This document shows positions 1 through 64,000 of a stretch of DNA of 64,000 bases, in pieces. Made by a program: the position numbers and the translations under genes. The first letter of the stretch is position 1; every line of letters begins with the position of its first letter. Where the stretch lies: assembly GCA_963745835.1 (NCBI GenBank), contig CAVUZH010000015.1, positions 64,001 through 128,000 of the forward strand. The letters are read 5' to 3'. This DNA is from an uncultured delta proteobacterium. GTDB lineage: Bacteria; Desulfobacterota; Binatia; UBA9968. Under the pieces are notes generated by a model that made no database searches, had not been told where the DNA came from, and saw only the letters and a program-made list of their open reading frames with translations.

Positions 1-1047
1 CTTGGTGGTTTCGCGCACGGTTTTGTCCGAAGAGACCAGCGCCAAATTCAGATGAGAAAAGCCGGCGTGATACATCAACTCCAACAGCTCGTTGTCGAGG
101 CTTAGATAACTGATGCCGTTCATGGCAACGAACTCCAATTCGCGATCGGGAAACCGCACGATCAGCCGGCGGCAGAGTTCTTTAAAAGTCTTTTTGTAGT
201 AGGTCAGATTGTCGTCTTCGAAATCGATCACGCGATAACCTTGCTGATAGCGGAACTCGATTTCTTCAAGCACGTTCTCCAGTGAACGCCGGCGATAATT
301 CGTGCCGAAAGTGGTGTGCACGGAACAGAAAGAACACTTGTGCGGGCAACTGCGCGAGCTAATCATGAAGGTCATCGGTTTGTCGGCAAACTGATATGCC
401 GAAGGAGCCGTGTCGCTTAGGTCTGGAAACGGCAGCTCGTCGATGGGGAAGTTTTCGCCCATCGGATTGGAGCAGTGCCGGTCGTTTCTTTTGTAGCTCA
501 GATTCGGCACGCTAGCGATGCCGTTTTCGCCTCTGAGATAACGCAACAGTTCCACCAAAGGTTTCTCACCCTCGCCGCGAATGACGTAATCCACCGACGG
601 CGAAGCCAGCATGGATTCAGGCACGGCCGAAGCATGGGAGCCGCCGACGACGATCGGTATACCGAGGTGTTTCTTAACCCGCGCAGCAATCTCCAACACC
701 TCCCGAAAATACGGCGTGAACAGCGAAGATATGCCGACGACATCGGGCCTTATTTCCGCAATCTCTTTTTCGATCGCCTCGAAAGGCTTGCCGAAATGGT
801 AGTACCTGTCGAAAGTCGAGAACGGCGATTTGTCCGCTACCGGGTAATAACCTTTAAGGTAAAGCAGCTCTTTGGGGATCGCCACCGTCCGGCGACCGCA
901 GCCGGCGTGATAATCTTTGATGATGACGTCGACTCCGGGCAGATGCTTGTTTACCGCAGCTTTAAGATAAGCAAGCCCGATCGGCTGGAGGCGCACGTCG
1001 GTGTCGTAGAAATCTTGAACCGGTGGTTGGATGAGCAGAAGCTTCAT
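1..1047 (-). CDS. B12-binding domain radical SAM protein (3' end beyond window start; absent from ORF track)
   Basis: Manual minus-strand translation: MKLLLIQPPVQDFYDTDVRLQPIGLAYLKAAV... and SSRSCPHKCSFC (CxxxCxxC) near 325-360. Confidence 0.9.
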   Translation of the reverse strand, partial: MKLLLIQPPVQDFYDTDVRLQPIGLAYLKAAVNKHLPGVDVIIKDYHAGCGRRTVAIPKELLYLKGYYPVADKSPFSTFDRYYHFGKPFEAIEKEIAEIRPDVVGISSLFTPYFREVLEIAARVKKHLGIPIVVGGSHASAVPESMLASPSVDYVIRGEGEKPLVELLRYLRGENGIASVPNLSYKRNDRHCSNPMGENFPIDELPFPDLSDTAPSAYQFADKPMTFMISSRSCPHKCSFCSVHTTFGTNYRRRSLENVLEEIEFRYQQGYRVIDFEDDNLTYYKKTFKELCRRLIVRFPDRELEFVAMNGISYLSLDNELLELMYHAGFSHLNLALVSSDKTVRETTK

Positions 1048-1089
1048 AGACGCTTTTGAGCTATAGACGATTCGCGTTCGGCACCAAAG

Positions 1090-1830
1090 TTAGGTCATGA
1101 TCCTCCCGCCGTTCACATGGATCGTTTGTCCCGTTATGTGCTTGGCTGCATCGCTGGCTAAATATGCCACGGCTTCGGCGACGTCTTCCGGCCTGCCGGC
1201 ATGACCCAGTGGAATTCTCTTGGCTGCGGCTTCCCATTCCGCATCGGTGTAGTTTGCTCTGACGCGAGGCGTCGCGATTCGTCCGGGCGCAATGGCGTTG
1301 ACGCGAATGCCGATGGTTGCGAGCTCAAGGGCCAAGGATCTCGTCAGGCCCAATATACCGGCCTTTGCGGCCGCATAGGCGGAGCGGCTGGGATCGCCGC
1401 TGAAAGCAATATCCGATGAAATGTTTACGATCGAACCGGATTTTTGGGTCTTCATTATTGGTATAGCAGCCCGGCAACAAAGAAACGTCGATGTCAGATT
1501 TGCATCGATGACGGCTTGCCACTGTGCGAGCGGAAACTCATCGAGCAGATGCCGGTGCATGCTCCCACCGGCAACGTTGACCAGAACATCGATCTGGCCA
1601 TGTTCGGCTTTGATCTTATCGAAAGCTGACTGCACTTCGCTTTCTTGCGTTACATCAACGCGTGAAAACGCGACAGGTATGCCGCGTCTGCGAAATTCGG
1701 CAGCAACTTTAGCGCCCGCCTCATCATTGATATCCAAAATGCCCACGATTTGTTTCTCTCTCGCTAGGCATTCGGCGACCGCCTGGCCGATGCCACCGGC
1801 TCCTCCTGTTATCACCGCGATTTTGTTCAT
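1090..1830 (-). CDS. SDR family NAD(P)-dependent oxidoreductase (FabG-like)
   Basis: TGGAGGIG, YAAAK, IRVNAIAPG motifs. Confidence 0.93.
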   Translation of the reverse strand: MNKIAVITGGAGGIGQAVAECLAREKQIVGILDINDEAGAKVAAEFRRRGIPVAFSRVDVTQESEVQSAFDKIKAEHGQIDVLVNVAGGSMHRHLLDEFPLAQWQAVIDANLTSTFLCCRAAIPIMKTQKSGSIVNISSDIAFSGDPSRSAYAAAKAGILGLTRSLALELATIGIRVNAIAPGRIATPRVRANYTDAEWEAAAKRIPLGHAGRPEDVAEAVAYLASDAAKHITGQTIHVNGGRIMT

Positions 1831-2236
1831 ACGGATCCCCTTCAGGTTACGTTAACCGTCCACTATCGCGTGCATTGGCTGTGCATCAATGTATTGCGAT
1901 GCCTTTCCGGCCAAACTGGTTATGGCGGCGCAGTCCTTCTCAACGGCGACGACAGCGCCACAGTCACGAATAAACATTTTAGGGGTTCTTAATCGGTTTT
2001 GGCACCCTTCACGGAGCACTGTCAACGCGTCCATCGCTTCGGCAGTAATCACGGCTGTTATCCGCGTGTGAGCTGCCAGACGCGTGCTGGCGGCTGCAAC
2101 CTAACGGTCGAGCTTTCAAGTCAATGAAATTCGCTTAAAGCAAAGCCTCGCTAGGCAATCATCAACCAGCAACATTCCACTATGTTCCCTTTCTTGAATG
2201 CACCGGTTGTTCGTCTCGTCTTAATCCTTTTTCCCC

Positions 2237-2266
2237 TTGACAGTAAGTCGCGGTTCGTGATGATTT
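2237..2266 (+). promoter_or_regulatory. Possible sigma70 promoter for the ABC operon
   Basis: Perfect TTGACA at 2237, weak -10 (GATGAT/ATGATT) 16-17 nt later; GGAGGAG RBS before 2316. Confidence 0.4.
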
Positions 2267-2315
2267 ACCGCGGCGGCAAATCCTTTTAACGATCGACCCA
2301 TTCCACGGAGGAGCT

Positions 2316-3632
2316 ATGAGGCATTGGAGCTTGTGGTGTGTTAGCGCATTGATTTTCGTGTTTGCTGATTTCGCATCGGCGAAAGAAGTGGTGATCGTCA
2401 CATCTTTTCCCAAGGAACTCTTCGAAACCTACAAAAAAACCTTTGAGGCCAAGCATCCGGGCATCAAAGTCATCATCAACAGCAAACAAACCAATGCCGG
2501 AGTCACTTACCTGCGCGAAACCAAGGCGAGACCTGAGGCGGATATTTTTTGGGTCAGCGCTCCCGATGCTTTCCAGACCCTGGAGTCCGACGGCTTATTG
2601 GAGAAGTATGCGCCACCCAAGGAAATCATGGGCCGAATCCCGGCAAAGATCGGCGACTATCCGATTCACGATCCGGACGGCAACTACTTCGGTTTTGCCA
2701 TCAGCGGCTACGGCTTGATGTGGAATAAAAATTATCTCAAGGCGCACAAGCTCACGGCTCCCAAGGAGTGGACGGACCTCACCGACGGAAGATATCACGG
2801 CCATCTGGTGATCAGCGCGCCCTCGCGCAGCGGCACGACGCATTTGACGGTGGAAACCATTCTCCAGGCCTACGGCTGGGACAAAGGTTGGGCTTTGTTA
2901 ATCAATTCCGGCGGCAACATGGGCAGTATCACCGAACGGAGTTTCGGCGTCCCTGAAGCAGTCATCAGCGGCCAGTATGGCATCGGTGTGGTGATCGACT
3001 TCTTCGGGTTATCGGCGATCGCCAGCGGCCAGCCGGTGGAATTTGCTTATCCGTCTTTGACCTCGGTGGTTCCGGCCAGCGTTGCTATCGTCAAGGGCGG
3101 GCCTAATCCGGAAAATGCGCGGGCATTTGTCAATTACCTCCTCAGTGAAGCGGGTCAGACGGTGCTTTTTACACCGGAGATTGCCCGGTTGCCGGTGATC
3201 CCCGAACTCTATTCGAAAGCGCCGAAAGATTACCCGAATCCATTCAAGACAAAGATGGGCGGAGTCAGTTTCGACGACAAACTATCATCCGGACGGCGCG
3301 ACGTGGTGAATTCTCTGTACGATCATATCATCACCTTCCGGCATAACGAGTTGAAAGACGCATGGGCCGCTATCTACCGGGCCGAAGCGGCGCTCGCCAA
3401 GAGCAAAAGCGCCAATGCCGCTCAAGGGAAAACCCTCGTTGCCGAAGCCAGGAAAGTCGCGAGCCAGGTGCCGATCAATGATCAGCGAGCCAGTGACAAG
3501 GAAGTCACGGGTGCGTTTAGATCGAAGTCAGGTCTCAAGGCGCAACTTGAAACGGAATGGGAAAACCTCGCCAAGGCGAACTACGCCAAGGCAAGAGAGC
3601 TGGCAGCTAAAGCGCTCGCTTCAGCCAAGTAA
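2316..3632 (+). CDS. ABC transporter solute-binding protein (AfuA/PgtC-like)
   Basis: Signal peptide; ADIFW, SAPSRSGTTH, NPENARAFVNYLLS motifs. Confidence 0.88.
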   Translation: MRHWSLWCVSALIFVFADFASAKEVVIVTSFPKELFETYKKTFEAKHPGIKVIINSKQTNAGVTYLRETKARPEADIFWVSAPDAFQTLESDGLLEKYAPPKEIMGRIPAKIGDYPIHDPDGNYFGFAISGYGLMWNKNYLKAHKLTAPKEWTDLTDGRYHGHLVISAPSRSGTTHLTVETILQAYGWDKGWALLINSGGNMGSITERSFGVPEAVISGQYGIGVVIDFFGLSAIASGQPVEFAYPSLTSVVPASVAIVKGGPNPENARAFVNYLLSEAGQTVLFTPEIARLPVIPELYSKAPKDYPNPFKTKMGGVSFDDKLSSGRRDVVNSLYDHIITFRHNELKDAWAAIYRAEAALAKSKSANAAQGKTLVAEARKVASQVPINDQRASDKEVTGAFRSKSGLKAQLETEWENLAKANYAKARELAAKALASAK

Positions 3633-3689
3633 ACGCAATTTGGAATTCGCGCGCGGATGTTCGGCAGCTGAGCTGGCTACGAGAGTCCT

Positions 3690-5396
3690 ATGGAGCTGAC
3701 TCAAGTCGGCGTTGCTGCGCGCTGGCGCGCAGGCGTAGACTGGTGGCAAAACGGCATTCTTCTAGTGCTGCTGGTCATTCTCACGGCGTTTATTCTTTAC
3801 CCGGTCTTGAGTGTCCTGTGGATCTCGCTTTCCGATGATCAAGGCAGCCTGACCTTTATTCACTTCGCTAATTTCTTTCATCGCCCGCTTTTTCGCGAGG
3901 CCTTGTGGAACACCTTGCTCAGCGGCGCTCTGGTGGTTTTGTTTGGCGCGCTTTTGGGAGTTCCGCTGGCTTACATCATCGCGCGTTATGATTTTAGGGG
4001 GAAACTGTTACTGCAAACCGCGGCGACTCTCCCTTTGGTGGTGCCGCCGTTTGTTGGCGCGGTGGCGCTGCAGCTGATTCTGGGTCGCAGCGGCATGGTC
4101 AACCTGCTCCTGATGAGCTGGTTCGATACCACGATTCCTTTTATGGAAGGGTTGACCGGCGTCATTCTCGTGCAAACCTTGCACTTCTTCCCATTCATTT
4201 TACTCAACACGGTTGTGTCGCTGTCGAACGTCGACTCCTCTCTCGAAGAGGCGGCGCAAAACCTCGGCTGTAAGGGTGTTCGCCTTTTCCGGCGCGTGAC
4301 CCTGCCGTTGATGCTTCCCGGCTTTACCGCCGGCGCTCTCCTGACGTTTATTCGAGCGATCGACGATCTGGGCACGCCGTTGATGCTGAACTACAAGAAC
4401 CTGCTCGCGCCCCAGGCTTACCTGAGAATCACGACCATCGGCATGGACGACGTCGACGGCTATGTCGTCTGCGTCGTGCTGGTGGTGATTTCTCTGGCTT
4501 CGCTGCTGGCGGCCCGCAAGTATCTAAGCCTCGCCGAATACGCCACCGTGCAGCGCTCCGCTTCCAGCGCCAAGCCGCTCTACGGCAAAAGGCTGGCGCT
4601 CGTCTGGCTGATCAGCGCGCTCATTTTGGCCGTGAGCCTGTTGCCTCACATCGGCATCGTTTTGCTGTCGTTCTCCAAGATCTGGAGCTTTACGCTGCTG
4701 CCGTCCACGTATACGTTGGACAACTATGCGGATATTTTTTTTCGAGTGCCTCACTTCGTGGTCAACACGTTGATCTATACTATCCTCGCGGCAACGCTCG
4801 ATGTGATTCTTGGCGCCGTGATCGCGTTCCTGCTGTTGCGCAGTCGGGTGCGGGGAAGGAATGTTCTTGACGCCATCGCGACGATGCCGCTGGCGATTCC
4901 AGGCGTGGTTCTCGCTGTCGGCTATCTGCGCGTTTTTCACGGGTGGGATTTCCCCGGAATCGGCGCGCCGTTGACCTCATCCTGGCTGATTCTGGTGATC
5001 GCTTACACGATGCGGCGACTGCCCTACACCGTGCGCGCCAGCTACGCCGCTCTCCAACAAGTTCATGTCACTCTCGAAGAATCGGCGCAAAGTCTCGGAG
5101 CGAACCGGTTTGGCACTTTCAGGAAAATTACCCTGCCGATGATCACCGGAGGTTTGCTGGCCGGCGGATTGATCGCTTTCGTCACTTCATCCGTGGAGCT
5201 CGCATCCACTATCATGCTCGTGCCGCGGATTGAATTGGGACCGATTTCCTATGGGATTTACCTGTACATGCAGAGCCCGCTCGGCCGGGGCGCGGGCGCT
5301 GCGCTGGGAGTGATAGCGATTCTATTAGTGGCTATCGGAACTTATCTGACGCACCGAATCTTCGGCGGCCGCGCCGGTAACGCTTTTCGTATCTGA
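3690..5396 (+). CDS. Fe(III)-type ABC transporter permease with duplicated EAA loops
   Basis: About 12 TM segments; LEEAAQNLG and LEESAQSLGA. Confidence 0.92.
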   Translation: MELTQVGVAARWRAGVDWWQNGILLVLLVILTAFILYPVLSVLWISLSDDQGSLTFIHFANFFHRPLFREALWNTLLSGALVVLFGALLGVPLAYIIARYDFRGKLLLQTAATLPLVVPPFVGAVALQLILGRSGMVNLLLMSWFDTTIPFMEGLTGVILVQTLHFFPFILLNTVVSLSNVDSSLEEAAQNLGCKGVRLFRRVTLPLMLPGFTAGALLTFIRAIDDLGTPLMLNYKNLLAPQAYLRITTIGMDDVDGYVVCVVLVVISLASLLAARKYLSLAEYATVQRSASSAKPLYGKRLALVWLISALILAVSLLPHIGIVLLSFSKIWSFTLLPSTYTLDNYADIFFRVPHFVVNTLIYTILAATLDVILGAVIAFLLLRSRVRGRNVLDAIATMPLAIPGVVLAVGYLRVFHGWDFPGIGAPLTSSWLILVIAYTMRRLPYTVRASYAALQQVHVTLEESAQSLGANRFGTFRKITLPMITGGLLAGGLIAFVTSSVELASTIMLVPRIELGPISYGIYLYMQSPLGRGAGAALGVIAILLVAIGTYLTHRIFGGRAGNAFRI

Positions 5397-5397
5397 C

Positions 5398-6491
5398 ATG
5401 CAAGCGGCTAGTGTCAGACTGGAAAATGTCGGAAAACGTTACGGCGATCACTGGGTAGTTTGCAGTGTCACCCTGGATATCAAGCAGGGAGAGTTCTTCA
5501 CCTTTCTCGGACCCAGCGGCTGCGGCAAAACGACCTTGTTGCGGATCGTTGCGGGATTTGTTGCATCCGACCAGGGGGTCGTCTATTTGGACGACCAACC
5601 GATGAACCATGTGCCGCCCTGGCGCCGGGACATCGGCCTGGTTTTTCAAAACTATGCCCTGTGGCCGCACCTGAGCGTCTTCGAGAACGTCGCCTTCGGT
5701 TTGAGAGAACGGAAAGTTGCGCGCGGCGAGATCGAGCGCCGCGTCGCTGCGGCTCTCAAGCAAGTTGATCTTGCCAGGAGCTGAGAAACGACGTCCATCA
5801 CAGCTTTCCGGCGGCCAACAGCAAAGAGTCGCTCTGGCGCGCACACTGGTGATCCAGCCGCGAGTGCTGCTTCTTGACGAGCCTCTCAGCAATCTTGACG
5901 CTAAACTGCGCATAGAAATGCGCCTAGAGCTGCTCAAGCTGCAACGGGACCTCGGGCTGACGACGATTTATGTGACGCATGATCAGGAGGAAGCTTTAGC
6001 CATGTCGACCCGCATCGCCGTTATGAGGGACGGCAAGGTCATACAACAAGGTAAGCCGCGCGAGATCTACGAGCAACCCGCCGATAAATTTGTCGCGGCA
6101 TTTTTGGGGCATGCCAATCTATTTTCAGGTCAAGTCATCTCCTCCGGCGAGGGGTCGATCGACGTTGATGTCGGCGGCGGCCTCGCCATACGCGCCGGCC
6201 GCGTGACGGCCTCGATTCCTCCTAGAGGTAGAAAGGCTCTTTCTCAGTGTTCGTCCCGAGGCCGTCGAGCTCCAGGAGATCGGCAAGGTTTGCAACGGCG
6301 TCAATCACATCAAAGGACACGTGATCGCGGCTGCGTACCGAGGATCGCTTATCGAATATGAGATTGCTGCCGGTGATCACGCCATCAAAGCTCACGTCGT
6401 CAATCCCAAGGGAAAACCCTTGTTTGAACGAAATCAGCCAGTGTGCCTCCGCTTCGCTCCCGAGGATGTAACTTTAGTCAGCGGTGATTGA
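5398..6491 (+). CDS. ABC transporter ATP-binding protein (PotA/FbpC-like with TOBE tail), two +1 frameshifts (~5776, ~6230)
   Basis: GPSGCGKT in the first frame, LSGGQQQR and LLLDEP in the second, LSVRPEAV...[12 protein letters not shown] in the third; probably sequencing indels. Confidence 0.85.
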
Positions 6492-6633
6492 CAGCATCAT
6501 GATCATCACCCGTCTGCCCGGATTTCGCGGTCGAGTTGGGAAAGGCGGAGAAAAGAGGTTATGTATTCTGATGCGCCTGGCTTGATGCCGCCCAGGGCCA
6601 AAGACGAAATTCCAAAGCTTAGGCTGGGATCCT

Positions 6634-7242
6634 ATGAAAAAACGAAAATACCTTTTGATAGTGCCATTCACTGTGGTGTTCATCTCAGCCATATCGGCGT
6701 TGATTTACACCCAAAGATTCGCCCAAGAGGCGGCAATTCTAAAAATAAATCAACAGTACGAAAAAAAGACGGTAATAAAAACATCAACAATTCCCGGTGC
6801 CGGCAATGGATTATATGCGGCAGTGAAAATCAACAAGGACGAAATTATCGGTGAATTGGGTGGCCGCCTGGTTTCTGATGACGATGAGTCCCATGGCAAT
6901 CACTATATCGCATCAATCCCTGAATGTGCTTGGGAAAAAACTCACCCCTACAAGTATATCGACTCTAAAGAGCATGGCGGGCATGTCAGCCGCATCAATT
7001 TCGCCCCAAGCGAGATCAACGGAATAGCAACGCATCTGCAAAACGCTACGATCAAACAAATCTGCGAATATCCGTATTTTATCTATATTGCCGTGAGAGA
7101 TATCGAACCCGGAGAGGAAATCTGGTCGAGTTACGGCCCGGATTATGGCTACAACCACTTCATGAACATTCCCGAGGTGCGAGATTTTTTCTGCGGGCTG
7201 GTAAAGCTTGACTGCCGCGATCGATTTACCTTCTCTCATTAG
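6634..7242 (+). CDS. SET domain protein with N-terminal membrane anchor
   Basis: GAGNGLYA, SRINF, AVRDIEPGEEIWSSYGPDY; basic then hydrophobic N-terminus. Confidence 0.82.
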   Translation: MKKRKYLLIVPFTVVFISAISALIYTQRFAQEAAILKINQQYEKKTVIKTSTIPGAGNGLYAAVKINKDEIIGELGGRLVSDDDESHGNHYIASIPECAWEKTHPYKYIDSKEHGGHVSRINFAPSEINGIATHLQNATIKQICEYPYFIYIAVRDIEPGEEIWSSYGPDYGYNHFMNIPEVRDFFCGLVKLDCRDRFTFSH

Positions 7243-7444
7243 AACCGGCACGAGATCGGCACGACGAGCTGCATGCCTAGCGCTGTCGGCGGCAATTAGC
7301 ACCAGTGATAACCGAGTTCCTACGCCTTACATAAGCTTCTCAGCCGCGAATATGTCTGATCAGAGTGGCGGATCTCGGCGCCGTTGTGATATCGCTCAGG
7401 CGAGACTTTCATTCTAAGCTGCGCGAAATCGGGGGCAGTAGTCG

Positions 7445-8512
7445 ATGAAGATAGAGACCGTTGAAACCACCGTGCTCGAGATGCCGTACACCAAGCCATT
7501 GATTACGGCGACCAATCATTTCACCGTCGCTCGCGGGCTGCTCGTCAAAGTCGTTACCGACGGAGGCGCCCAGGGCTATGGCTATTCGGATCTTTTTCCG
7601 CGCACCGGTGAGACGCCGGAGACCGCGCGCCACGTCATCGACGCGGTGCTCAAGCCGAAAATCAATGGGCGTGAATTAGAAGATTTGGCTCGCATAAGGG
7701 CGGACGTGGATCACACGCTGACCGGCAACCCAAGAGCCAAAGCCGCATTAGAATGCGCTTTGTACGATGCGCTGGCGCGCAGCGTCCATATTCCGTTGAA
7801 TCTGCTGTTGGGCGGGCGTTATCGAAATGAAATCAGAGTGATCAAAATGATCAGCGTCGGCCAGCCGGAGATGATGGCCAGTGAAGCCAAACAGGTGGCC
7901 GATGAAGGACTCGCGCTAAAGCTCAAGATGAGCGGCAGGATTGGCCTGGACCTGTCCCGTGTCGCCAAAGTGCGCCAGGCCGTCGGCGATGATGTATTCA
8001 TCAAGGTCGATGCCAACGAAGCCTACGATGCCAAGACTGCGATCCGTCTTGCCAAGGGCTTGGCCGACCATGGCGTGGAAATCTTTGAGCAACCCGTGCC
8101 GCGCGATCAACTCGGCGCGCTCTGGGAAGTTAAAAAACATTCGCCGATAAAAATTGAAGCGGATCAGTCGGTGCGCACCGTAGCCGATGCCGCCTACTTG
8201 ATCAAAGAGCGCATGGTGGATTCGATCAACACCGGTATCCAAAAGATCGGCGGCATCCAGGAGGTAAGGAAAATTGCCGAGTTGTGCGAACAGACCGGCA
8301 TAAGCTGCGCGCTCTCCAATACCGCCGGTAGCATGGTGGGCGATGCTGCCGCGGTGCATCTTGCCGCGAGCATGCCGGGGATCTCGCCTCTGTGTGAGCT
8401 CGGAGAATTTGAGGTTGTTTCCGGAGACCCATTCTTTGGCCTCGCGGTCGAAAAAGGCGCCATAGAAATACCCAAAGGGGAGGGCTTGGGTGTAAGTCTC
8501 AGAGGATTGTAA
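7445..8512 (+). CDS. Mandelate racemase/muconate lactonizing enzyme family protein
   Basis: KLK, VDANE, FEQP, ADQS metal-ligand pattern of the enolase superfamily. Confidence 0.9.
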   Translation: MKIETVETTVLEMPYTKPLITATNHFTVARGLLVKVVTDGGAQGYGYSDLFPRTGETPETARHVIDAVLKPKINGRELEDLARIRADVDHTLTGNPRAKAALECALYDALARSVHIPLNLLLGGRYRNEIRVIKMISVGQPEMMASEAKQVADEGLALKLKMSGRIGLDLSRVAKVRQAVGDDVFIKVDANEAYDAKTAIRLAKGLADHGVEIFEQPVPRDQLGALWEVKKHSPIKIEADQSVRTVADAAYLIKERMVDSINTGIQKIGGIQEVRKIAELCEQTGISCALSNTAGSMVGDAAAVHLAASMPGISPLCELGEFEVVSGDPFFGLAVEKGAIEIPKGEGLGVSLRGL

Positions 8513-8522
8513 CTGCGGTGAG

Positions 8523-8584
8523 GGAGTAATGGAGTGGTGGAGTAAAGGGCTTGGGAATCGCGATACTCCAATCCTCCAACTCCA
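8523..8584. repeat. Intergenic hairpin of 8-nt micro-repeats (GGAGTnnT)x3 and inverted copies
   Basis: GGAGTAAT GGAGTGGT GGAGTA ... TACTCC AATCCTCC AACTCC. Confidence 0.8.
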
Positions 8585-8607
8585 GCTTTTTGTTCCGGGA
8601 GATTTTA

Positions 8608-9315
8608 ATGAGCCAATCTGAATTTGCCGCGGCCATCGACAAGATCGTCGGCGACTATAATGATCGCCTGAAGTGGGTGTTATTTTCCAAAGATCATCTA
8701 ACCCGTGAGGCGGCTCAAGTATTGATCGAGCAATGGTCAAATTTCACGCGGCACAGCCGGCAGTGCTGGGCGCATGTCGTTGGTAACTGTCCGATTATCG
8801 AGGTGCGTAAATTTATCGTCACAGAAAACCTTTACGAGGAAGAGGCGCAGGAGGGCCACTCGCATTTTGAAATTCTCGTGCGCATGGGAATGGCCGTGGG
8901 GCTGACGCGGCACGACATTGAATTCGCCAAGCCATTGCCGACCACGGTAGTGGCGATGAATGCGTGGGAAGCGATGACTAAAAATCGCTCCTGGTATGAG
9001 GGCCTTGCGTCCAAGTCAGTGCTCGAGCGAACCAACAATCCGAACTGCGGCAACTTTTCCCATCATCAGGCCGATTACTGGACCCGCCAGTTAAATCTGT
9101 CCAAAGCGGACACGGAGTTTTGGTGGATGCACGATTCGGTGGATCAGATTCACGGCGACGGCTCGTTGAAACTTTTGGAAAAATATTTGACACGGGACGA
9201 CCAGAAGCAGGCGGCGCTGCGCGCGGCGGAAGAATCGATGATGGCCTGGACGGTCTACTTCGACGGTTTTTACTATGAAGGGGTCCGAAGAAGCGGGGCG
9301 GGCCCATTAAAGTGA
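8608..9315 (+). CDS. Heme-oxygenase-like diiron enzyme (PqqC/CADD/TenA superfamily)
   Basis: ENLYEEE...HSH, VLE, WWMHDSVDQIH match the CADD-type E..H..E..HxxxDxxH ligand set; ATG at 8608 after GGGAG. Confidence 0.82.
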   Translation: MSQSEFAAAIDKIVGDYNDRLKWVLFSKDHLTREAAQVLIEQWSNFTRHSRQCWAHVVGNCPIIEVRKFIVTENLYEEEAQEGHSHFEILVRMGMAVGLTRHDIEFAKPLPTTVVAMNAWEAMTKNRSWYEGLASKSVLERTNNPNCGNFSHHQADYWTRQLNLSKADTEFWWMHDSVDQIHGDGSLKLLEKYLTRDDQKQAALRAAEESMMAWTVYFDGFYYEGVRRSGAGPLK

Positions 9316-9320
9316 AACGT

Positions 9321-9452
9321 GTTCCAATCGTTCAAAACGTTCAAGTCGTTCAAATCGTCTAGGAGTTGACGCACGATAACCGGATAGTTATCCGATTAAA
9401 CGGTTTGAACGTTTTGAACTAATTGAACGGTTGGAACGGGAGCGAAGCGACG
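9321..9452. repeat. Intergenic hairpin of 9-nt micro-repeats (GTTCAAnnC)x4 and (nnTTTGAAC-like)x4-5, followed by GAGCGAAGCG
   Basis: gttccaatc gttcaaaac gttcaagtc gttcaaatc ... ggtttgaac gttttgaac taattgaac ggttggaac. Confidence 0.85.
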
Positions 9453-9467
9453 ATTTAGGAGTGAGCT

Positions 9468-10562
9468 ATGGCAAAAGCCGAAACCAACAAAACCCTTCAG
9501 CAATTCGACGAGGAACTCAAGCGCCAGCACATGAGCGGTCAGTGGCTTTACGAAGGGCTTTTGACCGGGTGCATCGGCGGGCCCAAGCCGCGCGGCGAGG
9601 CCTTCATCTGGCCGTGGAAAACGGTGCACGAGAAATTACTCGAGGCCTGCGACGTCTTGGAGGAGAGCTTCACGGCCCGGCGCAGTCTGTTATTCAACAA
9701 CCCCGGTCTACCAACAGGCGGCACGACTCATACCTTGCTCATGGGTATTCAGATGATCAAGCCCGGCGAGATCGCCTGGGCACACCGCCATACGTTGGCG
9801 GCGATTCGCTTCGTCGTCAAAGGCGATGGCAAGGTCTTTACTGTCGTCAATGGCGAGAAGTGTCCCATGGAGCCAAATGATTTGATTCTCACGCCGCAGT
9901 GGACGTGGCACGATCACCAGAATCCCACGGGGGAAAGCGCCGTATGGGTCGACGTGCTCGACGTGCCCTTTCTGCTTGGCCTCAACCAACCCTTTTACGA
10001 ACCCTATCCGGGCAACAAAGTACAAGCCGTTCGCGAAAAATCGAGCGACCATCTGCAGCATCGCACGGGGTGGGTAAGGCCGTCCTGGGAAGATACCAAG
10101 CAACGAAATATCCCGTTGCGCTACCGCTGGAAAGACATCGAGCCGCAGCTGCGCGTATTGGCGGATAGCCCTGGAAGTCTCTACGATGGCGTGGCTTTGG
10201 AATATGTCAATCCGATGACCGGCGGTCCGACCCTGGCGACGCTCAGTTGCTGGATTCAATTACTGCGACCTGGCGAGCGCACAAAAAAACATCGTCATAC
10301 TTCGAGCGCGGTTTATTTCGTAGTCGGCGGCAATGGCACGACGATTGTCAATGAAAAGGCGATGGACTGGACGAAGCACGATTCCTTTGCGGTGCCCAAC
10401 TGGGCATGGCATGAGCATGCGAACCGTTCGAAGTCGGAAGAGGCGATTCTGTTTTCAGTTAACGACACGCCGATTGTCCGCGCCTTTCATTTGTACCGTG
10501 AAGAACCGGAAGATTCCTTGCACACATTGGCGCCGCCACAAGTCCCGGCGATAGAAAGATGA
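9468..10562 (+). CDS. Bicupin ring-cleavage dioxygenase, gentisate 1,2-dioxygenase family
   Basis: AHRHT...WTWHDH and KHRHTSS...WAWHEH cupin motifs; EYVNPMTGGPTL. Confidence 0.88.
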   Translation: MAKAETNKTLQQFDEELKRQHMSGQWLYEGLLTGCIGGPKPRGEAFIWPWKTVHEKLLEACDVLEESFTARRSLLFNNPGLPTGGTTHTLLMGIQMIKPGEIAWAHRHTLAAIRFVVKGDGKVFTVVNGEKCPMEPNDLILTPQWTWHDHQNPTGESAVWVDVLDVPFLLGLNQPFYEPYPGNKVQAVREKSSDHLQHRTGWVRPSWEDTKQRNIPLRYRWKDIEPQLRVLADSPGSLYDGVALEYVNPMTGGPTLATLSCWIQLLRPGERTKKHRHTSSAVYFVVGGNGTTIVNEKAMDWTKHDSFAVPNWAWHEHANRSKSEEAILFSVNDTPIVRAFHLYREEPEDSLHTLAPPQVPAIER

Positions 10563-10567
10563 CAGCC

Positions 10568-10640
10568 GTTCAAATTGTTCCAGACGTTCGCAAACGTTTT
10601 GAACGGAGCGAAGCGGTTGAGCGGCTTGAACCATTTGAAC
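10568..10640. repeat. Second copy of the 9-nt GTTCAA/TTGAAC hairpin with internal GGAGCGAAGCG
   Basis: gttcaaatt gttccagac gttcgcaaac gttttgaac ggagcgaagcggttgagc ggcttgaac catttgaac. Confidence 0.8.
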
Positions 10641-10664
10641 TTTTAAAGTGGAAGAAGAATACCC

Positions 10665-12092
10665 ATGGCAGATTTAAGAACATGGCTTGAAGAAGTCGAC
10701 AAGCTGGACCAACTGATAACCGTGAACGATGCCCACTGGGATCTTGAGCTGTCGACTTTGACGGAAATTATCAACGAGCGATCCAAGATTCGTCCGGCCA
10801 TTGTATTTAATAGGATCGAAGGATATCCCGACGGCTACCGCGTCGCCGTCAACCTGCTCTCGTCGCTTCAACGTCTCGCTCTTACCATGGGCATGGATCC
10901 GGGCATCAGCGAGTTCGATTTCGTTCAGCAATGGCGCCGCCAGGTCAAATCGATCGAACCGATTGAGCCGCGCAAACTTACGCATGCGCCGCTGTTTGAA
11001 AATGTTCAAAAAGCCGGCGACATCGATCTTCTCAAATTTCCGGTGCCGCGCTGGCATGAGCTTGACGGCGGGCGTTATGTCGGCACGGACGATCTTGTCG
11101 TTACCCGGGATCCTGAAGAGAACTGGGTCAATGTCGGCACCTACCGGATTATGATCCACGGACGAGATCATCTGGGTCTGCACATGTCTCCGGGAAAACA
11201 TGGGCGCGTCCATCGCGACAAATACCACCAAGCGGGCAAGCCCTTGCCGATTGCGGTTTCCTTCGGTCATCATCCGATCAACTTTTTGGTTGCCTCAACC
11301 GACGTGCCGAACCGGATCAACGAATACGCTTACGCCGGAGGCATTACCGGCAAAGCGCTCGACATCGTCGAAGGACCCTTGACCGGACTGCCGCTGCCGG
11401 CGGATGCCGAAATCGCCATCGAAGGCGAAGTGCTGCCGAACGATTTCATGCCGGAAGGGCCATTCGGTGAATGGACCGGTTACTACGCGAGCAATCAACC
11501 GGCGGTACCGGTGATTCGTGTCAAAGCGGTCTACCACCGCAATGATCCGATTCTTTGCGGCTTCCCATTGTTGAAGCCTTCCAGCGGCGACAATCTGCAC
11601 TTTTCGCTGATGCGCTCGGCGCTCATCTGGAATGCGCTGGACGAAGCCGGAGTTCCGGACGTGCAAGCGGTATGGGCGCACCCGTCGGGCGGCCGCTTCA
11701 TGACCGTGTTGTCGATCCGCCAGCGGTATCCCGGCCACGCGAAACAAGCTGCGATGATCGCCAGCCAGTGCCGCTCCGGCGCATATCTCGGCCGCTACGT
11801 CATTGTCGTTGACGACGACATCGATATCACCAAAACGGAAGAAGTCATCTGGGCGATCAGCTCGCGCTCGGATCCGGCTCAGTCGATCGACATTTTGCGG
11901 CGCTGCTGGAGCGGACCATTGGACCCGCGAATTCCCGCCGAAGAGAAAGGTTTAAGCTCGCGCGCCATCATCGATGCGACCCGCCCCTATGAATGGCGCG
12001 AGAAATTTCCCAAGGTGAGCGGCGCCAGCCGAGAGTTAAAGAGTGAGATAGGTAAAAAGTGGAATGGCTTCCTCGATGATAAGATCCGCTAA
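10665..12092 (+). CDS. UbiD family prFMN-dependent (de)carboxylase
   Basis: HELDGGRY, NVGTYR, EGPFGEWTGYY, VIVVDDDIDI. Confidence 0.95.
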   Translation: MADLRTWLEEVDKLDQLITVNDAHWDLELSTLTEIINERSKIRPAIVFNRIEGYPDGYRVAVNLLSSLQRLALTMGMDPGISEFDFVQQWRRQVKSIEPIEPRKLTHAPLFENVQKAGDIDLLKFPVPRWHELDGGRYVGTDDLVVTRDPEENWVNVGTYRIMIHGRDHLGLHMSPGKHGRVHRDKYHQAGKPLPIAVSFGHHPINFLVASTDVPNRINEYAYAGGITGKALDIVEGPLTGLPLPADAEIAIEGEVLPNDFMPEGPFGEWTGYYASNQPAVPVIRVKAVYHRNDPILCGFPLLKPSSGDNLHFSLMRSALIWNALDEAGVPDVQAVWAHPSGGRFMTVLSIRQRYPGHAKQAAMIASQCRSGAYLGRYVIVVDDDIDITKTEEVIWAISSRSDPAQSIDILRRCWSGPLDPRIPAEEKGLSSRAIIDATRPYEWREKFPKVSGASRELKSEIGKKWNGFLDDKIR

Positions 12093-12217
12093 CTAAAAGG
12101 CTGCGGACACCGACTAAACACCAGTTTCAAGAAAAAACATACAGTGGATGAGAGCGGATCGAAACGCGTTCTTAGACAGCTCAGAAGATGAATACGTTGG
12201 GAAGGGCGGATGCAGTT

Positions 12218-13195
12218 ATGAAGATTCGAGCTTTCATGATTATTTCAGTTCTGCTGTTGGCAGTTTTCCCGTTTCAACCTGCGGTCCTAGCACAAGGCGC
12301 GCCTGAGCGGATTCGAATTAGTTATTCCAGCGGCGGGATGACCTCCATCGATCTCTTCATCGCGCGCGATCGAAAGTATTTCCAACAGCAGAATCTAAAC
12401 GGCGAGTTGATTCGAATGTCGGCCAATCTCGCCATCAGCGCCGGCATTTCCGGAGACGTTGATGTTCTCGGTTCCATCGGCAGCGCGATCCGTTCGATTC
12501 AGCGAGGCGCGCCTTTACGGGTTATTTCGGTAACCTTGCGCCGACCGCTGTTCTTTCTCGTCGCCCGCCCGGAGTACAGCACGGTCAAAGATCTCAAGGG
12601 TAAGACGTTGGGCATCGTCACCTTCGGCGGCAGCCAGCACACGACTGCCAAACGCTTGATCGCGCTGCACGGCCTTAATGCCGACAAGGAGCTTACTTCG
12701 ATTCAGGTTGGCGAAGAATCGATGCAGCTGCAGGCTTTGACGACCAATGCGATCCAGGTAGCGGCCATCAGCCCGCCTTATGCACAAATTGCCCGCGACA
12801 AGTTCAACATGAAGATTCTCGAAACGTCCACCGATAAGTTTGCCAGCATCCAGAATGGCGCCGCCGTGAACCTGAAGATGCTCCAGGAGAGACCGGACTT
12901 TTTAAAGCGCTTTCTGCGCGCCCGCGCTCAGGCAAACAAGTATTTTTTGGAGCGAGAAAAGGAGGCCAGCGAGCTTCTCGCCAGCATCTGGAATTCCGAT
13001 TTTAAAATCGCCAACGAAAGTTACCGGGCCTCAAAAGCAGCGTTCACCGGCACCGGCATTCCCACCGATGATGAGATCAAAGAGTACCTTGCGCTCGACG
13101 CGCAAATCATCGGCCTGCCGCAGCCGGTTCCGGCGTCGAGCGTCTTCGACTTCACCTTGCAGCGAGAAATCAATAAAGAGTTGGGAGTCAAGTGA
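12218..13195 (+). CDS. NMT1/SsuA/TauA-like solute-binding protein
   Basis: Signal peptide; DLKGKTLGI, RPDFLKRFLRA, VFDFTL. Confidence 0.85.
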   Translation: MKIRAFMIISVLLLAVFPFQPAVLAQGAPERIRISYSSGGMTSIDLFIARDRKYFQQQNLNGELIRMSANLAISAGISGDVDVLGSIGSAIRSIQRGAPLRVISVTLRRPLFFLVARPEYSTVKDLKGKTLGIVTFGGSQHTTAKRLIALHGLNADKELTSIQVGEESMQLQALTTNAIQVAAISPPYAQIARDKFNMKILETSTDKFASIQNGAAVNLKMLQERPDFLKRFLRARAQANKYFLEREKEASELLASIWNSDFKIANESYRASKAAFTGTGIPTDDEIKEYLALDAQIIGLPQPVPASSVFDFTLQREINKELGVK

Positions 13196-13242
13196 GTCAA
13201 TTGCCCGAATGCCGTCGCAGCGCGCGAGACCCATCGCCGAAG

Positions 13243-13818
13243 CTATCTTGACTCCTTGAACCAAGTTGACGGTTCACTCTTGAATCGAATGTCGGCGAAA
13301 TTCTGATCTGCCTCTAACTCCTGAAGTTTGCGGCGCTGTTCAGCGCTCAACTGCGCTTTTGCTTTTTCGATAGAACGAATGCGCGCGATCCGTAAATCGG
13401 CGCGAATCCGTTCGATATCGCGGATCTTGGCCTCGACTCGTGGCATGTCGACCGGTTGCGCCTCAAGCAAACTGGTCAGATCCAATTCGGCGATGCGAAG
13501 ATTTGCCTCGCTTCGAATCGACTCTTTGGCAAAATCACTGCGAAGGTGCTCCAAGTGTTTAACCTGATCCGCGGTTAAACCCAGCCGTTCGCGATTGCGC
13601 AGCATCAGTGAAATAGGCGCTCGGTCTTCCGCCGAAATTTCAAAGCTAAAATTTTCTTTCAATCGGTCCAGCAGTTCGCGCAATCTGCGGCCGATACTCT
13701 CCGGCGTTAAACTTCGATCCTCTGAGCTAAAATTCGACTCACTGGCCGCCGGGAGGTTATTGGGCTGAGCTATCAAAATTAACGCCAGCAGCAATCCTAG
13801 ACTTGCGTATATCTTCAT
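13243..13818 (-). CDS. Spy/CpxP (LTxxQ) periplasmic chaperone or metal-sensor-like protein
   Basis: Signal peptide; LGLTADQ and LSAEQRRKL repeats, helical composition. Confidence 0.75.
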   Translation of the reverse strand: MKIYASLGLLLALILIAQPNNLPAASESNFSSEDRSLTPESIGRRLRELLDRLKENFSFEISAEDRAPISLMLRNRERLGLTADQVKHLEHLRSDFAKESIRSEANLRIAELDLTSLLEAQPVDMPRVEAKIRDIERIRADLRIARIRSIEKAKAQLSAEQRRKLQELEADQNFADIRFKSEPSTWFKESR

Positions 13819-13968
13819 GGTCCCTCCTTGGGCACTCGACGAAGTTAAATCTGAGCTTCTACGCGCTCGATGTCAAACCTCCCCCGGCTCACAGAGTAAA
13901 TGTGAGCGCCGTTCTTTTAGCGGTCCAAGATTCTCAAAAAAGAATTTTTGATCGCACGAAATTATCGC

Positions 13969-14001
13969 TTGACAAATCATCCAGTCAGTAACAGATTATA
14001 A
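13969..14001 (+). promoter_or_regulatory. Probable sigma70 promoter
   Basis: TTGACA at 13969, then CAGATT/ATTATA -10-like AT-rich element. Confidence 0.55.
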
Positions 14002-14083
14002 GTGGATCCACTGAGCGCCGCCGGGCGCAGGGGCCAGGTGGATTGCAGATCAGAGGGCCCCACGGGAAAAGGAGGTCTTCGCT

Positions 14084-14167
14084 ATGCAAGACGAAACTCC
14101 ACCGGGTCATCAAAGCCCGCTGCTTGCGGGCCAAGCATCCTACCGGACGAAGAAGTTCTCGCGGTAG
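14084..14167 (+). CDS. Small ORF MQDETPPGHQSPLLAGQASYRTKKFSR (frame uncertain)
   Basis: Strong SD AAAAGGAGGT 7 nt before ATG, lying between a promoter and a terminator. Confidence 0.4.
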   Translation: MQDETPPGHQSPLLAGQASYRTKKFSR

Positions 14168-14332
14168 AGCTACTGTCCGATCGCTTCAACAAATTGCCTG
14201 AAGGCAAATAGTCGCCCAGCGACTCAATAGGCGCTCATCGGCAAAATGCTCAATAGCGAGTCTGTCCGAGGATGCTCGAAGATGCGAACAGCGGGCAGTT
14301 AAAAAAGTTTTGAACGTTAGCGTCAAAAGCGC

Positions 14333-14366
14333 AAAAAGGCGCCCTCCCCTGAGAGGCGCCTTTTTT
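14333..14366. terminator. Bidirectional intrinsic terminator
   Basis: AAAAAGGCGCC-N11-GGCGCCTTTTTT. Confidence 0.85.
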
Positions 14367-14445
14367 ATATGCCACGTTCGAGTCGATCACCTCGGTCCTG
14401 CAAGATCTTCAAATTGCTCGCGCCATTGAATCGTCTGAACCTTGA

Positions 14446-15687
14446 TCAATCCCGTGGATCCTTGAGCAACGTTATCAGCCCAACAATACCCACCGTTAGA
14501 AATGCTCCCAGCACCTGCCAGGCGATTGCATACGATCCGGTGCGATCGACGATGTAGCCAAAGATCGGTGTGCCGAGAGTTGCACAGCCGGCATTGATCG
14601 TGATCATCAGTCCCAAACCCGCGCCGGTTCTGGCTTTGCCGGCAATCTCACCGATAAGCGCGTAAGAAACTCCCTGATACCCGACCAGGCAGACGCCTGC
14701 TAAAAACAATAGAGGCAGGAGGAGATAAATCGGTGATTCCGGCTTCATCAGGCTCAGGGCGAGAATCGTGAGCGCGGACGATACACCGATGACAACCAAA
14801 ACGATTTTGCGCCGGCCGCCAAACAGCCGGTCGCTGGCAACACCCCAACCGATGCGTCCGACCATGCCGCCGGCCTGTGTTAGGGCCAAAGCCTGGCTTG
14901 CCCAGTACGGGGAAAAGCCCATCGCATCTTTCAAATAGAGCGGTGTGTAGGTGATCAAAGCCATTTGCCCGACCAGGTAAATAGCGGTGCCGCAGCTGAC
15001 CGGAAGAAGACTCCAGATGTTGAGCGGCGCTGCCGCATCATTTGCGGCACGCTCAGGAGAATCATGTTTGAACGAATCCCCGACCGGGTCGCGCCAGAAA
15101 AACCAGAACAAAAAGCCGAATAGAAAATTGATCATGCCCAGCGCAGCCAGTGCACCGCGCCAGCCGATGAGCAAGACTAGCGCAGGCGCGAGCATCGCGG
15201 TCACGACACCGCCGGCCGGTACTCCGGTCTGCTTGATGCCCATCGCCGTGGCGCGTTCGTCGCGATGAAACCAGGACATCACGCCTTTGGTCGATGCAGG
15301 ATTAAGAAAACTATAGCCAAACCCGGCAAGAAAAAAGCTGGCAAAGGCCCAAGTGAAGGAAGGCGCAAGCGCGGCCGCAAGGGTGCACAAACCTAGAATT
15401 AGATGCCCCTGCAAGGACGTCTTGCGCACGCCGAGCCGGTCGGCGAGCCATCCTGTGCCAAAGGAAGCGCCGGTCATCGCCAGGTAAAACGCCGAGAAAA
15501 ATAATCCGACTTGCGCGCGCGACAAACCCAGTTCATCTTTGTAGAAAGGCGCTAAAGTATTGATGCCGTATTGCGCGGCCGCGCCGATCACGTGAGAAGC
15601 GCTGATCAACGCGAGAATCGCCCAGCGAAAACGATCTCGCTTTGCGGATTCATCCACCGATGAATCTGCTTTCAGCCCAGGCTCCAT
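14446..15687 (-). CDS. MFS transporter
   Basis: About 12 TM; GWLADRLGVRK and GVASDRLFGGRRK motif A copies; start approximate. Confidence 0.92.
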   Translation of the reverse strand: MEPGLKADSSVDESAKRDRFRWAILALISASHVIGAAAQYGINTLAPFYKDELGLSRAQVGLFFSAFYLAMTGASFGTGWLADRLGVRKTSLQGHLILGLCTLAAALAPSFTWAFASFFLAGFGYSFLNPASTKGVMSWFHRDERATAMGIKQTGVPAGGVVTAMLAPALVLLIGWRGALAALGMINFLFGFLFWFFWRDPVGDSFKHDSPERAANDAAAPLNIWSLLPVSCGTAIYLVGQMALITYTPLYLKDAMGFSPYWASQALALTQAGGMVGRIGWGVASDRLFGGRRKIVLVVIGVSSALTILALSLMKPESPIYLLLPLLFLAGVCLVGYQGVSYALIGEIAGKARTGAGLGLMITINAGCATLGTPIFGYIVDRTGSYAIAWQVLGAFLTVGIVGLITLLKDPRD

Positions 15688-15904
15688 CGGTCGAAGTGAC
15701 AGCGAGAAACCCACTAACCCTGAGGCGCCAAAGCAATGGGTCTGTGGCCGATAGCCGCCTAGAAACTGCACCCGCCGCAGCAGGTGACACGAAAACTATG
15801 AACCCTGAACCATGCACCATAATGAATTGGATACTATTGATTCTATGCCGTTGCGCCACCGGACCCGTCGCTTGGTAGTAGTTGCTGATTTCTAATACGA
15901 GGAT

Positions 15905-17500
15905 TCAGTCGAAGACGGTCTGGGAGTAAGGCTCGACATCGATGAAAGCTTCGATGACGCTGGGACCGTTCAGTGTCAACGCCCATTGCAGCGCGTGACT
16001 GAATTCATCAGGAGTTTTAGCCGGCCGGCATGGCACACCGAAATAATGTGGCGGCGACTCCGGCGGCGGACCGAGATGAACTCCCGAGAGATGGTAGTGC
16101 TTGCGTTCCTGCTTCACTTTCATCAAGCCCAGCCAGCCGTCGCTCAAAACGATCACCGGCACTTGCAAGCGCAAGCGGCGTGCAAGCGATAGTTCGCCCG
16201 CGGTCATCTGAAAGCCGCCGTCGCCTACCACCGCAACAACTTCTCGGTCAGGGAATACCAGCTTGGCCGCATACGCCGCCGGCATGCCATAGCCCATGGA
16301 GGACCAGCCATTGGTGGCAAGCAAGGACTTCGGACAATCGGTGCGCCATTGACTGGCGATTTGATGCGTATGCGCGCCGACATCGTAGGCAAGGATGCCA
16401 TCGGATGCGACCTTCTCACGCAAAATATCCAATACGTGATGCGCGGCAAACTGGCTGCCGGCGGGACGCAGCGCGCGATCGAATGACACACGATGTTCGC
16501 GCCAATCCTCGATAGACCATATGTTGGAAACTGGCGGAGTCTTTGCCATCGCGGTAACCGCTGCATCGAAATTACAAGCTTGATTCCAGATAAATATGAT
16601 GCTGCCATCATCCTCAGCTGCTTCGGTGCTAATGTGGATGACCGGAGTTTGGCCAACCCATTCCTCATAATTCATCTCGATCGGATCGTAACCCACCGCA
16701 ATAATCAGGTCGGCCTGATCGGTGAAACGTTTGACGTCGGTTCGGCGCGCGCGTCCGATGACGCCCGCCCAATTCAAATGGCTCTCCGGTAAAAAGCCTT
16801 TGCCATGAAGCGTCGACACGAAAGGTATCTTTTGTCGTTCGATAAACTGCAGAAGCTTGTCGGACTTGTTATGGCGGGCGAAAGTAAGTCCGGTGACCAC
16901 CAGCGGCCGCTGCGATTTATGGAGAGCTTGCGAAAGCGCTTGAGCGATCGATTCGGAACAATCCGCAAGGAGTTTCGCCTCAATCGGTTGATTGCACTCC
17001 TCGGCTCCACTTGCTAGAGCCACGTCCTCTGGCAAATCCAGATGAACCGGTCCCGGCGGTTCGTCCCCGGCAATCGCCAATGCCTGCGCCAATAATTTGC
17101 TGACCTGACGATCGCTAAAAGAAAAAGTTCTCTTGGTAATCGGCTTGAATAAGGCTTGATGATCAATGCGCATCTGAATGCGGCGGCCGAGCCAGGCGCT
17201 CGAAACATTGCACGTCAGCGCCAGCACCGGCGCGCGGTCGAGCCAGGCGCAACCCACGCCAGTGGTAAGGTTGGTCGCTCCGGGTCCCACCGTGGAAACG
17301 CACACTCCCGGACGCCCGGTCAAGTATCCAACCACCGATGCCATAAACCCTGCCGACGTTTCGCTCGCCGTCAGAATGAATTCAATGGAACTTCGCTGCA
17401 ACGATTCGATCAGCGGAAGGACCGGACCGCTGGGTACGCCGAAAACCCAGCGCACGCCTGCTTTCTCCAGCATGCCGACAATGACATCGCTATTGTTCAT
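15905..17500 (-). CDS. Thiamine-diphosphate-dependent enzyme (acetolactate synthase-like)
   Basis: FGVPSG, VSTVGPGATN, SMGYGMPAA, GDGGFQM. Confidence 0.92.
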   Translation of the reverse strand: MNNSDVIVGMLEKAGVRWVFGVPSGPVLPLIESLQRSSIEFILTASETSAGFMASVVGYLTGRPGVCVSTVGPGATNLTTGVGCAWLDRAPVLALTCNVSSAWLGRRIQMRIDHQALFKPITKRTFSFSDRQVSKLLAQALAIAGDEPPGPVHLDLPEDVALASGAEECNQPIEAKLLADCSESIAQALSQALHKSQRPLVVTGLTFARHNKSDKLLQFIERQKIPFVSTLHGKGFLPESHLNWAGVIGRARRTDVKRFTDQADLIIAVGYDPIEMNYEEWVGQTPVIHISTEAAEDDGSIIFIWNQACNFDAAVTAMAKTPPVSNIWSIEDWREHRVSFDRALRPAGSQFAAHHVLDILREKVASDGILAYDVGAHTHQIASQWRTDCPKSLLATNGWSSMGYGMPAAYAAKLVFPDREVVAVVGDGGFQMTAGELSLARRLRLQVPVIVLSDGWLGLMKVKQERKHYHLSGVHLGPPPESPPHYFGVPCRPAKTPDEFSHALQWALTLNGPSVIEAFIDVEPYSQTVFD

Positions 17501-17508
17501 CAGCCGCT

Positions 17509-18321
17509 CTAGTTGCCGATGCGCACGGGATCTACGACATCCCGCAGCGCGCGAATGATCGACAGCACGGTCAATTTTCCGGTTTTCGGATTTTCGCTGG
17601 GAACATTTTCGATGTGCATCAGCATGCGGCCGAACTCGCCTTCGATTTCGATGTCATGACAATTCCGCTTGAGCCCCGGGACGGCAAGGATGCGAATTCG
17701 CGTTCGATCAGGACCAATGCCGGCCAGGCTCACCGCGGCCGAAACGTTCACATTGGCCGGAAATCCTTTGCACGCCTCGCGGGCGGTGCCGGAGAAGACC
17801 TCCGTCTCTTCAGCCAGTCCGTCAAGCGAGATCTGGTTTTGTACAAGATGCGGCGCGCCTGCCAGTCCGCCAGGCGGCTTGCGCGTGGTCATCGTGACAT
17901 GCGTGATCTGCCCCACACAAGCCGATTTGATGCCGTCCAAACCCACGATGGCTCCAGATGGGATATATAAGCGGCAACCGGTGCGCCGGGAGGTTTCGAT
18001 GATCTCCGGATGGTCGAGCAGAGCGCCAACGCTGATCACCATGAGATCCTTGCCCGCTGCAAAGACATCCTTCGCCAATCCAGGCACGACCGGGCCGCCG
18101 GCCGCCTCGACGAGCAAATCGGCAGCGTCGATCAGCTCGGGCAACGACAGGTACGGTGGAGGGCTTTTGAACCTAGAGAGAAACTCAATCGCATGCTGCT
18201 CGCTTCGACTGGTAATCCCCGCGATGCGCACAGGCAAACTGCCGCTTTCCGTGGCCGCAACCAGCGCGCGACCGATGGCGCCGCAACCGACGATTCCAAT
18301 AGTTTTCACGAAACCCTCCAC
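17509..18321 (-). CDS. nadX: L-aspartate dehydrogenase-like protein
   Basis: GCGAIG, PSGAIVGLDG, TTRKPP, FPANVNV, NPKTGKLT. Confidence 0.85.
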   Translation of the reverse strand: MEGFVKTIGIVGCGAIGRALVAATESGSLPVRIAGITSRSEQHAIEFLSRFKSPPPYLSLPELIDAADLLVEAAGGPVVPGLAKDVFAAGKDLMVISVGALLDHPEIIETSRRTGCRLYIPSGAIVGLDGIKSACVGQITHVTMTTRKPPGGLAGAPHLVQNQISLDGLAEETEVFSGTAREACKGFPANVNVSAAVSLAGIGPDRTRIRILAVPGLKRNCHDIEIEGEFGRMLMHIENVPSENPKTGKLTVLSIIRALRDVVDPVRIGN

Positions 18322-18430
18322 AATCTCGAGATCAAGAATATTGATGCGAAGGCGGACTCCGCATTCTAGGTGATGTCGCTCATCTGTACTGCGGATCCCG
18401 CGCGGAACACAACCGCCGCTAGATCAGCAA

Positions 18431-18859
18431 TCAACGAGATGGAACCAACCAGTAAAGCATCCAATAGACGATTACGCCGGTGACGGAAACATACATCCAT
18501 ATCGGAAAGGTCCAGCGGGCGATACGACGATGCTTGATGAAATTTTCCTGCAGGCCTCGAAGTAAGGTGATGATCGCCAGCGGCACAACCGCGGTCGCCA
18601 GGATGGTATGCGAAATCAGAATCGTAAAATAGATTGGCCGGATCAAGCCTTGACCTTTGAAAGCCACGGAACCGACATGAAAGTGGTAAACCAGATAGGA
18701 AATCAAAAACAGGGTCGAGGAAGCGCATGCTGCGAGCATGCTGGCGCGGTGCGCTGATTGATTGCCAGCTCTGATAAACCGATAGCCGGTTAACAACAGA
18801 ACGGCGCTGAGTGAATTTAGCGCCGCGTTAAGCGCCGGCAAGGAAGTGATTTCAATCAA
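18431..18859 (-). CDS. DUF420 (CtaM/YozB) oxidase assembly membrane protein
   Basis: LNAALNS, HRASM, FLISYLVYH, SHTILA, KHRRIARWTFPIWMYVSVTG. Confidence 0.9.
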   Translation of the reverse strand: MIEITSLPALNAALNSLSAVLLLTGYRFIRAGNQSAHRASMLAACASSTLFLISYLVYHFHVGSVAFKGQGLIRPIYFTILISHTILATAVVPLAIITLLRGLQENFIKHRRIARWTFPIWMYVSVTGVIVYWMLYWLVPSR

Positions 18860-19134
18860 GCGGGACGGATATCGGGCAGCAGCATCAAAATCAAGAACAG
18901 ACAGAGGACAAACGGCACAATCGCGATCATTGCCAGAGTTTTTCGCTCAAACTTCAGATGCATGAAATACATCGCCACCAGCGCGGCTTTCCAGACCGCC
19001 AGGATCACGAGCAGAGAACCCAGCAACATTTTCGGCAGTCCTAAAAAGGTAAGCCCTACCTCCACCACCGTGAGCACCAGAAGCACCCAAAAAATTCCCA
19101 TGTAATTTGGATGGGTATGAGTTGTCGTAGCCAT
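18856..19134 (-). CDS. Cytochrome c oxidase subunit IV family protein
   Basis: LLVLTVVEV, KAALVAMYFMHLKFE. Confidence 0.88.
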   Translation of the reverse strand: MATTTHTHPNYMGIFWVLLVLTVVEVGLTFLGLPKMLLGSLLVILAVWKAALVAMYFMHLKFERKTLAMIAIVPFVLCLFLILMLLPDIRPA

Positions 19135-19151
19135 GTCGTTCCCCTAAGAAC

Positions 19152-19760
19152 CTACAGTAAGTAAACAAACGTAAAGATCAGAATCCACACCAGGTCGACG
19201 AAATGCCAATAGAGACCGGCAATCTCGACGTGATTGGCGCCCCATCGGCCCTTGCTGACCAATGTCAGCACCACTGTGTTGTAGATGACACCACCGGTTA
19301 CATGCAGACCGTGGAATCCGGTCAGAACGAAGAATGTCGTGGCAAATAGATGACTCGAGAACGAAAGCTTATGGTGGGGCAGTGTCTCATGTATCAAGTG
19401 CGTCCACTCGTAGGCCTGACAGCCGAGAAAGAGCGCGCCGCCGAGAATAGTAAACGCCATAAACTTCTTGAACCTGGCCTTGTCGCCTGACTGGACCGCG
19501 GCCAATGCCAAAACCATCGTCACACTGCTGATAATCAGCAACAAAGTCATCAGGGCGGTCAAATTAATCCCCAGGACTTCCGAGGGCGGCGGCCAACTGG
19601 AACTCGAATAACGGAGGATCCCGTAGCCGACGATCAATCCACCGAAAGACATCGCATCACCGGCGAGAAAATTCCACATGCCGAGTTTGCCCCAGCTGTC
19701 GGGAGTCAAAGGCGACTCGGCTGGTTCAACTCCGGGATGCGCCGCAGCAGCTTCACTCAT
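19152..19760 (-). CDS. Cytochrome c oxidase subunit III (second copy)
   Basis: KLGMW, TGFHGLHV, GLYWHFVDLVW. Confidence 0.92.
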   Translation of the reverse strand: MSEAAAAHPGVEPAESPLTPDSWGKLGMWNFLAGDAMSFGGLIVGYGILRYSSSSWPPPSEVLGINLTALMTLLLIISSVTMVLALAAVQSGDKARFKKFMAFTILGGALFLGCQAYEWTHLIHETLPHHKLSFSSHLFATTFFVLTGFHGLHVTGGVIYNTVVLTLVSKGRWGANHVEIAGLYWHFVDLVWILIFTFVYLL

Positions 19761-20047
19761 CTTGTTGCACTCTCCTTCTGAATCGTTGCTAAAGGCATTG
19801 CCGGCTCGCCATCCGGTTCCGTTTTAACGTCCGCGGCCTTGCCCCGCTTGACATAAATCAGGCAACTGACAATCCCGCCGACAACGGCATAGGGTGTCGC
19901 CATCAAGAACAACACGCTCATGTTGAACGCTTCCGTGACCGAGTCATCACCTGCGCCGGTCAGGCAAACCGCGCAAGCATGCGCCAGGGTCGGCGCCAAA
20001 AGCGCCAGACAAGCAAGCGGCAGAATCCTTTTCATCAATGCAGTCAT
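19757..20047 (-). CDS. Small exported/membrane protein with CAVC motif
   Basis: Signal peptide ending AHA, then CAVC and one TM helix; stop overlaps the next start. Confidence 0.7.
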   Translation of the reverse strand: MTALMKRILPLACLALLAPTLAHACAVCLTGAGDDSVTEAFNMSVLFLMATPYAVVGGIVSCLIYVKRGKAADVKTEPDGEPAMPLATIQKESATR

Positions 20048-20101
20048 CGTTAGATAACGAGCCGAAGCTAACGGATCATCTTTTCGCTGTCAACAAAACC
20101 C

Positions 20102-20764
20102 TCAATACAGGTAAACCAATCCATAAAGAATCGGCCACAGGGCGACAACAAACGTCCAATACATGGCACAGACTTGCACGCCGGTGTGCTTTTGTCGTGA
20201 GAAGTAACCCCGGTTTGCTCGCACAAACACCAAAGTCAACCAGGCCAGCGCGCCGGCCACATGGAATGCGTGAAATCCGATCAAAGTATAAAATAGCCCG
20301 CCGTAAATACTGCTCGAAACCGTCAGCCCGAAGTGAATCAGCCGAGCCCACTCGTACCCTTGGATCAGCAGGAACACACCGCCGAGCGCGGCAGTCGTCG
20401 CCAACATACGTTTTAGACGGCGCATCGCTCCGGCACGAACCGAGCGGAGTGCCATATGCATGGTCACCGCGCTGGCAAGCAAAACAATTGTATTCACACC
20501 GGTGATACCGACCGGCAATCTGGGTTGAAACGGTGGCGGCCATATCGAACTGCCGATTCGAAAAACGATGAACGCGCCTATGAGCCCGGCAAAGAACATC
20601 GCCTCAGCGCCAAGAAACATGACGGTTGCGAGCCAAGCATTACTAGCAATTGGCGCATTGGGTTGCACCGGAGGCGCCGGCGGATCACCGCCGCCAAACT
20701 CGAGCCGGGTCGCTGGAGTAATCGGCGCTTCCTCGAGTCGTCGTGCCGTCGAAGTTCGTGCCAT
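20102..20764 (-). CDS. Cytochrome c oxidase subunit III (first copy)
   Basis: FLGAEAMFFAG, GFHAFHV, YWTFVVALW. Confidence 0.9.
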   Translation of the reverse strand: MARTSTARRLEEAPITPATRLEFGGGDPPAPPVQPNAPIASNAWLATVMFLGAEAMFFAGLIGAFIVFRIGSSIWPPPFQPRLPVGITGVNTIVLLASAVTMHMALRSVRAGAMRRLKRMLATTAALGGVFLLIQGYEWARLIHFGLTVSSSIYGGLFYTLIGFHAFHVAGALAWLTLVFVRANRGYFSRQKHTGVQVCAMYWTFVVALWPILYGLVYLY

Positions 20765-20830
20765 AATCGTCGCGAATAAAGACTACGAAATGCTCCCGCT
20801 CGTCAATCAGCTCTCGCCGATCCGGTTTTC

Positions 20831-20962
20831 TCAATATGCAATGATGAAGGCGATAACCGCGCCGATATAGAGCACCAGAGCTATCGCTAACAAAGATCCA
20901 AGACGCCGATTCTTTCCCCGATTTTCTCTTATTGAAAAAATACTGTTCATCGTCTTACTCAT
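20831..20962 (-). CDS. 43-aa single-TM protein inside the oxidase operon (below ORF-track cutoff)
   Basis: MSKTMNSIFSIRENRGKNRRLGSLLAIALVLYIGAVIAFIIAY; ATGA overlap with the ctaB stop. Confidence 0.7.
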   Translation of the reverse strand: MSKTMNSIFSIRENRGKNRRLGSLLAIALVLYIGAVIAFIIAY

Positions 20963-21864
20963 GACGGCACCCGGTCCAAGGCCATCATTAACAACAGCAC
21001 CGGCAGATAAATCAATGAAGCGTATAATAGCCGGCGAGCGCCAATCAAGGTCGATTCCATTGCCAAGCGGAGCCCACTGACGAGAAATCCAACGCCAAGA
21101 ACGAACGCGACTACAAAATAAATTGCACCCGCTAAGCCTAGAAGGGTCGGCAACAGACTGACGGCGAGCAAAGCCGCGCAGTGAGAAACGATCTGGCGAT
21201 TGGTGCTGGAGCTTCCAGGCTCAATGACCGGTAGAAATTGAATTCCTGCTTTCGCATAATCGTCACGGTACAACCAGGCGATCGCTAGTGTATGCGGCAC
21301 CTGCCAGAGAAATAGAATGGCAAACAAGACCCAGGCATCGACATCCAAGATGCCTCGGGCGGCTACGCAGCCGATCACCGGGGGCAGGGCGCCGGGGATT
21401 GCGCCGATGATCAAGCACAACGGGCTCTTTCGCTTCATCGGCGTATAAAAGAGTAAGTAAGTCACCGTGATCAGCGCGGTAATTGCGGCACTGATGGCAT
21501 TCACCGCTACAGCGAGATAGGCAAGCCCGGCGATAGTCACCGCCAAGCCAAACCAAAAAGCTTCTACCGGCGTGACCCGTCCGTCCGGGATTGGCCGGTG
21601 GCGCGTCCGCGTCATCAGAGCATCGCTTCGACGCTCGATAAACTGGTTCAGCGCCAATGTACCGCCGGCAGCCAGCGCGGTGCCGAGAAGCATTTTAAGT
21701 AGCCGAGAATAATCCGGCACATCGGAAGAGCCGACGTAAAAACCGACAAATGCCGTAATCAGCACCATGAGCACAACCCTCGGCTTGGCAAGCTCGCAAA
21801 AATCCGCTACCCGGCGAATCACACGCGCCGTCGGCAAGTCGAGGGTTTGAGTGTTCGAGTTCAT
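20959..21864 (-). CDS. ctaB: Heme O synthase (protoheme IX farnesyltransferase)
   Basis: ELAKPRV, LNQFIERRSDALMTRTRHRPIP, FLWQVPH, YRDDY. Confidence 0.95.
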   Translation of the reverse strand: MNSNTQTLDLPTARVIRRVADFCELAKPRVVLMVLITAFVGFYVGSSDVPDYSRLLKMLLGTALAAGGTLALNQFIERRSDALMTRTRHRPIPDGRVTPVEAFWFGLAVTIAGLAYLAVAVNAISAAITALITVTYLLFYTPMKRKSPLCLIIGAIPGALPPVIGCVAARGILDVDAWVLFAILFLWQVPHTLAIAWLYRDDYAKAGIQFLPVIEPGSSSTNRQIVSHCAALLAVSLLPTLLGLAGAIYFVVAFVLGVGFLVSGLRLAMESTLIGARRLLYASLIYLPVLLLMMALDRVPS

Positions 21865-22805
21865 ACTGAGCATTGCTCCGTAAAAACTTCTTGCCCTGCG
21901 GCAGTTGCCACGGTTGGGTAACGATAAGATCGCAATGTCAGTATCAGACTTGTCACGAGCATAAGAGCGCCTGCCGCCAGATGCGTCGTGGTAAGAAACA
22001 CCGTCGCATCAATGGGTATTCTTAGTATGGTGGTAAATTTCGCGAGATACGAGACCGTCCCCAAGAATAGCTGCAGCAACAACATTGCACTGAGAAACAG
22101 CGCCGGACGAGTAAGCCGACGATGATCACCGTGGTCTTTGAAAATCCTGGCGGTGAGAAGGATGACGTGCAACGTTACCAGGGCGGCAAAAAACAAATGG
22201 GCATCGAGCCGCTCCCCGGTATGCCGCAGCACCGCGCCAAACAACACTTGCAGGTAGATGAGTCCGGTTGTCACGGCGGCAAGACGGCGCAAACGTCCAT
22301 AAGCGGCAAGCGGCGGTTCGGCGATCCTCTCGCGCCACTCTGGAGAGGTAAACAGAGCCAGGCTTACCGTAAGCGCAAAGAACGCTTGGGCCAATGAGGC
22401 GTGAACAATCGCCAGGGATTGTTCTAATAAGGTCACCCGTAAACCGCCGAGCACGCCTTGTACGACGACCAGCGCGAGCGCGATCACTCCCAGCCAACGC
22501 AACCATTTGCGGCGCTCCTGTAACCATAGCGACAAGGCTAAGGCAATGGTCAGGAATCCCACGGCTGAGGCAACCAGGCGGTGGCTATGCTCATAGAAGA
22601 TGTTGCCGACCATCTTCGACCAGGGATAAAGAAACATGTTGTAGCCAAAGGTGGTGGGCCAATCAGGGACCGCCAACCCTGCGCCCTTGCTGGTAACGAG
22701 GCCGCCGATAAACAATAACGGAAATGTCGCGCAAGCCGTGATCACCGCCAGCCGATGGGGCCACACCGAAACCAGTGACCCGTTGCCTGCCCGTTCAGCT
22801 TTCAT
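21861..22805 (-). CDS. ctaA: Heme A synthase, COX15/CtaA family
   Basis: GGLVTSKGAGLAVPDWP, FYEHSHR, QGVLGG, IVH, TTH. Confidence 0.88.
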   Translation of the reverse strand: MKAERAGNGSLVSVWPHRLAVITACATFPLLFIGGLVTSKGAGLAVPDWPTTFGYNMFLYPWSKMVGNIFYEHSHRLVASAVGFLTIALALSLWLQERRKWLRWLGVIALALVVVQGVLGGLRVTLLEQSLAIVHASLAQAFFALTVSLALFTSPEWRERIAEPPLAAYGRLRRLAAVTTGLIYLQVLFGAVLRHTGERLDAHLFFAALVTLHVILLTARIFKDHGDHRRLTRPALFLSAMLLLQLFLGTVSYLAKFTTILRIPIDATVFLTTTHLAAGALMLVTSLILTLRSYRYPTVATAAGQEVFTEQCSV

Positions 22806-22816
22806 CGTTCGTTTTC

Positions 22817-24568
22817 TCAATGCGCCCGAGCGGCCGTTTTGACAAGCGGCTTGTCCTGCGGCAGCCAATCCTCTTGGACCTCGGGCGAGCTATACTCGTA
22901 GGGGCCGCGGTAAACCGTCGGTTGAACCTCGAAATTGCCGTGCGGCGGCGGTGTCGGCGCAGACCACTCCAGGGTGTTGGCTTGCCAAGGGTTACGCTCG
23001 GCTTTCTTTCCGGCAAAAAGACTCCAGAAGAAATTGATCAAGAACGGCAGCTGAGAAAGCCCCAACAGCAAGGCGTTGATGGTAATGAAAACATTCCAGT
23101 CCTGTAGCGGCTGGAGAAATTCATACTGCGTCGGATTATAAATGCGCCGCATATGCCCGCCGACACCGAGAAAATGCATCGGAAAGAAAGTTAAATTGAA
23201 GAAGATATAGGTCAGGACAAAATGAATTTTTCCCAGAGGCTCGCTCATCATCCGGCTGAACATTTTGGGAAACCAGTAATAGACTGCGGCAAACAGCGCG
23301 AAAATGATGCCCGCGACCACGTAGTGAAAGTGAGCAACGATGTAATAGGTGTCATGAATAAAGATATCGACCGGGGTCGAGGCCATGAAGATGCCGCTCA
23401 AACCGCCAATCAGGAAGTTTGAAACAAAACCCAGGGCAAACAGCATCGGTGAAGTAAGCCGAATACTTCCACCCCAAAGAGTTCCGAGCCAATTAAACAC
23501 TTTGATCGCCGATGGAACCGCGATCACCATCGTCGTCATCATGAAGGCGGTGCCGAGCAGCGGGTTCATGCCGCTGATAAACATATGATGGCCCCAGACA
23601 ACCCACGAGAGGAAGGCGATCGCGATCATGGAGAAGGCCATCGCATGATAGCCAAAGATTGGCTTGCGCGAAAAAGTCGAAAGCAAATCGGAAGTCACTC
23701 CCATGGCGGGAAGAACCAGAATGTAGACCTCCGGATGGCCGAAAAACCAGAACATATGCTGCCAGAGAAGCGGTTGCCCGCCGCCAGCAGGAAGAAAGAA
23801 GCTCGTACCAAGGGTCCGATCAAACAGCAGCATGGCCAATGCAGCGGTCAATACCGGCAAAGCCAACAAAAGCAGGATGGCCGTGACAAAAAGCGACCAA
23901 ACGGTTAGAGGCATGCGGAAGTAGGTCATCCCCGGCGCCCGCATGTTGACGATGGTCGTGATGTAATTGATCGAGCCCATCAGAGACGAGATGCCGAGCA
24001 CGAGCAAACTGATAATCCAGAGATCCTGGCCTAGATCCACGCCCGTGTATGCGGCCCTCGCTGAAAGAGTTGCATAACCGGTCCATCCGGCCGCGGCCGG
24101 CCCGCCCGGTACCAAAAAACTCGCTAGCATGATCACACCAGCGACCGCGCCGACCCAGAACGAAAGCATGTTCAAGAGCGGAAAAGCCATATCCCGCGTG
24201 CCGATCATCAATGGAATAAGGAAGTTGCCGTAGCAGCCGACCATGATCGGCATGACCACGAAGAAGATCATGATGGTCGCGTGCATGGTAAAGAGCGCAT
24301 TGTAGGTCTGCGGCGGAATGATGCCTTCGTACATATAAGGCTCAGGAATAGCGCTCAACCCGGGAACGGCGGTTTCCGGCCACGCCAATTGCCAGCGCAT
24401 CATCATCGCCAGCAATCCACCGATGATCAACATCAATAAGCCCATAAACAAAAACTGGCGGCCGATCATCTTGTGATCCGTAGAAAAGATGTAGGTGCGC
24501 CAAAAGCCAAGCTCTTCATGATGCGCGTGCGCTACGTGCGCGGCGCCGGCCGCTACTGTCTGACTCAT
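22817..24568 (-). CDS. ctaD: Cytochrome c oxidase subunit I (A1-type)
   Basis: STDHK, TMHAT, FGHPEVY, WGHHMF, VAHFHY. Confidence 0.97.
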   Translation of the reverse strand: MSQTVAAGAAHVAHAHHEELGFWRTYIFSTDHKMIGRQFLFMGLLMLIIGGLLAMMMRWQLAWPETAVPGLSAIPEPYMYEGIIPPQTYNALFTMHATIMIFFVVMPIMVGCYGNFLIPLMIGTRDMAFPLLNMLSFWVGAVAGVIMLASFLVPGGPAAAGWTGYATLSARAAYTGVDLGQDLWIISLLVLGISSLMGSINYITTIVNMRAPGMTYFRMPLTVWSLFVTAILLLLALPVLTAALAMLLFDRTLGTSFFLPAGGGQPLLWQHMFWFFGHPEVYILVLPAMGVTSDLLSTFSRKPIFGYHAMAFSMIAIAFLSWVVWGHHMFISGMNPLLGTAFMMTTMVIAVPSAIKVFNWLGTLWGGSIRLTSPMLFALGFVSNFLIGGLSGIFMASTPVDIFIHDTYYIVAHFHYVVAGIIFALFAAVYYWFPKMFSRMMSEPLGKIHFVLTYIFFNLTFFPMHFLGVGGHMRRIYNPTQYEFLQPLQDWNVFITINALLLGLSQLPFLINFFWSLFAGKKAERNPWQANTLEWSAPTPPPHGNFEVQPTVYRGPYEYSSPEVQEDWLPQDKPLVKTAARAH

Positions 24569-24625
24569 CGTGTTATAATCCTCCGTGAATCTGCTTCGGA
24601 TGAATCCGATCTAGAATGGAAGTGT

Positions 24626-25300
24626 TTACTGCTGCTTGGCGGCCAAATTTTCTGCCGCCCATTTGGCGTAATCTTCGGCGCTGTGGACGTGCAGCCACCC
24701 CTTCATACCGGAGTGGCCGAAGCCGCACAATTCTGCGCAAGGGAGTTCATACCTTCCGGGTTTAGTCGCTTCGAACCAACCCGTCACTGTGCGTCCCGGA
24801 ACCATATCTTGCTTGAACCGAAGGTTGGGAATGAAAAAGCTGTGAATCACATCTTCGGATCCGAGATGGACGTGGACGACCTTATTGACCGGCACATGAA
24901 CATCGTTGTCGAATTTGATGTCATCCTCGGTGCCGAGTTTGCCGTCGGCGCCCGGGTAAGCAATGCCCCAGTTAAACTGTTTGGCGGTAACTTGGATGGC
25001 GAAATCACTGGGCGGCACCGTATTTTTCAACTTTGCCCAGGTGTTCACACTCATGAACGAAAGAACGATCAGTATAGCGGCTGGAATAATCGTCCAAATG
25101 ATCTCAAGCGTCGTGTTGCCGTGACTATAGGTTGCGCGCCGGCCGGGCCGTTCGCGGTACATCACTAAGAACAAGACCATTAACACCGTGACTAGGATAA
25201 AAGTGGCGGCCGTGATGTAATAGATAAGAAAAAATAACGAGTCTATTTCGTGACCATAGGTCGATACATCTTCTGGCAACCAGCGCATCATCTCTAGCAA
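24626..25300 (-). CDS. coxB: Cytochrome c oxidase subunit II (CuA, no fused cytochrome c)
   Basis: LEIIWT, DVIHSFFIP, CAELCGFGHSGM. Confidence 0.96.
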   Translation of the reverse strand: MLEMMRWLPEDVSTYGHEIDSLFFLIYYITAATFILVTVLMVLFLVMYRERPGRRATYSHGNTTLEIIWTIIPAAILIVLSFMSVNTWAKLKNTVPPSDFAIQVTAKQFNWGIAYPGADGKLGTEDDIKFDNDVHVPVNKVVHVHLGSEDVIHSFFIPNLRFKQDMVPGRTVTGWFEATKPGRYELPCAELCGFGHSGMKGWLHVHSAEDYAKWAAENLAAKQQ

Positions 25301-25678
25301 TCCATCCTTGTGTTTGGGGCAATGGGCAGAAAAACTTCAATTTAGCTAACATAGGCACCTGGCCATTTCAAGGGGAAAGCCGCCCCACATCGCGACGCCA
25401 ATGCCACTTTGCCGCGCTTGCTTTTGCTCCAATCCATGTCAGCTCACGCAGATCTCCGAGGCTAAGCAAATCAAGATGATCAGACGGCAATGGATTGCCT
25501 AGAAAAAATTTTAGAGCCGCAAACGGATTGGGTCACCGTTCATCGGTAGTATCGGTGTTCGGTATTGCCATTGGAGCGACGCTGGCATAAAGCGTGAGTT
25601 GAGTTCAATGAATGCTTCGATACCGCCGAGGCATTGTCTCGTCGCGAAATAGATCGTCACTAGCAGGAGAGCTTCACA

Positions 25679-27357
25679 ATGAATCAAAGTGAAACATTGA
25701 GTCGGTTGCATCCGCCAACGGAAAAGTTAGCGCTTTGAACCCGATGGGGTACCCGCCAATCATCGAACAACTGGGTATGGCGCCGCGGTTTGAGAGTCTA
25801 AACGACAAAACGATTTATTTGGTCGATGTTCATTTCGTCGATGGCGACAAACTGCTGCAACAGATGCAAGCTTGGTTCGCCGAACACTTGCCCAAAGCAA
25901 GAACGATCTTGGCGAGCAAAGCGGGTGTTTACACGGAAGATGATCCAAAGCTCTTTAGCGAAATCCGCGAGCACGATGCTGCCGCCGTTATGGCGGTCGG
26001 GCATTGAAGCACGTGCGCGCCGGCGGTCGCCGTGCATTGTATTACTCTGGAAAGCCAGTATGGCGTGCCGACGGTGGGTGTCCACGCCAAACCTTTCGCT
26101 TCGGTCGTAAGATCCGTCGCTTATACCAAAGGAATGCCGCATCAGAGGTTCGCCTTTGTCCCGATGCCTGTGATGGGCAAAACCTCTGCCGAACTGAAAG
26201 CCTATATCGACGGCATCGATCCGGTAACCGGCAAACCCTTAATGGAGGAAATCGTTGAGGCGCTGACAAGGCCGCTGAGCGATCAGGAGAAGCAGAAGAT
26301 CAAGATCGATCGGTCAACGCCGAGGCTGATTGATCCCGACAACGAGAGTAATCTGCAGCGTTTGTTCTTGGATAACGGTTGGACCGACCATTTGCCAATC
26401 GTCGTCCCGACCGAAGAGACGGTGGCAGCGATGCTGTCTGGCACCCGCCGCAAAGCGGATGAGGTGGTGGGCACGATGCGCCCGACACGCACCCGGGAGG
26501 GATGGCAGTTCACCGTGGAGAAGGTTGCGGTGAACGCGGTCATGGCCGGCGCTAAACCTGAATACCTCCCAGTCATCCTGGCGCTTGCGGCCTCAGAAGT
26601 CACGGCCCGACCGAGCACCACCACTTCCGGCGCCACCATGGCAGTAGTAAATGGACCGATCCGGCATCAGATCGGCATGAACTGGGGAATTGGCGCGATG
26701 GGACCTTACAACCACGCGAACGCCACCATCGGTAGGGCTTTCGGACTGCTGTCGCAGAATCTGCAAGGCGGCTCCGTGCCGGGCGAAACCTACATGGGTT
26801 CCCAAGGGAACAACTATGCGTATAACAGCATCACCTACGCGGAAAATGAGGAAAGAAGTCCCTGGACGCCGCTCCACGTCCAGCATGGCTTTAATACCAG
26901 CGACAGCGTTGTCAGCCTATTTAGGCATTGTCGCACGACGTCGTTCCAGATGGGACTTCGAGAAAAACATTGGCGCAACCATGTTCAGTATCTGCTTCGA
27001 GGTCTAAACCCACACACACCGCCCACTCTCATACTCGATCCGATCGTGGCGCGGCAATTTATTGATAGGGGCGGCTTCGATACCAAAGATAAATTGATTC
27101 AATGGATCTACGAGCACGCCACTATACCGGCCGGCATTTATTGGGATGATCAACTTATTCAAAACTACATTCACCCAAGGGCCGTCAAGGGCGAGGAGCC
27201 CTACGCCACCAAGCTCAAAGCGGCTGCCGATGAACTCGTACCGATGTTTCGCTTAGACGAAATAGAGGTGGTGGTCGGCGGCGGCGAAACCAACGGCTAC
27301 TGGCGAGTGATGGGTTGCAACTACGACAAGAGCGTCTCTATCGACGCATGGAGATAG
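25679..27357 (+). CDS. UGSC-like candidate selenoprotein: Trx-like UxxC domain fused to an uncharacterised domain; in-frame TGA at 26005-26007 and a probable 1-nt indel near 25725
   Basis: ORFs 25735-26007 and 26032-27357 share a frame: ...MAVGH-TGA-STCAPAVAVHC...; AGGAGA RBS before ATG 25679; C-terminal WTDHLPIVVPT, EKVAVNAVMAG. Confidence 0.82.
26009..26035 (+). promoter_or_regulatory. Candidate bacterial SECIS hairpin
   Basis: GCACG-T-GCG-CGCCGGCGGT-CGC-CGTGC stem-loop starting 2 nt after the UGA. Confidence 0.5.
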
Positions 27358-27395
27358 CCCGGATCGATCACGATCACATTCACGATTGCGCAACC

Positions 27396-28424
27396 CTAGC
27401 GCAAGCTAAAGATCTGCTTCCAAAGCTGTTCGTACCTGGAGAACTCCCGGTATTCTTTCTCGCCCAGGCCGTAGACGGTTTTGAGCCCGATAGCCTCGGC
27501 GGGCTCGACTTTCGGATTCGCCGGCACCCGCCCCTCGATACCGAACGCCTTTTGCCCTTCGTCCGAAGCCGCCCAGCGATGAAACAACCACGCGGTGTTT
27601 GGGTGAGGCGCGTTTTTGAAGACGGCGGTGGCGCTGATCAAGCCGACGCCGAAACTGCGCATGTAATTCAATGGCGCTCCCTTCTGCATTCTTGGCAGCA
27701 GATGATGGGTGTAACAGGTTAAGCAGACCGCGCCCTGCCCAGCCGTCAGCAGTTCCGCCAACTGCGGGTGGCCACTATGAAACTCGACATTATTGGCGGC
27801 AATTTTTTTAAACAACTCGATCGCTTTATCGCTGCTTTTATATCTCTGTTCGGCAAAGGCGATCAAAAATTCGGCGTCACGAGGTTCGGCCAACAGCTTG
27901 CCTTTCCATTTCGCATCGGCAAACTCTTCGAAACTCTTAGGCTCGTCCGATTTACTCACCAGTTGCGTATTCCAGGCCGCCACCAACGTGTTGAAACGGG
28001 TCGCGATCCAATAGGAACCCTTGAGATGATTTGAAAACACGTCGGCTTCCGCCGGCAGCTTCTCCAGCACCAAGCCTTGCTCATGCAGCTGCATGATGTT
28101 TTCCAGGTTCATGTGAAAAACATCGCCAATGGTTCTGCCGCCGCGCGCCTCGGAAATCGCCCGGGCGACGATCTTGTCGGAACTTGCTCCGGTGTTGACC
28201 GTCTTGAGACCGGGAAAACGTTTCTCGAATAGCGGCAGAACTTTAGCCGCAGTGTCCGGGGTTAAAGTACCGTAGACGTTGAGCGCGCCGCCCTCCTTCA
28301 ACGCCCGTTGATAAGTCTCTTCGATACTCTGGGCATTGACCGGCAAAGAGTAGATCAGCGTCGCCGCAGAAAGGATGATGCAAAACAATAATTTCCGTAC
28401 CGCTGCTTGGCCGATTAGCCGCAT
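27396..28424 (-). CDS. Extracellular solute-binding protein (iron/thiamine-type fold)
   Basis: Signal peptide; ALKEGGALNVYG, KWKGKL, NAPHPNTAWLF. Confidence 0.85.
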   Translation of the reverse strand: MRLIGQAAVRKLLFCIILSAATLIYSLPVNAQSIEETYQRALKEGGALNVYGTLTPDTAAKVLPLFEKRFPGLKTVNTGASSDKIVARAISEARGGRTIGDVFHMNLENIMQLHEQGLVLEKLPAEADVFSNHLKGSYWIATRFNTLVAAWNTQLVSKSDEPKSFEEFADAKWKGKLLAEPRDAEFLIAFAEQRYKSSDKAIELFKKIAANNVEFHSGHPQLAELLTAGQGAVCLTCYTHHLLPRMQKGAPLNYMRSFGVGLISATAVFKNAPHPNTAWLFHRWAASDEGQKAFGIEGRVPANPKVEPAEAIGLKTVYGLGEKEYREFSRYEQLWKQIFSLR

Positions 28425-28451
28425 TGGCGTCTCCTATTTGAAGAATGAGAC

Positions 28452-28481
28452 TTCGTAACAGAGGGTGTTTCAAGTTGTCAA
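28452..28481 (-). promoter_or_regulatory. Possible sigma70 promoter for the 27396-28424 gene
   Basis: Minus-strand TTGACA-N18-TACGAA; AGGAGA RBS before the ATG. Confidence 0.45.
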
Positions 28482-28679
28482 GATAAGAACCGTCAGATGG
28501 TCAATCGTCAACAGGACATCGGCGTTTGTGATTGCAATCTAATACGAGCTGAATTTTGAAAGTTAAAGGTCAAAAGACGGCAACGAGCTTTTTGATACAA
28601 GCGCCAGATTGCAGCCACCACCAGTCGGCGGCTCAGGTTTGCAAAGCCTACGGAGCGATGTTAATCACAGTGCGACTGC

Positions 28680-29198
28680 TTGAATTCGCTACTTCAATCC
28701 ATGACCCGACTACATTCTGTGAGTCTCCTGCTGCATCTCCTGGCGCTGGCCATGTGGCTCGGCGGGATAGCTTTTTTTCTGATCGTTTTTGGACCGGCGG
28801 TGCACGATTTAAAGGCTGGGCTGGGTTTAAGACTTTTGAACCGCGGGCGGATAACCTTTGAATTGCTGTCCTGGACAGCGATCGGGCTGTTAGTCGTTAC
28901 AGGAATACTGAACCTGGTCCTGCGCAGCCAAATGACCGGCGCTCACCTGGGACAGTATTATCTGACGATTCTGTCAGTCAAGCTGCTGCTCTTTGTCGCG
29001 ATGGTGGTTCATCATGCGCTGCAAGTGTTCAAGTATGGCCCTAAGATCGCTTCCAATACCAATCAGGCAGCAATCACCACAGACTCGTGGCCGGAAGCTT
29101 TACGCGCGGACTGGCAAAAATGGTTTATGCTGCTAAAGATCAACGCTACGATCGGCCCAATCGCAACCTTACTGGGCCTGGCACTCGTCAGGCGTTAA
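28680..29198 (+). CDS. CopD/DUF4149-like 4-TM membrane protein
   Basis: LHLLALAMWLGG, TGILN, VKLLL...HH. Confidence 0.75.
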   Translation: MNSLLQSMTRLHSVSLLLHLLALAMWLGGIAFFLIVFGPAVHDLKAGLGLRLLNRGRITFELLSWTAIGLLVVTGILNLVLRSQMTGAHLGQYYLTILSVKLLLFVAMVVHHALQVFKYGPKIASNTNQAAITTDSWPEALRADWQKWFMLLKINATIGPIATLLGLALVRR

Positions 29199-29240
29199 AC
29201 GCGGTATGCGAGCATAACGGGCGCTCTACAAATTACGAAC

Positions 29241-29323
29241 TCACCACGAACCGCAGGTCACGAAGGCTTTGACGGGTACCGGATATTCTTAAGCTTCGTG
29301 CTGTTCGTGACCTCGGTGGTGAA
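29241..29323. repeat. Intergenic hairpin of CACGAA/TTCGTG micro-repeats between convergent genes
   Basis: tcaccacgaa...tcacgaag ... cttcgtg ctgttcgtg acctcggtggtgaa. Confidence 0.7.
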
Positions 29324-29386
29324 AGTCATGTCCTATTTACTTCCGTCTGATATCTCAACTGTCATATCTTTCGTCAAATCGGTTCG

Positions 29387-30361
29387 CTACTTCCGGTTCA
29401 ATTCCTGGATGAATCCGCTGTCCTCGAGTTGCTTTACAAACCGCAGATCCATGAAAGTCTCAGGATTGAAGTTCTTGGCGCGGGGATCGCGAGTCGCGAC
29501 CTGATCCAAGACAAATCGTATTCCGCCGATTGTCGGATAGGGCACGCTGGCTAGCTTGGGCGCGTAAAAATCCACCGTGGAGTTCAGAATTTCAGGATCT
29601 TTGATGCCGGTGTATTTGCTGGTTACCTGCTTCGCCAGCTCGCGATTGTTTTTGTATAGGGCGATAGACTCGGTATAGGCGCGCACGAATCTCTGGACAA
29701 GATCCGGCTGTTCTTTGATGAAAGTTTTCTTGGTGACAATCCCGACAAAGGGGAACTCCAGGCCCAGCGCGGCGATGTCGGCGATTTCCTTATAGCCCAA
29801 CTTCTTGGCATGATCCGTAAACGGATCAGCCAATGCGCCGGCGGCAATCCGCCCGGATTGAATGCCGCCCATAATCCCCGCATAGTCTTCCAACTGGACT
29901 AGAGCCACATCTTTCTCCGGTTGCAGCCCCGCTTTTCTGATCGCGAAACGCGCGGATATATCGGTGTTGGAACCGTAGCGCGTCACCCCGATTGCTTTGC
30001 CCTTGAGCTCTTCCATTTTGGAAACCTTGCCCATGATCACGATGGGCGTAGTGTTCAGAGCAACGGCGACCATCGTGACGTCAAAGCCAGCGACACCTGC
30101 CGCGAGAGCGGCCGGACCCCCCATTTGCGCTAACTGGATCTCTCCGGCGACTAACGCCTGGCCCATTGTCGACCCGCTACGTATGTAAGCGACCTCAGTG
30201 CGCAAACCATTTTTCTCGAACAGACCAGCTTCACGAGCCAGCCAAAGGACTGCATGCGGTCCTGACGTGGCAGCGTATCCCGACATCACCCGAGTTAATG
30301 GTTGCGCTGTGACATCGCTGGTCGATAGCAGCAAAAAAAATGCTATCCAGAGTCGGCTCAT
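29387..30361 (-). CDS. NMT1/SsuA-like solute-binding protein
   Basis: Signal peptide; EAGLFEKNGL, ELKGKAIGVTRYGS, PDLVQRFVRA. Confidence 0.88.
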   Translation of the reverse strand: MSRLWIAFFLLLSTSDVTAQPLTRVMSGYAATSGPHAVLWLAREAGLFEKNGLRTEVAYIRSGSTMGQALVAGEIQLAQMGGPAALAAGVAGFDVTMVAVALNTTPIVIMGKVSKMEELKGKAIGVTRYGSNTDISARFAIRKAGLQPEKDVALVQLEDYAGIMGGIQSGRIAAGALADPFTDHAKKLGYKEIADIAALGLEFPFVGIVTKKTFIKEQPDLVQRFVRAYTESIALYKNNRELAKQVTSKYTGIKDPEILNSTVDFYAPKLASVPYPTIGGIRFVLDQVATRDPRAKNFNPETFMDLRFVKQLEDSGFIQELNRK

Positions 30362-30460
30362 TTTGCCCTCCCTTACTTGATTCTCAGGTCTCTATCGCAG
30401 TATAGGATTAAGCCATCAGCGTCAATCTTGTTGCCGGGCATACAAACAAAGGAGCTGCGA

Positions 30461-31447
30461 ATGAAATACGGCCGTCACTTTTTAGCCGCGAGCCTAATTG
30501 CTCTCGGAGTGCTGTGCCAATCCGCCATTGCTCGTGCGGCAAACATCAACGTCGTTTGGACCAGCGAAGTCGGCCAGTTCGCGCCGCTCTGGATTACCAA
30601 GGAAGCCAAACTGTTTGAAAAGTACGGCAATCAAGTTCAGCTCATTTTCATCCAAGGCGCCGCATCAGCCGCTGCCGCGTTGTCTTCCGGCGACGCTCAA
30701 GTCGGCATGTTCTCGCCGCAGGTAGTAATTTCGACGCCGGCATTGGAACTGGTCATGTTCGGCCGGCTTGGCAACACCATGGACAATCGTATTTACGCCA
30801 GGAAAGGCATCAAGAGCCTCAAGGAAGTCAAACGCATCGCCATCAGCCGCTTCGGCAGCAACGCCGACTTTGCCGCGCGTTATCTCTTGCAGCGCGAAGG
30901 ACTCAGACCCGATACCGATGTGGCGTTACTGCAGGTCGGCAATCAGGCCAATCGAATTGCCGCAGTCGAGACCGCCAACGCCGACGCCGCCATGCTCACC
31001 CCGCCGATGACCTTACAAGCGCGCAAGCTCGGATTTTCCCTGATCGCCGACGCATCCAAGCTCGGTATCCCTTATTCCAGTCTGTTCTTCGTGTCACGCC
31101 GGCCTTATCTTGCAAAGAATCGCGCCGATCTGGTGAATTTCACCAAAGCCATGATCGAAGGGGTACACTATTATAAAGCCAACAAAGAATTCAGCATGAA
31201 AGTCATCGGCAAATACATGAAAGTCCAAGACCGGGAAGTGATCGAAGAAAATTTCCGCGAATATGATTTCCCTTTGAAACCTTACCCTGCCAAAGAATAT
31301 TATGATTTGCCGATCCAGGAAGTCGGCAAGAAGGATCCGAAAATCCTCAAGGAAGATCCTGAGCGTTTCGCCGACCAGTCTCTGGTCAAAGAACTCGATG
31401 CCAGCGGCTTTATCGACAAGTTGACTAAGGAATATAAAGTCAAATAA
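30461..31447 (+). CDS. NMT1/SsuA-like solute-binding protein
   Basis: AAGGAG RBS; signal peptide; EAKLFEKYG, IAISRFGS, VKELDASGFID. Confidence 0.88.
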   Translation: MKYGRHFLAASLIALGVLCQSAIARAANINVVWTSEVGQFAPLWITKEAKLFEKYGNQVQLIFIQGAASAAAALSSGDAQVGMFSPQVVISTPALELVMFGRLGNTMDNRIYARKGIKSLKEVKRIAISRFGSNADFAARYLLQREGLRPDTDVALLQVGNQANRIAAVETANADAAMLTPPMTLQARKLGFSLIADASKLGIPYSSLFFVSRRPYLAKNRADLVNFTKAMIEGVHYYKANKEFSMKVIGKYMKVQDREVIEENFREYDFPLKPYPAKEYYDLPIQEVGKKDPKILKEDPERFADQSLVKELDASGFIDKLTKEYKVK

Positions 31448-31501
31448 CGAGCCAACAGAGTAGCCGGTTGTATCACACAGCGGAAATCTGAGGAGGATCC
31501 T

Positions 31502-32596
31502 ATGGCGACAGTTCGAGGCGCAACGCTTCTCGGTCCGGATAAGCTGGAGCTTCGCGAGTATCCCATGCCCGACATCCCTGCCGATGGGGGGCTGGTCAAA
31601 GTGGAGATGGGCGGCGTTTGCGGCACGGATGTGAAGTATCTGCACGGTAAGCTCAAAATCGATTATCCAATCATTCTTGGACACGAAATTCTCGGTCGGG
31701 TGGAGAAGCTCGGCAAGAACGCCGCGGCGATTCACCACGTCAAAGAAGGCGACCGCATCATTCTAAAGGGCGCTCTGGGCTGCGGCCGCTGCTCGGATTG
31801 CCGGCGCAACAACCAGCGCTTTTGCCGTCAGCGGACCAACTACGGCGGCCGAACCAAATGCGATCAACCGCCACACCTGTTCGGCGGCTTTGCGGATTAC
31901 ATTTACCTGGCCCCTGACGTTCTTGCCACCAAGGTAAGCGATGCGTTGCCCGCCGAAGCGGCGGCGCTAATCGGCTCGGTGATGGCCAACGGCTTTCAAT
32001 GGGCGATCCGGCGCGGCGGCGTGAAAATGGGCGACTATGTTTTGATCCAAGGTCCCGGACAGCAAGGGCTCTCCTGCACATTTGCCTCGCGCCATGCCGG
32101 TGCGGCGAAAGTCTTTATCAGCGGCATCGGCCGCGACCAACCGCGGCTCGAGTTGGCCAAGAAGTTCGGCGCTACCCGTACCATCAATGTCGAAGAAGAA
32201 GACGTCGTCGAGGTCATTCGCAAGGAAACCAATGGTGAGATGTGCGACGTGGTCGTTGATGTGTCAGGCAATCCTAACGCGATCTTAAAGTCCGTCGATT
32301 GTCTCCATCGGCAATCGACTCTGGTTCTGGGCGGCTTAACGGGTGACACCACAGTGACACCCATGCTGATGGATAAACTGGTTTGGAATGAGATCAAGCT
32401 ACAGGGTTGCTTTACAGCAGACAACGACGCCACCGAGGCAGCGCTGCGGCTAATTGAAGAGACGAAGTTCCCGGTTCAAGAAATGGTCAGCCATACATTT
32501 CCATTAAAAGAAATTGAAAAGTGCATTCGCGCCGTCGGCGGTGAAATTCCCGAGATGTTCCCGACCAAAGCGCTGATCAACCCCGCCTTAGGTTAG
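31502..32596 (+). CDS. Zinc-dependent alcohol dehydrogenase (MDR family)
   Basis: CGTD, LGHE, CGRCSDC...C, GPGQQG. Confidence 0.93.
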   Translation: MATVRGATLLGPDKLELREYPMPDIPADGGLVKVEMGGVCGTDVKYLHGKLKIDYPIILGHEILGRVEKLGKNAAAIHHVKEGDRIILKGALGCGRCSDCRRNNQRFCRQRTNYGGRTKCDQPPHLFGGFADYIYLAPDVLATKVSDALPAEAAALIGSVMANGFQWAIRRGGVKMGDYVLIQGPGQQGLSCTFASRHAGAAKVFISGIGRDQPRLELAKKFGATRTINVEEEDVVEVIRKETNGEMCDVVVDVSGNPNAILKSVDCLHRQSTLVLGGLTGDTTVTPMLMDKLVWNEIKLQGCFTADNDATEAALRLIEETKFPVQEMVSHTFPLKEIEKCIRAVGGEIPEMFPTKALINPALG

Positions 32597-32619
32597 GCAA
32601 CGCAGAGTCTCGAACTCGC

Positions 32620-33390
32620 ATGATCGAAGGACTCAAGGACAAAGTCGTTATCGTCACCGGCGGCGCCCACGGCATCGGCAAAGCGTACTGCCTCGGCTTC
32701 GGCCAGTCAGGCTCGCACGTGGTGGTAGCGGACATCGATAAGCCGGCCGCAGACAAAGTCAGCGCCGAAATCATACAGCAAAAAGGCGCCCATGCGCTGG
32801 CGCTGCACACGGATGTTGCCGACGAGAGATCAACCAAGCAGATGGCCGCCGCGGTAAGGCAACATTTTGGCCGAATCGATGTTTTGATTAACAACGCTGC
32901 GATCTTCGCAACTATCCCCATGAACCGCGGGCGCATAGAGACCATCGACCCCGCCGAGTGGGACCGGCTCATGGCAGTGAACCTAAAAGGGTTGTTTTTC
33001 TGTTGCCGCGCCGTGCTGCCGAGCATGCGGGCGCAGAAATCCGGCAAGATCATCAATATCGCTTCGGGAACGGTGTTCGCGGGAAGCCCGGGAAGAATTC
33101 ACTATGTGACATCTAAAATGGCCACCATCGGCTTTACCAGGACGTTGGCTCGCGAGGTCGGCGATGACAATATCAACGTCAATGTTCTAGCTCCGGGGAA
33201 TACGCTGTCTGAAGAAAACCCCAGCCAAGAGGTCATTCGTCTGCGCGAATCCTCTGCCGGCTTGCGGGCATTGAAGCGCATACAGATGCCGCAGGATGTG
33301 GTCGGCGCCATGTTGTTTATGGCCTCGCCGCTGAGCGACTTCATTACCGGCCAGACGGTGAATGTCGACGGTGGCATTTCTTTTTTGTAA
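32620..33390 (+). CDS. SDR family oxidoreductase
   Basis: TGGAHGIG, NNAA, HYVTSK. Confidence 0.94.
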   Translation: MIEGLKDKVVIVTGGAHGIGKAYCLGFGQSGSHVVVADIDKPAADKVSAEIIQQKGAHALALHTDVADERSTKQMAAAVRQHFGRIDVLINNAAIFATIPMNRGRIETIDPAEWDRLMAVNLKGLFFCCRAVLPSMRAQKSGKIINIASGTVFAGSPGRIHYVTSKMATIGFTRTLAREVGDDNINVNVLAPGNTLSEENPSQEVIRLRESSAGLRALKRIQMPQDVVGAMLFMASPLSDFITGQTVNVDGGISFL

Positions 33391-33412
33391 GGGTAATGAA
33401 CGCGCTTACTTG

Positions 33413-33565
33413 AATCATGTGGCCGTCGGATTCCCTCGTGAGCGTCTCCCTGACATGTTCAGTCACGACCTACCGGAGTTCTTAGGACGCACGGACATCA
33501 GCCAGGAAAAGAAAAGGGCAATCCTGCACGACAACCCGGCACGCTTTTATCGGCTAGAGATCTGA
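33413..33565 (+). pseudogene. C-terminal remnant of an amidohydrolase_2 family gene
   Basis: With one base restored it reads IMWPSDFPRER...DISQEKKRAILHDNPARFYRL, the usual SDFPH...IL.DN.AR.Y tail; no N-terminal part present. Confidence 0.7.
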
Positions 33566-33590
33566 TCAGCTTGAAAACGGAGGAACTCAC

Positions 33591-34349
33591 ATGCGCTTAA
33601 AAGATAAAGTTGCGATCGTCACCGGCGGCGGCGTCGGTATCGGCAAAGCATACGCCCACGGCTTGGCCAAAGAAGGCGCCAAGGTCGTGGTTGCCGATAT
33701 TCAAGAAGCTGAGGCAAAAAAAGTCGCCGCCGACATCAAACAGTCCGGCGGCGAAGCCATGGCAGTGCCGGTCGATGTGACTTCATTCGACAAAGCTCAA
33801 GCGATGGCTCATGCCGCGATTAGCGCCTATCGGCGAATCGACATCTTAGTCAATAACGCCGGACTTTACTCTGCGCTGAAAAAGAAAAATTTTATGGAAA
33901 TTGACAGCGACGAGTGGGACCGGGTCATGGCAGTAAACGTGAAAGGCTTGTTTCACTGCGTCAAAGCGGTTTACCCCGCCATGAAACAACAGGGCAAAGG
34001 AAAGATAATCAATATCTCATCCGGAACAACCTTGAACGGCTCGCCATTCTTTCTCCATTATGTGTCATCCAAAGCTGGCGTGATCGGCTTCACTCGAGCG
34101 CTGGCACGGGAGGTCGGCGGAGACAACATCTGCGTTAATTCAATCATGCCGGGCCTGACCATTTCCGGCGCAAATCAGGAAGGCGTCATGACCGCCGAGC
34201 AATTGGCAGATCGAAGAAAGCGTCGCTCGATTCAGCGCGATCAGTACCCTCAGGATCTGGTAGGCACGGTGATTTTTCTCGCATCAGATGACAGCGACTT
34301 CATGACCGGCCAGTCGATTAGCGTCGACGGCGGCATGAATATGCATTGA
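33591..34349 (+). CDS. SDR family oxidoreductase (paralog of 32620-33390)
   Basis: TGGGVGIG, NNAG, HYVSSK. Confidence 0.94.
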   Translation: MRLKDKVAIVTGGGVGIGKAYAHGLAKEGAKVVVADIQEAEAKKVAADIKQSGGEAMAVPVDVTSFDKAQAMAHAAISAYRRIDILVNNAGLYSALKKKNFMEIDSDEWDRVMAVNVKGLFHCVKAVYPAMKQQGKGKIINISSGTTLNGSPFFLHYVSSKAGVIGFTRALAREVGGDNICVNSIMPGLTISGANQEGVMTAEQLADRRKRRSIQRDQYPQDLVGTVIFLASDDSDFMTGQSISVDGGMNMH

Positions 34350-34420
34350 ACGCGTAAGAGAACGGTAGAGAGACCCTTGCAGAGAGCAACGCAAGCAGCA
34401 AGACGGTGTCAAGCCTTGCA

Positions 34421-35671
34421 TCAGTCAAATACCATACTGGTAAAGGTCACTGCTGAGGCTGTTTCGGGAGTAAAGGCTTGGCTATATTTTAATCGTTGTC
34501 CGTTGCCGTCCTTGAGCAGGTGAATCAGCGAGTACAGCGGTGAGAACCCGCAGATCCGTCTTTTATCTTGATCTTTTGCGATCTCATGAAAAAATCCCGG
34601 CGCGTCGCGGGCCGCCAGACGCTCCACCAGACGATCATCCTCGGCTTCAACCCATTTGAGAAAATCTTCCGTGATTGGTTCACCGTCACCGAACTGGCGT
34701 CCGACGTGCGCCAGATCCACACCAGCGATCAAACACACTTCTCGTCTTTCATTTTCAACCAAGCTCTTGAGCGCGCCGAGAAACGTGCCGACAGTCGGAG
34801 TTCTTTCCGGCAAAGTTTTGCTCGCTACCATCGCATGAAACGAGGAAACGAGAATCGGTAGAATCTTGAAGGGTCTCTCGGGTTGAGATAGCAACTCGGC
34901 GCGCCGCTGCGCTAGGTACTTCAAGAAGACTACCTGGAATTCGAGAGAATGCTCACCGCGATGGAGATACTCGTCCGCGAATAGATCTTGCTCGCAAATA
35001 CTCTGCAGCTGTGAAACAAACGCTTTGTCGGTTTCGACGATGCCGAGCGGAGTTTCAAAATCTTTGAGCGTCAGGATAAAAGGATTGTTGCCGCCGCAAT
35101 GAGAAGTTCCAAGCAGGATGTATAAGTCAGCTCCATCGCTCTCTAGAAGCCGCTTGTAGGCCCACGCATATGCAGGGCCACCACGATGAAAATCGATATG
35201 CGGCGCGACAATCGCCCGCGGGGCCGTTCTCCTGCCATTTGCTACATCCAGTCCGGGACCATCCGCTGAAGTAAAATATCCGTCGAGCTGAGCCCTCAGG
35301 CCAACAGCATCATCTGGGTATACTCCGCCCATGTGCGCCGGCGCGCGCGTCGGCCGGCGACAAAAAGCTTCGATGACACTCTTCTGATACTCGGCGAATC
35401 GTTCACTGACCATGTAATAGTGCTCATCGAGCATGTCGATAAAATTTTTAAGTTCATCTGTGAGCAAGACCGTACCGAACTGCTTCGAGAAGATTTCTTG
35501 GATGTCGATAAAAGAATGACGGCCGTCGAAATGAGCCATGAGAAAATAGCCCACAGGAGAAACTCCCAACGGAGTGGCTAGATTGAGCGGATCTTTCAGA
35601 TAGATCAGGTTGTTGCCGTTTTGTTGAACAGGAAAGGCCTCAACGGCCCGCAAGCGGGGAAAACTATTCAT
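34421..35671 (-). CDS. amrB: AmmeMemoRadiSam protein B (MEMO1 family) with PqqD/RRE-like N-terminal extension
   Basis: IVAPHIDF, LGTSH, FETPLG, HRGEHSLEFQ, DLAHVG, ICG. Confidence 0.9.
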   Translation of the reverse strand: MNSFPRLRAVEAFPVQQNGNNLIYLKDPLNLATPLGVSPVGYFLMAHFDGRHSFIDIQEIFSKQFGTVLLTDELKNFIDMLDEHYYMVSERFAEYQKSVIEAFCRRPTRAPAHMGGVYPDDAVGLRAQLDGYFTSADGPGLDVANGRRTAPRAIVAPHIDFHRGGPAYAWAYKRLLESDGADLYILLGTSHCGGNNPFILTLKDFETPLGIVETDKAFVSQLQSICEQDLFADEYLHRGEHSLEFQVVFLKYLAQRRAELLSQPERPFKILPILVSSFHAMVASKTLPERTPTVGTFLGALKSLVENERREVCLIAGVDLAHVGRQFGDGEPITEDFLKWVEAEDDRLVERLAARDAPGFFHEIAKDQDKRRICGFSPLYSLIHLLKDGNGQRLKYSQAFTPETASAVTFTSMVFD

Positions 35672-35754
35672 CGTTACGAACAAAAGTGCCTGCGATCAAG
35701 CTTCGATAGGACAGAAGCCAGACCGCTGCCGCGCAGCGAGTTCGCGAGCAGTTG

Positions 35755-36054
35755 TTAACCGATTCCGAGTCTCTGCTTTGCCTCGTCACTAATTCTGCTC
35801 GGATCCCATGGCGGATCCCAAACGAGATCAACGGTGGCATCACGAACACCTTCTAGAGCGAGAATTTTTTCTTTGGCATCGGCAGCGATCATCGTCCCCA
35901 TGCCGCACCCGGGCGCGGTCAACGTCATTTTCACCGCGACACTGTCGTCATTCACTTCGACCTCATAAACTAGGCCCAGATCGACTATATTGACCGGAAT
36001 TTCGGGATCGTAACATTCGTGAAGCGCTTCGTAGACTTGTTCTTTAGTGACCAT
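35755..36054 (-). CDS. DUF59/SufT-type Fe-S assembly factor
   Basis: YDPEIPVNIVDLGLVY, MTLTAPGC, VWDPPW. Confidence 0.92.
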   Translation of the reverse strand: MVTKEQVYEALHECYDPEIPVNIVDLGLVYEVEVNDDSVAVKMTLTAPGCGMGTMIAADAKEKILALEGVRDATVDLVWDPPWDPSRISDEAKQRLGIG

Positions 36055-36103
36055 TGATTCTGCTCCTCCGGATTTTTCCGGCAAAATATTCCACGGAATC
36101 AGA

Positions 36104-37204
36104 CTAGCTCGAAACGATTTTCAAACCTTGAGTTTGCTTGGCGCGTTCCGAAGCAATCGAAAGCTGTCCGGCCAACTTGGCCGCGATCTCTAGAAAAATT
36201 TTGCTTACCTCCGAGTTCGGATCCTGAATGAGAATCGGTGAGCCCTTATCGCCTCCTTCTCGGAGCGCGGGAGTAATCGGGATTTCGCCGAGGTAGGGAA
36301 TGTTAAACCGCTCTGCCGCCCGGAGAGCGCCACCACGGGAAAAAATTTCGTGGTTCTTGTTACAACCATCGCAAATGAAATAACTCATGTTTTCCACGAT
36401 GCCAACGATCGGAATCATCACTTTGTCGAACATGCTCTTGGCCCGAATGACATCGGCGAGAGCAACATCTTGCGGCGTTGCAACCAACAGCGCGCCGCTG
36501 ACTTTTAACTGCTGCGAAAAGGTAATTTGCACATCGCCGGTTCCCGGCGGCATGTCAACGACGAGGTAGTCCAATTCGCCCCAATGAACGTCGGCCATGA
36601 GTTGGTGCAGCGCCTTGCCGAGCATCGGACCGCGCCAAATTACCGCCTGCTCCGGGTCGAGGAAAAATCCAATCGACATCACCGGCACGCCATGAGCTAT
36701 CGTCGGAGCGATCTTGGACACTCCGTTAATCTCGATTTTCGACGGCTCACCTTTGACGCCCATGATAATCGGCACGGAAGGTCCATAGATATCGGCGTCA
36801 AGTAATCCGGTTGCGGCGCCATGTTTTTTCAGAGCCACCGCCAAATTAGCCGCTACCGTGGATTTACCGACACCGCCTTTACCGGCGGCAACCAGCACCA
36901 CGTTTTTAACCGAAGGGAGCAGATCTGTTTGGCCCTCGCCTGCCTTGCTACCGCGCACCTGCGCACCGAAGCTTATTTCAAGCTCTTTGATCCCGGGAAC
37001 TTCCGCCAATGCCTTCTTACAATCCGTTTCGATGGTCTCGCGCAAAGGACAAGCCGGGGTGGTTAATTCAACGGTGAAACTGACCTTGCCGTCATTCAGG
37101 ACGAGGTTCTTCACCATTCCAAGACTTACAATATCCCGGTGAAGTTCAGGGTCCTGAACCTTCTTTAAGACGCCGAGAATTCTCTCCTGAGATAAACTTT
37201 CCAA
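36104..37204 (-). CDS. mrp: Mrp/NBP35 (ApbC) Fe-S cluster carrier ATPase
   Basis: N-terminal DUF59 with TPACP; GKGGVGKS, DADIYGPS, DMPPGTGD, ENMS, CDGC. Confidence 0.95.
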   Translation of the reverse strand: MESLSQERILGVLKKVQDPELHRDIVSLGMVKNLVLNDGKVSFTVELTTPACPLRETIETDCKKALAEVPGIKELEISFGAQVRGSKAGEGQTDLLPSVKNVVLVAAGKGGVGKSTVAANLAVALKKHGAATGLLDADIYGPSVPIIMGVKGEPSKIEINGVSKIAPTIAHGVPVMSIGFFLDPEQAVIWRGPMLGKALHQLMADVHWGELDYLVVDMPPGTGDVQITFSQQLKVSGALLVATPQDVALADVIRAKSMFDKVMIPIVGIVENMSYFICDGCNKNHEIFSRGGALRAAERFNIPYLGEIPITPALREGGDKGSPILIQDPNSEVSKIFLEIAAKLAGQLSIASERAKQTQGLKIVSS

Positions 37205-37221
37205 TGGGACTCCTTTGATAA

Positions 37222-37251
37222 ACTCTAGACTTATAAGGTCTATGATGTCAA
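37222..37251 (-). promoter_or_regulatory. sigma70 promoter of the mrp operon with overlapping TAGAC-N7-GTCTA operator
   Basis: Minus-strand TTGACA-N18-TAGAGT; inverted repeat at 37226-37242. Confidence 0.65.
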
Positions 37252-37384
37252 CAGCACTGGTATGTCAACAAAAAGCTGACAAACGAGTCTAAATATTTAA
37301 TCAGATACGCTCGAGGTGGTGCGTGATCGCGTCCAAAAAGTTGCCGGGGAAAATGCCTTTTGCTACACTTGTTTTTCTTTACGA

Positions 37385-37560
37385 CGCTGTCGGACGAGCC
37401 GACGCGGGCGCGGCGATCGGCGGCGCGTAATTCTTGGATCGGGTGCTTCGGTGGAAATCGTTTACAAGGCCAGGAACAAAAACAGCGGAGCAGCGGCGCC
37501 AAATCGATGAAAACCAAGCAGAGTTGGAGCGGCAAAGACGCGACTTGGAAAGGGCTCAAA
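37385..37560 (+). pseudogene. Degenerate glycine-zipper paralog fragment
   Basis: GCGGGCGCGGCGATCGGCGGCGCG and CAAGGCCAGGAACAAAAACAG mirror 37783-37870 of the next gene, with a stop and indels. Confidence 0.6.
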
Positions 37561-37614
37561 TCGGCGAATACTAATCCCGGACCGCAAAATCAAAACAGAG
37601 TCGAGAGAAATACG

Positions 37615-38325
37615 ATGAACAATTCTCCTAAATATCTTACAGCAGCGATGATCGCACTGTCGATCGTCGCAGCCGGGTGTGCCGGTGGATCATTAAGTAC
37701 CCGAGAAAAAGGCGCCGGAATAGGTGCGCTGGGCGGTGCGGCTGCCGGCGGGATTGTCGGCGCTGCGGTCGGTCACGCCGGCGCTGGCGCGGCGATCGGC
37801 GGGGCGCTTGGCTTGGGTACAGGAGCTCTCATTGGCGACCAACTCCAAGGGCAGGAAATAAAACAAGCCGAGCAGCAAAAGGCCATCGATCAACAGCGGG
37901 CCGAGATTGCTAAAAACCAGGCGCTGATTGATGAATTGAAAAAGCGAAATATCGAGGCGCGTGAAACTAGCCGAGGCGTAACGGTCAATCTTCCCAACGT
38001 CAACTTTCAATTTGATAGCGCTGATTTAACTCCGGATGGACGAGATCGAGTAAATCAAATCGCCAATATCCTTCAGCGAGAGGCGCCGAATCGCAAGGTC
38101 ACCGTGGAAGGCCACGCAAGCCGCGAGAGCGCCGCCCAAGAATCTTACAACCAGCGGTTGTCGGAGCGGCGGGCAAGCACCGTAGCTCAATCACTCGAAC
38201 GCAATGGCGTCAACGGCGGGCGCATTTCATCGCAAGGGTTAGGCACTCGCGCACCGATCGCCAGCAATGATTCCGAGGACGGTCGAAGACAGAATCGCCG
38301 GGTGGAAGTGATCATTGAGAATTAG
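37615..38325 (+). CDS. OmpA-family lipoprotein with glycine zipper
   Basis: Lipobox AAGC; GAGIGALGGAAAG; FQFDSADL, VEGH, NQRLSERRA, GRRQNRRVEV. Confidence 0.92.
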   Translation: MNNSPKYLTAAMIALSIVAAGCAGGSLSTREKGAGIGALGGAAAGGIVGAAVGHAGAGAAIGGALGLGTGALIGDQLQGQEIKQAEQQKAIDQQRAEIAKNQALIDELKKRNIEARETSRGVTVNLPNVNFQFDSADLTPDGRDRVNQIANILQREAPNRKVTVEGHASRESAAQESYNQRLSERRASTVAQSLERNGVNGGRISSQGLGTRAPIASNDSEDGRRQNRRVEVIIEN

Positions 38326-38902
38326 CGGATCCGAAGCGAGGTTCGCTTCCGTTCATCATTCGCCGAATGTTACTGCGATGGCGGCATGTGATTGCCAAGG
38401 TAATGAAAGCAGCCATTCCGACTACTAACGGCGGGTAGGAAAACAGCCAAAATATTATCGGCGCCGCTACTGCGGCTAAAATCGAGCTTAGGGAAACGAT
38501 CCTGCTGGATAGAACCGTAACGACAAACAGCGCAACCAACACCAGCGTGGCCATTGGAGCTACAGCCAAGAAAACACCCAAGGCCGTGGCCACGCCTTTT
38601 CCTCCCTTGAATTTCAAAAAGATAGGATAGAGGTGTCCGAGAAACGCTGCCGCCCCCACCAAAACTGTTGCTGCCAGGCTCGCCCCGAGTTGCATCGCGA
38701 GAATGACCGGAAGGAACCCTTTCGCCGTGTCCGCGATCAGGGTCAAGATACCTTGACGCTTGCCTACTACTCTGGCGACATTTGTCGCTCCGACATTACC
38801 GCTACCGAGCTCTCTCACATCAATCCCTGACCTCGCTCCGACAATGAAGCCCACCGGCACGGATCCCATTAAATAACCAAACAAGATTAAAAGTATTTCC
38901 AC
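38312..38902 (-). CDS. plsY: Glycerol-3-phosphate acyltransferase
   Basis: YLMGSVP, GSGNVGATN, D..KG, GHLYPIF..FKGGKGVAT, HRSNI. Confidence 0.96.
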   Translation of the reverse strand: MEILLILFGYLMGSVPVGFIVGARSGIDVRELGSGNVGATNVARVVGKRQGILTLIADTAKGFLPVILAMQLGASLAATVLVGAAAFLGHLYPIFLKFKGGKGVATALGVFLAVAPMATLVLVALFVVTVLSSRIVSLSSILAAVAAPIIFWLFSYPPLVVGMAAFITLAITCRHRSNIRRMMNGSEPRFGSANSQ

Positions 38903-38955
38903 TTAAAGCTACCGAAGTTCAAAACCGCTGTCGCGACCAACTACAGTGCGCCGCC

Positions 38956-38995
38956 AAAAAAAAGCCCCGCACGGTGAAAACCGTGCAGGGCTTTT
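38956..38995 (-). terminator. Intrinsic terminator after the cupin gene
   Basis: A8-GCCCCGCACGGT-GAAA-ACCGTGCAGGGC-TTTT. Confidence 0.88.
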
Positions 38996-39030
38996 GAATA
39001 TTTATGCCAATTCTGGCGGGCAACAACCAA

Positions 39031-40125
39031 TCAGGCCGGCTTCTTATAGAAATCCGGATTCATTCTCGTGCTTGTCCCGGATTTGGCCAGTTCCTCCTCG
39101 AACATTTTTCGGATGTTCGGATCCTCGTCGTAATACTCAATCTGGTTGCCTCCGGACTTGACGTCTTTATCGACTTTGGTGATGTCGCCGAAGCTTTCGC
39201 CCAAGCTGTACTTGATCCCGCCTAAACGCGGCGGCAGATAGCGCGCCCCTGTGGCGCCGGTGTTGAAGTGCTGGTGAAACATCATTGCCGGCGGCGTAAA
39301 AACACTGCCGTCCTGCCAATCGTAGCGCTTCGGCTGTTCTCCTTGTCTCCAGAACAATGAGAAGCCATGACCTTTGATGATCATGACATTGAAACCAGGT
39401 CCGTGCCGATGGGCTTTCTTATAGGTGCCGACAGGGAACTCGGAAATATGCGCGGCCATCGAGCCATTGGCCATCTCAAGCATGACATTCTTTCCAGCCG
39501 CGCCGCGCTCTTTCCAGTCTTCAAGTTTGAAGTTGCGGGCATCAGCAATAAAGTTGGTATCCCAAACACGGCCTGGATGAGCTTTGCCCTTGCCGCTGAA
39601 ATATTCGGGATCGCCGTCGAAACGATCGACGAAGTCGCGAGGCGTATTGAAGATAAAGTCTTCGTTATGAAAAAGGTTGAAGGTGATGGCCATGCTGTTG
39701 ACCGAGAAAAACCGCGCTGGCTCGTCGCCCTGGCCGTTGAAGTGCTGGTACCAGGAATTAAGCGGCAGTGCGAAAAGACTTCCCTCTTGCCATTCGAAAG
39801 TTTGCTTCGCTCCTTTGTCATTCCAAATGGTAGTTGCGCCGCGGCCCTTGAGAACGTAAAGCATGTCTTCGTAGAGGTGCCTCTGCCGGTTGAGGCTCTT
39901 TCCGGCGGGGATTTCCAAAACATAGGCGCCGGTGGTTCCCTCCGCGCCTTCCATGTTGATGAATGCGCCATTACCACCGGTACGATCCCAAGGTTTTAGT
40001 TCAACCTTTCTCAAGTCCTGGACGAAAAAAGTTTTGACAACGGGGATTCCCTCCGCAAGCTGCCATTTTTCATAATATGGAATGTTATCTATCGAAACAT
40101 CTTGTTGAACAGCCGGTTTAGCCAT
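39031..40125 (-). CDS. Bicupin protein of unknown specificity
   Basis: QRHLYE...WYQHFN and KAHRHGPG...FHQHFN. Confidence 0.85.
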   Translation of the reverse strand: MAKPAVQQDVSIDNIPYYEKWQLAEGIPVVKTFFVQDLRKVELKPWDRTGGNGAFINMEGAEGTTGAYVLEIPAGKSLNRQRHLYEDMLYVLKGRGATTIWNDKGAKQTFEWQEGSLFALPLNSWYQHFNGQGDEPARFFSVNSMAITFNLFHNEDFIFNTPRDFVDRFDGDPEYFSGKGKAHPGRVWDTNFIADARNFKLEDWKERGAAGKNVMLEMANGSMAAHISEFPVGTYKKAHRHGPGFNVMIIKGHGFSLFWRQGEQPKRYDWQDGSVFTPPAMMFHQHFNTGATGARYLPPRLGGIKYSLGESFGDITKVDKDVKSGGNQIEYYDEDPNIRKMFEEELAKSGTSTRMNPDFYKKPA

Positions 40126-40316
40126 ATAGACCCTCCCAGAAACTATGCTGGGTTTCTATCGCATCGAATTGGCAAAAGCAAGGCGGAGATACCTGATCTG
40201 CCGCGGGATTTTCACAAGAGATCTACGCGCGGCAGAAGCAAAATCGCGGGTTCTCGACAAGTTGGTACGAGCGCGGTGTTGTTATCGGCGGAATGGCCAA
40301 CTTGCCATTAGGAGCA

Positions 40317-40347
40317 TTGACAATATCCCGCTAAAACTCTACTAAAT
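40317..40347 (+). promoter_or_regulatory. Possible sigma70 promoter of the decarboxylase operon
   Basis: TTGACA-N17-TACTAA; AAGGAG RBS before 40387. Confidence 0.5.
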
Positions 40348-40386
40348 GGCAATATTCAAGCTGCTTCAACAATCAAGGAGACCAAC

Positions 40387-40602
40387 TTGGCGACACCGAT
40401 TACCGCTCCGATGGTGGGGAAAATCTTGAAGGTGGAGAAAAACGTCGGAGACCGCGTCGATGAAGACGAGGTAGTGCTTGTGATGGAAGCGATGAAGATG
40501 GAGATACCCGTCGTTGCGCCTGCCTCCGGAGTGCTCAAAGAGATGAAGGTGTCAGCGGGACAGGCCGTCGAAGCGGATCAACTGCTCGCTGAAATCGAAT
40601 AA
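40387..40602 (+). CDS. Biotin carboxyl carrier protein (decarboxylase biotin subunit)
   Basis: ITAPMVG, EAMKME. Confidence 0.93.
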   Translation: MATPITAPMVGKILKVEKNVGDRVDEDEVVLVMEAMKMEIPVVAPASGVLKEMKVSAGQAVEADQLLAEIE

Positions 40603-40647
40603 TCCGTCCCGGTCAACACGCCCCGCAATCTTGGAGGAAATCAACTG

Positions 40648-40794
40648 ATGGACATCTGGTCTTTCGGATGGACGCTGTCGGTCATTGGCATGGCTGGAAC
40701 TATGCTGGTGTTGTGGTGCCTGAGCTTGCTTATCCTGCTGCTTAGGAAAATTTTCCCGTATAAGCCCGAAGCAACGGCACCGAAGAAAGGTTAG
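40648..40794 (+). CDS. OadG/MmdD-like small membrane subunit (48 aa, not in ORF track)
   Basis: GGAGG RBS; MDIWSFGWTLSVIGMAGTMLVLWCLSLLILLLRKIFPYKPEATAPKKG. Confidence 0.82.
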   Translation: MDIWSFGWTLSVIGMAGTMLVLWCLSLLILLLRKIFPYKPEATAPKKG

Positions 40795-40802
40795 ACAGAT
40801 TG

Positions 40803-41949
40803 ATGGAATCGGCGATTGCTTCCGGCCTGCAAGGTCTTTTACTCGGGATCAGCAATCTGACTTTAGCTCATGTCGTCATGATCCTGATTGGTTCGCTGCT
40901 GCTTTATCTTGGAATCAGCAAAGGATACGAGCCTCTCCTCCTTCTCCCTATCGGCTTCGGCGCCATTCTAGTGAATATTCCGTTAGCCGGCTTGATGGAT
41001 GAGCACGGCATCCTCCGCTACTTTTACGAGAATGGTATCCTGACGGAGATATTTCCCGTGCTCATTTTTTTGGGCATCGGCGCGATGACGGATTTTTCGC
41101 CGCTGTTGGAAAATCCGAAAATCATTTTGCTGGGCGCCGCCGGACAGTTCGGGATTTTTTTGACTCTGCTGCTTGCTCTGGCGGTGGGCTTCGACAAGCT
41201 CGACGCCGTAGCCGTTGCTATCATCGGCGCCTGTGACGGCCCCACTGCGATTTATGTCAGCTCCAAATATGCGCCGCATTTATTGGGAGCGGTTTCAGTG
41301 GCTGCTTATTCCTATATGTCTTTGGTTCCGCTGATCCAACCGCCGATCATGCGCCTGCTGACCACCGATCGAGAAAGAAAAATCGTCATGGGTGTGAGCC
41401 GGCAGCCGGTTTCCAAGACCACAAAGATTCTTTTCCCGATCGTTGTGACGATTTTCGCTTCAATCCTCGCGCCCATCGGCACACCTTTGATCGGCACTGT
41501 GATGTTAGGCAATCTCATGAAAGAAAGCGGTGTCGTGGAGCGGCTTAAAAGCGCTTCCGAAAACGAGATTGCCAATATCATCACTCTCCTTTTGGGTCTT
41601 ACGATTGGCGCCACAATGGAGGCGGATAAGTTTCTGCGCGCGGAGACATTGCTTGTATTGGGACTTGGCCTCATCGCCATTAGCCTGGATACCGTCGTTG
41701 GGGTGCTCTTCGGCAAAGCTGATGTGCGTACTTACCGGCGGCAAGGTCAATCCGCTTATCGGCGCGGCCGGGATTTCAGCATTTCCAATGGCCGCGCGCG
41801 TCGCCCAAACGGAAGGTCAGAAGTACAACAAGAAGAATTATCTCTTGATGCACGCGATGAGCGCCAATGCCGGTGGGCAGATCGGTTCCGTCATTGCAGC
41901 CGCGGTGATGCTGTCGGTGCTCACGGGAATGGGAATCGTCGGCGGGTGA
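40803..41949 (+). CDS. Sodium ion-translocating decarboxylase beta subunit (OadB/MmdB family), +1 frameshift near 41716
   Basis: YEPLLLLPIGFG, GIGAMTDF, IIGACDGPT; continues in ORF 41530-41949 as KLM...NPLIGAAGISAFPMAARV...LMHAM. Confidence 0.92.
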
Positions 41950-41960
41950 CAGGAACCGTT

Positions 41961-43514
41961 ATGGCTAATTCCAGAGATGATCTCGAAAAGAAACTTACCG
42001 CGTTAGAAGAACAAGCCGTCGCAGGCGCTGTAAAGACGGCCGGCAAACAAGCGGACGAAGGCAGGCTCACCGCGCGAGAACGAGTCGAGACGCTTCTTGA
42101 TCCCGGCACGTTCGTCGAAGAGTTCATGCTGGCGGAAACGCAATGTACAGACTTCGGCATGGCAGAGCGAAAACAGCCGTCCGACGGCGTAGTGACCGGT
42201 TTCGGAAAGATCGACGGCCGCCCGGTTTATGTTTTCTCACAGGATCGATCCATCATGGCCGGAAGTGTTGGCAGCGCCCACGCGGAAAAGATCGCCTACG
42301 TGATCCAGACGGCGCGCAGACTGGGCGTTCCTCTAATCGGTCTTAATGACTCCGCGGGAGCACGAATTCAGGAGGGACTTTCGGTCACTTCCGCCATTGG
42401 CAAGATCTTTTTCGAGAACAGTATCGCATCAGGCTGCATCCCGCAGATCTCCGCAATCATGGGGCCGTGTATCGGCGTCGGCTCCTATTCGCCGGCGCTT
42501 ACGGATTTCGTTTTAATGGTCCAGAATTCCAGCCAGATGTTCATCACGGGTCCGGCGGTGATCAAAGAAGTCCTGGGCGAGACCGTCACCATGGAGGAGT
42601 TAGGCGGCGCCAAGATTCACTCCGAAGTCTCAGGCGTCGCCGATCTGGTGGTCAAAAGCGATCAAGAATGTCTCGCGACAATTCGCCGGCTGCTCGGTTT
42701 CTTGCCATCCAATTTTGAGTCGCCGCCGGCGCGCAAATCCACCAGCGATAATCCGGAGCGCAGCCTCGATTCGCTCAACCAAATCGTCCCAGATGATATG
42801 CGCCGCGCCTACAATATTCTTCAAGTCATCAAAGCGATCGTCGATGATAATGATTTTCTTGAGTTGAAAGCGAAATTCGCTCGCAATCTGGTGATCGGCT
42901 TCGGCAGGTTGGACGGGCACCCGGTCGGGTTCGTCGCGAATCAGCCAATGTTTCTCGCCGGCAGTTTGGATGTCGACGCATCCGATAAAGCCGCTCGTTT
43001 CATTCGATTCTGCGATGCCTTCAATGTTCCTATCATCACACTGATGGACGTACCGGGATTTTTTCCTGGAAGACAACAGGAAGAAAAAGGCATCATTCGC
43101 CACGGCGCTAAGATGCTCTACGCATATGCCGAGGCGACGGTACCAAAGATCACTGTTGTCTTACGCAAGGGCTATGGCGGCGCCAAACAGGCGCTCTGTA
43201 CCCGCGAAATGGGCGCCGATCAGTTGTTCGTTTGGCCGGGCGTCGAGCTCGCGGTGATGGGTGGCGGCGGAGCGGTCAACGTCCTTTATAAAAGAGAAAT
43301 CGAACGCTCAGCGGATCCGGAGCAAACTCGCAGAGAGAAGATCGCCGAGTTCCAGGAGCGCTTTAGCGGCCCCTTTGAAGCCTTGTCCAAACAGTTTGCG
43401 CACGCAGCCGTTCGTCCGGCGGAGACCCGCCAGCGGCTGATTCGTTCTCTGGAAATATTACGCAACAAAAGAGAAGAGCGACCAAGGAAGAAACATGGCC
43501 TGATGCCGGTGTGA
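41961..43514 (+). CDS. Acyl-CoA carboxyltransferase (MmdA/PccB-like alpha subunit)
   Basis: LTARER, DGVVTG, GARIQEG, FVANQP, FCDAF, RHGAK, KHGLMP. Confidence 0.93.
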   Translation: MANSRDDLEKKLTALEEQAVAGAVKTAGKQADEGRLTARERVETLLDPGTFVEEFMLAETQCTDFGMAERKQPSDGVVTGFGKIDGRPVYVFSQDRSIMAGSVGSAHAEKIAYVIQTARRLGVPLIGLNDSAGARIQEGLSVTSAIGKIFFENSIASGCIPQISAIMGPCIGVGSYSPALTDFVLMVQNSSQMFITGPAVIKEVLGETVTMEELGGAKIHSEVSGVADLVVKSDQECLATIRRLLGFLPSNFESPPARKSTSDNPERSLDSLNQIVPDDMRRAYNILQVIKAIVDDNDFLELKAKFARNLVIGFGRLDGHPVGFVANQPMFLAGSLDVDASDKAARFIRFCDAFNVPIITLMDVPGFFPGRQQEEKGIIRHGAKMLYAYAEATVPKITVVLRKGYGGAKQALCTREMGADQLFVWPGVELAVMGGGGAVNVLYKREIERSADPEQTRREKIAEFQERFSGPFEALSKQFAHAAVRPAETRQRLIRSLEILRNKREERPRKKHGLMPV

Positions 43515-43536
43515 CTATCAATGTGAGGCGCATGGT

Positions 43537-45175
43537 TTAAGCGTCAATCGGCAGCGAGAAAGAAAAGATGCTCCCATGGCCCTGTTCGCTCTCCGCCCAT
43601 ATTGTCCCGCCGTGCGCTTCTACAATCATTTTGCAGATCACTAGGCCGAGCCCGGTGCCTTTGTGATTGGAATTGTTGGCATTCCCTCCCTGTCGATATT
43701 TTTGGAAAAGCTCGCCTATCTCGTTGCTGGGAATGCCTTCGCCGCTATCCTGAACCCAAACCCGAATACTCCTCATCTTAGCGAAATCTGCCCCGACCTT
43801 TACCTCTCCGCCATCGCCAGTGAATTTAATGGCGTTACTGATTAGATTACTTAAGACTTGCTCCAGGCGCTGCGGATCGGCAAGAATCGATGGTAGCGAC
43901 GCATCAATCGCCTCCGCAACGGTCACTTTTTTGTTCTGCGCCACCACCTGGAAGCTCTCAATGCTTTTTCGAACCAGGTCGGTGACACTGACGACCTGCT
44001 TGCTGACGTTAACGTAGCCTGACTCTAGTTTGGAAAGATCAAGAAAGTCGCTCACTAGGTCGATCAGATTGTGACTGTTTGCTTGAACCCGTAATAACCA
44101 TTTTTTTTGCTCCTCGGTCACTGGGCCGAACATCCCGTCCAACATTACCTCCGTTACCCCGGTAATGTTCATGAGCGGCGACCGCAGATCATGAGCGATC
44201 ATTGCCGAGAAGTCGGCTTGCAGCTTGCTTGCCTTCTCGAGCTCGCGCGCTTGTCGCTTGGTCTCCTCATAAAGTTGCGCTCGCTGCACCGCAACTCCCA
44301 CGTGATTGCCGATGGTCTCCCACAGACTCACTTCCTCGTTTTTGAATTTACGCGGCGTTCGCGTTGCCAGTTGAATAATTCCCAGAACCGCGCCATCGGC
44401 GCGAACCGGCACCTGGACAAACGATTGAACTCCCTCCTTTTTCAAAGTTCTTAAACCGTCGCAGCTTTGCACCGATTCCTCCACGCACGGCTGCTGGAAT
44501 ATTTGGTCCTTGAAATGAGAGGATTGCGCGTTGCCGCTGGTGCGGGAGATTGCGCGGTGGCTCGCGACGTTTTCCGGATCCCGGTAACCACGAACAATCA
44601 CCACCTGAAGCGTATCACCATTGGATTCAAGCAGTCGGATATTGCCCAGGTCGAACGAACCTATAAAAATCGCCTGCTCAAGAATGTGTTCGAGCACTGA
44701 ATTGAGGTCCAATGATGCCAATATCGCCTCGCTGATTTTCCTTAGCACCATCAGTTCTCGATTTCGTGCTTTCAGGCTTTCTTCGGCTTTATGTCGCTCG
44801 ATCGAGTAGCGCAGAGCGCGCGCCAACAACTGCACCGTCCGCCTGGCCCTTGACCAGATAATCTTGCGCTCCCTGTTGCAGCGCTCTGATGGCAATCTCC
44901 TCATCATTGAGACCGGTCAAAATCACAATCGGCGTGCCTTCCGCCTGGCCGCCCAAACGGCTGATCGTCTCGATACCCTGCGCATCGGGAAGCGAAAGAT
45001 CCAATAACACTACGTCAAATCGCCGCTCGCTCAGCCGCATTAGGGCGTCGCTAAAACGTTCCGCATGAACCAGTTCGAATTGCGAGCTTCCCGTCTCTTG
45101 CAAGAGCGCGCGTAGAAGTCGGACATCGCCCGGATTGTCTTCGATCAACAGGACATGAATAGGCGCGCTGCTCAC
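43537..45175 (-). CDS. Hybrid REC-GAF-HisKA-HATPase sensor kinase, +1 frameshift near 44835
   Basis: REC ([24 protein letters not shown]) joins ...[14 protein letters not shown], then [22 protein letters not shown]. Confidence 0.88.
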
Positions 45176-45624
45176 TTAGCCGCCTCGTGCGACGGCAATT
45201 TGACGACGCTCACCCAGAAATCTTCGATGGACTTCACCACTCCCATAAATTGCTCGAGATCCACCGGTTTGGTGATGTAGCAGTTGGCATGCAGATCGTA
45301 GATTTTGAGTATGTCCTCTTCCGAGGAAGATGTTGTAAGTACAACAACAGGAATTCGCCGAAGGTTGGGATCGGCTTTGATTTCGGCTAGAACCTCCCTG
45401 CCGTCCTTTTTCGGCAAATTCAAATCCAGAAGAATCAGTTCCGGTTGGGGCGCGTCGGCGTATATCCCCTGCTTGCGAAGAAATGAGAGCGCCTCCACCC
45501 CATCGCCGACGACCGTCAGTTGATTCAGCAGCTTGCCTTCCTTCAGCGCTTCTTTCGTCAGTCGGACATCGCCGGGGTTGTCTTCCACCAGCAGTACCTG
45601 AATGCAGCCATTGTAAACACTCAT
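45172..45624 (-). CDS. Single-domain response regulator (Rcp1-like)
   Basis: [35 protein letters not shown]. Confidence 0.94.
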
Positions 45625-48600
45625 AAGGATTTATCTCCTTCGGCGGAATTTTCCGCCGGCAGCGTAAAGCGAAAGCTCGAGCCCTTGTGCGGCTGTGATT
45701 CCACCCAGATTCGCCCGCTGTGTCGTTCAACGATCTTTTTGCACAGCGCAAGACCGATTCCCGTACCGGGATATTCCTCCTTGGTATGCAAGCGCTGAAA
45801 GATCACGAAGATCCGCTCCGCATACTGAGAGTCGATCCCGATTCCATCGTCGTTAAATGAGAACAGCCAGTCGCCAGCCTGCCGCTCCGCCGTTACATGG
45901 ATGGAAGGAGGCTTTTCGCCGCGAAATTTGATCGCGTTACCGATCAAATTTTGGAAGAGCTGTCCAAGTTGAATGGCATCGCCCATGATAGTCGGCAGGG
46001 GGTCGTAAGTTATTCTCGCTTGACTGTCTTCGATGGCGATCTGCAAATTCTTGAGAGCGGTTTGAAGAACAATCTCACAGTTTGTCGACGCAAACTGGCG
46101 GCCCTTGGTTCCGATACGCGAGTAAGCAAGCAAAGCCTGGATCAGGTCCTGCATTCGCTTAGACCCATCCACCGCAAAGCCGATGAATTCTTCGGCCTCG
46201 CTGTCGAGTTTGCCCTTGTAGCGCCGGGCAAGCAGTTGCACGTAACTCGCGACCATTCTTAACGGCTCTTGTAAATCGTGCGATGCGACATAGGCAAATT
46301 GCTCTAACTCGGTATTGGAGCGAGCCAGTTCAGCCGCCTGAACGGTTAGCAAACTGTTCACCCGTTCGAGTTTCTCTTTCGCCGATTTTACCTCCTCGGT
46401 TGAATGCTGAAGATCTATATTGGAGCGAGTCAACTGCGCAGCCTTCTCTCCCAGCGCCGCCTGTGCCTGTTGGCTTTCTTCGTAAAGCCGAGCCTTCTGA
46501 ATGGCGATTCCAGCCTGGCCGCCGATGGCGTCGAAAACTCGTAACTCACTCTCCTGAAACTCTCTGACTGTCCGGCTACCGAGCTGAATTATTCCCAGCA
46601 CGTCGTGCTGGGTGTGGAGCGGAATAGCCACGACCGTGCACACTCCTTCTCGTCTAAACGTGCGCATGCCGTCTGATGCACTCAGGTCCTTTACCTTGGT
46701 CTGCTTGCTGGCCATTACCTCGGCGATAATTCTTGCGGTGGACTTTTGCTCACTGGTTTCATAGTGGTTGACGATGGCTTCATGGTCGCGATGTCCACGG
46801 CTGGCCACCAGTCTTAACCTGTTATGATCGCGGTCTAGCAGGCGAATCACGCCGCAATCGAACCTGCCGACCTCAAATGCCTTGTCAAGGATTCGCTCCA
46901 TCATGACTGTTACATCAAGACTTTCGAGAATAGTGTCACTAATCGCATGGAGCGTCTTGAGTTCTCGATAACGTGCCTCGGTTTCACTGAACAGTCGCGC
47001 CTTTTCGAGCGCTACACCGATCATGTTTCCGATAGCCTCCAGTAACTCCAATTCGCGCAGTTCGAAAGGAACCGGCCGGACAGCAGACACCGCCAAGATA
47101 CCCACCACATGAGTGCCAGCTTTTATCGGGATCATGCCGGCCGGATTTTTTTGCGGCGACAGTGCTTCCGAGTTCCCGATTGCGGGAGAATTGTTAATAA
47201 CTAGCGGCTGCCCGCTTGCAAACACGTCCCGTACGATGGAGTCCGTTGACGGGCGAACCATTTCTTCGGTCTCCTCCGGCGAAAACCCCCGATGCGCCGC
47301 CAATGTCATCCCGTTATTAGCGGAATTCTTGAGCCTTATTGATAGGCGCTCGCGTCCGGTCACTTCGAAGACTTTTTCTAACGCAATCTTCAGCAGTTCA
47401 TCGGTATGAAGCGACTGGCTGATAGCTTTGGCGATAAGATTGAGAGCTCCCTGTTCATTGGCGCGTCGCTCCGTCTCGTGGAGAAGCCGAGCCTTCTGAA
47501 TGGCGAGACCCACTTGGTTGCCGATCGCGTTCAGCAGACGAACGTCTTGGGGGCTGAACGTGGACGGCCTGCGGCTTCCCACCTCCATCACTCCGAGGGT
47601 CTCTCGTTCCAGGATGATCGGCACCACAATAGCCGAGCACACCTGTTCCTCTATAAAGGCGAGTAGCCCGTCCCCTGCTGCTAGATTTTCGAGTACTAGA
47701 CTTTTTCCCGACTCGATGATCCGCATTGAAAGAGCATCGCTTCTGGAGTTCTTCATGTCGGCGTAAACGCGAGTATTCTCTTGATCGCCATAGCCTCGAT
47801 AAATTCCGATTCGCGTACCGCCGACAGGCTCAAACAAGCGAATATTACCAATGTCGAGCGAGAGAGTGGCGAGCGCTCGATCGACAATGTTTTCCAGAAC
47901 AGGCTCAAGATCTGTAGCGCTCAAGATCGCTTGGCTCACATCGTGCAGAACCGCCAGCTCAGTGTACCGGTCCAGCAAGTCTTGCTGGGCCTGCTTACGT
48001 TCGGTGATATCTTCCGCTAACCCGACCATGCGGTAAACTTCTCCAGATTCGCTCCGCACAGGAAAAGCGCGATCCTTGATCCAACGTACAGAGCCGTCAT
48101 CGCGGACGATTCGATACTCCTCGCTGTACTGCCCCGCAAACTGCTTGGTGCTTACCGCTCCAAGTACCCGAGCACGATCATCTTCATGAAGCAGCCCCAG
48201 CCAGGATTGAGATAAAGAGCCAATCTTGGCAGGATCGCGTCCCCAAATTTCGCGATATGCGGGGCTGATGTAAAGCTTTTCGTTGTTCGACGGGTCCGTA
48301 ATCCAAAAAACCTCTTTGATGTTTTCGGCGATCTGACGAAACCGCTCTTCGCTCTCGCGCATGGCCGTCTCTCTGCGCTTTAGCGTGCTGATATCACTAA
48401 ACGTTACTATTGTTCCCGCCAGCGCGTTTCGCTCAAAAATTGGGGCGCACTTGTATTCGACAGGAAAGCTCGTGCCGTCAATGCGCCAAAATAGCTCATC
48501 GGCGGCCTGGTGCTTGGCCCCGTCTCTTAACGAAGCGACAATCGACGAGGGCTGGTTGGAAAACTCACTGCCGTCTGCACGCGTGTGGCGCAGTAGCTGC

Positions 48601-49382
48601 TGCGTCGTTTTTCCAAGCACTTCGTCCGCTTGACAATTCAGGAGTTCCGCTGCTGCCGAGTTCATGAAGAGAATTCTTTGCTGCAGGTCAATTCCAAAAA
48701 TTCCTTCGCCGGCAGAATTGAGGATTAAACTGCTTTCCGCGAACGCCTTCTGATTGAAGCGCCAGGCGGACATGTTGCCGACCGCCGCCGCGATGAAAAA
48801 AAAGGAATGAATAGCGGCCCACTTCAACGGAGCGGCCAAAGCCGCCGGATGGCCATAAACGTGGTGAGGCCATATCGCACCAACTAGAACGTGGTAAATC
48901 ACTAGATAAACAAGAACCAGGAGGTACGAAATTCGATCCTGGTACAGCGCCAAGAAGGCAAGCACAACAAAAAAGTGAAAGTGAAACTCGATGGCGCCAC
49001 CTGAGAGATGAACGAGAAATGCCGAGGCGCTTATAAGGCCAAAACCAACCGCGACAGGCGGAAGAGCACGGCCGGTGGTTAGAGCGGCAACGCTCGCGAA
49101 AAGACCCACGATTATCGCTTCGGCGGTCGTCCGAAGCACTGTGCCATCGCGAAGGAGGGCCGCAAGGCTAAATTCCCAGCTATCACCAAACACGACCGCG
49201 ATCAGCGCGATCAGCAACGCATGAAGCCACGTAAGTCGCAGTAAGAATCGGTGCCGGGTTTGCCAGACAGTGGCCGGCAATGATTCGCCGGAAGGCAGAA
49301 ATTCCCACAAGCCTTGCAGGGGCGCGGAAGGTTTCGGTCGCGCGAAGCTCCTGGGGTTGGCCAAGCTCTTAAGTTTGGGCAT
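45621..49382 (-). CDS. Membrane sensor histidine kinase: multi-TM His-rich domain, 2 PAS, 3 GAF, Cph1-type HisKA/HATPase
   Basis: [41 protein letters not shown]; PAS motifs (DGSVRW); three GAF repeats. Confidence 0.93.
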
Positions 49383-49559
49383 CTCTACTATGTCTGCAAT
49401 GTCAGTTCTTACGGCGTTTATCTGGAAGGAAAGATCAACCGACAGGTTCTGTCGCGTCCCAGGATCTGCGAGAGCGACACATCTCCGGCCGATTACGACA
49501 TATTCATCTTCGTTGGATTTCTATGTCCGAGTAAAAGGATCCAAAGGTCTGGTGAGAGA

Positions 49560-49790
49560 TTAGCGATTCTCTTCGAAATCGCCTTTTCTTTCTCGCTCGG
49601 TTCCCCTGGATTCTCGATGTTCGACCCATTGCCTAAGTTGAGTCTCTCGTACCCGCCACTGACCGCCTACCTTGAACGCCGGCAGCTCGTTGATTTTGAT
49701 CATCCGGTGGAGAGTGCGCTTGGAAACCTGAAGCAGTGCCGCAGCCTCATCAAGCGTCAGTAAACGAATACTGTCGAACTTCTGCTCCAT
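49560..49790 (-). CDS. Excisionase-like HTH_17 (BldC/Xis-type) DNA-binding protein
   Basis: LLTLDEAAALLQVSKRTLHRMI...LPAFKVGGQWR. Confidence 0.9.
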   Translation of the reverse strand: MEQKFDSIRLLTLDEAAALLQVSKRTLHRMIKINELPAFKVGGQWRVRETQLRQWVEHRESRGTERERKGDFEENR

Positions 49791-49812
49791 AAATCTTCAA
49801 GAAACTCCCGGC

Positions 49813-49851
49813 GGCTGCTGACGCAATGGCAATGCCATTGCGTCAGCAGCC
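49813..49851. promoter_or_regulatory. Perfect 39-bp palindrome containing a sigma54 -24/-12 motif on both strands
   Basis: GGCTGCTGACGCAATGGCA-A-TGCCATTGCGTCAGCAGCC; TGGCA-N6-TTGC reads in both directions. Confidence 0.65.
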
Positions 49852-50096
49852 TAAGTACTCAAAATAGCGAATGATTTACAATCGCAAACAAGACTGCGGA
49901 AGTGTAGGTGGACAAATCTGGACAATCTGCGACGGCGCGACGCAGAGGTCGTCAGCGAAGAAATAGTATCAAGAGCCGATCAGTTATTCAGTGACGTTCT
50001 CTTAAGCGCCGTTGCGTCTTAGTGAACGCCGTACGAATCGAGGGTACCGGTCCAGCATACGGTCGATTTGTGCGGACCGATCTAAAATCACCATAG

Positions 50097-52028
50097 CTAT
50101 TGTTGGTAGAGTAGCTTACCGGAACCGCTACTATCATATCCGCCCAGAGCGGCCACAGCGTTTTTGAATGCACCGGATTGAAGCACCGACATCAGCCGCT
50201 GGCCGCGGTCCGATTCGAAGAAGGGGCGCGAAAACAGCAAGTCGTACTGTTCACTGGCGATCGGTATAAAGTCGAGCCCCAACGCTTGCGCAGCAGCCCG
50301 CACCGCAAGACCAGCGTCCGCCAGGCCACTGGCGATCGCAACCCCTACAGACATATGCGTGAACTCTTCCCGTTCATAGCCATTTATTGAACTCGGACTA
50401 ATCCCCAGTCTCTTAAGCTCAAAGTCTAACAGCACGCGAGTCCCGGATCCCGCTTGCCGGTTGACGAATCGAATTCCGGAGGTGAGATCGCTCAGGCTGC
50501 CGATTGATTTAGGATTATCGCGAGCAATGACAATCCCTTGTTCGCGCTGCGCAAGGTGCACAAGCGTCACCGGCAGTCTAGGAATCGTTCGTTTGATATC
50601 AGCAACATTGTAAACGCCGGTCTCCGGGTCGAGCAGATGTGTGCCGGCCATGTGGGTCTCGCCGCGCTGCAGCGCAAGCAAACCGCCAAGGCTGCCAACA
50701 TTGGCAGCGGCGATCTTGAGTTCCGGATGATGCTGCTTAAGTTGATCTTCGATTACACCGATGGCAAGATCGTGACTACCGGTGCAGAGAATCGTGTTTT
50801 CGATATCTTCTCGAGGGCGAAGCAAATCGATCTCAACTTCTTCATCTTCGTTTAATCCTTCGACGAGACTCGGAATCCGTAATAATCCATCGGCATGAAC
50901 CATGGTTGTAATCACGCCTGCGCCTCTCGCAAGCGGGACTGCCACCAACTTGTTTCCTACCCGCCCCACAGATACTCGGATGAATTCTTCAAGCCCGAGG
51001 TGCGAGGCGATTTTTTTCGGCACCACCGCGTGAACACGCGGATAAGATGGCGCCGCGGCTCCAAGAAATTTCTCCAGCGCCGGCCGCAAGATTTCCCGTG
51101 CGATGACGATGGCAGAGACAGGGTAGCCCGGAACGCCGATTACCGGCTTGCCGACGACTCCTCCCAAGACGGCTGGCTTCCCCGGCATGACATCGATTCC
51201 ATGAGCCCAGAGTTCGCCCGCATCAGCCACGACCTCCGCCGTCAAGTCATGTTCCCCCGCAGAAGAACCGGCGATGATCGTCACCAGATCACATTCAGCG
51301 GCGGCCCGGCGCACAGCTTGGTCGAGCAGCTCTGATTGGTCCTTAACGCAAGGATATTTGATCGGCGTTGCACCCCATTCGCGCACAAACGCGGCGAGGA
51401 CTGTTGAATTGAATTCTATAACGGCTCCAGGCTGAGGTTGTTCACCGGGCGCGATCAACTCATCACCGGTTGGAATGATCCCGACCTTGGGCCGGCATTT
51501 CACCTCTACCCAGGTATGCCCGGAGGCCAGCAAAGCGCCAAGATCATAGGGACGAAGCCGATGATAGCGCGGCAAAAGCAATTCAGTTGCCACCACATCT
51601 TCGCCCACCAAACGGACATGATTCCAGGGCCCGACAGATTCGAATATCTCTAACGATCCATCTTTAAGCTGGCGGACTTTCTCGATCATGATTACCGCAT
51701 TCGCCCATACTGGCAGCGAGTTGCCGGTGTCGACGTAAGCGAACGCGTCCGGACCTGGCGAGTCGCTGCTCGCGCTAAGGAGTTTTTTGGGATTGAATTC
51801 AGTAGCGCCAAAAGTATCTTCGGCGCGCACGCAGATGCCGTCCATGGCGGCAGCATGGTAGTGCGGCGAGGAAATCTTGGCGAAGACCGGCGCCGCAGTA
51901 ACGCGGTCGAGCGCCTCCTCTACCGCAATCAACTCATTGCCAATGCCTGATGGCTCGACTTTGGCCAGGAAGAGTTCCCTGGCTTCCTTTAACGGCGTTT
52001 TCTTAAGATAACGTTTGCGAGCCATCAC
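50097..52028 (-). CDS. MoeA-like molybdopterin/tungstopterin biosynthesis protein with C-terminal PBP domain
   Basis: AAMDG, PTGDEL, PGKP, PGYPVS; GSHD, VGSLGGL, NRQAGSGTR, EFTHM. Confidence 0.93.
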   Translation of the reverse strand: MMARKRYLKKTPLKEARELFLAKVEPSGIGNELIAVEEALDRVTAAPVFAKISSPHYHAAAMDGICVRAEDTFGATEFNPKKLLSASSDSPGPDAFAYVDTGNSLPVWANAVIMIEKVRQLKDGSLEIFESVGPWNHVRLVGEDVVATELLLPRYHRLRPYDLGALLASGHTWVEVKCRPKVGIIPTGDELIAPGEQPQPGAVIEFNSTVLAAFVREWGATPIKYPCVKDQSELLDQAVRRAAAECDLVTIIAGSSAGEHDLTAEVVADAGELWAHGIDVMPGKPAVLGGVVGKPVIGVPGYPVSAIVIAREILRPALEKFLGAAAPSYPRVHAVVPKKIASHLGLEEFIRVSVGRVGNKLVAVPLARGAGVITTMVHADGLLRIPSLVEGLNEDEEVEIDLLRPREDIENTILCTGSHDLAIGVIEDQLKQHHPELKIAAANVGSLGGLLALQRGETHMAGTHLLDPETGVYNVADIKRTIPRLPVTLVHLAQREQGIVIARDNPKSIGSLSDLTSGIRFVNRQAGSGTRVLLDFELKRLGISPSSINGYEREEFTHMSVGVAIASGLADAGLAVRAAAQALGLDFIPIASEQYDLLFSRPFFESDRGQRLMSVLQSGAFKNAVAALGGYDSSGSGKLLYQQ

Positions 52029-52132
52029 TCTCCTGGCAATTCAATCCTTTAACGTGTGCAAGAAATCTTTTTTGGAAAATTACTCTTACCATGTCCCCGC
52101 AACCCGTAACAAAACGGCGGCGGTCAGAAGAG

Positions 52133-53371
52133 CTAGAACAAAATGACTTCGACCTCTTCTCCGGCTTCCAGACCGTCTTGGTTGAGATCAATCCGCACCA
52201 TGCCGTCGGCTTTCACAAGGGTAAAAATCGCGCCGGATTTATTCGGTAACGGAGTCGCTAAAAGCCCTTGAGATTCTTGCTCGAGAGCTACGCGAATGTA
52301 ATCTTCACGGCCGATCTGGGAAGCGATGTTGGTCTTCAAGATTGCTTTGGCCGTTCTAGCAAACCGAGCGTGCGTCGCAATCACCTCACCGCCCAATCTG
52401 CGGATCAGAGGCGCGGCGAAAAGATCAAAGATTACCAAAGCGGAAACCGGATATCCGGGAAGTCCCATGATCGGCTTACCGTAGGCCTTGGCAAAAATCG
52501 TCGGTTTACCTGGCGCCACAGATATGCCGTGAAAGATAAACTCCGAATCCGGAAACGAAAGAATTGTTTCAAGAGCAATATCTTTTGCGCCCATCGAGCT
52601 GCCTCCGGACAACAGCACGAGGTCGGCCCAATCCAAAGCTTGCGTTAACGCGGTTGTGAGCCGCTGCCGATCATCAGGGGTGACTCCCAAATCTTTCAGT
52701 TCGGCGCCGCACTCGGCAATCAAACCGGCCAGTGAGTGCTGGTTGATATTACGCACCTGTCCTGGCAACGGCGTCACATCAGCGTCGACGATTTCGTCGC
52801 CTGTGGAAATAAGCGCAACACGCGGTCGCTTGAACACCGGTACCGATGACATCCCGATGCCCGTCAATGCGCCTATGTCATGCGCCTTGAGTCGCCGGCC
52901 GCATTGAAAAACCGTCTCGCCCTTTTTGATGTCATCGCCGACTTGAATGACATTCTGCGCCGGCGATACACCGCGCTGAACCTCCACCAGGCCGCCTTCA
53001 ACTTCGTTGGTATACTCGACCATAACTACGCCATCGCTTCCCGGCGGCATCATGCCCCCGGTTGAAATGCGAATCGCTTCGCCCGCCTGCACAGGCTGGA
53101 TCGCCTCTTTCCCCATTTCAACAACCCCGACCAGTTTCAAATAAGCCGGCAGGCTCTGACTCGCGCCGAAGGTATCTTTAGAACGAACAGCATAGCCATC
53201 CATTGCGGCGCGGCTAAAATGCGGCAAGTCAACCCCAGAACGAAGATCCTCGCAGAGCACCCGGCCGCGCGCAGTAACCGTTGCAACATGCTCTGTGCCT
53301 ACGGGATTTACCTGGACCAGCAAACGTAATGCTTCTTGCGGGGCTAGCACTTTGAAAAAGGTTTGCGCCAT
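52133..53371 (-). CDS. moeA: Molybdopterin molybdotransferase MoeA
   Basis: RAAMDGYAV, STGG, STGDE, SGGSS, PGKP, LPGYPVS; start MAQTFF. Confidence 0.94.
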   Translation of the reverse strand: MAQTFFKVLAPQEALRLLVQVNPVGTEHVATVTARGRVLCEDLRSGVDLPHFSRAAMDGYAVRSKDTFGASQSLPAYLKLVGVVEMGKEAIQPVQAGEAIRISTGGMMPPGSDGVVMVEYTNEVEGGLVEVQRGVSPAQNVIQVGDDIKKGETVFQCGRRLKAHDIGALTGIGMSSVPVFKRPRVALISTGDEIVDADVTPLPGQVRNINQHSLAGLIAECGAELKDLGVTPDDRQRLTTALTQALDWADLVLLSGGSSMGAKDIALETILSFPDSEFIFHGISVAPGKPTIFAKAYGKPIMGLPGYPVSALVIFDLFAAPLIRRLGGEVIATHARFARTAKAILKTNIASQIGREDYIRVALEQESQGLLATPLPNKSGAIFTLVKADGMVRIDLNQDGLEAGEEVEVILF

Positions 53372-53631
53372 AGATGCCAGATCATAATCAGAGATAGAAG
53401 AGGAAGCAACGAGCTGCCCAGCATTCGCGTCCGGATAACAATTGAGTTGTAGCTCTATGCGAAGAAAAGACGCGAACGATCGTTGACGATCTTCAGCATT
53501 TAAGCAGTCTTCAAGCATTCCGCTTTGAGATTCTGTCCCAGTTGTGGGCTCGATCCGACATTCTATTTCTCCTCTTTGGGACATGGGTTCGTGAACGTGC
53601 GTCATTGCCTGTACCTTTCCTCTTCAGTGCT

Positions 53632-53647
53632 TGGCACGTGATTCGCT
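53632..53647 (+). promoter_or_regulatory. sigma54 promoter motif
   Basis: TGGCACG-TGAT-TCGCT (GG-N10-GC) 40 nt upstream of 53687; AAAGGAG RBS. Confidence 0.6.
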
Positions 53648-53686
53648 CTTTACCCGGATAGCAAAGATTAGAAAGGAGTAAATGAT

Positions 53687-54280
53687 ATGGCAGGCAAAAA
53701 TACTGCGGCATTCGGAATATACCCGAATGAAACGGCTCTGGAGAATGGAATCAGCGCTCTACAACAGGCAGGTTATCGGAACGAAGACATTTCGGTCTTG
53801 TTCCCAGAGAACGAAGGCACCAAGGATTTCGCGCACAGAAAGGGGACTAAAGCCCCTGAAGGCGCGGCCAGCGGCGCGGGCACAGGAGCAGTAGCCGGCG
53901 GCGTCTTGGGCTGGTTAGCTGGCATAGGCGCGATCGCAATCCCGGGGGTCGGACCGTTCATCGCGGCCGGTCCCATCATGGCTGCACTTGCCGGCGCTGG
54001 AGTCGGCGGGGCGGTGGGCGGCTTGACCGGCGCTCTGGTCGGCGCGGGTATCCCCGAGTACGAGGCCAAGAGATATGAAGGTCGAATCAAGGACGGCGGG
54101 ATTCTGGTCTCGGTTCATTGTGACAATTCTGAATGGACCAGCCGCGCTAAAGACATACTTGAGCGAACCGGAGCTCAGGATGTGTCCTCTGCCGGCGAGG
54201 CCAGCGCCGATTTCGCGGAAACTGATAAGCCGCTCCCTCGTGATGCCTCTGGGACCGTTCGCCGCCGTGATGATGTTTAA
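53687..54280 (+). CDS. General stress protein-like / DUF3341-like glycine-zipper membrane protein
   Basis: GYRNEDISVL, GTKAPEGA, IPGVGPFIAAGP, GIPEYEAKRYEGR. Confidence 0.8.
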   Translation: MAGKNTAAFGIYPNETALENGISALQQAGYRNEDISVLFPENEGTKDFAHRKGTKAPEGAASGAGTGAVAGGVLGWLAGIGAIAIPGVGPFIAAGPIMAALAGAGVGGAVGGLTGALVGAGIPEYEAKRYEGRIKDGGILVSVHCDNSEWTSRAKDILERTGAQDVSSAGEASADFAETDKPLPRDASGTVRRRDDV

Positions 54281-54319
54281 ATCGTTCGACAACGGATAAT
54301 TCTCTTGGACTAACGTCGA

Positions 54320-54374
54320 CCGATTCGGCTTGCCGAGAATGCGCGCGACGCCATGCTCCGGCAAGTCGAGTCGG
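54320..54374 (+). other. Long intergenic RNA hairpin
   Basis: CCGATTCGGCTTGCCG...CGGCAAGTCGAGTCGG, 16-bp stem whose two mismatches are G-U pairs on the + strand. Confidence 0.55.
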
Positions 54375-54518
54375 AAGGATTTCTTGCCTCATCCCGCTCA
54401 CTAGCCACGATTGTTTTCCACTCTCGTTTCAGCGTTCAATTCGAACGTTTCTAATAGTCTGTGCGCCGTCGTACGGCGCCTAGTTGACGGCTGCGAAAAA
54501 GAAGTGATACATCGGGGC

Positions 54519-55331
54519 ATGCGCGATAGTTTGAAAGGCCCGACCGAGAGCATTCACCAATACGGCAGCCTAGTTCCGACCGCGAGGCTCCGCGATGGCA
54601 AAGCAAGAAGCATTCTATTCGATGCGACCCAATGCATCGGCTGCCGTCACTGTGTCCAGGCTTGTAAGGACTGGAACGATCACGACCGCACCAGTCTCTA
54701 TGCTCTCTCCAGCACCAACTGGATAACTATGGAACCGCCTGTGCTGGAGGGGCTCTCGCCGCTGTGGGCACGAAACAGTTGTATGCATTGCGAGTTCGCC
54801 GCTTGTGCGGCGGTGTGCCCGGTGGAAGCGATCACCAAGTATGAGGAAGGCCCGGTAGTAATCAACCAGGAAGTCTGCATCGGTTGCGAATACTGCATTC
54901 ACGCTTGTCCATGGGAAGTCATTACCAGGGATGACATTACCCATAAAGCCAGCAAATGCACCATGTGCAGCGACCGAATCAGCGAAGACAAGCAACCATT
55001 TTGTGTCCAAGCCTGCCCAACCCAAGCGTTGGATTTCGGTCTCACGCAAGAAATTATCGTAAAGGCAAAGAAGCAAGCGGAATCCGTTGGCGGTTACACG
55101 TACGGCGACAAAGAAGCCGGCGGCGGTAACGTGATTTATGTCCTCAAAGAAAACCAGGAACAATACGGGCTGCGCGCTATCGGCGAGCAGAGGTTTCCGA
55201 AACACAAGATACCGCTCGGCTTGATGCTGAAAGATCTGTTCACAACGCGCTGCGGTATCAAGGGCAAGTTGCGCGCTCTCTATTTGGCTATCATCCATCC
55301 GAAGCGGCTGATCTATCGTTATTTCTCGTGA
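54519..55331 (+). CDS. 4x[4Fe-4S] electron-transfer protein (FdnH/HybA/DmsB-like)
   Basis: CIGCRHCVQAC, CMHC...CAAVCP, CIGCEYCIHACP, KCTMC...CVQACP. Confidence 0.92.
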   Translation: MRDSLKGPTESIHQYGSLVPTARLRDGKARSILFDATQCIGCRHCVQACKDWNDHDRTSLYALSSTNWITMEPPVLEGLSPLWARNSCMHCEFAACAAVCPVEAITKYEEGPVVINQEVCIGCEYCIHACPWEVITRDDITHKASKCTMCSDRISEDKQPFCVQACPTQALDFGLTQEIIVKAKKQAESVGGYTYGDKEAGGGNVIYVLKENQEQYGLRAIGEQRFPKHKIPLGLMLKDLFTTRCGIKGKLRALYLAIIHPKRLIYRYFS

Positions 55332-55399
55332 GCGTTACGACAGCTGACGTTGAGCCCGCCCGCTAAATTCGAAAAGCGTAAACCTAGGGACCATCAAGC

Positions 55400-56416
55400 A
55401 TGAGACCATCCACCTTCAGCCGTTCTTCCATCGCCTACAAATGGATTCTCACGGCTGTATTAATGATCCCATTTACGTCCGAGGTTTGGTCCGAGAAAAT
55501 AAGAACCGCCATTCCGCAGGCCAACCTTAACTATCTTTCTATCTATGTAGCTGAGGCCAAGGGCTTCTTCCGCGATGAGCGCCTTGAGAACGAAACGGTC
55601 GTGATCTCGGGACCACTTGCCACTGCGGCGCTGTTGAGCGGCGATGTCGATTTCAGCGGAGGTGGCGGCAGCGGTATGCGCGCGGCGCTCAAGGGCGCCC
55701 CGGTCAAGGGCATTTTTTTTCAAACAGAAAAAGTGACGTTTTACCTGATTGCGGATCCAAGCATTAAGACCGCCGCAGACCTGAAGGGCAAAAAGGTTGC
55801 GGTGGGCAGTTCAGGCGATACCCAGGACCGCATGATCACGATGTTTGCGGAACGCGGCGGAGTTTCCAGCAGAGATATTACCCGCATTGCCATGGGCTCG
55901 GACACCAACAGCCGAATTCTCGCGCTCAAGTCAGGCGCCGCCCACGCCAGCGCGGTAGATCCCGGCGGCCTTGTCTTTGCGCAAAATGAGGGACTGGTTT
56001 CGTTGGGTTTTCTCGGTGATCTCTTTCCCATGCCGTTCCAGGGTTTTGTTACTCTCGATAGAAAAATTCGCGAAAACCCAGGCCAAATAAAGCGCTGGCT
56101 CAAGGCAGCGATTCGCGGGCTTATGTTCGTGCGCGACCAACCTGAGGAAGCGGTAAATCTCGGCATTAAAAACCTTCAACTAGGCAAAGCTACTCGTCCG
56201 ATGATTGTTGAAGGAACGAAAAACTATGCCCGTGCCTTACCGCAGGGTGTTCCGGGGCTTCCCACAGCCGAAGGAATAAGAAACTTTCTTGAATACGACA
56301 TAAAGGTCCCGCTGCAGATCAAAGAAGATGTCCCTCCGGAGCGTTTGTTACATTTGCAACTCGTTGAAGAAGTAAAGAAGGAATTGGAAGCCGTACAAAG
56401 GAGACCCAGTCGATGA
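55400..56416 (+). CDS. NMT1/SsuA-like solute-binding protein
   Basis: AKGFFRDE, ALLSGDVDF, DLKGKKVAV, PGQIKRWLKA. Confidence 0.88.
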   Translation: MRPSTFSRSSIAYKWILTAVLMIPFTSEVWSEKIRTAIPQANLNYLSIYVAEAKGFFRDERLENETVVISGPLATAALLSGDVDFSGGGGSGMRAALKGAPVKGIFFQTEKVTFYLIADPSIKTAADLKGKKVAVGSSGDTQDRMITMFAERGGVSSRDITRIAMGSDTNSRILALKSGAAHASAVDPGGLVFAQNEGLVSLGFLGDLFPMPFQGFVTLDRKIRENPGQIKRWLKAAIRGLMFVRDQPEEAVNLGIKNLQLGKATRPMIVEGTKNYARALPQGVPGLPTAEGIRNFLEYDIKVPLQIKEDVPPERLLHLQLVEEVKKELEAVQRRPSR

Positions 56417-57141
56417 CACCGGAGAAAGACTTACGAGAGCAGCTTGCCACATGTACGCGCATCTTCGCGATGCAGGGGCTAATTGGCCTGTTCGGCCACG
56501 TCAGTGTTTATCAGCCCGAGACCAAGACGATCTTTGTCACACCCGGATCAGGTTCGGACAAACCGCATTTTCAGGCGGATGATATGATTCCCATTCACCT
56601 GGATGGCAAACCGCTCGACGGTAAGACACTGCCTCCTGTCGAGTGGCCGATTCATACGGCGCTGCACGGGGCCCGTACGGACGCGTTGGCGGTGGCTCAT
56701 CTTCATACCCCTTATGCGACATTGTTCAGCATAGCTCGCCGTGAGTTTCACCCGGTTACTTTGCAAGGAACGATCTTCGGCGAAGGCGTGCCACTCTACA
56801 AAGAAGCTCATCTGGTGACGACGCCCCAACGCGGTGACAATCTGCTAAAGACCATTGGCGATCATCGCGCCGTGCTTATGCGCGGGCATGGCATCGTGGT
56901 CGCCGGCAAGAGTCTCGCTGAAGTTTTGTTTGCATCGATGATTTTAGAAGACGACACCAAAAAGACCATGCAGGCCTTAACCCTGGGGCCCATCGAGCAT
57001 TTCAGCGCCGAAGAATGCCGTGGCTTTAACGCCGAAATTGATTTCGAACGCCGTTCCCGGCGCGCTTGGGAATTTTTCACGCGCTTGGAATCCAATTGGG
57101 ATCGGCAAGGCGGAACCGGCAAAATCGAACTGTTCCCGTAA
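56413..57141 (+). CDS. Class II aldolase/adducin family protein
   Basis: FGHVS, PPVEWPIH, VAHLH, LMRGHG. Confidence 0.92.
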   Translation: MTPEKDLREQLATCTRIFAMQGLIGLFGHVSVYQPETKTIFVTPGSGSDKPHFQADDMIPIHLDGKPLDGKTLPPVEWPIHTALHGARTDALAVAHLHTPYATLFSIARREFHPVTLQGTIFGEGVPLYKEAHLVTTPQRGDNLLKTIGDHRAVLMRGHGIVVAGKSLAEVLFASMILEDDTKKTMQALTLGPIEHFSAEECRGFNAEIDFERRSRRAWEFFTRLESNWDRQGGTGKIELFP

Positions 57142-57192
57142 TCGAGAAAGTGGCAGTTCCAATAGCAATCCTAAGCCAAGTTATCAGACTCA

Positions 57193-57227
57193 CTGGAAAC
57201 GTTTGGAACGTTTTAAACAATTTGAAC
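57193..57227. repeat. Right arm of the 9-nt TTGAAC repeat element (left arm decayed)
   Basis: ctggaaac gtttggaac gttttaaac aatttgaac. Confidence 0.65.
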
Positions 57228-57249
57228 CTATAAGCCGAGTGAGACATCA

Positions 57250-59160
57250 ATGACTGAGAGCTCCGACTATAGAAACTTCTTTCCAGCCCAACGCCGGACG
57301 CGCTTGCCCGGCGGGTACATGGGTAAGATCTTGCGCGTCGATCTCAGCACGGGAGAACTGATCGATTTGCATCTTCCGGAAGAGTCGATATTGCGAAAAT
57401 ACTGGGGCGGTCAACTCTTCGCTGAGTACGTTCTGCTTAACGAATTGCCGATAAATATCGACCCCTATGATGCTCGCAATGTCATCGTTGGCATGACCGG
57501 ACCCATTACGGGAACCGGCTTTACCCCCGGCGGCACGAAAATGTGCTTCGTCTATCTCAGCCCGGCAACTCGCTACACCTTGGGTCGAGGCGCAACCAGC
57601 GGCTATTTCGGCACATCACTTAAAGCAGCCGGCTATGACGGTGTCATCATCACCGGTGCGGCGCAGGCACCGACCTATCTTTATATCGGCGAAGACAAAG
57701 TTGAATTGCGCGATGCTGCGCGCGTGTGGGGTAAAGGGGCGCGCGACACCGAAGACATGCTCCGAGACGAATCCGGTCATCAGGATGCGCGGGTGGGCTG
57801 TATCGGACCGGCCGGCGAGAGTCTGATTCGTGCCGCTATGTTCGTCAATGACTACAATCATAACGCCGCCCATGGCTTGGGCGCTGTGATGGGCTCGAAA
57901 AAACTCAAGGCCATTGTCGCATGGGGTACCAAGCGTCCCCGGGTGCACGACAAAAATATCCTGATCGAAGCCGGACTGCGCTGGCGCAAAGCAATCGCGT
58001 CGCGCACAACCACAGTACAAAAACGTCTGACCAGCGTCGGCCATGGCGAGGATTGGGGCGCGATTACGAAACTTAATTGGCGCAGTACCGTCATCGCCGA
58101 TGAGGCCAAGGGCTTGGATCAAAACCAGGTCGTCTTGAGGCCCTGCTTCCAGTGCCCACGCATGTGCCCCTGGGACGTGAAAGTCGGGGAGGGCCGCTTC
58201 AAAGGCGCGGTCGGCCACTTCAACGCCGGCAGCGAATGGATGGACACTTTCTACAATCTTGGTTTCAAGGGTAACGACGTGCTCTATTTATCAGAGCGCA
58301 TCAACGATTTGGGAATCGAGTGCAGCCATTTCGCCTGCGGCGCCGGACTAGCCTTCGAGGCCTGGGAAAAGGGCGTTCTTGGAGCGGATCGTACCGACGG
58401 CTTGAGATTGGAATGGGGCAATGTGCACGCAGCCGAGACTCTGCTGGAACGCTGCGCACGACGCGAAACATGGCTCGGCAATATTCTCGCCGATGGCCCC
58501 AAAGAACTTGCCGAAGCACTGGGCGGTGAAGCAAAAAATTGGGTGGTGCACACCAAGGGCGGGACACCGGCGCAACATGAATGGCGGCCACTGCTCAGCC
58601 AAATGTTGCGCGAACTGGTGGCAAGCGGCGGCATGAAACCCCAGGGTGCTGGCGGTACAGAGCCGCCCGCTGATCTATTATATCGAGAGAAGTGGGGTCC
58701 GCTCGATCCGACTCAGCCCGATGGCTGGACGAATTCGCATCTTCTAACGGAGCAAATTCGCCAGGCCTGTGGAGTCATGGGTGGTTGCTGGTTCGCCTTG
58801 AACGACAAACCGCCCGACGGCGTGAAAAGTATGGTGGACTCGCTCAATGCAACCACAGGGTGGAACGTCAGCCTCGATGAAACCATCGACGTCGGTCACC
58901 GGAGCATCATTCTTCAAAGCGTTTTCGGCACCCAGCGCGGGTGGATTGCCGACCATGATTGGCAAGACGTGGGACCGCGCTTTCTCGAGCCGATCCCTGA
59001 CGGCAAGTACAAGGGCTTCACCATTGCGAAATGGTTGCCCGAGCTCATTTTCGAGTACTACCGTTTATCCGGGCGGCATGAAAGAACCGGTCGGCCCTAT
59101 ATGGACACACTAACCCGCTTGGGGCTTGAAGAGTTCAAACAATGGAGCCAACTGGATTGA
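57250..59160 (+). CDS. Aldehyde:ferredoxin oxidoreductase (AOR/WOR family)
   Basis: GYMGKILRVDLS, LKAAGYDG, IGPAGE, GAVMGSKKLKA, CFQCPRMC, EYYRLSG...TL.RLGL. Confidence 0.92.
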   Translation: MTESSDYRNFFPAQRRTRLPGGYMGKILRVDLSTGELIDLHLPEESILRKYWGGQLFAEYVLLNELPINIDPYDARNVIVGMTGPITGTGFTPGGTKMCFVYLSPATRYTLGRGATSGYFGTSLKAAGYDGVIITGAAQAPTYLYIGEDKVELRDAARVWGKGARDTEDMLRDESGHQDARVGCIGPAGESLIRAAMFVNDYNHNAAHGLGAVMGSKKLKAIVAWGTKRPRVHDKNILIEAGLRWRKAIASRTTTVQKRLTSVGHGEDWGAITKLNWRSTVIADEAKGLDQNQVVLRPCFQCPRMCPWDVKVGEGRFKGAVGHFNAGSEWMDTFYNLGFKGNDVLYLSERINDLGIECSHFACGAGLAFEAWEKGVLGADRTDGLRLEWGNVHAAETLLERCARRETWLGNILADGPKELAEALGGEAKNWVVHTKGGTPAQHEWRPLLSQMLRELVASGGMKPQGAGGTEPPADLLYREKWGPLDPTQPDGWTNSHLLTEQIRQACGVMGGCWFALNDKPPDGVKSMVDSLNATTGWNVSLDETIDVGHRSIILQSVFGTQRGWIADHDWQDVGPRFLEPIPDGKYKGFTIAKWLPELIFEYYRLSGRHERTGRPYMDTLTRLGLEEFKQWSQLD

Positions 59161-59194
59161 TCCTCAAGAGACCAACGGAAGCAAGGATGCAGCT

Positions 59195-60196
59195 ATGAAA
59201 CTTTTCCAACACATGACAAGAGTCCTTTTAATGTTCGCCGTGGCGGTGGGTGCTGTTCACTTTCCTTCTGCTGGGCATTCCCAGTCTCAGTTGAAGAAAG
59301 TGCGCATGGGCAGTTCTTCGACCAATGTCTCTTTCCTGGCTATTTATACGGCGCTCCACCGTGGATTTTTTAAGGATGAAGGGATCGATCTGGAAATCAT
59401 CTTTATGCCCGCGAACCTGGCAAGCACGGCCGTGTTGAATGGAGACGTCGACTACAACGGCGCTGTGACCGGCACCATCGGCGCGGCGGTTCGGGATCAG
59501 CCGATGAAGGTTTTGCTCTTCACGGTCTCTAAGCCACTGTTGTTTCTCGTCGGTCAAAAAAATATCAAAGACGTCAAACAATTGAAGGGCAAAAAAATTG
59601 CCGGGAGCTCGCCGGGAGGCTCGGCCACACTTCTCGCTAATCAAGCATTGAAACAAATCGGACTCGAGCCTGGTAAAGACGTCTCAGTTTTGCAGATGTC
59701 AGGGAACGCAGCCAGCCGCTTCGCGGTTCTCGAGTCCGGTGTCGTCGACGCCTCGCTGCTTTCTGTCCCGGAGAACATCGTGGCGCTAGAGAAGGGCTAC
59801 AATGAGCTGTTATTTCTTGGCGATATTGTGGAGTTTGCTCAAAACGGCTTCGGGACTTCACACAAGAGGATCCGTGAGAACCCGGACGAGGTGTATCGAA
59901 TGGTGCGCGCCACAGTACGCGGCCTGCAGTTTATCTGGGACCGAAATAATAGCGATGCGGTGACCAATATTCTGATGAAGCAATGGAACATAAACGATAG
60001 AAGAATGGCCGGAGAAATGTTCCGGCACGTGAGCCGGGTGTTAACCAAGGACGCCTATGTTCGGCCGGAATCCGTTCAAGTGCTCATTGACCTCGCCCGC
60101 GAAAACGCCAAGGTGACAAAGCCGATCCCTGTTTCCGATGTCGTCGATTATTCTTTTCTAAACAAAGCTCGCAAAGAGTTAGGGATGACGAAATGA
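59195..60196 (+). CDS. NMT1/SsuA-like solute-binding protein
   Basis: GFFKDEGIDLE, LKGKKIA, NPDEVYRMVRA, VVDYSFL. Confidence 0.88.
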   Translation: MKLFQHMTRVLLMFAVAVGAVHFPSAGHSQSQLKKVRMGSSSTNVSFLAIYTALHRGFFKDEGIDLEIIFMPANLASTAVLNGDVDYNGAVTGTIGAAVRDQPMKVLLFTVSKPLLFLVGQKNIKDVKQLKGKKIAGSSPGGSATLLANQALKQIGLEPGKDVSVLQMSGNAASRFAVLESGVVDASLLSVPENIVALEKGYNELLFLGDIVEFAQNGFGTSHKRIRENPDEVYRMVRATVRGLQFIWDRNNSDAVTNILMKQWNINDRRMAGEMFRHVSRVLTKDAYVRPESVQVLIDLARENAKVTKPIPVSDVVDYSFLNKARKELGMTK

Positions 60197-60213
60197 CCGG
60201 AGGCACGCACCTC

Positions 60214-61239
60214 TCAAATCAAAGGATCGAGAATCACTTTGATCGATTCCGAGCCGCTGGCGGTGAGTTGAAATCCTAAACCCGCCTCCGACAACGGCAA
60301 TCGATGCGTGATCATCTCTCCAACCCGCACTTGACGAGTTCGGATTAGTTCCAGCGATTCAACCAAATCATCGCCACTGCCGGCGTACGAAGTGACGATG
60401 GAAATTTCATCTCGCCAAAATTCAAACAAGGGTATCGGCACATCAACTCCGGCCGCCGTTGGCGCAAAAAATAGCAGCGTACCGCCGCGATCAACGGACT
60501 TTATAGCTTGTTGAATGGCGGGCATGGCGGCCGTGCAGACGATTACCAGATCAGCTAACCGGCCTTCGTTCAGCTCACGTAATCGATCCGGAACCTGATC
60601 GGCGGCGTGAATCGTTGCCTGCGCTCCAAACCGTGCGGCTGCCGTCAATCGAAAATCACTGACGTCGGTGGCTATGATTCGATGCGCGCCGCGAGCACGC
60701 GCAAGCTGGATGTGCAACAAACCCGAAATCCCGCTGCCGATCACTAGCACAGTTTGGCCGGTTGCAAGTCGAGCGAATCGTTGCGCACGAACCACGCAAG
60801 CGAGCGGTTCGATAAATGATCCTTCATCAAAGCTTATTTCATCAGGTAAAAGAAGCGTCCCCAGATCTACATTGATCCTGGGCACGCGGACGAATTCAGA
60901 GAAGCCGCCCGGCTCGAAATGCGTGGTGCGGAGCATTTCGCATACCGACTGATGGCCGGCATGACAATACCGGCACTTCCCGCACGGCACATGATGCGAG
61001 CAGAAGACTCGGTCCCCAACACGGAAGCTTCCAACACCGGCGCCGACTTCAATGACGTCGCCGGTAATCTCGTGCCCCAGGACGAGCGGCGCCTTTTTGA
61101 TGCGGTACCATTCCATCAGATCGCTGCCGCAAATGCCGCTGGCGCGAATGCGCACCAGTAACTCACCGGCTCCGATCTTCGGAACGCGCATCTCTTCAAG
61201 CCGCACGTCCTGATTGCTGTAATACATGGCCACTCGCAT
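60214..61239 (-). CDS. Zinc-dependent polyol/threonine dehydrogenase-like MDR
   Basis: GICGSD, LGHE, CGKCRYC...C, IEPLAC, GSGISG; start MRVAMYY. Confidence 0.92.
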   Translation of the reverse strand: MRVAMYYSNQDVRLEEMRVPKIGAGELLVRIRASGICGSDLMEWYRIKKAPLVLGHEITGDVIEVGAGVGSFRVGDRVFCSHHVPCGKCRYCHAGHQSVCEMLRTTHFEPGGFSEFVRVPRINVDLGTLLLPDEISFDEGSFIEPLACVVRAQRFARLATGQTVLVIGSGISGLLHIQLARARGAHRIIATDVSDFRLTAAARFGAQATIHAADQVPDRLRELNEGRLADLVIVCTAAMPAIQQAIKSVDRGGTLLFFAPTAAGVDVPIPLFEFWRDEISIVTSYAGSGDDLVESLELIRTRQVRVGEMITHRLPLSEAGLGFQLTASGSESIKVILDPLI

Positions 61240-61434
61240 ACTGCTGCGGCGAGGTTCCTGCCTAGAGTTGTTCAGATGCTTATGTGATGAGGACATACGG
61301 TTATCACAACCAACATCTCGCGGGCCGCCCGGATTGTTGCCGAGCAAAAGTACTTGGTTTTCTGGCCAAGAACACGCGAGAATCCTCGAGGTGGTGCTCA
61401 ATTCACGCGTAGATACGTAGAGCTCCCTAAATAC

Positions 61435-62247
61435 TTAGCCGGCCGCCCGCTTCGTGATGGCTCCTTTGGCGCCCTCATAGATCTTGTATGCTTCTTTGAC
61501 CGAAACGTTGTCATGTACGATCGCCCGCACCGCTTGGATCATTCCCACCGGGCAATCGGACTGAAAAATATTTCGCCCCATGTCGACCCCAACGGCGCCG
61601 CCCTTAACCGAATTGTAGGTTAGTTCCAAAGCTTCAAGCTCTGGCGTCTTTTTGCCACCAGCTACGATCACTGGGATTGGGCAGCTCTCGATTAACTGCT
61701 CGAATTCGTCACAGTAATAGGTTTTGACGATGTGAGCGCCAAGCTCCGCGGCAATGCGGCAGGCCAAGCTTAAGTAGCGAACATCACGCGCCATGTCCTT
61801 GCCCACTGCCGTTACTGCGAGCACCGGAATGCCAAACTTCTCTCCCTCATCCACCAGTTTGGCCAGACTCACCAGCGTCTCCTTCTCGAACTCCGATCCG
61901 ACGAAGATCGAAAGCGCCATCGCCGATACGTTGAGACGAATGCAATCGTCGATTGAAACCGTGATATCTTCGTTGGAAAGTTCTTTAAGGATGCTAGCGC
62001 CGCCGGAAACCCGGAGAACAACAGGCTTGTCGAAGTTCGGATCGACGGACGTTCTTAGCACACCACGAGTCAGCATGATCGAGTCGGCATATGGCATGAG
62101 CGGTTCAATTGTTTGCCGCGGATCTTCCAAGCCGCTGGTAGGACCGAGAAAGTAACCATGGTCTACGGCGAGCATAACCGCCCGCTTATCCGCCGGCTTG
62201 ATGATTCGAGCTAATCGATTCTCCATTCCCCAATTCATAGATCTCAT
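61435..62247 (-). CDS. lsrF: LsrF-like thiolase / DhnA class I aldolase
   Basis: WGMENRL, LAVDHGYFLGPT, AAELGA...KTYY, AGGKK, GVDMGRNIFQ. Confidence 0.88.
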   Translation of the reverse strand: MRSMNWGMENRLARIIKPADKRAVMLAVDHGYFLGPTSGLEDPRQTIEPLMPYADSIMLTRGVLRTSVDPNFDKPVVLRVSGGASILKELSNEDITVSIDDCIRLNVSAMALSIFVGSEFEKETLVSLAKLVDEGEKFGIPVLAVTAVGKDMARDVRYLSLACRIAAELGAHIVKTYYCDEFEQLIESCPIPVIVAGGKKTPELEALELTYNSVKGGAVGVDMGRNIFQSDCPVGMIQAVRAIVHDNVSVKEAYKIYEGAKGAITKRAAG

Positions 62248-62333
62248 CCTCCTTGCGTCAGAGTGTAAAGTTAAGCAACCGTATCACAGAACGATTTCGG
62301 ATCTAAGCCAGCCCCGTCAAAAACTTTGACCGG

Positions 62334-63197
62334 TTAACGTGATCTACTTAGAAGCGGACCCAGGTAACGCACTGCCAGCGCGGCGAGAATCATGGCACCC
62401 CCGACGAGGGTGGCGAACGACGGAATTTCCCCAACGGTCAGCGCCACCCAGACAGGGTTCAGTACGGGTTCAATCAATGCGATCAGCGCCGCCTCCTGCA
62501 GTGGAATTGTCCGCAACCCTCTGGAAAAAAGAAAGTAGGGCAATCCCAGCTGCACAGCTCCCATAATCGCCACGATCAGAAGTTGATCGGTTGAAAGCGC
62601 CAACGGCTGTTTCACGAACGGCAAGATCAGCAGCGCGCAGACGAGATTGTTCAACCAGGTCAGATAAGTTGCGCTGAACTCTTTTACTCGCTGCAGATTT
62701 ACCATGTAAATGGCGAACAGAACGCCGCTCAAGAGAGCCAGCAGAACCCCGGACATCTCGGGCTGGCCGGCGTTATCGAATGAAATAAATCCGACGCCGA
62801 TCATGCTAACCGCCAATGCCAGGGCATTGGGATTCGAAATCTTTTCGCCCAGCACCAAACGAGAAAATATATAAACCAGAACTGGAGCCGTGTACTGCAG
62901 AACGATGGCATTGGCAGCCGTCGTCAGCTTATTTGCGGACACAAAGGCGGTAATCGCGGCCGTATAGCTGATCACTGAAACGATGATTGGCGCGTTGAAC
63001 CGAAATTCCGAGGACTTTAGAAAGGGGACGAAAACAAGTGACGCAAAGAAACTCCGGTAGAAAACAATTGTCAATGGGTGGATCTCGAGGAGCTTGATGA
63101 AAACCCCTGCCAGACTCCAGAGCAACGCGGCCAGAAAAATCAGAAGCCGGCCACGATCTAGGTCGCGCTTGGAGCCTGTGGCCGTCGAAATCCCCAT
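62334..63197 (-). CDS. EamA/DMT family transporter
   Basis: Two EamA repeats; LWSLAG, TTAANAIVLQYTAP, LIEPVLNPVWV. Confidence 0.9.
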   Translation of the reverse strand: MGISTATGSKRDLDRGRLLIFLAALLWSLAGVFIKLLEIHPLTIVFYRSFFASLVFVPFLKSSEFRFNAPIIVSVISYTAAITAFVSANKLTTAANAIVLQYTAPVLVYIFSRLVLGEKISNPNALALAVSMIGVGFISFDNAGQPEMSGVLLALLSGVLFAIYMVNLQRVKEFSATYLTWLNNLVCALLILPFVKQPLALSTDQLLIVAIMGAVQLGLPYFLFSRGLRTIPLQEAALIALIEPVLNPVWVALTVGEIPSFATLVGGAMILAALAVRYLGPLLSRSR

Positions 63198-63337
63198 CTT
63201 CAGCCGTGAATCCAAGTCGCGGGCTAGCGTTGCGGCTGAAGATCTCAACAACTCAGATGGGATTGATGTGACCGGCTAAAAAACCAGGTGCGCACGATGT
63301 CATCGCGTATCAGCTCGAGCTCGGTTGCCCACACCGA

Positions 63338-63784
63338 CTATTCTTCCGGTATGACGGATACTTTCAGCGGCACTGTAAGATCGGCGGACATACGGATGGG
63401 CACCTCATAGTCGCCGGCGACCTTGATCGGCTCTTCCAATTGGATCTTGCGTCGGTCGACGATTAGTCCTTGCGCCTTCAAAGCTTTTTCAATCTGTATA
63501 TTGGTCACCGAACCGAAGAGCTTCCCTTCCTCCCCGACTCGCATGCGAATGGTCAGTGAAACGGCGCTAATGCTCTGTCCCACCGACTGCGCCTCCCTTG
63601 TGATCTTTTGTTTTTGATCAGCGACAACTTTCTTGTGATGCTCGAATGTCTTCAGATTTTTCTTGTTGGCCAGTAAAACGAGGCCGCGAGGCAGAAGGTA
63701 ATTTCTCGCATAGCCGTCACGAACACGCACCACTTCACCGATTTTGCCGACATTGGCGACGTCTTCTTTTAAGATGACTTCCAT
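63338..63784 (-). CDS. rplI: 50S ribosomal protein L9
   Basis: MEVILKEDV, DGYARNYLLP, GKLFGSVT. Confidence 0.98.
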   Translation of the reverse strand: MEVILKEDVANVGKIGEVVRVRDGYARNYLLPRGLVLLANKKNLKTFEHHKKVVADQKQKITREAQSVGQSISAVSLTIRMRVGEEGKLFGSVTNIQIEKALKAQGLIVDRRKIQLEEPIKVAGDYEVPIRMSADLTVPLKVSVIPEE

Positions 63785-63793
63785 ATCCCTCCC

Positions 63794-64000
63794 TTACGAG
63801 GCCTGACTTGGCTTTAAATCCTGCTTTCTCAACCGGCGAAAATCAACCCACAAGTCGAATAACCCAAGTCCGACGACTAATAATGTGAATATCTGCTGAA
63901 AAACGATAAACAAATAAACCACCCCGCGAACAAATCGGGGCACATTATTTTTGTTGAAATAAAACGCGATAATTGACAGTCCCTGGAAGAAGTAGCATGC
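63794..64000 (-). CDS. YybS/DUF2232 membrane protein, C-terminal part
   Basis: YFFQGLSII...GLGLFDLWVDFRRL...* immediately upstream of rplI, the usual synteny. Confidence 0.8.
   Translation of the reverse strand, partial: ACYFFQGLSIIAFYFNKNNVPRFVRGVVYLFIVFQQIFTLLVVGLGLFDLWVDFRRLRKQDLKPSQAS

Follow-up and report, generated by a model that had tools for sequence, protein, structure and literature searches.

Organisation of the locus

The window is a stretch of 64,000 nucleotides of DNA from an uncultured delta proteobacterium. On its forward strand two open reading frames, ORF 25735-26007 (90 aa) and ORF 26032-27357 (441 aa), share a single frame. The sole stop between them is the TGA at 26005-26007, in the context AVGH-TGA-S-T-C-A-P, and the 25 nt from this TGA to the GTG at 26032 encode the conserved peptide STCAPAVA and thus form no spacer. 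A homology search with the read-through protein found 7933 homologs. Those of 543-569 aa gave 100% query coverage and those of 436-441 aa begin just past the TGA. AlphaFold2 (AF2) modelled the read-through protein as a single compact body (pLDDT 94.8, pTM 0.92).

We are therefore confident that 25735-27357 is one gene, encoding a selenocysteine (Sec) protein of the long (fused) UGSC form. This agrees with the original prediction, which had joined the two ORFs through GH-TGA-S-T-C; the length is corrected from about 560 aa to about 537-540 aa, given the probable start at TTG 25735 or ATG 25744. The locus should accordingly be annotated as one selenoprotein gene of 537-540 aa instead of two ORFs. 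Public gene sets repeat this miscall widely, as their 436-441-aa entries show. The features of the locus are listed in Table 1.

Table 1. Position of the features of the selenoprotein locus in the window
Feature	Position	Strand	Basis and remarks
Shine-Dalgarno-like AGGAGAG	25665..25671	+	Read from the sequence, 7 nt upstream of ATG 25679; region conserved in L022-L024
Ancestral start ATG 25679 and 19-codon leader ORF	25679..25738	+	Out of frame in this allele
One-base-shorter site relative to close relatives	25695..25697	+	GAAACA-TTGAG versus GAAACAG(T/C)(T/C)GAG in 3/3 closest relatives
Selenoprotein gene	25735..27357	+	TTG 25735 (or ATG 25744) to TAG 27355-57; 540 aa with the TGA read through
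UGSC domain, residues 10-157	25762..26205	+	Pfam PF24696, 72.3 bits (cut-off 25)
U91-S-T-C94 redox motif, probable Sec codon TGA 26005-07	26005..26016	+	Cys-aligned homologs, homolog codon counts, contigs from 4 runs
SECIS-like hairpin	26017..26035	+	Core stem 26021-24/26029-32; GGUC loop 26025-28; C26020 bulged; lower stem 26017-19/26033-35
C-terminal Unknown_1 domain, approximately residues 195-540	26317..27354	+	Motif match to Fig. S1A of PMC2398784

The internal TGA codon

The match to PF24696 places residues 10-157 on positions 12-158 of the 172 positions of the profile and runs across the TGA at residue 91. The NCBIfam equivalog model NF041046, which has a cut-off of 125, gave a score of only 55.6 bits; that profile has 147 positions and the protein is a longer, fused form. 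With a score above the Pfam cut-off and below that of NF041046, the protein is a member of the Pfam family and not an NF041046 equivalog.

The residue aligned to the TGA is Cys in all 10 full-length homologs that were aligned. At the codon level, 76 homolog sites, drawn from 75 of 80 loci of named genomes, had TGA (52), TGC (22) or TGT (2) at this column. If the TGA were a true stop, the locus would contain either two separate genes (for the 90-aa N-terminal fragment and a 441-aa protein from GTG 26032) or one gene interrupted by a nonsense mutation. Translation with Table 11, which yields two ORFs, fits such an arrangement, as do the 436-441-aa products starting past the TGA that are reported by public gene callers. 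However, the Pfam domain crosses the TGA, the residues encoded from the TGA to 26032 are conserved, and the column holds TGA in 64 homolog sites and Cys in 24 others. Moreover, a nonsense mutation is not expected to persist in several phyla and to be followed there by a covarying hairpin, and we regard a true stop as very improbable.

We also considered that a TGC or TGT might have been misread or misassembled as TGA, given that the genome is a draft of 25 contigs with a contamination value of 9.33 and that the 5' region of the locus differs from its relatives by 1 nt at least once. Nevertheless, 26005-07 is covered by contigs of 4 runs, which belong to 4 studies, and no alternative letter is listed there. 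Each of 12 full-length matches, from 10 related genomes, contains exactly one TGA, and the TGA column was shared in 10 of the 10 full-length matches from related genomes that were checked. The probability of such an error is practically negligible.

The genome encodes the machinery needed to read UGA as Sec. Scores above the curated cut-offs were obtained for selA (608.6 bits), selB (394.3 bits), selD (383.4 bits; this gene carries one in-frame TGA itself) and tRNA-Sec (74.2 bits), the last also being called by ARAGORN as tRNA-SeC with anticodon TCA. On this comparative and genomic evidence, the internal UGA very probably encodes selenocysteine in a U-x-x-C motif, with Sec predicted to be inserted at residue 91. 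The prediction of a UGSC-type UxxC selenoprotein is thus borne out by the Pfam domain across the TGA, the Cys in homologs and the Sec machinery in the genome. It had also stressed the use of Sec by an apparently aerobic organism; the genome does contain the machinery, but an aerobe with Sec is in our judgement unsurprising.

A conserved hairpin downstream of the UGA

The SECIS-like hairpin spans 13-31 nt after the UGA. In 52 distinct Sec sequences the GGTC at +21 to +24 was invariant (52/52), and the core helix was paired in 207 of 208 cells, with changes on both sides (compensatory) at three of the four core pairs. Covariation of the hairpin was 0.252, compared to 0.109 for shuffled sequences, and was reached by none of 500 shuffles. 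The wobble sites +18, +21, +24 and +27 were fixed in 51-52 of the 52 Sec forms and free to vary in the 24 Cys forms. A search of 25600-26300 against Rfam with permissive thresholds yielded no match.

The original prediction had placed the beginning of a GC-rich hairpin, with the stem GCACG...CGTGC, 2 nt after the UGA. A GC-rich hairpin is indeed present after the UGA (MFE -18.9 kcal/mol for 60 nt), with a fold energy that is not unusual compared to shuffled sequences (z = 0.14; 107 of the 200 were at least as good). On this sequence alone the predicted fold has a lower energy (-15.0) than the fold with the GGUC loop (-10.0), but the outer stem GCACG/CGTGC was rejected as a conserved element: 80.2% of its cells were paired across the 52 relatives, pairs 7-29 and 9-27 were unpaired in 35 and 39 of the 52 sequences, and its covariation was 0.101 versus 0.110 for shuffles, with 499 of 500 shuffles as high. 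It is the inner hairpin at 26017-35 that is conserved.

In SECIS elements of the Escherichia coli fdhF type, SelB contacts the G and U of the apical loop, a bulged pyrimidine lies in the upper stem and the loop is situated approximately 20 nt past the UGA. The hairpin described here resembles this type in its placement within the coding sequence, its GGUC loop at +21 to +24, its single bulged pyrimidine (C at +16) and its covarying upper stem; the sequence of the stem differs. During translation, SelB with Sec-tRNA(Sec) is predicted to be recruited by the GGUC-loop hairpin 3' of the UGA.

The UGSC domain

Selenoproteins of this family have been catalogued before and are widespread, so that the locus adds a member to a kind of gene already known. 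With 255 Sec sequences, UGSC ranked with the most abundant families of selenoproteins in the ocean survey of 2008, its function being then uncharacterised (Zhang and Gladyshev, PLoS Genet 2008, PMC2398784), and passages of a review from 2026 place UGSC among selenoproteins with largely uncharacterized functions. The candidate had been called hidden in the original prediction, yet its N-terminal domain is named by Pfam and the fusion of UGSC to Unknown_1 was printed in Fig. S1A of PMC2398784.

The sequence GH-U-S-T-C aligns with GD-U-G-S-C in four stand-alone copies from the same genome, and Cys forms of the fused subfamily read CSTC. The U-S-T-C of this protein therefore differs from the motif in the family name, U-G-S-C. 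It had been proposed as a variant, but among the fused proteins it is the usual form. Common to this protein and the UGSC family is U/C-x-x-C at the same column, after the central beta-strand. A Cys homolog with 63% identity carries the UniRef name 'UGSC family (seleno)protein'.

In the AF2 model the N-terminal domain is a flavodoxin-like alpha/beta domain, with a beta-alpha-beta arrangement and a parallel sheet, in which the Sec lies at the beginning of helix 94-109. VIA-align gave CheY, PurE and B12-binding-like domains as best matches (Z 8-10.8); among the best 50 matches listed, which are a re-ranking of Foldseek's own list, there was no thioredoxin. As modelled, the domain would probably differ from the Trx-like fold that was guessed for UGSC in 2008 (PMC2398784).

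The Unknown_1 domain

The fusion of a UGSC domain to an Unknown_1 domain of about 350 aa was described by Zhang and Gladyshev (Fig. S1A, PMC2398784). The AVNAVMAGAKPEYLPVILALA motif of our C-terminal domain matches the Unknown_1 alignment in that figure, and the domain carries AVNxVMAG..PEY.P as printed there. The Unknown_1 motifs present here are WTDxLPIVxPT, EKVAVNAVMAG, NHANATIGRA and AENEExSPW. Where the 2008 survey had singled out a conserved Cys in Unknown_1 (MAGC), this protein has Ala. Conserved residues of the C-terminal domain include T217, D218, E262, N316, N329, R334, E370, E372 and W377.

The C-terminal domain is 34-51% identical to stand-alone proteins of about 350-370 aa, and 4071 cluster representatives were found at E<=1e-3. 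It gave no hit in Pfam or NCBIfam, and in the ESM Atlas it matched only clusters without annotation. A large uncharacterised domain fused to the UxxC domain was what had been predicted, and as Unknown_1 this description holds.

Comparison of the whole protein to the PDB by sequence returned only noise (e.g. a laccase, E = 0.04). Foldseek searches of the PDB with the models of the whole protein and of the C-terminal domain pointed to class I fumarate hydratases with E values of about 1e-3 at best, but this candidate was rejected on its TM scores (0.16-0.27) and rmsd (16-17). With VIA-align, fumarate hydratase scored Z 4.6 over 192 residues. The best score of the wide VIA-align search was Z 5.6, for residues 211-339 only (OmpA-like and FakA-like alpha/beta pieces); all scores of the C-terminal domain were below the level that the tool calls chance-like, and no solved structure reached Z>=8 in this search.

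Paralogs and gene neighbourhood

The genome holds 7 UGSC/Unknown_1 units: each of its 7 UGSC loci is either fused to an Unknown_1 gene or immediately followed by one. Apart from the fused form, UGSC and Unknown_1 occur as adjacent genes at five places. A second fused copy, on contig C20, starts with ATG; the gene after it encodes a thioredoxin reductase (TrxR)-like protein, which has a CASC motif and scores 313.6 bits against TIGR01292, below the cut-off of 343.45.

Among 75 loci, 18 had a TrxR-like gene of approximately 300-327 aa as the closest gene on the same strand; none is adjacent to the copy at 25735-27357. All-Cys versions lie next to a TrxR-like gene in cultured bacteria such as Rhizobium, Neorhizobium and Microbacterium album, and these cultured carriers offer a tractable way toward the function of the family. 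Other neighbours, which may hint at candidate substrates, are solute-binding proteins, an AMP-binding enzyme, and MetE-like and PhyH proteins.

The original prediction had also noted that the gene is divergent from an oxidase operon. This is correct for the locus itself, but it does not extend beyond three near-identical relatives of the same genus (L022-L024): cox2 was adjacent only in these three and was absent beside the homolog in L025 and in all other loci searched. We therefore rejected the idea that the family as such is functionally tied to the divergent cytochrome oxidase genes.

Translation start

The original prediction had a Shine-Dalgarno sequence and the ATG at 25679 one base out of frame with the gene, which is what we find, but it sought the missing base in the A-run at 25722-25, whereas the relatives place it at 25695-25697. 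The equivalent of ATG 25679 is in frame with the gene in L022, L023 and L024 (MNQSET...), and one extra base behind 25695 or 25696 was present in contigs of X1, X8 and X15. The short allele was found without a gap relative to our sequence in X1 record 3 and X2 record 18, each with a depth below 5. Since these are metagenome contigs from two studies, TTG 25735 or ATG 25744 is the probable site of translation initiation in this lineage. The TGA of the leader ORF (25736-38) overlaps TTG 25735 (TTGA), which makes coupling of termination and reinitiation possible. Conservation of the protein sets in at LNPMGYPP, past TTG 25735, and the loss caused by the start shift would be limited to an unconserved N-terminal tail.

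The missing nucleotide, which recurs in two records, could also mean that a real selenoprotein gene is decaying or silent in this lineage, its function being carried by the intact C20 paralog, which unlike this copy has both an ATG start and a TrxR-like neighbour. Against decay, the 540-codon frame that remains is open and shares 95-97% identity with the same-genus orthologs, the conserved residues are spared, and the overlap of TGA and TTG permits reinitiation. RNA-library contigs cover 25663-25811 and 25971-26156 at 90-99% identity, but they count for little, as they may stem from carried-over DNA or from a relative. We consider decay unlikely.

Proposed function and comparison with selenoprotein B

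Sec91 and Cys94, at the N-terminus of a helix in the modelled flavodoxin-like domain, probably form a selenenylsulfide/selenol-thiol redox pair. A dedicated thioredoxin-reductase-like flavoprotein would keep this pair reduced with NAD(P)H, and the pair would in turn deliver reductant to, or attack, a small-molecule substrate bound by the fused Unknown_1 domain of about 350 residues. We give this scheme an even chance of being correct. By analogy, it would follow the same logic as the selenoprotein-B components of glycine and proline reductases. More tentatively, and with somewhat less confidence than an even chance, we suggest that UGSC and Unknown_1 form a TrxR-powered selenoenzyme core, not yet described, whose substrate in aerobic soil bacteria would be a small molecule imported by the cell, with a Sec module distantly akin to GrdB/PrdB and a substrate-binding fold without a solved relative.

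Alignment of the Sec region of UGSC with that of three GrdB-family genes of the genome by hhalign gave a probability of 77.9% and E = 1.9e-5 over 63 columns, with Sec on Sec, as a local alignment to a profile of three sequences. This likeness emerged only when the GrdB-family genes were read through their TGA; cut at their own TGA they gave nothing (probability 1.7%). The selenoprotein B profile PF07355 did not match our protein at E<=0.1, and a genome-wide search at E<=1 found it at 5 other places and not at this locus.

Glycine and proline reductases (Grd/Prd) are linked to an electron supply of the thioredoxin reductase type, which they would have in common with UGSC and its TrxR-like neighbours. 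The UGSC domain is much shorter than GrdB/PrdB and has as its partner domain Unknown_1, which is probably unrelated to GrdE/PrdA; no pyruvoyl-forming site was identified. In UGSC and GrdB/PrdB alike, the Sec directly follows a beta-strand; a helix comes next and then a strand with LE.x.G(I/V)PTV, and both are likely to act with a second, larger protein part.

One gene read through an in-frame UGA

The ORF coordinates and peptide motifs of the original prediction (WTDHLPIVVPT, EKVAVNAVMAG and HANATIGRA) were all borne out in the sequence, as was its claim of a single gene split by an in-frame UGA. The two ORFs (see Table) are separated by a single stop, the TGA at 26005-26007, and reading through it gives a 540-residue protein in which ...AVGH-U-S-T-C-APAVAVH... 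surrounds residue 91; the fused gene ends at TAG 27355-57. Pfam UGSC (PF24696) matched residues 10-157 in one unbroken stretch across the TGA (72.3 bits, cut-off 25). A search of 5.8 billion proteins yielded 7933 matches to the read-through protein. Homologs of 543-569 aa covered 100% of the query at 60-64% identity; those of 436-441 aa (71-97% identity, coverage 81-82%) had their first residue just past the TGA. When 10 full-length homologs were aligned with 4 short forms, Cys stood opposite the U in every one of the 10, which read GVGH-C-STCAP. The AlphaFold2 model (52-sequence alignment) formed one body, with a mean pLDDT of 94.8 and a pTM of 0.92. By the domain match, the aligned Cys and the fold, the two ORFs are one gene, not two.

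Features of the locus and of the window's own genome, G000 (plain numbers are window positions; C-numbers are G000 contigs; L125-L127 are G000 loci)
Feature	Location	Strand	Remarks
SD, AGGAGAG	25665-71	+	read from sequence
ATG	25679	+	out of frame with fused gene in window
ORF, 90 aa	25735-26007	+	TTG start; ORF reading of window
ORF, 441 aa	26032-27357	+	same frame as 25735-26007; ORF reading of window
Conserved SECIS-like hairpin	26017-26035	+	covariation; loop 26025-28
Second fused copy	C20:54536-56155		one internal TGA
Stand-alone UGSC directly upstream of stand-alone Unknown_1	C17:2351-3774		
Same arrangement	C17:15130-16355		
Same arrangement	C3:664148-665595		
Same arrangement	C3:315326-316652		
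Same arrangement	C2:83954-85429		
selA	C22		608.6 bits, over curated cut-off
selB	C22		394.3 bits, over curated cut-off
selD	C22		383.4 bits, over curated cut-off; one in-frame TGA
tRNA-Sec	C13		74.2 bits, over curated cut-off; ARAGORN anticodon TCA
GrdB-family gene (PF07355)	L125 1501-2781 = C3:761351..		387-441 bits across the three
GrdB-family gene (PF07355)	L126 1501-2784 = C3:675066..		387-441 bits across the three
GrdB-family gene (PF07355)	L127 1222-2553 = C3:1196342..	-	387-441 bits across the three

Conservation of the UGA and selenocysteine machinery

Searching 41 related genomes gave 12 matches spanning residues 1-540, in 10 genomes, each with exactly one internal TGA; the second fused copy of G000, on C20, is among them. 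The TGA column was identical in 10 of 10 loci checked (these include L026 of genome G012, flagged as unpublished; no count hangs on it alone). Named GTDB genomes returned 80 loci, 75 of which contained the motif (the search pattern was unmatched in the other 5), giving 76 instances: 52 TGA, 22 TGC and 2 TGT. Homologs thus carry both of the residues that the original prediction had proposed to look for, UGA and Cys. MAGs with the Sec form were labelled Chloroflexota, Rokubacteria, Binatia, Latescibacterota, Gemmatimonadaceae, delta- and betaproteobacteria and Actinomycetes; Cys forms came chiefly from Alphaproteobacteria (Rhizobium, Neorhizobium, Bradyrhizobium), and also from Microbacterium album. 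A sequencing error for TGC or TGT had been considered; contigs of four public soil/rhizosphere runs, from four studies, listed no alternative letter at 26005-07.

In G000 (7.28 Mb, 25 contigs, completeness 97.1, contamination 9.33), selA, selB, selD and tRNA-Sec were all present, the first three mutually adjacent at C22:65479-70161 (loci L001, L002, L010). The selD product is probably a selenoprotein too, because of the in-frame TGA inside the gene. An in-frame TGA at the position of Sec occurs in this selD and in three GrdB-like genes as well as in seven UGSC genes. The main inference, that UGA encodes Sec in a fused redox-motif protein, is very probably right, given the Cys/TGA column, the Sec machinery and the conserved hairpin. 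An aerobe using Sec is nothing unusual.

In a Hyphomicrobiales MAG (locus L117), two tandem Sec-containing fused genes (2493-2534, 4265-4306) were directly followed by selA (5731-7128; PF03841, 552 bits). Locus L069 is a copy at 62% identity that shares the in-frame hairpin and has a bacterial-type TGA; its contig belongs to an archaeal MAG (labelled Candidatus Nitrosocosmicus), and it is probably a binning contaminant there.

A conserved SECIS-like hairpin

The 60 nt past the UGA of the window folded at -18.9 kcal/mol, which shuffles equalled (z = 0.14); folding energy alone is therefore uninformative on a SECIS. We compared 52 distinct 42-nt Sec-form stretches (64 instances) with 24 Cys forms, counting nucleotides after the UGA. 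GGTC at +21 to +24 did not vary among the 52. At third-codon positions the Sec forms had G at +18 (51/52) and +21 (52/52) and C at +24 (52/52) and +27 (51/52), versus G11/C10/A2/T1, C15/G9, C15/G4/T3/A2 and C10/G10/A2/T2, respectively, in the Cys forms. The core pairs of the GGUC-loop hairpin (17-28, 18-27, 19-26 and 20-25) were paired in 207 of 208 cells, with changes on both sides at three of the four (1, 9 and 2 sequences). The 7-pair structure was 88.5% paired, versus 21-69% when the partner was slid, and its covariation was 0.252 versus 0.109 in shuffles (0/500 as high). An unbulged 8-pair version suited Actinomycetes-type sequences, not the majority (63% paired).

A GC-rich hairpin had been noted after the UGA. 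A hairpin is indeed present, but the GCACG/CGTGC stem named for it is without covariation (0.101 versus 0.110, 499/500 shuffles as high), the GGUC-loop hairpin being conserved instead; the former is the single-sequence MFE for the window (-15.0 versus -10.0 for the GGUC-loop fold). Rfam held no family matching the hairpin region. The loop position, the loop G and U and the bulged pyrimidine of the GGUC-loop hairpin appear to resemble those of the E. coli fdhF SECIS.

Depth peaked at window 25996-26037 (42 nt) in all four runs compared (49.5, 10.6, 87.1 and 125.1 in bin 26001-26021, against values below 10 in most of the bins), and many contigs aligned to this piece alone, diverging from the window beyond it. 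For these reasons the U-motif with its SECIS is a nucleotide-level conserved element common to many different soil-metagenome genes. It was also seen in an RNA library.

Start of the gene

In the three closest, same-genus relatives (L022-L024, 95-97% protein identity) the equivalent of ATG 25679 is in frame (MNQSET...), and alignment with them shows that the base absent from the window belongs between 25696 and 25697. The predicted SD, ATG and out-of-frame state thus held; the proposed A-run did not, as the base is missing 25 nt upstream of it. Metagenome contigs of runs X1, X8 and X15 had the extra base behind 25695 or 25696; gapless contigs occurred in X1 (record 3) and X2 (record 18), each at a depth under 5, and one of these runs is possibly the window's own source. 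Because such contigs exist, the short allele at 25695-97 is probably real, though not securely so. The ORF that begins at ATG 25679 in this allele has 19 codons, and its TGA (25736-38) overlaps TTG 25735; translation may reinitiate at TTG 25735 or ATG 25744. The first family-wide conserved residues, LNPxGYPP, lie downstream of both.

Family membership and domain structure

NCBIfam equivalog NF041046 (147 positions) scored 55.6 bits, under its cut-off of 125, and the protein was therefore filed under Pfam UGSC. Zhang and Gladyshev (PLoS Genet 2008; PMC2398784) count 'UGSC-containing' among the major selenoprotein families of the ocean survey (255 Sec, 21 Cys sequences) and describe a 'UGSC/Unknown_1 fusion'; the Unknown_1 alignment of their Fig. 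S1A carries AVNGVMAGCRPEYMP..., corresponding to AVNAVMAGAKPEYLP in the window. The fused architecture is thus already in print, and the window gene is nothing out of the ordinary within a catalogued family. A 2026 review (PMC13188914) still places UGSC among selenoproteins of largely uncharacterized function. As far as sequence goes, USTC is the normal motif of the fused subfamily, since the stand-alone UGSC genes of G000 (four read) have GD-U-G-S-C and the fused ones GH-U-S-T-C. The Unknown_1 Cys highlighted in the 2008 figure (MAGC) was kept in 5 of 6 stand-alone proteins aligned, whereas both fused copies of G000 and P0208 have Ala.

AlphaFold2 modelled the N-domain (about residues 20-185) as a beta-alpha-beta sandwich whose sheet is parallel; in it, Sec91 sits after strand 83-89 and before helix 94-109. 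Its best structural matches among those listed were CheY, PurE and B12-binding-like domains (Z 8-10.8); as modelled, it appears to be a generic flavodoxin-like arrangement, in contrast to the Trx-like fold guessed for UGSC in 2008 (PMC2398784). The C-domain, Unknown_1, modelled separately (pLDDT 94.5), had no convincing solved relative by Foldseek or a wide VIA-align search (top Z 5.6, on a 130-residue sub-piece). Class I fumarate hydratases, Foldseek's best (E about 1e-3), were rejected at a TM of 0.22-0.27. HMMER found 4071 C-domain clusters at E<=1e-3 among 1.84 billion representatives. The C-domain therefore stands for a large family, and Pfam, NCBIfam and ESM Atlas gave no name for it. 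In five proteins of 709-741 aa (P0175, P0191, P0203, P0229, P0268) Unknown_1 matched twice, in separate stretches, the best at about query residues 20-211, which suggests tandem-duplicated forms of a half-domain.

Gene neighbourhood

At 75 loci, the closest ORF to either side of the gene with a length of 100 aa or more was surveyed (139 ORFs). In 18 loci (11/51 Sec, 7/24 Cys) this was a Pyr_redox_2 protein of 299-327 aa on the same strand, a lower bound because only nearest ORFs were taken; other neighbours were a solute-binding protein (10 loci), an AMP-binding enzyme (4) and a PhyH dioxygenase (4). Four such flavoproteins scored 272.8-315.2 bits on TIGR01292 (thioredoxin-disulfide reductase), slightly below the cut-off of 343.45, and the one adjoining the C20 copy has a CASC motif. 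No thioredoxin-reductase-like (TrxR-like) gene adjoins the window copy, which is flanked by a convergent solute-binding protein and a divergent cytochrome oxidase operon (COX2, COX1, CtaA, CtaB, two COX3). The predicted adjacency to this operon holds in the window but, as a wider feature, is confined to three same-genus relatives. The COX3 family is represented in the operon by two separate ORFs, of 202 and 220 aa (19152-19760 and 20102-20764, minus strand), both downstream of COX2, COX1, CtaA and CtaB. The seven UGSC loci of G000, with one TGA each, were fused to Unknown_1 (2) or directly upstream of an Unknown_1 gene (5).

Likeness to selenoprotein B

The three GrdB-family genes of G000 each end at a TGA right past ...ILTST or ...LFVAT, and read-through adds 80-92 residues, as U-G-T-S or U-G-T-C. 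These GrdB-like products probably contain Sec; the same genome carries a cytochrome c oxidase operon as well. With hhalign, UGSC aligned to the read-through genes Sec on Sec (probability 77.9%, E = 1.9e-5, 63 columns), suggestive of kinship between the two Sec regions; Pfam GRDB gave no match to the window protein. The remaining value of the locus lies in the function of the UGSC/Unknown_1 pair. The best reading, to which we would give about an even chance, is that NAD(P)H reduces the TrxR-like flavoprotein, which would reduce the U/CxxC pair, and that the reduced pair would then act on a small molecule bound to Unknown_1. This proposed action of the U/CxxC pair would parallel the role of selenoprotein B in glycine and proline reductases.
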